DNA of 18,599 nucleotides from a virus. Its lineage: Duplodnaviria; Heunggongvirae; Uroviricota; Caudoviricetes. The notes under the pieces were generated by a model. That model was not told the DNA's origin. It worked only from the letters and a program-made list of their open reading frames with translations, and did not search any database. Each line of letters starts with the position of its first letter. Within the stretch, counting starts at the first letter, position 1. This document shows, piece by piece, positions 1 through 18,599 of the stretch. Where the stretch lies: the IMG/VR virus record IMGVR_UViG_2547132252_000005, positions 1-18,599 of that record. One strand, given 5' to 3'. The position numbers and the translations under genes were made by a program.

Positions 1-154
1 TTGGCGACGATCACAATGCGATGAACTGCGCATCGCTGGCATCACCTTTAAATGCCGTCTGGCGAAGAGTGGTGATCAGTTCCTGTGGGTCGACAGAATC
101 CATGCCGACACGTTCAGCCAGCTTCCCTGCCAGCGTTGCGAGTGCTGTACTCAT
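1..154 (-). pseudogene. bet: bet (Red-beta single-strand annealing protein), 5' end; frame closes after codon 47 and the gene runs off the window
   Basis: Minus-strand ATG at 152-154 translates MSTALATLAGKLAERVGMDSVDPQELITTLRQTAFKGDASDAQFIAL then TGA at 11-13. This matches my recollection of the lambda Bet N-terminus, which continues ...FIALLIVANQYG; the -1 frame here reads IVAN, consistent with a 1-bp deletion. Below the 60-aa ORF-track threshold. Confidence 0.6.
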
Positions 155-159
155 CCGTT

Positions 160-456
160 TTATACCTCTGAATCAATATCAACCTGGTGGTGAGCAATGG
201 TTTCAACCATGTACCGGATGTGTTCTGCCATGCGCTCCTGAAACTCAACATCGTCATCAAACGCACGGGTAATGGCTTTTTTGCTGGCCCCGTGGCGTTG
301 CAAATGATCGATGCAGAGTGATTCAAACAGGTGCTGTGGAAGACCTTTTTCCATGTCGTCTGCCAGTTCTGCCTCTTTCTCTTCACGGGCAATCTGCTGG
401 TAATGACGCGCCCAGCTCTGAGCCTCAAGACGATCCTGAATGTAATAAGCGTTCAT
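160..456 (-). CDS. gam: Gam (RecBCD inhibitor), short GamS-length form
   Basis: The 98-aa [24 protein letters not shown]...HQVDIDSEV is near-identical to the lambda Gam short form as I recall it. Its stop lies 5 bp before the bet start, as in lambda. Confidence 0.9.
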
Positions 457-531
457 GGCTGAACTCCTGAAAATGGCTGTGAATATATCGCCCGCGAAAT
501 GCCGGGCTGATTAGGTAAACAGGAAAGGGGA

Positions 532-942
532 TTAGTGATTCAGGCCGTTGCCGCGTCCGTCGAGAAAAACTTCCACGAGCAAATCACGGGTATAAGTGCG
601 CTCGATGCCGCGATGCAGATAAAGCCGTCCGCGTAAATTAGCTGATGCAGTCCAGGTACCATCTTTGTGTTTGACCAGCATTCCTGGCATGACCGCACCG
701 CGATTAACGGTCTGCGTTCCGTAATGTTGATGAACCATAAAAACTCCTGCCCGTAAGCTGGGCTGCTGAACATATAGAGACTTCTGCGCGTATTCAGGCG
801 GTGGATGGCCGCCGGTTGTCATAACTAAGCCGCCTCGTTGAAGCGACTGAGGTATGAGGTGTTGAGTTGATTTCAGCTGGTCACACCGACGTTCACGCGT
901 CCGCTTCACCCCTCGCACTTCCCGGAGCCTGCTGAAATTCAA
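532..942 (-). CDS. Hypothetical protein immediately downstream of the OL/pL-like region; Arg-rich N-terminus ([15 protein letters not shown]) loosely resembling an N-type ARM; start codon uncertain
   Basis: 136-aa ORF with a TTG start in the track, same frame as gam. An internal ATG with an upstream GGAG would give a 68-aa product. An overlapping 77-aa ORF (540..773) in another frame cannot be excluded as the real gene. Confidence 0.3.
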
Positions 943-959
943 GCTGCGGATCTAAGCGG

Positions 960-1100
960 TCATCGCAACGGTGAATCAGGTGGTTGCCGTATCGTTGTGT
1001 TGTTGCGATGAATTTATTTAAAACTATAGTTGTTTTGTCGTCAACAACAAAAGTTGTTTTATTGGTTTTTTTAGATGTAAATGGTTGTATTTAGGATGGA
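960..1100 (-). promoter_or_regulatory. Candidate OL/pL operator-promoter region
   Basis: Cluster of GGTTGTT / AACAAC half-sites, including AGTTGTT-n8-AACAACA at about 1028..1049, with the same architecture as the OR palindrome at 3447..3471. The position matches lambda OL, between the rex-equivalent cassette and the leftward early genes. Confidence 0.45.
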
Positions 1101-1184
1101 TTTATTTTGTGACTTGCATCGCATAGCGATAACTGAAGCGAGGTCGTGGTGGTTTTTTGAATGGTTTGTGTGATGAGGGGGAGG

Positions 1185-1214
1185 GGCAAAAGAAAACCCG
1201 GCACGGTGGCCGGG
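1185..1214 (-). terminator. Intrinsic terminator ending the cI-cassette transcript
   Basis: Stem CCCGGC (1197-1202) / GCCGGG (1209-1214) with loop ACGGTG. On the minus strand it is followed by TTTTCTTTT (plus 1188-1196), directly after the stop of the 125-aa gene. Confidence 0.55.
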
Positions 1215-1218
1215 ATTC

Positions 1219-1596
1219 TTACGCAGGTAGGTAAAGATATGATTGTGGTGGCTTAATATTACTACCTAGAGCAGAGATAGGAATTGGTTCTTTATATCTT
1301 TCCACTTCACCAATTTTTATTGCGTAGGCCTTTTCTCTACCTGAATAATATGAGTCATAAAATTGCTTAGAAATACCTGCGTGTTTTTCCGTCTTTTTCC
1401 AAAGAGATTCCGGTTCGTCACTTAGTATTGATTCAATACGGAATTGACCAACAACTTTACCTAATGGCATCGTGGCATAAATAACAACGGTGCTAATTTG
1501 CGGATTTTTGAATATACCTTTACGAAACTCGAACCGCTTTGTTCCGTTCAATATTTTTTCTGCAAACTCAGGCTTAATGGATAATAAAACTTTCAT
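1219..1596 (-). CDS. ASCH-domain (PUA-like fold) protein, 125 aa; distal gene of the cI-linked cassette
   Basis: N-terminus MKVLLSIKPEFAEKILNGTKRFEFRK carries the ASCH hallmark (G-x-K-x-x-E-x-R after the first strand). A TEKHA motif resembles E. coli YqfB as I recall it. Its start overlaps the upstream gene by 23 nt; the region is AT-rich. Confidence 0.7.
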   Translation of the reverse strand: MKVLLSIKPEFAEKILNGTKRFEFRKGIFKNPQISTVVIYATMPLGKVVGQFRIESILSDEPESLWKKTEKHAGISKQFYDSYYSGREKAYAIKIGEVERYKEPIPISALGSNIKPPQSYLYLPA

Positions 1597-2647
1597 TTAT
1601 CTTGCCTAACTCGATGATCTTTAAGAACTGCTCATTTGTGAGTTTAAAGTGACTCCATCGGAATGCACGCGAACCATTTAGCCCCACATGATCTATTAAA
1701 ATAGCACGATTGGGTCTCTTTGGCAAAGACAGATTGTATGTGAATCTTATAATGAAAGGGTATCGACGTTCTTTATAGATTTTTCTGAGTTCATCTTCAG
1801 AAAATACGCTAAAACGAATACAATAGTCTACAAAACTATCTTCGCTTAAAAATTCAGAAATATTTTTTACGCTCTCAACTACACATAATGTACTGGCTAC
1901 AGAACGATAGCGAGCTGGCCCTTTTTTGTCTCCGGTTCTATAGATGACAATGATATCTCCTCTTTTCATTCCCATCACAGAACGCATTCCACATATGTAA
2001 ATTTTATGAATGCTGTTAGCATGGGATATATCTTTGACAATATCTGGTGATTCATTTACAAGTTTTGAATCAGGGAATAGTCTAGTGTGATATTCGGGAT
2101 AAATCGCCAGTAAATATTTGTTGGCTCTTGATGTCATTATTCGAGGGTAATCTAATAAAATATCACCATAAGGCTCATGCAAAGACCTCGCATATACAAA
2201 CTCTTTCCCGTTATGTGTTTCTTTTTCACCATGAATGTAAAATCCGTACGTTTGGAAAAGTTTTATTAGATGGACGTGTTTGTCGAAAACAGTAACATAA
2301 ATATCATCAGATTTTGATGAAAATGCATGGTCAAACGCTTTTTTTAGAAATCGTTGTCCGCGAAGGGTGCCTTTAGATTCAAATTTGAATGTTCCTATCT
2401 TTAGATGACGTCCTGGTGGGAGCGCTGGATTAATGTCATTTGCATCATCATTTTCTTTTAGATACATAAAACCTTCGATTTTATGCTTGTCATCATAGAG
2501 CACATAAGCTGATTCTCCTTCTCTGGCTTTTTTTTCTAACCAAAGAGGAAACTCTTTATAATCTTTTTTTAAAGAGTCAAAAAATGGGTCATTGTGATCA
2601 AAATCAGAGAATTTCTCATATTTTAAAGTATCCATTAAGTTCTCCAT
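1574..2647 (-). CDS. 357-aa protein with a GNAT-like N-terminal region (about residues 30-150) and a C-terminal domain of unknown function; proximal gene of the cI-linked cassette
   Basis: Long uninterrupted AT-rich ORF 68 bp downstream of the cI stop on the same strand. GNAT-like pattern: LKIGTFKF, then RGQRF (motif-A-like), then LIKLFQTYGFY. The C-terminal half (IYICGMRSVMGMKRGDIIVIYRTGD...) matches nothing I can name. Fold calls are from reading the sequence, not a profile search. Confidence 0.7.
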   Translation of the reverse strand: MENLMDTLKYEKFSDFDHNDPFFDSLKKDYKEFPLWLEKKAREGESAYVLYDDKHKIEGFMYLKENDDANDINPALPPGRHLKIGTFKFESKGTLRGQRFLKKAFDHAFSSKSDDIYVTVFDKHVHLIKLFQTYGFYIHGEKETHNGKEFVYARSLHEPYGDILLDYPRIMTSRANKYLLAIYPEYHTRLFPDSKLVNESPDIVKDISHANSIHKIYICGMRSVMGMKRGDIIVIYRTGDKKGPARYRSVASTLCVVESVKNISEFLSEDSFVDYCIRFSVFSEDELRKIYKERRYPFIIRFTYNLSLPKRPNRAILIDHVGLNGSRAFRWSHFKLTNEQFLKIIELGKINESFIIH

Positions 2648-2715
2648 TCTAAAATGAATAATTAAGTTGTTTTACTGAATGAGCACAATGCCCGGTTGAT
2701 AATTTTTAATTGGTA

Positions 2716-3405
2716 CTATCCATGCTTCCTATACGTCTGCGGCATGCTCCCAATAACTTTCCCGAAGATAAACACCCGGTTCATCTCGTCTTTCTCGATT
2801 GGGTCCCACGGTGAGTAGCTCTTGTTATCAGAGATAACCAGCAGTTTATCCTTCATCATTTGCAGGCGCTTTACATGGGCTGTGTCGTCGTACAGAAACG
2901 CATAGATACCATCACCGTCGAAAGATTTAACCGTGATATCAACGAACAGCAGATCACCAGGTTCAATCGTTCCTGACATGCTGTCACCGCGTACGTTAAT
3001 GATGCGGATATTTTCTGCCTTCCTGCCATCGAACATGTGACGAGCATCGTCAAACGAGTACTCAACCGAGCGTAGGACTTCTACAAACTCACGGTTGATG
3101 ACACCCGGCCCGGCACTCACTTCTATATCAAGAACGTCAATCTTAAAGTATTTGGAATGGCTGACAGTTGGTTGTATTGGTTGCACTGTACTGTCTGACA
3201 TATTTCCAACGCCAGAAGATAACCATTCTGCGCGCACACCCAAAGCGTTCGCGATCTCCACGATTTTAGTTGTTTGATTAGCTTTCCCTGTTTCGATTTT
3301 CTGAATAGCAGCTTGGCTAACCCCGACCAAATCCCCAAGCGCCTTTTGTGTAAGGCCTCGCGCTAATCTGGCTTCTTTAAGTCTTTCTGAGAGTGTTGTT
3401 TTCAT
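2716..3405 (-). CDS. cI: CI-type prophage repressor (N-terminal HTH, C-terminal LexA/S24 autopeptidase domain)
   Basis: 229 aa. N-terminal HTH (LTQKALGDLVGVSQAAIQKIETGK), a GDSM serine motif and a downstream KRL lysine typical of S24 self-cleaving repressors. Divergent from a cro-like gene across an operator region. Confidence 0.88.
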   Translation of the reverse strand: MKTTLSERLKEARLARGLTQKALGDLVGVSQAAIQKIETGKANQTTKIVEIANALGVRAEWLSSGVGNMSDSTVQPIQPTVSHSKYFKIDVLDIEVSAGPGVINREFVEVLRSVEYSFDDARHMFDGRKAENIRIINVRGDSMSGTIEPGDLLFVDITVKSFDGDGIYAFLYDDTAHVKRLQMMKDKLLVISDNKSYSPWDPIEKDEMNRVFIFGKVIGSMPQTYRKHG

Positions 3406-3509
3406 AGTTCAAATGTACAACCAAGGTTTTATTCCATCAAACGAAAATGGTTGTTGACTAAAAACAACCATAGTTTTAATCTTGATTCAAATTAACCACG
3501 GAGGTTGTT
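3406..3509. promoter_or_regulatory. OR region with divergent pRM/pR promoters and operator palindromes
   Basis: Near-perfect 25-bp palindrome ATGGTTGTTgactaaaAACAACCAT (3447..3471) enclosing TTGACT (3454-3459), with a TAATCT -10 candidate near 3477-3482. Further half-sites ACAACCA (about 3416-3422) and GGTTGTT (3503-3509). GGAGG sits 5 nt before the cro ATG; no SD before cI, suggesting a leaderless cI mRNA as in lambda. Confidence 0.6.
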
Positions 3510-3740
3510 ATGAACCCAGCTATTAAAACAGCGATCAATATCGTTGGTTCACAAAAGAAACTGGGCGCTGCTTGCGAAGTTTCACAGCAGGCCGTCTATA
3601 AGTGGCTTCACAACAAAGCAAAGGTATCCCCTGAACATGTCGGCAGCATTGTTACGGCTACTGGTGGAGTAGTGAAGGCACACCAGATTCGCCCGGATCT
3701 TCCGAAGTTGTTTCCACACACCGAAAAGAACGCAGCTTAA
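3510..3740 (+). CDS. cro: Cro-like HTH regulator (YdaS-like)
   Basis: 76 aa, first rightward gene at OR, with an HTH (KKLGAACEVSQQAVYKWLH) and a good RBS. Confidence 0.8.
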   Translation: MNPAIKTAINIVGSQKKLGAACEVSQQAVYKWLHNKAKVSPEHVGSIVTATGGVVKAHQIRPDLPKLFPHTEKNAA

Positions 3741-3809
3741 ATTTCCATTTCACGCTCTTTAACAATAAGCAATCAACTTAACAGTCAATTCAAACTAAAG
3801 GAGTCAATT

Positions 3810-4349
3810 ATGCAACCACTTACATACCAACAGACTAGCGGATTTAGCCCGACTGCGGTGATAAATCGTTCTCAAACAAAACAGGTGCCAGGCCACGAAA
3901 AAATCCGTGATGCCGTCCGCGCCTGGTCGGCTGAAGATAATCAGGATGTCGTTGCCACACTCATTGTGAATGAGTATCGGGAGCAGGGCGGCGGCACCAT
4001 CGATTTCCCTGATGATGTCAGCCGTGCACGCCAGAAGCTGTTCCGCTTCCTCGATAACAAATTCGATTCTGAAAAATACCGAAATAACGTGCGTGAACTG
4101 ACCCCGGCAATTCTGGCGGTACTACCGCTGGAATATCGCGGTTACCTGGTTGAGCAGGATAGCTTTATGGCTAGGTTGGCTGAAATGGAAAAGGAACTCA
4201 GTGAGGCAAAACAGGCTGTCATTCTCAACGCACCACGCCACCAGAAACTGAAGGAAATTAGTGAAGGTATTGTGTCGATGTTTCGTGTGGACCCAGATCT
4301 GGCTGGTCCACTGATGGCGATGGTCACCACCATGCTGGGGGCAATATGA
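3810..4349 (+). CDS. YdaT-family protein (CII-like regulator of Rac-type immunity regions)
   Basis: 179 aa. Motifs NEYREQGGGTIDFPDD and LTPAILAVLPLEYR parallel E. coli YdaT (EEYLRQGGGELPLVPG ... LIPAILAILPRELR) as I recall it. Sits in the cII position after cro. Confidence 0.7.
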   Translation: MQPLTYQQTSGFSPTAVINRSQTKQVPGHEKIRDAVRAWSAEDNQDVVATLIVNEYREQGGGTIDFPDDVSRARQKLFRFLDNKFDSEKYRNNVRELTPAILAVLPLEYRGYLVEQDSFMARLAEMEKELSEAKQAVILNAPRHQKLKEISEGIVSMFRVDPDLAGPLMAMVTTMLGAI

Positions 4350-5365
4350 CAGGTTCAGAAATGGCGAAAGCCGGTCTGCTGGAACAGAACCGACTTTCAG
4401 GTGCAAATCGTAACGCACTCATTGCGGGAGGAATTATGGCAAACACTGCTGAGATATTCAATTTTCCAGTGCCGGATGTGGCACAAAAGGAGCCGCGCGT
4501 GGCAGATCTCGATGATGGTTATACGCGCATTGCAAATGAGTTGCTGGAAGCTGTGATGCTGGCCGGATTAACACAGCACCAGCTTCTGGTCTTCCTGGCT
4601 GTCATGCGCAAAACATATGGCTTTAATAAAAAACTGGATTGGGTGAGCAACGAGCAACTTTCCGAATTGACCGGGATATTGCCGCACAAGTGTTCTGCTG
4701 CAAAAAGCGTTCTGGTAAAGCGTGGGATTCTTATTCAGAGCGGGCGGAATACCGGCATTAATAATGTGGTCAGTGAATGGTCAACATTACCCGAATCAGG
4801 TAAGAAAAATAAAGTTTACCTGAAAGAGGTAAATTTACCTGAATCAGGTAAAAAAAGTTTACCCAAATCAGGTAAAGACGTTTACCCGAATCAGGTAAAC
4901 ACAAAAGACAAAATAACAAAAGACAATATAAAACCTTATTCGTCCGAGAATTCTGGCGAATCCTCTGACCAGCCAGAAAACGACCTTCCTGTGGTGAAAC
5001 CGGATGCTGCGATTCAGAGCGGCAGCAAGTGGGGGACAGCAGAAGACCTGACCGCCGCAGAGTGGATGTTTGACATGGTGAAGACCATCGCGCCATCAGC
5101 CAGAAAACCGAATTTTGCAGGGTGGGCTAACGATATCCGCCTGATGCGTGAACGTGACGGACGTAACCACCGCGACATGTGCGTGCTGTTCCGCTGGGCA
5201 TGCCAGGACAACTTCTGGTCCGGTAACGTGCTAAGTCCGGCCAAACTCCGTGACAAGTGGACCCAACTCGAAATCAACCGTAACAAGCAACAGGCTGGAG
5301 TGACAGCCGGAAAATCAAAACTGGACCTGACAAACACTGACTGGATTTATGGGGTGGATTTATGA
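4346..5365 (+). CDS. O: Replication initiator O (lambdoid O-family); start codon ambiguous (4346, 4361 or the MANTAEIF Met)
   Basis: The N-terminal region (YTRIANELLEAVMLAGLTQHQLLVFLAVMRKTYGFNKK) resembles the lambda O DNA-binding domain. The gene contains the iteron array and is followed by a lambda-P homolog. Its ATG overlaps the upstream stop (ATATGA). Confidence 0.8.
   Translation: MTGSEMAKAGLLEQNRLSGANRNALIAGGIMANTAEIFNFPVPDVAQKEPRVADLDDGYTRIANELLEAVMLAGLTQHQLLVFLAVMRKTYGFNKKLDWVSNEQLSELTGILPHKCSAAKSVLVKRGILIQSGRNTGINNVVSEWSTLPESGKKNKVYLKEVNLPESGKKSLPKSGKDVYPNQVNTKDKITKDNIKPYSSENSGESSDQPENDLPVVKPDAAIQSGSKWGTAEDLTAAEWMFDMVKTIAPSARKPNFAGWANDIRLMRERDGRNHRDMCVLFRWACQDNFWSGNVLSPAKLRDKWTQLEINRNKQQAGVTAGKSKLDLTNTDWIYGVDL
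4787..4898. repeat. Replication origin: five direct 17-bp iterons (TTACCYRAATCAGGTAA type) inside O
   Basis: Iterons at about 4787, 4816, 4835, 4859 and 4882, each with internal dyad symmetry (TTACC...GGTAA), followed by an A+T-rich stretch (4899..4935). The layout is that of lambda ori within O. Confidence 0.75.
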
Positions 5366-6063
5366 AAAACATCGCCGCACAAATGGTTAACTTTGACTGT
5401 GAGCAGATGCGCCGGATCGCCAACAACATGCCGGAACAGTACGACGAAAAGCCACAGGTACAGCAGGTAGCGCAGATCATCAACGGTGTGTTCAGGCAGT
5501 TACTGGCAACTTTCCCGGCGAGCCTGGCTAACCGTGACCAGAATGAACTGAACGAAATCCGCCGCCAGTGGGTTCTGGCTTTCCGGGAAAACGGGATCAC
5601 CACAATGGAACAGGTTAACGCAGGAATGCGCGTAGCCCGTCGGCAGAATCGACCATTCCTGCCATCACCCGGGCAGTTTGTGGCCTGGTGCCGGGAAGAA
5701 GCATCCGTTAACGCCGGGCTGCCAAACGTCAGCGAGCTGGTTGATATGGTTTACGAGTATTGCCGGAAGCGTGGCCTGTATCCGGATGCAGAGTCTTATC
5801 CGTGGAAATCGAACGCGCATTACTGGTTGGTTACCAACTTGTACCAGAACATGCGGGCCAATGCGCTGACTGACGCGGAATTACGGCGCAAGGCTGCCGA
5901 TGAACTGACCTGTATGACAGCGCGAATTAACCGTGGTGAGACGATACCTGAACCAGTAAAACAACTTCCTGTTATGGGCGGTAGACCTCTAAATCGTGCA
6001 CAGGCTCTGGCGAAGATCGCAGAAATTAAAGCTAAGTTCGGACTGAAAGGAGCAAGTGTATGA
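5362..6063 (+). CDS. P: Replication protein P (DnaB helicase loader)
   Basis: 233 aa, essentially collinear with lambda P as I recall it (MKNIAAQMVNFD...AKFGLKGASV). Start overlaps the O stop. Confidence 0.92.
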   Translation: MKNIAAQMVNFDCEQMRRIANNMPEQYDEKPQVQQVAQIINGVFRQLLATFPASLANRDQNELNEIRRQWVLAFRENGITTMEQVNAGMRVARRQNRPFLPSPGQFVAWCREEASVNAGLPNVSELVDMVYEYCRKRGLYPDAESYPWKSNAHYWLVTNLYQNMRANALTDAELRRKAADELTCMTARINRGETIPEPVKQLPVMGGRPLNRAQALAKIAEIKAKFGLKGASV

Positions 6064-6362
6064 CGGGCAAAGAGGCAATTATTCATTACCTGGGGACGCA
6101 TAAGAGCTTCTGTGCACAGGACGTTGCCGCGGTAACAGGCGCAACCGTAACCAGCATAAATCAGGCTGCGGCTAAAATGGCGCGGGCAGGAATCCTGGTC
6201 GTTGATGGTAAGGTCTGGCGAACGGTGTATTACCGGTTCGCTACCAGAGAAGAACGGGAAGGAAAGGTGAGCACGAATCTGATTTTTAAGGAGTGTCGCC
6301 AGAGTGCCGCGATGAAACGGGTATTGAGGGTATATAAAAGAACATCAATGGGTACACAATGA
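6060..6362 (+). CDS. ren: Ren protein
   Basis: 100 aa; MTGKEAIIHYLGTH...VWRTVYYRFATREEREGK matches lambda Ren from memory. Overlaps the P stop. Confidence 0.88.
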   Translation: MTGKEAIIHYLGTHKSFCAQDVAAVTGATVTSINQAAAKMARAGILVVDGKVWRTVYYRFATREEREGKVSTNLIFKECRQSAAMKRVLRVYKRTSMGTQ

Positions 6363-6429
6363 TGAAACAGGTGAGTTGAGTTCAAACTGTAGTACAATTC
6401 TCTCCAGTTTGAACAGGAAAGAATATTCT

Positions 6430-6762
6430 ATGAACCCTTATATTTATCTTGGTGGTGCAATACTTGCAGAGGTCATTGGTACAACCTTAATGAAGTTTTC
6501 AGAAGGTTTTACACGGTTATGGCCATCTGTTGGTACAATTATTTGTTATTGTGCATCATTCTGGTTATTAGCTCAGACGCTGGCTTATATTCCTACAGGG
6601 ATTGCTTATGCTATCTGGTCAGGAGTCGGTATTGTCCTGATTAGCTTACTGTCATGGGGACTTTTCGGCCAACGGCTGGACCTGCCAGCCATTATAGGCA
6701 TGATGTTGATTTGTGCCGGTGTGTTGGTTATTAATTTATTGTCACGAAGCACACCACATTAA
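6430..6762 (+). CDS. emrE: EmrE small multidrug resistance (SMR) efflux transporter, 110 aa
   Basis: MNPYIYLGGAILAEVIGTTLMKFSEGF...LSRSTPH is near-identical to E. coli EmrE as I recall it. AGGAAAG RBS before the ATG at 6430. The track's 6376 start is an upstream in-frame extension. Confidence 0.92.
   Translation: MNPYIYLGGAILAEVIGTTLMKFSEGFTRLWPSVGTIICYCASFWLLAQTLAYIPTGIAYAIWSGVGIVLISLLSWGLFGQRLDLPAIIGMMLICAGVLVINLLSRSTPH

Positions 6763-18599: not shown

Follow-up and report, generated by a model that had tools for sequence, protein, structure and literature searches.

The two genes that follow the cI-type repressor in the window (the whole stretch of DNA analysed, 18,599 nt, corresponding to IMG/VR record IMGVR_UViG_2547132252_000005) are identified by sequence as the GevTA cassette, in which a GNAT-EVE protein is paired with an ASCH protein. 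This cassette is the PADLOC candidate system PDC-M11 (PDC being the PADLOC class for candidate systems), and it has already been catalogued and named, so that the locus is a re-identification of a known cassette and no discovery. GevTA is predicted, with a probability of about 0.6, to be a lysogen-expressed module of toxin-antitoxin (TA) type that acts in abortive infection or exclusion.

A sequence-only reading of this DNA had taken the pair to be undescribed and had recognised no named system in it. That claim does not stand, since both proteins have full-length PDC-M11 matches, identical proteins are annotated as GevT and GevA, and the operon has been analysed in print (PMC7641849). GevT matches the PDC-M11A profile (PDLC04419, E 2.1e-133) with residues 6-356 on profile positions 10-356 of 357, and GevA matches PDC-M11B (PDLC04425, E 6.8e-52); the models for this system were seeded from genes that lie inside BREX, DISARM or type I RM systems. 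Profile and structure searches of the kind proposed in the sequence-only reading assigned GNAT plus PUA-like and ASCH domains. Both proteins are 100% identical to those annotated as "GevT toxin" and "GevA antitoxin" in phage PhiR47_2 (GenBank PV340567.1), and the DNA of the region is 99.9% identical to that phage.

The toxin and antitoxin labels in PV340567.1 are the annotation of its depositors, for which the literature search yielded no supporting paper; the same full-text search yielded no experimental paper on GevT/GevA, GNAT-EVE or PDC-M11. The likely source of the PhiR phages is, we presume, Brenes & Laub 2025. Bell, Wolf & Koonin (2020, PMC7641849) predicted that an operon of (PIN)-GNAT-EVE and ASCH genes, often found in prophages, is a TA system, with reference to Iyer et al. 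2013; they associate PIN-GNAT-EVE with type I RM, place GNAT-EVE in prophages and describe all of the modules as uncharacterised at that time. Domain architecture, gene order and prophage location are the same here as in the PhiR47_2 GevTA, PDC-M11 and the operon of Bell et al. 2020, and nothing sets this copy apart from known GevTA of the short form, which occurs in lambdoid prophages and has no PIN or TIR domain and no AAA_17 gene.

The cI-type repressor gene (2716..3405, minus strand; Pfam Peptidase_S24 1e-18 and HTH_3 5e-13; annotated as cI in PhiR47_2) is the first gene of the lysogenic operon. On the same strand follow gevT (PDC-M11A; 1574..2647), an ORF of 357 amino acids, and gevA (PDC-M11B; 1219..1596), an ORF of 125 amino acids encoding a stand-alone ASCH-domain protein of the ZmASCH type. 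Both ORFs were confirmed as the co-oriented, AT-rich genes of the sequence-only reading, with a GC content of 0.33-0.39 compared with about 0.45-0.52 in the flanks. The distance of 68 bp from cI also holds, in that the minus-strand spacer (2648..2715) measures 68 nt from the cI stop to the first gevT ATG. Translation of gevT probably begins instead at the second ATG, at 2635, which has a GGAG 8 nt upstream, shortens GevT to 353 amino acids and widens the gap to 80 nt; the same start is given by PGAP, by the PHROG profile and by homologues in the databases.

No terminator-like or promoter-like site was found when the spacer was scanned on the minus strand, and it contains no stable structure, folding no better than its shuffles (z = 0.44). 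A scan for promoters internal to the cassette returned fewer sites than in shuffled sequence and none in the spacer, and an Rfam search of positions 1-12900 for non-coding RNAs gave no match. Because the spacer lacks a terminator, we infer that cI, gevT and gevA are co-transcribed from PRM/PRE. The operon is closed by an intrinsic terminator at 1187..1214 (minus strand), a hairpin of CCCGGC-CACCGT-GCCGGG followed by a T run (-15.2 kcal/mol, z = -3.1), which lies just before OL as previously suggested. The PL/OL-like promoter-operator (about 1003-1050, minus strand) is a near copy of PR/OR, reading TTGTTGTTGACGACAAAACAACTATAGTTTTAAAT against TGGTTGTTGACTAAAAACAACCATAGTTTTAATCT and giving the shared pattern GTTGTTGAC.A.AAAACAAC.ATAGTTTTAA; PR/OR itself (3447..3480, plus strand) contains the palindrome ATGGTTGTTGACTAAAAACAACCAT and lies between cI and cro, the latter starting at 3510.

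The resemblance to lambda cI-rexA-rexB noted in the sequence-only reading is borne out: a two-gene cargo follows cI in the same orientation, with no intervening terminator and with a terminator before PL/OL, and is presumably transcribed from PRM in lysogens. The contents are, as that reading also held, not RexAB-like, and PADLOC and Pfam scans of the pair gave only PDC-M11, ASCH and GNAT-type matches, with no RexA or RexB homology. RexB is a membrane protein of the ion-channel type and RexA is its activator, whereas GevT and GevA are soluble enzyme-like proteins with no sequence or domain relationship to either.

The pairing of the two genes is strict. Both are present in all 79 complete loci, and in 75 of 80 genome loci the GevT gene is followed directly, on its own strand, by the ASCH gene. 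The 3' end of gevT and the 5' end of gevA share a dual-coding overlap of 23 nt (1574..1596, minus strand; ...AAATGAAAGTTTTATTATCCATTAA), and the translational coupling proposed from it is supported. Of 74 homologous loci with both genes on one strand, drawn from many phyla, 70 keep this 23-nt overlap, as do Lactobacillus prophage Lj965, Salmonella phage SopEPhi, archaeal virus psiM100 and L099, and because it recurs so widely, comparison of these loci indicates that the overlap is not due to chance. The cassette is distributed across bacterial phyla at 45-50% identity and occurs in an archaeal virus. It holds moron positions in unrelated phage types, and in SopEPhi the pair sits between a replication gene and a portal gene. 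GevTA is a self-contained, horizontally mobile two-gene module, and the horizontal acquisition previously deduced from its low GC content relative to the backbone is upheld.

Longer relatives also exist. In one, a ThsB-like TIR is fused to a GevT that is 48% identical to the one described here and is followed by an ASCH gene; others are fused to PIN, and on three contigs a natural single polypeptide, PIN-GNAT-EVE-ASCH, joins the GevT and GevA homologues. These long forms have the GNAT-EVE core, the ASCH partner and the 23-nt overlap in common with the cassette in the window, but they differ in an additional N-terminal PIN or ThsB-like TIR effector domain and in some cases in an N- or C-terminally fused ASCH domain, all of which are absent here. 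The TIR and PIN fusions, together with the embedding of relatives in RM, BREX and DISARM systems, point to a role in immunity.

In Escherichia coli the cassette is present in 275 of 5426 complete genomes (5%), including O157:H7, ST131 and UPEC 536, and in all 275 carriers it lies between PL and cI. Sibling prophages with the same flanks have either an empty slot or a lipoprotein gene, three hypothetical genes, a Panacea-domain pair or a DUF3037 pair, which agrees with the earlier view that lambdoid prophages use this position for cargo; the slot between cI and tIMM/PL, which is the position of lambda rexAB, is a lambdoid cargo hotspot. Prophages with other cargo cease to match at 2711-2717 on the cI side, and on the other side they match up to 1214/1215; because of this shared sequence the predicted terminator is assigned to the phage backbone and not to the cassette. 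The cI-adjacent context for which a survey of homologous cassettes had been suggested is not general. As a rule, cI adjacency was rejected, since S24/HTH repressors account for only 3-4 of 150 immediate neighbours outside the enterobacterial lambdoids, where other neighbours include AAA_17 ATPases, integrases, SIR2, Fic and holins.

A further 758 of the 5426 genomes (14%) carry a deletion scar, in which the cassette has been cleanly lost and the prophage region retained, so that the cassette is dispensable and perhaps costly. This bears on whether GevTA could be an addiction module that stabilises the prophage, that is, a TA pair that penalises loss of the prophage or its immunity region and gives no protection against other phages. 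Such a role would suit a TA-like, strictly co-occurring pair that is annotated as toxin and antitoxin in PV340567.1 and that adjoins the repressor, so that loss of the prophage removes both genes; the deletion scars, however, indicate that loss is tolerated, and neither the moron positions in unrelated phage types nor the immunity associations of the TIR- and PIN-fused and RM-, BREX- or DISARM-embedded relatives would be expected of it. We consider addiction an unlikely explanation.

GevT has an N-terminal GNAT acetyltransferase domain fused to a C-terminal PUA-like domain of the EVE/ASCH fold (AF2 model, pLDDT 87.8). The GNAT motif residues G93, R95, K98, Y130-G131-F132 and E145 are near invariant among its homologues. 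A Foldseek search of the PDB returned GNAT matches only and added nothing on the C-terminal domain, and in a paralogy test with hhalign, GevA and this C-terminal domain aligned with a probability of only 28% over 33 columns, the global run giving no match. Among solved structures, the GNAT domain is closest to PaiA and N-terminal acetyltransferases. Its top sequence matches are PaiA-type spermidine/spermine acetyltransferases, and the NCBI family is called simply N-acetyltransferase, both of which could be accommodated if GevT acetylated a small molecule (a polyamine or an antibiotic) and its RNA-binding partner were accessory, in a metabolic or host-fitness moron with no part in phage conflict. 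This is very improbable: the PaiA-type matches are weak (best E 4e-5), the PUA-like domain fused to GNAT and the ASCH protein with which GevT is always paired point to nucleic acid, and the spread of the cassette as a mobile unit through phyla at 45-50% identity, together with the TIR and PIN fusions, does not fit such a role.

GevA matches Pfam ASCH (E 2.5e-8) and PDB 5guq/5gus (E 8e-16). Eight residues are invariant in 79 GevA homologues (G18, K20, E23, R25, Y40, P117, Q118 and S119), and these homologues preserve without exception the equivalents of the functional residues Tyr47 and Ser128 and of the GxKxxxxR motif of ZmASCH, which line a basic cleft (PMC5615036). GevA is a protein of the ZmASCH type (ASCH family 2) with an invariant cleft that is predicted to bind nucleic acid. 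ZmASCH (PDB 5GUQ), from Zymomonas mobilis, is an Mg2+-dependent, ssRNA-specific ribonuclease to which GevA is homologous by sequence, but it differs in having no GevT homologue alongside. ZmASCH was considered as the partner of a GevT in Zymomonas and rejected, the upstream neighbour of 375 amino acids being unrelated.

The invariant cleft residues would also be consistent with a nucleic-acid modification that serves the phage in anti-restriction or epigenetic control, in which GevT would acetylate a DNA or RNA base recognised by the EVE-like domain, GevA would read or regulate the mark, and the phage would be protected or host restriction altered without killing the cell. According to the summary in PMC7641849, base acetylation was proposed by Iyer et al. 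2013; Bell et al. 2020 (PMC7641849) suggest that prophage GNAT-EVE may shield phages from host RM and describe modified bases as bound by PUA-like, EVE and ASCH domains. The genes are nevertheless located in the lysogenic cI operon and not in the early lytic operon, where genome protection would be needed, GevT is called a toxin by the depositors, and fusions to TIR and PIN are usual in effectors of host immunity. Modification on behalf of the phage accordingly seems quite unlikely.

Under the preferred reading, that of a TA-type abortive-infection or exclusion module, PRM would drive gevT and gevA together with cI in lysogens. GevT would be an acetyl-CoA-dependent acetyltransferase whose PUA-like domain guides it to a nucleic acid, RNA or tRNA being the most plausible ligand by analogy with the GNAT toxins that acetylate aminoacyl-tRNA (PMC7641849), and its activity would lead to growth arrest. 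Translational coupling would fix the ratio of GevA to GevT, and GevA would keep GevT harmless: it may bind GevT, occupy or process the nucleic acid that GevT recognises, or undo the modification. When another phage infects the cell, this balance would be upset, and the resulting abortive infection would protect the lysogen population and the prophage. Several features weigh against a TA system: the toxin-first gene order and the strictly conserved GevA cleft are atypical of a labile type II antitoxin, and the GNAT domain shows no specific similarity to TacT/AtaT-type toxins. The loss of the cassette from 758 E. coli genomes counts against this reading as well. Simple proteolytic release is in addition disfavoured by the natural fusion of toxin and antitoxin homologues in a single polypeptide.

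The invariant cleft, the conserved gene coupling and the natural fusions, all awkward for a labile sequestering antitoxin, would fit an enzymatic one. It is conceivable, if doubtful, that GevTA is a writer-reader-eraser TA system, in which GevT acetylates an RNA or tRNA base or an aminoacyl group while its PUA-like domain holds the substrate, and GevA, an amidohydrolase or RNase of the ASCH fold, does not sequester GevT but keeps removing or destroying the acetylated product, until infection tips this futile cycle. ASCH enzymes of the YqfB type hydrolyse N4-acetylcytidine. Identifying what a GNAT domain tethered to a domain of the modified-base-reader type acts on, and what its ASCH partner does, would establish a toxin chemistry new to phage defence, in a cassette whose range extends from bacterial phyla to an archaeal virus and which, or the scar of which, is found in 5% and 14% of complete E. 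coli genomes, respectively. The function of GevTA would also explain what the lambdoid immunity-region slot gives to lysogens.

Among known systems, the GNAT/RHH type II TA pairs TacAT, AtaRT, KacAT and ItaRT are similar in combining a GNAT-fold protein, which in GevTA is the predicted toxin, with a small partner described as neutralising. They differ in that GevT is not a single-domain GNAT protein but has an additional PUA-like domain, and in that their antitoxin is an upstream RHH/DUF1778 protein, whereas GevT is paired with an ASCH protein encoded downstream and has cI upstream.

Downstream of the repressor gene (HTH and S24 domains, 2716..3405, minus strand) lie two ORFs on the same strand, gevT (1574..2647), whose first ATG is 68 nt past the repressor gene and would give 357 aa, and gevA (1219..1596), which encodes 125 aa and overlaps gevT by 23 nt. 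The second ATG of gevT, at 2635, is the more likely start and yields a protein of 353 aa; a GGAG is found 8 nt upstream of it, and it is the start shared by the PHROG profile, PGAP and all homologues. The GC content of the pair is 0.33-0.39, compared with ~0.45-0.52 in the surroundings. A scan detected a terminator hairpin (CCCGGC/GCCGGG) followed by a T run at 1214..1187 on the minus strand (fold -15.2 kcal/mol, z = -3.1), while neither a terminator nor a stable fold was found in the spacer between cI and gevT. A promoter-operator element that nearly duplicates PR/OR follows ~150 nt past the terminator, and the sequence-only reading was therefore correct in placing an intrinsic terminator just before OL; the two ORFs that it described, and their low GC relative to the flanks, are also confirmed.

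The same reading considered the module undescribed, and this must be abandoned. In an HMM search against PADLOC-DB v2, GevT matches PDC-M11A (2e-133) and GevA matches PDC-M11B (7e-52), each over its full length, and neither matches any other entry; both are thus already catalogued. The PDCs are 145 "phage defence candidates" derived through guilt-by-embedding, the surrounding systems being BREX, DISARM and type I RM (bioRxiv 10.1101/2024.01.29.577857). Over window positions 1100-3500, identity is 100% with Escherichia phage IdasGreatGrand and 99.9% with PhiR47_2 (PV340567.1), in which the two genes are annotated as "GevT toxin" and "GevA antitoxin". Since a literature search for the names GevT and GevA returned no paper, these labels are depositor annotation only. 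The name evidently stands for GNAT-EVE. Bell, Wolf & Koonin (2020) recognised, as a separate cluster, EVE domains that are joined to a GNAT-like domain and in many cases also carry PIN at the N-terminus; the operons encode an ASCH protein in "almost all" cases and often an AAA_17 ATPase. These authors predicted a TA system, found PIN-less forms to be common inside prophages of beta- and gamma-proteobacteria, credited the first description to Iyer et al. 2013, and stated that no experimental characterisation of any of the modules existed by then (PMC7641849). The gene pair is a re-identification of GevTA/PDC-M11, and the finding is already known.

Nothing in Pfam matches GevT over threshold. 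Over its first 150 residues it resembles an acetyltransferase PHROG and, at a weak level, GNATs of the PaiA/PseH type, with a 30-sequence GevT profile matching PaiA (1tiq) at 4e-5; the AlphaFold2 model built from the 30-sequence alignment is confident (pLDDT 87.8, pTM 0.85). GevA is an ASCH domain (Pfam 2.5e-8), homologous in sequence over its full length to the ZmASCH structure (E 8e-16). ZmASCH is a Mg-dependent ribonuclease that binds ssRNA, with a binding cleft lined by Tyr47, Lys53, Ser128 and a GxKxxxxR motif (PMC5615036). The equivalent GevA residues (G18, K20, E23, R25, Y40 and P117-Q118-S119) are invariant across 79 homologues, and in GevT the GNAT cofactor loop (G93, R95, K98), the Y130-G131-F132 motif, and Y232, R233, N207, S208, K211 and others in the C-terminal domain are invariant or almost so. 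Given this conservation, both proteins look active and nucleic-acid-directed. Bell et al. raised the idea of a nucleic-acid modification or anti-restriction system that serves the phage; this is an unlikely identity for GevTA, and a metabolic moron a very improbable one. To our knowledge, ZmASCH is the sole close GevA homologue to have been studied biochemically. The PDC-M11B profile matches it at 3e-29, and the preceding gene in its locus (L090:3825-5447) encodes an unrelated 375-aa protein, not GevT, that has no Pfam or PADLOC match.

The family is large, with 1631 clusters at 90% identity in a word-index search, most called "N-acetyltransferase", and 361 clusters at E<=1e-30 in a full HMM scan of 1.84 billion representatives, with lengths near 350, 500 and 620 residues. 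Eighty loci (79 complete) were surveyed on one-genome-per-species contigs from Proteobacteria, Bacteroidota, Firmicutes, Acidobacteriota, Verrucomicrobiota, Campylobacterota and others, at 45-74% identity. Every complete locus (79/79) encodes the ASCH partner, directly downstream and on the same strand in 75. Of 74 same-strand loci, 70 show an overlap of 23 nt, which recurs in the archaeal virus psiM100, in Lj965 and SopEPhi, and in one TIR-fused variant. Immediate neighbours are mixed (AAA_17 in 8, integrases in 5, S24/HTH in 3-4, SIR2, Fic, holins). GevTA is a self-contained mobile cassette, and its placement next to cI is specific to enterobacterial lambdoids.

GevTA also occupies accessory positions in other phages: it separates the replication genes from the portal gene in the P2-like SopEPhi and precedes the terminase in Lj965. 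In the latter (L085:3307-5402) it directly follows four tRNA genes (Ser, Glu, Tyr, Phe), which may be coincidence or a hint of tRNA-directed activity. Orphan GevA-like ASCH genes without GevT are found in ~20 temperate phages, mostly just 5' of the terminase (e.g. L094:2992-3369; psiM2, NC_001902 2925-3263); the carriers include S. pyogenes 315.4, phiNIH1.1, Javan phages, Oenococcus phages and archaeal psiM2. These could be remnants or anti-Gev antitoxins. In psiM100, the GevT-like ORFD falls largely inside the 'inserted fragment IFa', which precedes the GevA-like ASCH gene.

Among 5426 complete E. coli genomes, 275 carry GevTA (>=99% identity, single copy, chromosomal), including O157:H7 EC4115, O55:H7, ST131 and UPEC 536, and in all 275 the cassette has the PL flank on one side and a cI-type repressor on the other, with at least two immunity alleles among the prophages. 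In same-flank prophages with other cargo, homology ends precisely where cI stops (2711-2717) and at the terminator (1214/1215); between cI and the common terminator they contain a Panacea-domain protein with a hypothetical partner (L096:763-1616), a hypothetical protein with DUF3037 (L097:790-2414), a lipoprotein (L088:2620-3000) or three hypothetical genes (L089:2628-4150). In many E. coli prophages the 'empty' slot is not naive but a scar left by deletion of GevTA: ~76 nt from the 3' end of gevA and 45 nt downstream of cI remain, window 1295-2670 having been deleted between TAAA.AAC microhomologies so that 1215-1294 is joined to 2671-2716 (L098:770-885). A junction-spanning probe detected this scar in 758 of the 5426 genomes, versus 275 with the intact cassette. 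The slot is thus a genuine exchange hotspot, from which GevTA is frequently lost; it is equivalent to that of lambda rexAB, an analogy that the sequence-only reading had drawn correctly. An addiction module is a rather unlikely account of GevTA.

Several family members carry additional domains. Forms of ~500 residues have an N-terminal PIN domain, and one protein (P0145, L099:280-2251, on a single 2.4 kb contig) has an N-terminal ThsB-like TIR domain (PADLOC ThsB 7.5e-53), a GNAT-EVE part 48% identical to GevT across all 352 residues, and a following ASCH gene with the same 23-nt overlap. The ~620-residue forms have an extra, different N-terminal ASCH domain and still a small gene downstream; in P0236 (L102:3001-5234) the order is ASCH-PIN-GNAT-EVE, and another small gene comes next. 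P0209 (L100:769-2667, on 3 contigs) is PIN-GNAT-EVE-ASCH in one polypeptide, residues 1-498 being covered by PDC-M11A and 510-631 by PDC-M11B, with no separate ASCH gene downstream; it adjoins NERD and TnpV genes. The existence of this fusion shows that GevT and GevA act jointly, either physically or on the same ligand, and the PIN and TIR fusions provide the best, if indirect, evidence of an immune role.

What GevTA is, how it is built, its obligate coupling, the slot that it occupies and the fusions of immune type are established, and we give a probability of about 0.6 to its being a lysogen-expressed abortive-infection or exclusion module of the TA type. Judging by position, gevTA would be transcribed with cI from PRM. 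GevT would be the effector that arrests growth, given its annotation, the precedent of GNAT toxins and the lack of another catalytic domain in the short form; its target may be a nucleic acid, because of the PUA-like domain, and GevA would restrain it. The invariant cleft of GevA and the natural fusions favour a GevA that works on the ligand or product of GevT rather than one that is simply a labile sequestering partner.

Elsewhere in the window, ren and ninB flank a DLP12-like cargo block (6376-10367). It encodes an emrE-like SMR transporter, a ybcK-like large serine recombinase, a member of the PEBP family and a regulator of the AraC type, and PADLOC matches none of them; PhiR47_2 is different in this region and has a hypothetical protein of 347 aa on the reverse strand. 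Positions 12057-13567, 3' of the Q antiterminator, contain tRNA-Met(CAT), tRNA-Arg(TCG) and tRNA-Arg(TCT), followed by the sRNAs STnc100 and AgvB (anti-GcvB); such a tRNA block also comes after Q in Stx-type prophages of EHEC. Two overlapping ORFs with DUF1737 and a partial SASA (sialate O-acetylesterase) domain (13715-15044) resemble an esterase gene of the nanS-p type that has been split or frameshifted. An IS3-family element (17352-18565; HTH_Tnp_1 and rve ORFs), carrying an ALIL frameshift pseudoknot (17633-17749), directly follows the holin-lysozyme genes, where Rz and Rz1 are expected. Finally, the gene in the cII position (3810-4349), annotated as cII in PhiR47_2, has a YdaT_toxin Pfam domain (9.5e-30).

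Follow-up and report, generated by a model that had tools for sequence, protein, structure and literature searches.

GevT and GevA, a GNAT-EVE and ASCH gene pair in the repressor operon of a coliphage: domain architecture, distribution and a candidate role in defence

The two-gene cassette gevT-gevA, which lies downstream of a cI-type repressor gene in an 18,599-nt stretch of caudoviricete DNA (the window hereafter), encodes a protein in which a GNAT acyl-CoA transferase fold is joined to an EVE/ASCH-like domain, together with a small ASCH-domain partner. The domain architecture of GevT is essentially certain, and a role of the pair as a toxin-antitoxin (TA) or defence system is likely. The best explanation of these features, to which we assign a probability of about one half, is that GevT is a reader-guided GNAT toxin and GevA its ASCH antitoxin or eraser. 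Fold, pairing of the genes, operon layout, distribution and domain fusions were observed here; toxicity, target, eraser activity and trigger are inferred. Taken by itself, eraser chemistry in GevA is a minority-to-even bet.

The cassette is the PADLOC candidate system PDC-M11, that is, the GNAT-EVE plus ASCH operon, and what is reported here re-identifies a known system and discovers no new one. In 2020, Bell, Wolf and Koonin (BMC Biol, PMC7641849) reported fusions of GNAT to EVE that have an ASCH gene next to them and now and then an AAA_17 gene as well, and stated that none of the modules had been characterised. Our literature searches for GevT/GevA, PhiR47, GNAT-EVE, and EVE/ASCH together with defence recovered no experimental study, nor any paper with the GevT/GevA annotation of GenBank record PV340567 or describing the chemistry, target or trigger of the module, and PDC-M11 itself was met in a strain inventory only. 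GevTA is a candidate for toxicity and defence by virtue of the GenBank annotation and of the label "candidate" in PADLOC. New evidence on the mechanism comes from sequence comparisons, namely the homology of GevA to the Zymomonas ASCH protein (ZmASCH), with the octapeptide kept, and the natural domain fusions, both of which are suggestive of how the pair might work.

Results and discussion

Reality, start and identity of gevT

The gene for the larger protein is contained in an uninterrupted reading frame of 357 codons on the minus strand (1574..2647). That it is genuine and not a chance ORF follows from its sequence conservation, since 1631 homologues match it at E<=1e-3 in a protein collection clustered at 90%, and an exhaustive HMMER search places relatives in 1872 clusters at 50% identity. 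Nearly all of these homologues start at the residue corresponding to Met5 of the window protein (MDxL..., 353 aa). A GGAG is located at 2642-2645, 6 nt 5' of the ATG at 2635, whereas inspection of the sequence upstream of the ATG at 2647 revealed no Shine-Dalgarno sequence, and for these reasons Met5 is probably the true start, giving a product of 353 aa. A 55-aa ORF on the plus strand inside gevT (2128..2295) was dismissed as spurious.

In this region the window agrees with Escherichia phage IdasGreatGrand at 100% identity and with phage PhiR47_2 at 99.9%, and the encoded protein does not differ from the annotated GevT (100% identity); the names GevT toxin and GevA antitoxin are those given by the depositors of the PhiR47_2 record (PV340567). 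The product also matches PADLOC PDC-M11A (PDLC04419) over its full length at 2.1e-133 and PHROG 6345 at 1e-186. A sequence-only reading of this DNA had considered an acyl-transferring effector plausible, in agreement with both the PDC-M11A match and the annotation as a toxin. The features of the cassette and its immediate surroundings are collected in Table 1.

Table 1. Features of the gevTA cassette and the adjoining repressor gene, in window coordinates
Feature	Position	Strand	Basis or remarks
Intrinsic terminator hairpin CCCGGC...GCCGGG plus T run, 5 nt past the gevA stop	1197..1214	-	Terminator scan, sequence
gevA, 125-aa ASCH-domain protein with GxKxxExR octapeptide (G18, K20, E23, R25)	1219..1596	-	Pfam, PADLOC, ZmASCH homology
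Overlap of gevT 3' end and gevA 5' end, 23 nt (translational coupling)	1574..1596	-	Sequence; recurs in other genomes
gevT CDS	1574..2635 (longest ORF to 2647)	-	ORF list, homologue starts, GGAG, PADLOC, PHROG
C-terminal PUA-like (EVE/ASCH-type) domain of GevT, aa ~177-357	1577..2119	-	Basic
GNAT acyl-CoA N-acyltransferase domain of GevT, aa ~6-155	2183..2632	-	
Motif A region of GevT, aa 90-103, ESKGTLRGQRFLKK	2339..2380	-	Alignment with PaiA QKHGLG; comprises the degenerate loop for pyrophosphate binding and the first part of helix alpha3
cI-type repressor (HTH plus S24 peptidase)	2716..3405	-	Pfam HTH_3 and Peptidase_S24, phrog_4, PhiR47_2 annotation

A cargo cassette in the repressor operon

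The 80-nt gap between cI and gevT contains no terminator- or promoter-like site detectable by our scan. Promoter-like sites at 1726-1698 and 1608-1581 on the minus strand were considered as a separate promoter for gevA and rejected, such sites being no commoner there than in shuffled sequence, and a search of Rfam found no RNA family within the cassette. Given its location in the repressor operon, between cI and the terminator, gevTA should, as judged from this arrangement, be expressed in lysogens. The pair holds the position that belongs to rexA-rexB in lambda.

One flank contains kil and gam; the other contains cro, a gene in the cII position, O, P and ren. The GC content is about 35% in the cassette as against 45-52% in the flanks, and the slot downstream of a nearly identical cI in sister phages is occupied by three unrelated genes, by one lipoprotein gene or by nothing at all. 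Since sister phages carry other genes or none there, this position is a variable one, and gevTA is low-GC cargo within it.

The N-terminal domain of GevT is a divergent GNAT

Single-sequence searches were insufficient for recognizing the N-terminal domain, and its assignment to the GNAT fold needed family profiles and structure prediction. With the GevT protein alone, Pfam gave no match at E<=0.1, and NCBIfam and PDB sequence searches gave GNAT matches below threshold only. A profile of 39 GevT family members, on the other hand, matched the GNAT protein PaiA (1tiq) at 4.1e-5 over positions 4-146, 15 of these 39 members matched Pfam Acetyltransf_10 (best 2e-5), and phrog_13728, annotated as "acetyltransferase", matched residues 8-151 of GevT at 4e-24. 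The AlphaFold2 (AF2) model of GevT (pLDDT 85.8, pTM 0.83) presents the GNAT alpha/beta order b1-a1-a2-b2-b3-b4-a3-b5-a4-b6-b7 in the N-terminal part of the protein. The sequence-only reading, which had proposed a GNAT-like region here and had named its individual strands and helices with RGQRF in the place of motif A, is borne out by the profile searches and by the model: AYVLYD forms a strand (46-51), as do IEGFMYLKE (57-65) and HLKIGTFKF (81-89), RGQRF begins the helix 96-110 that makes up the motif A loop and helix, and LIKLFQTYGF corresponds to helix 125-133 followed by a YGF turn. By fold, the N-terminal part is accordingly modelled as a GNAT acyl-CoA transferase. The structures closest to it are generic GNATs (PaiA, Naa/Ard1 and RimI), and toxins of the AtaT/TacT type were absent from the top of the structural-match lists.

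The cofactor-binding region departs from the norm. The motif A loop reads K92-G-T-L-R-G97, followed by Q-R99-F-L-K102, and only its last glycine matches the canonical Q/R-x-x-G-x-G/A pattern; T94, G97, R99 and K102 are retained by 97% or more of a diverse set of 80 sequences. In helix alpha4 the canonical tyrosine (PaiA AFYKKMGF) is replaced by Phe131, and an invariant Tyr134 is found three residues further on. The degenerate motif A and Phe131 count against the explanation favoured here.

The C-terminal domain of GevT is a predicted EVE/ASCH-like reader

When modelled alone, the C-terminal half of GevT folds independently into a beta-strand-rich structure (pLDDT 83.2), which the structure model shows to be a PUA-like beta-barrel of five or six strands flanked by helices, and its computed pI is 9.6 (aa 165-357). 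Its best structural match is ZmASCH (5guq), with a score of 13.0. Behind it come EVE proteins (10.4-11.4, including THYN1 bound to 5mC DNA), the EVE-HNH restriction enzyme VcaM4I (10.1), the YTH readers of m6A (about 9), and the N-terminal domain of McrB and the N4-acetylcytidine (ac4C) amidohydrolase YqfB (8.6 each). The Pfam EVE model (PF01878) did not match the window GevT and gave sub-threshold matches in 11 of 39 relatives (best E 0.016). We find that this domain is, on the model, best described as EVE/ASCH-like. The sequence-only reading had seen in this half a distinct domain vaguely like a second PUA-like module; this stands, but its description of the domain as unassigned does not, given that the corresponding domain was named EVE by Bell et al. 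(2020, PMC7641849).

Conserved residues that might line a pocket are H187, D193, S194, E199, N211-S212, K215, Y217, Y236-R237-T238, Y304-N305 and R311. The GxKxxExR octapeptide with its Lys-Glu dyad is not kept in this domain, the residue equivalent to the lysine, K195, being variable across the family. Owing to this variability we regard the domain as probably lacking hydrolase activity and serving as a reader or as a module that binds nucleic acid. A direct origin of the domain as a clear sequence paralogue of GevA was also considered and set aside, the hhalign comparison with the GevA family being weak (probability 22%, E about 1e-3) even though ZmASCH is the best structural match.

GevA keeps the dyad of ASCH deacetylases

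GevA, a basic protein (pI about 9.6), matches Pfam ASCH at 2.5e-8 and PADLOC PDC-M11B over its full length at 6.8e-52. Its family profile matches ZmASCH, its closest homologue among characterised proteins, at 1.4e-19, with a pairwise identity of 34%. K20, E23 and R25 are invariant in sets of 31 and 80 sequences, G18 is nearly so (at least 90%), and Y40 and S119 are likewise invariant. Y40 and S119 correspond to Y47 and S128 of ZmASCH, both of which are required for nucleic-acid binding.

For ZmASCH, an earlier report described weak RNase activity on ssRNA. According to a 2026 preprint, 19 ASCH proteins, ZmASCH among them, strip E. coli tRNA of ac4C in vitro, and when the GKER-type proteins TthASCH, EOLA1 and TRIP4 were mutated, in a series that did not extend to ZmASCH, the Lys and Glu of the octapeptide proved essential; in the same work ZmASCH was inactive on free ac4C, and tRNA ac4C was not lowered in vivo. 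The presence of the same Lys-Glu dyad in GevA suggests that it may reverse or neutralise a mark. The gene for ZmASCH does not have a GevT homologue as its neighbour, so the step from ZmASCH to GevA is one of homology only; the 375-aa protein encoded upstream of ZmASCH, tried as a possible counterpart, is unlike the GevT family (hhalign E 0.82).

Distribution and conservation of the pair

To place the cassette in a wider context we surveyed 80 loci with GevT identities of 45-74%, taken from contigs of one genome per species and spanning Gamma-, Beta- and Alphaproteobacteria, Bacteroidota, Firmicutes, Acidobacteria, Verrucomicrobia and Campylobacterota. A GevA homologue is present in 79 of them, and the remaining contig ends too near the end of gevT to list a complete downstream ORF. 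The two genes are co-oriented and overlap in 76 of these 79 loci, with the exact 23-nt overlap in 43 of the 76, and are convergent in three loci from Vibrio/Photobacterium. In 14 loci the pair is joined by a gene for an AAA_17 P-loop protein, integrases are found near it in 11, and in 11 loci other than the present one a CI-type repressor lies directly upstream. A single locus (L046) has a split gevT next to an intact gevA.

Of 5426 complete E. coli genomes, 275 contain the exact cassette, always on the chromosome and in single copy; O157:H7 prophages are among the carriers. Among phage records, the pair is found in eight entries of lambda-like coliphages (representing seven phages), in a Helicobacter-associated phage and in phages of Lactobacillus, Lacticaseibacillus and Enterococcus, with a distant version in Methanothermobacter psiM100. 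In the P2-like SopEPhi it lies between gpA and gpQ, the tin/old hotspot of P2, and in the Lactobacillus prophage Lj965 it directly follows four phage tRNA genes and precedes the terminase genes, outside the lysogeny module. The pair is also common in non-phage chromosomal islands. GevT relatives in the broad sense comprise more than 1800 protein clusters from bacterial phyla and some archaeal viruses.

Domain fusions of the GevT core

The exhaustive search recovered several natural fusions of the GNAT-PUA core. One protein (P0197) combines PIN, GNAT, PUA and a GevA-like ASCH domain in that order, and two others (P0210 and P0241) have the order ASCH-PIN-GNAT-PUA; this is the arrangement of a class of about 615-635 aa, in which an N-terminal ASCH domain is followed by PIN-like sequence (seen in P0241) and GNAT-PUA. 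A further protein (P0133) is a TIR-GNAT-PUA fusion, and many relatives carry a PIN RNase. The natural fusions with ASCH imply that ASCH and GNAT-PUA act together, and the relatives fused to TIR, PIN and ASCH point to an immune role of the GNAT-PUA core, which they link to effector domains with a recognised place in immunity. An ASCH domain fused to a toxin is equally compatible with binding or autoinhibition as with an eraser function.

Possible mechanisms of GevTA

In the reading that we favour, the PUA-like domain of GevT, belonging to a type expected to bind nucleic acid and to hold a flipped-out or modified base, would dock GevT on a nucleic acid, either DNA or RNA, with tRNA or another RNA as the likeliest choice. 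There the GNAT domain would acetylate an amine, either that of a nucleobase (for example, N4 of cytidine) or that of an aminoacyl group, and this acetylation would stop growth and abort infection by a superinfecting phage. In uninfected lysogens GevA would restrain GevT, most likely by hydrolysing the acetyl mark, until a superinfecting phage disturbed the balance.

The occurrence of a putatively acetyl-transferring GevT beside a GevA of the amide-hydrolysing type suggests a writer/eraser pair. On this basis one may envisage a reversible nucleic-acid acetylation module in immunity, with the GNAT domain writing an N-acetyl base mark, such as ac4C on tRNA, rRNA or phage nucleic acid, and the ASCH protein erasing it; we advance this only tentatively. 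A less likely alternative to the favoured reading is that of a classical GNAT TA system, in which GevT would acetylate the alpha-amine of aminoacyl-tRNA in the manner of AtaT, TacT, ItaT and KacT, with the PUA-like domain as nothing more than a tRNA handle, and GevA would neutralise the toxin by stoichiometric binding and not by catalysis. The GNAT fold, the annotation of the pair by its depositors and the overlap of the coding sequences, as in TA operons, are consistent with it, as is locus L046, where gevT is split but gevA is whole; PUA-family domains often bind tRNA, aminoacyl-tRNA was suggested as a target by Bell et al. (2020, PMC7641849), and the covalent ASCH fusions could be autoinhibitors in cis. 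Aminoacyl-tRNA is, however, only one of several possible targets of GevT.

The structural neighbours of the C-terminal domain also bear on the possibility that GevT is directed at DNA, its EVE-like domain reading a modified base (5mC, 5hmC or a hypermodified phage base) and its GNAT domain acetylating either a base in the DNA or a factor bound to it, so that the module would serve as an immune sensor or effector dependent on modification. Bell et al. (2020, PMC7641849) credited Iyer et al. (2013) with the notion that DNA bases are acetylated. The readers of RNA m6A (YTH) and proteins acting on RNA or nucleosides (ZmASCH, YqfB) score equally well or better, and with so many relatives carrying a PIN RNase we regard a DNA target as unlikely. 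Farther still from our expectation is a module that benefits the phage, in which acetylation by GevT would protect tRNA or DNA, whether of the host or of the phage, against host nucleases such as anticodon nucleases and restriction enzymes, and GevA would tune or recycle the mark. Room for such a tRNA-modifying role is left by the lytic-cycle position of the pair in Lj965, after the tRNA genes and before the terminase genes, and protection against host restriction-modification was indeed speculated upon by Bell et al. (2020, PMC7641849). Yet the placement of the pair in the repressor operon of the present phage, with the expression in lysogens that this leads one to expect, its frequency in non-phage islands, the relatives with TIR or PIN effector domains and the toxin/antitoxin annotation all speak against it, and we consider it highly improbable.

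Significance and comparison with known systems

The cassette is common in E. coli and sits in a classic exclusion slot expressed in lysogens. If GevT is indeed a toxin that acetylates a base or tRNA and has an ASCH eraser, acetylation would join the chemistries of bacterial immunity; if the mark is on a base and is erased by ASCH, the pair would be an acetylation counterpart of DarT/DarG. A first physiological role would thereby be provided for the GKER-type ASCH deacetylases, and the TIR- and PIN-fused relatives would share the same reader-writer core.

Among described systems, GevTA does not differ from PDC-M11, or GNAT-EVE plus ASCH, with which it shares the architecture, the downstream ASCH gene, the occasional AAA_17 gene and the location in gammaproteobacterial prophages. 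With the toxins AtaT, TacT, ItaT, KacT and GmvT it has in common the GNAT fold, toxicity that presumably comes from acetyl-CoA-dependent acetylation, and an overlapping two-gene operon on mobile elements. Those toxins, however, are single-domain proteins of about 170 aa, encoded downstream of an RHH or HTH antitoxin that binds them and acts as repressor of the operon, whereas GevT has 353 aa, a fused PUA-like domain and a downstream ASCH partner with a hydrolase-type dyad. We therefore rejected the classification of GevT as an AtaT/TacT-type toxin, its architecture being mismatched and no specific structural closeness having been seen. The likeness to DarT/DarG, which are anti-phage abortive-infection modules, is confined to the proposed logic of a toxin that writes a mark on nucleic acid and an antitoxin that removes it: DarT ADP-ribosylates ssDNA and DarG is a macrodomain protein, neither is homologous to GevTA, and an eraser logic in GevTA would be one by analogy.

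With the ASCH erasers YqfB, TthASCH and ZmASCH, GevA shares the GKER octapeptide, and a corresponding activity of GevA may be predicted from this and from its similarity to ZmASCH, a protein that differs in being encoded outside any Gev-type operon and in its inactivity on the free nucleoside. The ac4C writers TmcA and NAT10 resemble GevT in joining a GNAT domain to a nucleic-acid-binding module, but GevT is without their helicase/ATPase module. The lambda RexA/RexB pair occupies the same slot and likely follows the same expression logic, being a low-GC two-gene cargo downstream of cI that ends at a terminator; no Rex family is present among the Pfam or PHROG matches of the window, position being all that is shared, and RexB is a membrane protein, whereas GevT and GevA are predicted to be soluble nucleic-acid enzymes or readers. 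Finally, VcaM4I, PD-T4-3 and the N-terminal domain of McrB offer the parallel of a PUA-like reader fused to an effector in an immune context, with the difference that their effectors are nucleases or a GTPase, while that of GevT is a GNAT transferase.

Diversity of gevT/gevA arrangements in other genomes

Beyond the window, homologues of GevT, the fusion of GNAT and PUA-like domains, and of its ASCH partner GevA occur in several arrangements in bacterial loci. An Acidovorax locus (L077) carries two tandem GNAT-PUA and ASCH pairs, at 6010-7432 and 8017-9901, one of the 350-aa type and the other of a 481-aa type with an N-terminal extension. At another locus (L046, 6004-7056) an intact gevA lies beside a gevT broken into two ORFs, and the partner may have been retained next to a decayed toxin. 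In the Vibrio/Photobacterium loci L013, L017 and L022 the ASCH partner is convergent, i.e. on the opposite strand, instead of overlapping gevT as at other loci; the distance between the two exceeds 2 kb in L022.

Homologues in other phages show further contexts. In the Lactobacillus prophage Lj965 (L083, 3307-5402) they directly follow genes for four tRNAs (Ser, Glu, Tyr and Phe) and precede the terminase, a lytic-side context unlike that of the window; this setting may point to a connection with tRNA. In the Salmonella phage SopEPhi (L082, 5685-7233) they are directly followed by phosphoribosyltransferase-like and DprA/SLOG-like genes, which sit in the P2 gpA-gpQ hotspot and may constitute another defence pair.

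Regulatory region and other features of the window

The PL/OL-like region of the window (~1000-1110) contains operator-like inverted repeats similar to the inverted repeat at 3447-3471. No N-like gene was found in the window between this region and the kil-like ORF, and the leader transcribed from PL might contain an antitermination RNA of the HK022 put type; Rfam gave no match in the leader region (943-1218). The families occupying the cro and 'cII' positions are described as 'toxin' in Pfam, as against Cro and cII in the annotation of the phage record. The promoter-like hexamer pairs that precede gevA, within the 3' end of gevT, call to mind the internal rexB promoter of lambda; their frequency is not above that in shuffled sequence.

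Features of the window outside the gevT/gevA coding regions, and promoter-like sites within gevT
Feature	Position	Strand	Remark
Stretch with PL/OL-like region	943-1218	minus	no N-like gene from PL/OL-like region to kil-like ORF
Promoter-like hexamer pairs	1581-1608, 1698-1726	minus	gevT 3' end
YdaS-family protein	3510-3740		cro position; Pfam
YdaT-family protein	3810-4349		'cII' position; Pfam
SMR (EmrE-like) transporter	6376-6762		DLP12-like block
Large serine recombinase (YbcK-like)	7018-8544		DLP12-like block
PEBP-family protein	9009-9560		DLP12-like block
AraC-family regulator	9570-10367		DLP12-like block
Three phage-borne tRNA genes	12951-13199	plus	
sRNA STnc100	13312-13505	plus	after tRNA genes
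Anti-GcvB sRNA AgvB	13506-13567	minus	after tRNA genes
IS3-family insertion sequence	17352-18565		rve transposase orfB
ALIL frameshifting pseudoknot	17633-17749		of IS3-family element

Downstream of ren the window also holds a DLP12-like cargo block of four genes. Farther along, the order of tRNA genes followed by STnc100 and AgvB is typical of EHEC-type lambdoid prophages.

Follow-up and report, generated by a model that had tools for sequence, protein, structure and literature searches.

The closest described relatives of the gene pair analysed here are operons in which a GNAT domain is fused to an EVE domain. As recounted by Bell 2020 (BMC Biol; PMC7641849), Iyer 2013 (NAR) described (PIN-)GNAT-EVE operons that almost always carry a gene for an ASCH protein. 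Bell 2020 (PMC7641849) reports that the form without the PIN domain is common in beta- and gamma-proteobacterial prophages and predicts a toxin-antitoxin function, no such module having been characterised by then. In the same paper GNAT domains are treated as established toxins, those that acetylate aminoacyl-tRNA being cited as a class. The ASCH protein is suggested perhaps to bind modified DNA or to regulate expression, and fusions of ASCH to HsdS and to HTH domains are reported from related operons.

PADLOC lists this type of operon as the phage-defence candidate PDC-M11, which one strain survey mentions. GenBank record PV340567.1 (Escherichia phage PhiR47_2) labels its two genes 'GevT toxin' and 'GevA antitoxin'; these are database labels only, and we use them here as names. 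The source cited for the PhiR-named phages is Brenes & Laub 2025 (Cell Host Microbe 33:1004). In our literature search, outside which that article lies, we found no publication with the Gev names and no published test of the module's mechanism. The DefensePredictor paper and a 2026 domain-centric paper on defence mention neither ASCH nor GNAT.

The window, that is, the whole 18,599-nt stretch of viral DNA that was analysed, contains one such pair. Its features, and those flanking it, are as follows.

1574..2635, minus strand: gevT-type gene, encoding a 353-aa fusion of a GNAT and a PUA-like domain (PADLOC PDC-M11A); from the PDC-M11A profile and an AF2 model
1219..1596, minus strand: gevA-type gene, encoding a 125-aa stand-alone ASCH protein (PADLOC PDC-M11B); from Pfam ASCH, PDC-M11B and ZmASCH matches
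1574..1596, minus strand: 23-nt overlap of the end of gevT with the start of gevA (translational coupling); from ORF coordinates and same-strand loci
2716..3405, minus strand: cI-type repressor gene (HTH_3 and Peptidase_S24), immediately upstream of gevT; from profile matches and gene order
3436..3479, no strand assigned: right-operator-like palindromes between cI and cro; from a repeat search
1018..1094, no strand assigned: left-operator-like inverted copies of the right-operator-like palindromes; from inverted-repeat pairs
1188..1214, minus strand: intrinsic terminator-like hairpin, CCCGGCCACCGTGCCGGG + TTTTCTTTT, 5 nt past the gevA stop; from a sequence scan

Both component profiles of PDC-M11 match (PDC-M11A to GevT with E 2.1e-133, PDC-M11B to GevA with E 6.8e-52) and the two genes are adjacent. 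Like the GNAT-EVE and ASCH operons and PDC-M11, the window pair has both proteins, in the same order, with the GNAT domain fused to an EVE/PUA-like domain. It differs from some PDC-M11-type operons in having neither of two optional parts, a PIN domain and an AAA_17 gene, and shows no structural difference otherwise. PhiR47_2 has 99.9% nucleotide identity to the window over the whole cassette and its flanks, and the same order cI-gevT-gevA-kil. The domain call, the gene pairing and the operon type are already known from RefSeq, the 2013 and 2020 descriptions, PADLOC and the phage record, and the predicted toxin-antitoxin logic agrees with the prediction of Bell 2020 and with the GenBank GevT/GevA label.

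Prophage setting and distribution of the gene pair

The window is a lambdoid prophage. Read leftward, the order is cro-side operators, cI, gevT, gevA, the terminator-like hairpin, kil, gam and bet. Inverted-repeat pairs (I1, I3, which is 95% complementary, I8 and I10) join the region 1018-1094 with 3436-3479, and since operator-like copies lie at both sides, the cassette is placed within the immunity region, bounded by cI and the left operator. Between cI and gevT a crude consensus scan found neither a sigma-70-like promoter nor a terminator, and the simplest reading is that gevT-gevA is co-transcribed with cI in lysogens.

The GC content of the cassette is 35%, compared with 46% for the window. 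In phage PhiR26_1, which has the same cI and kil flanks, a 'putative lipoprotein' fills the cassette slot; the presence of a different gene there shows that the slot holds exchangeable cargo. Of 5426 complete E. coli genomes, 275 (about 5%) carry the cassette at nearly full length, as do 8 phage records; together with its flanks it matches many E. coli O157:H7 chromosomes at 100% identity.

In phage lambda, rexAB lies between cI and the left operator. The gevTA pair resembles rexA-rexB in lying downstream of cI and within the immunity region, with a terminator before the left operator. The two pairs have no sequence or fold relationship and differ in predicted biochemistry. By analogy of position, a lysogen-expressed exclusion function would be expected of cargo in a rexAB-type slot.

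A scan with one genome per species gave 80 loci with relatives of GevT (45-74% identity), spread over Gamma-, Beta-, Alpha- and Deltaproteobacteria, Campylobacterota, Bacteroidota, Firmicutes, Acidobacteriota, Verrucomicrobiota and others. A GevA-type gene adjoins the GevT relative in every one of the 80 sampled loci, which bears out the initial annotation in its view of the two proteins (given there as 357 and 125 aa) as a coupled pair. The two genes overlap on the same strand in 76 loci, one further overlapping copy is truncated by a contig end, and in three loci from Vibrionaceae the genes are convergent. Four loci had at first seemed to be without an ASCH gene; this was rejected after tblastn, which left one at the contig end and three with the convergent gene. 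The same-strand loci, which span many phyla, have an overlap of 23 nt in 71 of 76 cases and of 29 nt in the other five, counted from the start codon that aligns with Met1 of GevA. The convergent arrangement in the three Vibrionaceae loci implies that translational coupling is not obligatory.

The other neighbours of the pair are mutually unrelated and include integrases, S24 repressors, SIR2, STAND NTPases, Fic, Mom, holins and housekeeping genes. The only recurrent third gene is a P-loop gene of the AAA_17/18 type, found in nine loci, and of 70 genes scanned directly upstream, one encodes a Mom-family protein. The Vibrio cholerae copy of the module has a type I-F CRISPR-Cas/SNIPE cluster on one side and a SIR2 gene on the other. 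With this strict pairing amid heterogeneous neighbours, GevT/GevA behaves as a conserved, autonomous mobile two-gene module.

GevA and its relation to ZmASCH and YqfB

The gevA reading frame (1219-1596, minus strand) runs from ATG to stop over 125 codons, and the N-terminus of its product is MKVLLSIKPEFAEKILNGTKRFEFRK. It is not a chance reading frame, given 76 same-strand homologues from many phyla and 17 residues that are invariant among them. The Pfam ASCH profile (PF04266) matches with E 2.5e-8 and 35 bits, above the curated gathering cutoff of 21.2 bits, and covers residues 5-97 on profile positions 1-101 of 103. With the octapeptide GxKxxExR intact as well, the call of an ASCH domain made in the initial annotation holds, and the 125-aa protein is, as judged by its sequence, a genuine ASCH-domain protein. 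RefSeq names the identical protein 'ASCH domain-containing protein', and a precomputed PF04266 match is present in most GevA homologues. GevA also matches the C-terminal domain of the L22-fusion family NF008917 (E 2.8e-15).

A search of GevA against all PDB sequences gave significant matches to one protein only, ZmASCH of Zymomonas mobilis, in its four entries (5GUQ, 5GUS and the mutants Y47F and S128A), at 34% identity over 120 residues with E about 1e-15. ZmASCH, and not YqfB, is by this comparison the closest solved or characterised relative of GevA, and homology to the ZmASCH crystal structures at this level predicts a PUA-like beta-barrel fold for GevA.

ZmASCH (ZMO0922) belongs to ASCH 'family 2' and was first described as a weak, Mg-dependent RNase specific for ssRNA. 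It has a basic cleft lined by Tyr47, Lys53 and Ser128 and binds both ssDNA and ssRNA; the S128A mutant binds nucleic acid less well, and in the RNA complex that its authors simulated, Q127 touches the phosphates. That first description, as a ribonuclease and not a deacylase, tells against a deacylase antidote. A 2026 preprint, which is un-reviewed, reports that 19 ASCH proteins, ZmASCH included, strip N4-acetylcytidine (ac4C) from tRNA. In the Glu-containing (GKER) class, the preprint finds the octapeptide Lys and Glu to be essential, as in TthASCH, EOLA1 and TRIP4. Since all 19 proteins tested were active, deacetylase activity may be generic and not each protein's real job.

GevA and ZmASCH have in common the GKER octapeptide, Tyr47 and the P-Q-Ser128 motif. 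They differ at Lys53 of ZmASCH, where the alignment places Gly46 of GevA with Lys47 adjacent, and in that ssRNA cleavage and tRNA ac4C removal are reported activities of ZmASCH and candidate activities of GevA. The elements of GevA that enter this comparison, and the pentapeptide discussed below, are the following.

1522..1545, minus strand: ASCH octapeptide G18-T-K20-R-F-E23-F-R25 (GKER type); by direct sequence reading
1477..1479, minus strand: Tyr40, the equivalent of ZmASCH Tyr47; invariant in 76/76, from the ZmASCH alignment
1240..1248, minus strand: P117-Q118-S119, the equivalent of ZmASCH P126-Q127-S128; invariant in 76/76
1378..1392, minus strand: TEKHA pentapeptide, residues 69-73, the same as YqfB 67-71 and no family motif; from the family alignment and the YqfB sequence

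Conservation was assessed over the 76 same-strand homologues, which come from many phyla and are about 43-77% identical in a sampled alignment. Within the octapeptide, K20, E23 and R25 are present in all 76 and G18 in 74. The complete invariant set is S6, I7, P9, I15, K20, E23, R25, Y40, P44, W66, G74, Y83, A92, P117, Q118, S119 and Y122, and so covers the octapeptide triad together with the equivalents of ZmASCH Tyr47 and Gln127-Ser128. The invariance of pocket and cleft residues (K20, E23, R25, Y40, W66 and P-Q-S at 117-119) leads us to expect a catalytic or ligand-binding protein and not a mere protein plug.

YqfB of E. coli is an N4-acetylcytidine amidohydrolase that acts on free nucleosides, and it is not known to have a partner gene. 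Like GevA, it is a small single-domain member of the ASCH superfamily (PDB 1TE7, 9KYF) with TEKHA at a similar position; unlike GevA, it has the octapeptide GKTR in place of GKER, and the sequence similarity of the two is not significant. YqfB is absent from the phmmer matches of GevA among PDB sequences even at E<=10, and hhalign of the GevA family profile against YqfB gave a probability of 0.6% over 25 columns, in the octapeptide region only. A profile search had been proposed as a way to check the kinship, and it returned no significant match.

The initial annotation had likened TEKHA in GevA to the region around the catalytic Glu of YqfB. The pentapeptide itself is truly common to both proteins: the YqfB sequence, checked against PDB 1TE7, has TEKHA at residues 67-71, and because a common 5-mer arose in just 0.6% of 200,000 shuffles, the identity is real and unusual. 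The functional part of the comparison did not hold. The catalytic residues of YqfB are Lys21, Thr24 and Glu74, with Arg26, so that the catalytic Glu lies outside TEKHA; within the pentapeptide only His70 matters, with an approximately tenfold effect. Nor is the motif conserved in the GevA family. Among the 76 homologues E70 is replaced by K in 44, S in 11 and R in 6, K71 is variable, and position 72 is F, H or Y; only T69 (75 of 76) and the A/S73-G74 positions are conserved. Three residues past the pentapeptide, in the register of YqfB Glu74, the family has S, T or K, and no conserved counterpart of Glu74 was found in it, while the position of the nucleophile-activating T24 is Glu23 in GevA. 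As TEKHA is not family-conserved, as YqfB T24 and E74 are without counterparts, and as Glu74 falls outside the pentapeptide, we give TEKHA no functional weight. In the GKER class the acidic residue that matters is E23, and not one close to TEKHA. Kinship with YqfB was rejected as a functional argument on these grounds: absent T24 and E74, a variable TEKHA and similarity that is not significant.

GevT and its two domains

The domains of the partner protein were assigned as follows.

2171..2635, minus strand: GNAT acyltransferase domain of GevT, about residues 1-155; from Foldseek against PDB and PHROG 13728
1577..2128, minus strand: PUA-like (ASCH/EVE-type) domain of GevT, about residues 170-353; from a domain model, Foldseek and hhalign

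Two ATG codons are available to gevT. The one at 2647 gives 357 aa (ORF 1574-2647); the second, at 2635, is preceded by GGAG 6 nt upstream, and the resulting 353-aa form is the one used by homologues and RefSeq. The start is most likely the ATG at 2635, which corrects the 357-aa form to 353 aa.

A profile search of GevT gave no Pfam match. An AlphaFold (AF2) model built from 37 sequences has a pLDDT of 86.5 and shows two domains. A Foldseek search of the whole model against PDB matched the N-terminal domain to 8OSP and PaiA (1TIQ) with E about 6e-7 and TM-scores (target) of 0.65-0.70, and PHROG 13728 'acetyltransferase' matches residues 8-151 of the 357-aa form, that is, 4-147 of the 353-aa form. 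What had been described as an acyltransferase-like neighbour is thus supported by a predicted GNAT fold. The same fold search showed no preference for GNAT toxins that acetylate aminoacyl-tRNA. The CoA motif is invariantly R92-G93-x-R95-F-L/I-K-K (K98-K99); it occupies the expected place and departs from the canonical Q/R-x-x-G-x-G/A. In our alignment to RimI, the position of the usual general-acid Tyr is presumably Phe127. Both features count against the toxin/antidote reading proposed below.

The C-terminal domain was modelled alone (pLDDT 79.5), since in the whole-protein fold search it was swamped by GNAT matches. The best Foldseek match of the modelled domain is ZmASCH (E 5e-6, TM 0.67-0.69). 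The next are EVE structures (2AR1, 2P5D, 1ZCE, 2GBS and 2EVE), THYN1 and the McrB N-domain, where 2AR1, 2P5D, 1ZCE, 2EVE, THYN1 and McrB have E from 4e-5 to 8e-4, and further fold matches are EOLA1, TRIP4, YTH domains and YqfB. Pfam EVE appears sub-threshold only, in 7 of 19 GevT members, and for this reason we use the label 'PUA-like (ASCH/EVE-type)'. A match to OCRL, obtained for this domain in a profile search against PDB sequences, was rejected as spurious.

Compared by hhalign, the GevT C-terminal domain and the GevA family are weakly related (E 4.8e-4 over 94 columns), with aligned segments KYLLAIYPEYH/KVLLSIKPEFA and IVIYRT/VVIYAT. The GevT domain is without the K/E/R octapeptide. The operon thus codes for a pair of related PUA-like modules: one is joined to the transferase and is without the catalytic triad, the other is free and has the triad.

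A proposed mechanism, its alternatives and their significance

We propose that GevT and GevA are toxin and antidote, a module in a lysogen-expressed prophage cargo slot, and give this reading as a whole a probability of roughly 55%. The cI maintenance promoter would drive transcription of gevT-gevA. GevT would dock via its PUA-like domain on a nucleic-acid target, most likely an RNA of the translation apparatus, and its GNAT domain would move an acyl group from acyl-CoA to that target, with harmful effect if unchecked. GevA, translationally coupled from the same mRNA, would hold the effect of GevT in check. The preference for an RNA target comes from the activities reported for ZmASCH-type proteins and from the L22-fusion family, whose C-terminal domain GevA matches.

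As to how GevA might act, the mechanism that we prefer is an enzymatic antidote, an amidohydrolase that would remove the acyl mark through the invariant Lys20/Glu23 pair. This eraser step we put forward tentatively, at somewhat under even odds. The invariance of K20, E23 and R25, together with the preprint's report of tRNA ac4C removal by GKER-type ASCH proteins, makes the writer/eraser idea better motivated, and for GevT/GevA it is plausible. Taken to its full extent, the proposal is a reversible nucleic-acid acylation switch, in which the GNAT-PUA protein would write an N-acyl mark and the ASCH amidohydrolase would erase it, acting as an abortive-infection or exclusion device expressed from the cI operon. 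The mark could be ac4C, another N-acetyl base or N-acetyl-aminoacyl-tRNA, on host or phage RNA. We consider this complete switch possible, with a likelihood nearer one in three than one in two. Alternatively, GevA may serve as a modified-nucleotide reader. Judged from the genomic context, the module most likely serves to exclude superinfecting phages or to stabilise the prophage, and its neighbourhood points to a possible role in defence.

Two known groups of toxins resemble this arrangement in part. In DarT-DarG the toxin gene comes first and encodes a nucleic-acid-modifying transferase, whose mark is removed by a small hydrolase, the antidote; the system also gives phage defence. Its folds and chemistry, ADP-ribosyl transfer and a macrodomain hydrolase, are unrelated to acyl transfer and ASCH, and its likeness to gevTA is one of logic only and not of membership. 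GNAT toxins that acetylate aminoacyl-tRNA include TacT, AtaT, ItaT and KacT. GevT is like them in its GNAT fold and in its proposed use as a toxin against the translation apparatus; toxins of the TacT class, unlike GevT, lack a PUA-like domain and are paired with DNA-binding antitoxins that bind the toxin.

GevA could also neutralise GevT non-catalytically, either by type II-like binding or by shielding the site that the PUA-like domain of GevT recognises. The relationship of its fold to the GevT C-terminal domain would allow the two proteins to recognise the same ligand or to pair with each other, and the 23-nt overlap would suit co-production. Bell 2020 suggests that ASCH might be a binder of modified DNA or a regulator, and ZmASCH does bind ssDNA and ssRNA. 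However, a plug needs no invariant Lys/Glu/Arg octapeptide, which is catalytic in other ASCH proteins, and GevA has no DNA-binding domain for autoregulation. The convergent genes in three loci likewise speak against a strict need for co-translation. We regard non-catalytic neutralisation as rather unlikely, at perhaps one chance in four.

The roles might instead be reversed, with GevA as the effector of an abortive-infection system, a ZmASCH-like ssRNA ribonuclease, and the GNAT-PUA protein as the sensor or regulator by which it is held or switched. ZmASCH does cleave ssRNA, and its Tyr47 and Ser128 are kept in GevA as Y40 and S119, but the RNase activity is weak, ZmASCH has since been reported to act as a deacetylase, and its cleft residue Lys53 aligns with Gly46 of GevA. 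The sole functional label, moreover, names the GNAT protein as the toxin, in keeping with the standing of GNAT domains as established toxins in Bell 2020. An effector role for GevA therefore seems improbable.

A further reading, attributed to Iyer 2013, is that GevT acetylates a DNA base as an epigenetic or anti-restriction mark which the ASCH protein reads or edits. Domains of the EVE, SRA and McrB-N types bind modified DNA bases, and the modelled GevT C-terminal domain resembles THYN1 and the McrB N-domain; the ASCH-HsdS and ASCH-HTH fusions of related operons (Bell 2020) and the single Mom-family neighbour among 70 also fit. A place in the lysogenic cI operon, and not among late genes, is nevertheless ill-suited to marking progeny phage DNA; the RNA-directed activities of ZmASCH-type proteins and the L22-fusion relative also tell against this reading, and no observation on the pair points directly to DNA. 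We hold DNA modification to be distinctly doubtful, slightly more so than the reversed roles.

That GevA is a YqfB-like housekeeping amidohydrolase, which salvages free N4-acetylcytidine and is unrelated to its neighbour, can be dismissed as extremely improbable: the two have the ASCH fold and TEKHA in common, but the sequence tests contradict the idea (no significant relationship, T24 and E74 absent), as do the strict 80/80 linkage to the GNAT-PUA gene and the location on mobile elements and in defence islands.

The preferred toxin/antidote reading, in its writer/eraser form, can be tested directly through the invariant residues K20, E23, R25, Y40 and S119 of GevA and R92, G93, R95, Y130, Y232 and R233 of GevT. 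If it is true, the reported ac4C-eraser activity of ASCH proteins would gain a natural cognate writer, and the enzymatic-antidote class of toxin-antitoxin and defence systems would gain an acylation-based member. The acylation switch would then be an acetyl counterpart of DarT-DarG and would give a first biological role to a bacterial ASCH 'eraser' that comes with a dedicated writer. Such an acyl writer and eraser would also explain the cargo pair found in the rexAB slot of prophages that are carried by about 5% of complete E. coli genomes, many O157:H7 among them.

A recurring PUA-like fold in the gevT-gevA operon

The PUA-like C-terminal domain of the GNAT-PUA protein GevT (1577-2128, minus strand) shows weak homology to GevA, the free-standing ASCH protein (1219-1596, minus strand), with an hhalign E-value of 4.8e-4. 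The hhalign alignment pairs KYLLAIYPEYH of GevT with KVLLSIKPEFA of GevA, and IVIYRT with VVIYAT. The K/E/R octapeptide of the ASCH motif (GxKxxExR) is absent from the GevT domain. One fold thus occurs twice in the operon, once in a non-catalytic and once in a catalytic-looking form.

Over its full length GevA also matches the C-terminal ‘unknown domain’ of NCBIfam NF008917 (E 2.8e-15), whose members are 50S ribosomal protein L22 fusions. This fusion hints that the substrate of GevA's ASCH subfamily may be ribosome- or RNA-linked.

Prophage surroundings of the module

Elsewhere the window carries the following features.

6376-10367, plus strand: block of non-phage-like cargo between ren and a ninB-like gene
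12057-12506: Q antiterminator gene
12951-13202, plus strand: three phage tRNA genes (anticodons CAT, TCG and TCT), after the Q gene
13715-15663, plus strand: nanS-p-like sialate O-acetylesterase region, split into three ORFs
13715-14389, plus strand: ORF 1 of this region, DUF1737
14256-15044, plus strand: ORF 2, SASA
15082-15663, plus strand: ORF 3, DUF6645
16563-17096: lysozyme gene
17352-18565, plus strand: IS3-family element
17352-17678, plus strand: its orfA
17675-18565, plus strand: its orfB, with rve and HTH_21 domains

Annotation sources differ for the gene in the cII position (3810-4349, plus strand), which the phage record calls ‘cII’ whereas RefSeq gives ‘toxin YdaT domain-containing protein’. 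The cargo block encodes an emrE-like SMR transporter, the serine recombinase ybcK, the PEBP/Raf-kinase-inhibitor-like protein ybcL and the AraC-type ybcM, in agreement with how RefSeq annotates the O157:H7 TW14359 prophage adjoining mlrA.

Shiga-toxin phages have the same arrangement of Q followed by tRNA genes upstream of stx; no toxin genes follow the tRNA genes in the window. The nanS-p-like region looks like one gene disrupted by frameshifts. Downstream of the lysozyme gene, after a gap of about 250 nt, comes the IS3-family element, at the usual site of the lysis cassette continuation.

The module in Vibrionaceae

In the Vibrio cholerae loci L002-L005 (1-11065) the module lies, together with an AAA_17/18 P-loop gene, inside a defence island. 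On one side of it is a type I-F CRISPR-Cas cluster that has a SNIPE/T5orf172 nuclease gene, on the other a 1270-aa SIR2_2 protein; a umuDC-like pair (Peptidase_S24 and IMS) is situated between these flanks.

Three Vibrionaceae genomes carry the ASCH gene convergent to the GNAT-PUA gene, in place of the 23-nt overlap (locus coordinates).

L018, 7676-8050, minus strand: convergent ASCH gene
L022, 7083-7457, minus strand: convergent ASCH gene
L027, 9290-9658, minus strand: convergent ASCH gene

Hence co-occurrence of the two genes outlasts the loss of translational coupling.

Follow-up and report, generated by a model that had tools for sequence, protein, structure and literature searches.

The window (the whole stretch of 18,599 nucleotides analyzed here) carries an O-type replication initiator gene at positions 4436 to 5365 on the plus strand, which encodes 309 amino acids from the ATG at 4436 and matches Pfam family PF04492 (Phage_rep_O; E = 1.9e-34, residues 21 to 115). 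RefSeq and phage records list a 339-residue O that starts at the in-frame ATG at 4346. The O homologues in lambda, P22, and Klebsiella begin at the residue equivalent to 4436, and a GGAGG lies 5 nt upstream of this codon; the start given in the database records is probably 30 codons too far upstream. The P gene is directly downstream (5362 to 6063, plus strand), with the O stop and the P start overlapping in an ATGA at 5362 to 5365. It is intact and encodes a lambda-type DnaB helicase loader of 233 amino acids (Phage_lambda_P, PF06992; E = 5e-62), 226 of which (97%) are identical to lambda P. A ren-like gene follows (6060 to 6362, plus strand), which is annotated as Ren in related records and forms the end of a lambda-like block, and downstream of ren lies a DLP12-like nin region with RusA and the Q antiterminator at its end. 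Upstream of O are an S24/HTH repressor gene (2716 to 3405, minus strand), a YdaS/Cro-like gene, and a YdaT-like gene at the cII position. Together, these genes make up the immunity and replication region of a prophage of the lambdoid type. A promoter-like site on the minus strand (4433 to 4461; TTGAAT-17-CATAAT with TG) sits at the position of lambda pO, and, judged by this position, an oop-like antisense RNA could possibly arise from it. No Rfam family overlapped the origin or the start of O. The promoter-like site faces a stable hairpin region at 4335 to 4430 (fold z = -3.4).

Between the N- and C-terminal domains of O, at nt 352 to 463 of the gene, lie five dyad-symmetric 17-mers of the form TTACC-N7-GGTAA, which start at 4787, 4816, 4835, 4859, and 4882; there are no others in the 18.6-kb window. 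Iteron 1 (4787 to 4803; TTACCCGAATCAGGTAA) is an extra upstream copy, 29 bp ahead of iteron 2 (4816 to 4832; TTACCTGAAAGAGGTAA), which has a degenerate center. Iteron 3 (4835 to 4851; TTACCTGAATCAGGTAA) is a perfect 8-1-8 palindrome, followed by iteron 4 (4859 to 4875; TTACCCAAATCAGGTAA) and by iteron 5 (4882 to 4898), which has the same letters as iteron 1. From iteron 1 to iteron 5, the start-to-start spacing is 29, 19, 24, and 23 bp, and the dyad symmetry amounts to 7, 6, 8, 6, and 7 of 8 pairs, respectively. When the whole window was searched for TTACCYRAATCAGGTAA at up to 3 mismatches, these five sites were the only matches. Given that the sites are palindromic, each was matched on both strands, and the resulting 10 strand matches compare with 0.13 expected, a count that 0 of 200 shuffles reached. 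An independent repeat finder recovered the same five sites. The mismatch search, the repeat finder, and the dyad counts all agree with the preliminary description of this locus, which had reported five internally palindromic 17-bp iterons at 19- to 29-bp spacing, although iteron 2 departs from the consensus it gave at 2 positions. The same description had proposed that the iterons create an in-frame peptide repeat, LPESGKK. This is correct for iterons 1, 3, and 4, which are the only copies in the O reading frame (LPESGKK, LPESGKK, and LPKSGKD), but iterons 2 and 5 lie in another frame (VYLKEVN and VYPNQVN). The occurrence of the iterons in two reading frames marks them as a DNA-level repeat rather than a peptide repeat, and selection thus acts on the DNA. 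A peptide-repeat explanation was rejected on these mixed reading frames.

The A+T-rich element that had been described after the iterons was confirmed at 4899 to 4938 (plus strand), where the GC content is 0.225, within the lowest 2.2% of 40-nt windows, and where the top strand is 65% A and 12.5% T. This strand-asymmetric stretch, a putative DNA-unwinding element, opens with the conserved ACACAAAAGACA and contains a 15-bp tandem repeat, ACAAAAGACAAWATA. It is followed by the origin right arm (4939 to 4975, plus strand; TTCGTCCGAGAATTCTGGCGAATCCTCTGACCAGCC), which carries an imperfect GTCCGAG/CTCTGAC inverted repeat and whose sequence (TTCGTCCGAGAATTCTGGCGAATCCTCTGACC) is near-identical in lambda and largely conserved in phi80. 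The A+T-rich stretch is also a mosaic junction with lambda-like DNA. A sliding DNA comparison against lambda placed the boundary at about 4899 to 4935, with identities of at most 0.68 on the left and of 0.85 to 1.00, mostly at least 0.93, on the right, so that the boundary coincides with the last iteron and the A+T-rich stretch. Across 4900 to 4960, identity climbs to at least 0.85 to 0.93. The lambda-like block covers the O C-terminal domain, P, and ren up to about 6340, where identity drops, and includes a dip to 0.77 to 0.80 within P at about 5864 to 5953. Aligned domain by domain, O (68% identical to lambda O overall) shows approximately 48% identity to lambda in its N-terminal domain and approximately 97 to 98% in its linker and C-terminal domain (4939 to 5365, plus strand), which by analogy would be the domain that interacts with P; to phi80 O, its overall identity is 41%. 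These values, together with the Pfam matches of O and P and the near-identity of P to its lambda counterpart, are in line with the earlier claims that the repeats lie inside O with a lambda-type P next to it and that the O N terminus differs from that of lambda while P is lambda-like.

The N-terminal origin-binding domain of O (4436 to 4786, plus strand) is predicted to be a winged helix. Over its 117 residues, identity is 59% to P22 gp18 and 82% to a Klebsiella phage, as opposed to the lower lambda value given above. Searches with the single sequence and with a 64-sequence profile found no solved relative of this domain by sequence, the sole match (E = 2.1) being noise. A single-sequence AlphaFold2 model was discarded at a pLDDT of 42.8, and a model of O residues 1 to 120 built from a 40-sequence alignment was used instead (mean pLDDT of 78, with values above 90 for most of residues 40 to 110). 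In this model, a helix at residues 47 to 59 and a short strand are followed by helices at 72 to 79 and 83 to 95 and a beta hairpin at 99 to 108. The best PDB fold matches were the winged helices of CRP/FNR, MarR, and IclR, which were weak (E = 5e-3 or worse) and were used for fold class only, and the assignment of residues 83 to 95 (LPHKCSAAKS...) as the recognition helix is a prediction from the model and these weak fold matches. Residues 84 and 85, which lie at the N-terminal end of this putative recognition helix, are the only alignment columns that are conserved within, and different between, the six larger iteron classes described below. The helix starts with HKCSAAK in the window, TKCSTAK in the P22 type, THVCxAK in the TTAGCC class, QKVNKAK in the TGTCACC class, QNVNKAK in the GTCTCT class, and KRCNEAK in lambda.

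The preliminary description had expected a modular split in which the O N terminus covaries with the iterons and the C terminus with P. We examined this across a panel of 80 loci with relatives of the O N-terminal domain (from GTDB genomes) plus lambda, P22, phi80, and one Klebsiella phage, with statistics calculated on 64 nonredundant O-like genes. A de novo repeat search in each panel gene nearly always found 3 to 9 dyad-symmetric repeats at approximately nt 350 to 450. The iteron classes in the panel were TTACCCGAATCAGGTAA (the window), TTTACCGAATCGGTAAA (P22), TTTACTGAATCTGTAAA, TTAGCCAAATCAGCTAA, TGTCACCAAAACAGTGA, GTCTCTAAGTTAGAGAC, TTCCCCGAAACAGGGAA (phi80-like), and ATCCCTCAAAACGAGGG (lambda), and the genes downstream of O encoded lambda P, DnaB-like helicases, IstB/DnaC-like AAA+ proteins, a 627-residue Toprim+DnaB_C protein, or a DUF6475 protein. 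Mantel tests on the 64 genes correlated iteron similarity with N-terminal identity (r = 0.66) rather than with C-terminal identity (r = 0.12), and shared partner type with C-terminal identity (r = 0.51) rather than with N-terminal identity (r = 0.135). The adjusted Rand index was 0.67 between C-terminal cluster and partner and 0.004 between iteron class and partner (P = 0.41). When the iteron consensus sequences were clustered by single linkage with a cutoff of 14 matching positions out of 17, several classes were merged, and our conclusions accordingly draw on the Mantel tests, which need no threshold, and on classes assigned by hand from the arm motifs. Window-type iterons were paired with four partner families (lambda P, IstB/DnaC-like, Toprim+DnaB_C, and DUF6475), and lambda-type C-terminal domains and P were paired with at least four iteron classes. 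The Mantel and Rand results and these mixed pairings thus directly support the expected modular split. Every panel member with an N-terminal identity of at least 63% and a detectable array carries the iteron of the window, and at 62% identity the panel splits, with one locus (L019) having the iteron of the window and another (L016) that of the P22 type. Regardless of iteron class or partner, 59 of the 64 O genes carry the sequence CACAAAAGA after their last iteron.

Among the characterized origins, the locus shares with lambdoid O-type origins a Phage_rep_O initiator, phased dyad iterons within the gene, and an A+T-rich stretch to their right, and it shares with lambda-type helicase loading a P-family gene directly downstream and a lambda-type O C-terminal domain. 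The lambda origin likewise lies inside O at the junction of the two domains, with dyad-symmetric iterons followed by ACACAAAAGACA, an A-rich stretch, and the right arm. Its four annotated iterons are spaced at 20/24/23 and are followed by ACACAAAAGACAC, compared with 19/24/23 for the last four iterons of the window, which are followed by ACACAAAAGACAA. Between the two, the DNA that encodes the O C-terminal domain, P, and ren is 93 to 100% identical. The lambda iteron (ATCCCTCAAAACGAGGGA) is different, however; it is present in four copies rather than the five of the window, and the two consensus sequences match at only 7 of 17 positions; with the divergence of the N-terminal domain and of its predicted helix start (KRCNEAK versus HKCSAAK), this places the window outside the lambda class. 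The phi80 gp15-gp14 origin similarly has four annotated gp15 sites inside the gene, a C-terminal domain and partner that are lambda-P-like, and a conserved right arm (TCGTCCGAGAATTCTGACGAATCCTCTGAC), but its iteron (TTCCCGAAAACGGGAA) has different arms and its O, as noted above, is divergent overall, so that the window does not belong to the phi80 class either.

The P22 gene 18-gene 12 origin is the closest characterized relative in both the N-terminal domain and the iteron. P22 iterons share the TTTACC arms and the GAATC center and occur in four copies at 20/24/23, followed by AACACAAAAGACAA. The P22 iteron (TTTACCGAATCGGTAAA) is nonetheless 2 bp shorter between its arms, so that the window's arms each lie 1 bp further from the dyad and only 12 of 17 positions match in register. 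The C-terminal domain of gp18 is unrelated, and its partner gp12 is a DnaB-like helicase, not a P-type loader. The window falls outside the P22 class as well. The Klebsiella phage ST11-VIM1phi8.2 and prophages of Enterobacter, Kluyvera, and Xenorhabdus have the same iteron class and N-terminal domains of 72 to 84% identity (79% by BLASTP for the Klebsiella phage), but their O C-terminal domain is unrelated and their loader is an IstB/DnaC-like AAA+ protein; in other relatives the partner is Toprim+DnaB_C or DUF6475. The O gene of the window is a natural mosaic, in which the N-terminal domain and the iterons form one specificity class, nearest to that of P22 and distinct from those of lambda and phi80, and in which a lambda-type block of O C-terminal domain, P, and ren is joined to the N-terminal half at the conserved ACACAAAAGACA/A+T-rich sequence.

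We tentatively propose, as an idea that we hold at somewhat less than even confidence, that the TTACC-N7-GGTAA iterons and an O winged helix starting at H84-K85 constitute a never-characterized specificity class that is functionally orthogonal to those of lambda, phi80, and P22 and that arose from a P22-type site by a shift of each half-site 1 bp away from the dyad. The strongest rival to our reading of the locus is that there is no separate class, in that O would cross-react with P22-type iterons (TTTACC-GAATC-GGTAAA), making the locus, in functional terms, an origin of the P22 type joined by recombination to lambda P. The P22 gp18 N-terminal domain is, after all, the closest characterized relative at 59% identity, and the TTTACC/GGTAAA arms and the GAATC center are common to both iterons. 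We nevertheless consider this unlikely: the extra base pair per side gives sites of 17 to 19 bp rather than 15 to 17 bp, the two iteron forms were never mixed within one array in the panel, and they segregate with H84 versus T84 at the predicted start of the recognition helix.

Array size is variable within the window's iteron class, ranging from 4 to 9 copies. Most relatives have four iterons at 19/24/23, the first of which likewise has a degenerate AAAAA or AAAGA center. The extra copy 29 bp upstream is found in the window, in several Enterobacter and Klebsiella loci, and in Pseudocitrobacter, and is absent from the four-iteron relatives. A Kluyvera locus (L006) has 9 iterons, with the 29+19-bp spacing (48 bp, or 16 codons) repeated three times, and this array looks like a tandem expansion. 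Across 71 iteron copies from 14 loci of the class, the arms T1 to C5 and G13 to A17 are approximately 99% conserved, a figure that is inflated because the copies were picked by consensus similarity, and positions 6, 7, and 10 to 12 vary. Iterons beyond a four-site core, with a correspondingly longer O linker, also occur in the Stx phages 933W and P27, where, unlike in the window, the iterons are lambda type in sequence (PMC7466680). These phages have six iterons, of which only four are strongly bound in vitro and two extras are needed for plasmid establishment in vivo (PMC7466680). Such extra sites lend some support to a second rival, in which the O-bound sites serve mainly for control (titration or handcuffing, exclusion of related phages, or autoregulation) rather than initiation, with the extra iteron 1 being regulatory only. 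The plasticity of array size, including the 48-bp spacing units of the Kluyvera array, and the inhibition of rep-lambda phages by ectopic ori-lambda copies (PMC3349717) point the same way. However, the four-iteron core keeps the lambda spacing and an adjacent unwinding element, the signature of an initiating array, and any control role would add to initiation rather than replace it, so that we regard this reading as very improbable.

Slimmer still is the chance that the repeats are a mere coding repeat for a flexible peptide linker, with the real origin elsewhere or the prophage no longer replicating. In favor of this reading, the repeats encode a low-complexity Lys/Ser/Pro-rich linker with LPESGKK-like units, some O-like genes (L007 and L010) are without iterons at the equivalent position, and an insertion sequence disrupts P in a prophage that is otherwise identical. 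Against it, two of the five copies encode unrelated peptides in a different frame, the copies are dyad symmetric, their arms are near-invariant across genera while the coding DNA around them shares only about 80% identity, their position, spacing, and neighboring A+T-rich motif match the experimentally defined ori-lambda, and their sequence covaries with the DNA-binding domain. On the anatomy, the homology, the mosaic boundary, and the covariation over 64 genes that we observed, we consider it very likely that positions 4787 to 4975 are the vegetative replication origin of a lambdoid prophage, with ori-lambda architecture and embedded in O. O binding, unwinding, and P/DnaB recruitment at this origin are inferred by homology with lambda. 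Indirect evidence for iteron binding by the O N-terminal domain and for firing of the origin in vivo comes from the covariation of this domain with the iterons and from the presence of the module in plaque-forming phages. Dimers of the O N-terminal winged helix would bind the TTACC-N7-GGTAA iterons, the core being the four sites at 19/24/23 with one further site 29 bp upstream, and the bound dimers would wrap the DNA into an O-some and destabilize the A-rich stretch at 4899 to 4938. The lambda-identical O C-terminal domain would then recruit the P-DnaB complex, from which host chaperones would release DnaB to start replication; the background to the O-some, melting, P-DnaB recruitment, and chaperone release is provided by earlier work (PMC6022878, PMC7466680).

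The preliminary description had also called the specificity of the origin new, and here our results do not agree. The iteron does differ from the lambda, phi80, and P22 iterons, but the module that carries it is already widespread. The O-P block is 96 to 98% identical in at least 15 sequenced phages, among them 4A7, Lambda_4C10, Perceval, Turner, and the PhiR series, and in carriers that include the Escherichia phages 4A7, Lambda_4C10, Perceval, and PhiR70_1 and an O157:H7 prophage, O, the iterons, and P are 96 to 100% identical to the window. Phages of the PhiR series are plaque forming and were grown on E. coli C or K-12. The O N-terminal/iteron block (at least 80% coverage) was detected in 2296 of 5426 complete E. 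coli genomes (approximately 40%), the exact O protein on at least 1000 contigs, and the exact iteron 17-mer, among the matches listed, in more than 120 IMG/VR contigs. The 90%-identity cluster of the protein, named "replication protein (O)," has 7825 members. Outside Escherichia, the iteron class was found in Klebsiella, Enterobacter, Kluyvera, Pantoea, Xenorhabdus, Providencia, and Arsenophonus. An identical O N-terminal/iteron block is located in a prophage of O157:H7 EC4115 beside mlrA (yehV), where P is split by IS1203, and some copies of the module thus reside in defective prophages. In the carrier records that we inspected, "replication protein O" was annotated and the origin and iterons were not, and the searchable literature contained no occurrence of the iteron sequence and no report of experimental binding or origin firing for this iteron class.

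A further candidate for the identity of the module is the origin of phage 82, a lambdoid origin with type-specific repeats in which the O N terminus is unlike that of lambda and the C-terminal half is lambda-like. The phage 82 origin was reportedly described by Grosschedl and Hobom in 1979 and by Moore, Denniston and Blattner in 1981, and Furth and Yates in 1978 are said to have found its C-terminal half homologous enough for lambda-82 hybrid O proteins (cited in PMC6022878). The module of the window may be this classical origin, in which case it would have been known since about 1980.

In summary, the module of the window is a real, conventional lambdoid origin and, within the O/iteron family, a very common one. 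Its value for discovery is small. It ranks among the most common replication modules of E. coli prophages, O157:H7 included. Its iteron class helps to predict which coresident prophages or lambdoid-origin plasmids can draw on the same initiators or compete for them. In the 64-gene panel, iteron class, recognition-helix residues, and loader type form a natural matrix that could guide specificity swaps. If the orthogonal class that we tentatively propose is real, it would offer a two-residue code for retargeting O proteins, and the orthogonality would let several lambdoid prophages replicate in one O157:H7 cell without cross talk.

In this lambdoid prophage, the genes at the cro and cII positions (3510-4349) encode a YdaS-like HTH protein and a YdaT-like protein of the type found in the Rac prophage, in place of lambda-type Cro and CII. 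The repressor/cro intergenic region contains a palindrome with a 9-bp stem (3447-3471) that includes the sequence TTGACT, and this palindrome is likely an operator or promoter element.

In RefSeq and phage records, translation of O is annotated to start at the ATG at 4346, giving a protein of 339 aa whose reading frame overlaps the stop codon of the YdaT-like gene. The alignment with the lambda, P22, and Klebsiella homologues begins at the ATG at 4436, and a GGAGG is located 5 nt 5' of this codon. The start codon given in the records probably lies 30 codons too far 5', or both starts are in use. On the minus strand near the O start (region 4335-4461), there is a promoter-like site (TTGAAT-17-CATAAT with TG, 4461->4433) at a position equal to that of lambda pO, and the RNA 3' of this site is predicted by folding to form a stable hairpin (z = -3.4). 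This region could encode an oop-like antisense RNA that spans the YdaT-like/O junction.

Within the nin region, the segment 7018-10367 encodes a YbcK-like large serine recombinase of 508 aa together with a PEBP protein similar to YbcL and an AraC regulator similar to YbcM, an arrangement also found in the cryptic prophage DLP12. Downstream of the Q antiterminator, three tRNA genes are followed by two sRNAs (12951-13567), namely STnc100 (13312-13505) and the anti-GcvB sRNA AgvB (13506-13567, minus strand); the tRNAs are annotated as Ile, Arg, and Arg in the matching prophage of E. coli O157:H7 EC4115. This block has the gene arrangement of Stx-type phage late regions, but stx genes are absent 3' of it within the window. 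In the lysis region, an IS3-family element with two ORFs and an rve integrase domain (17352-18565) is inserted directly after the lysozyme gene and carries an ALIL frameshift pseudoknot (17633-17749).

Among the loci collected for relatives of the O N-domain, L052 to L064 contain exact lambda O genes on contigs that are either approximately 48.4 kb long or tiny; the assemblies are labeled Pseudomonas, Shewanella, Neobacillus, Oceanobacillus, Bradyrhizobium, Ruminococcus, Leeuwenhoekiella, and others. These are most likely public assemblies contaminated with lambda control DNA.

Two further loci carry O-like genes in Enterobacter sichuanensis (L007:3001-4122) and Klebsiella grimontii (L010:3001-4104). 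Their N-domains are 70-76% identical to that of the window O, and the exact position of the iteron array is occupied by a T5orf172 (GIY-YIG-like) domain of approximately 90 aa (Pfam E 7e-8). Window-class iterons are absent within 3 kb on each side of both genes, and the A+T-rich stretch ACACAAAAGACA is retained directly 3' of the T5orf172 domain.

Immediately 3' of the last iteron, 59 of the 64 O-like genes in our nonredundant panel carry the motif (A/C)CACAAAAGACA, regardless of the class of iteron, the type of C-terminal domain, or the helicase partner. In the window, this motif lies at the mosaic junction where lambda-like DNA meets non-lambda DNA. The motif may play a double role, both belonging to the unwinding element and providing a homology patch for recombination between modules.
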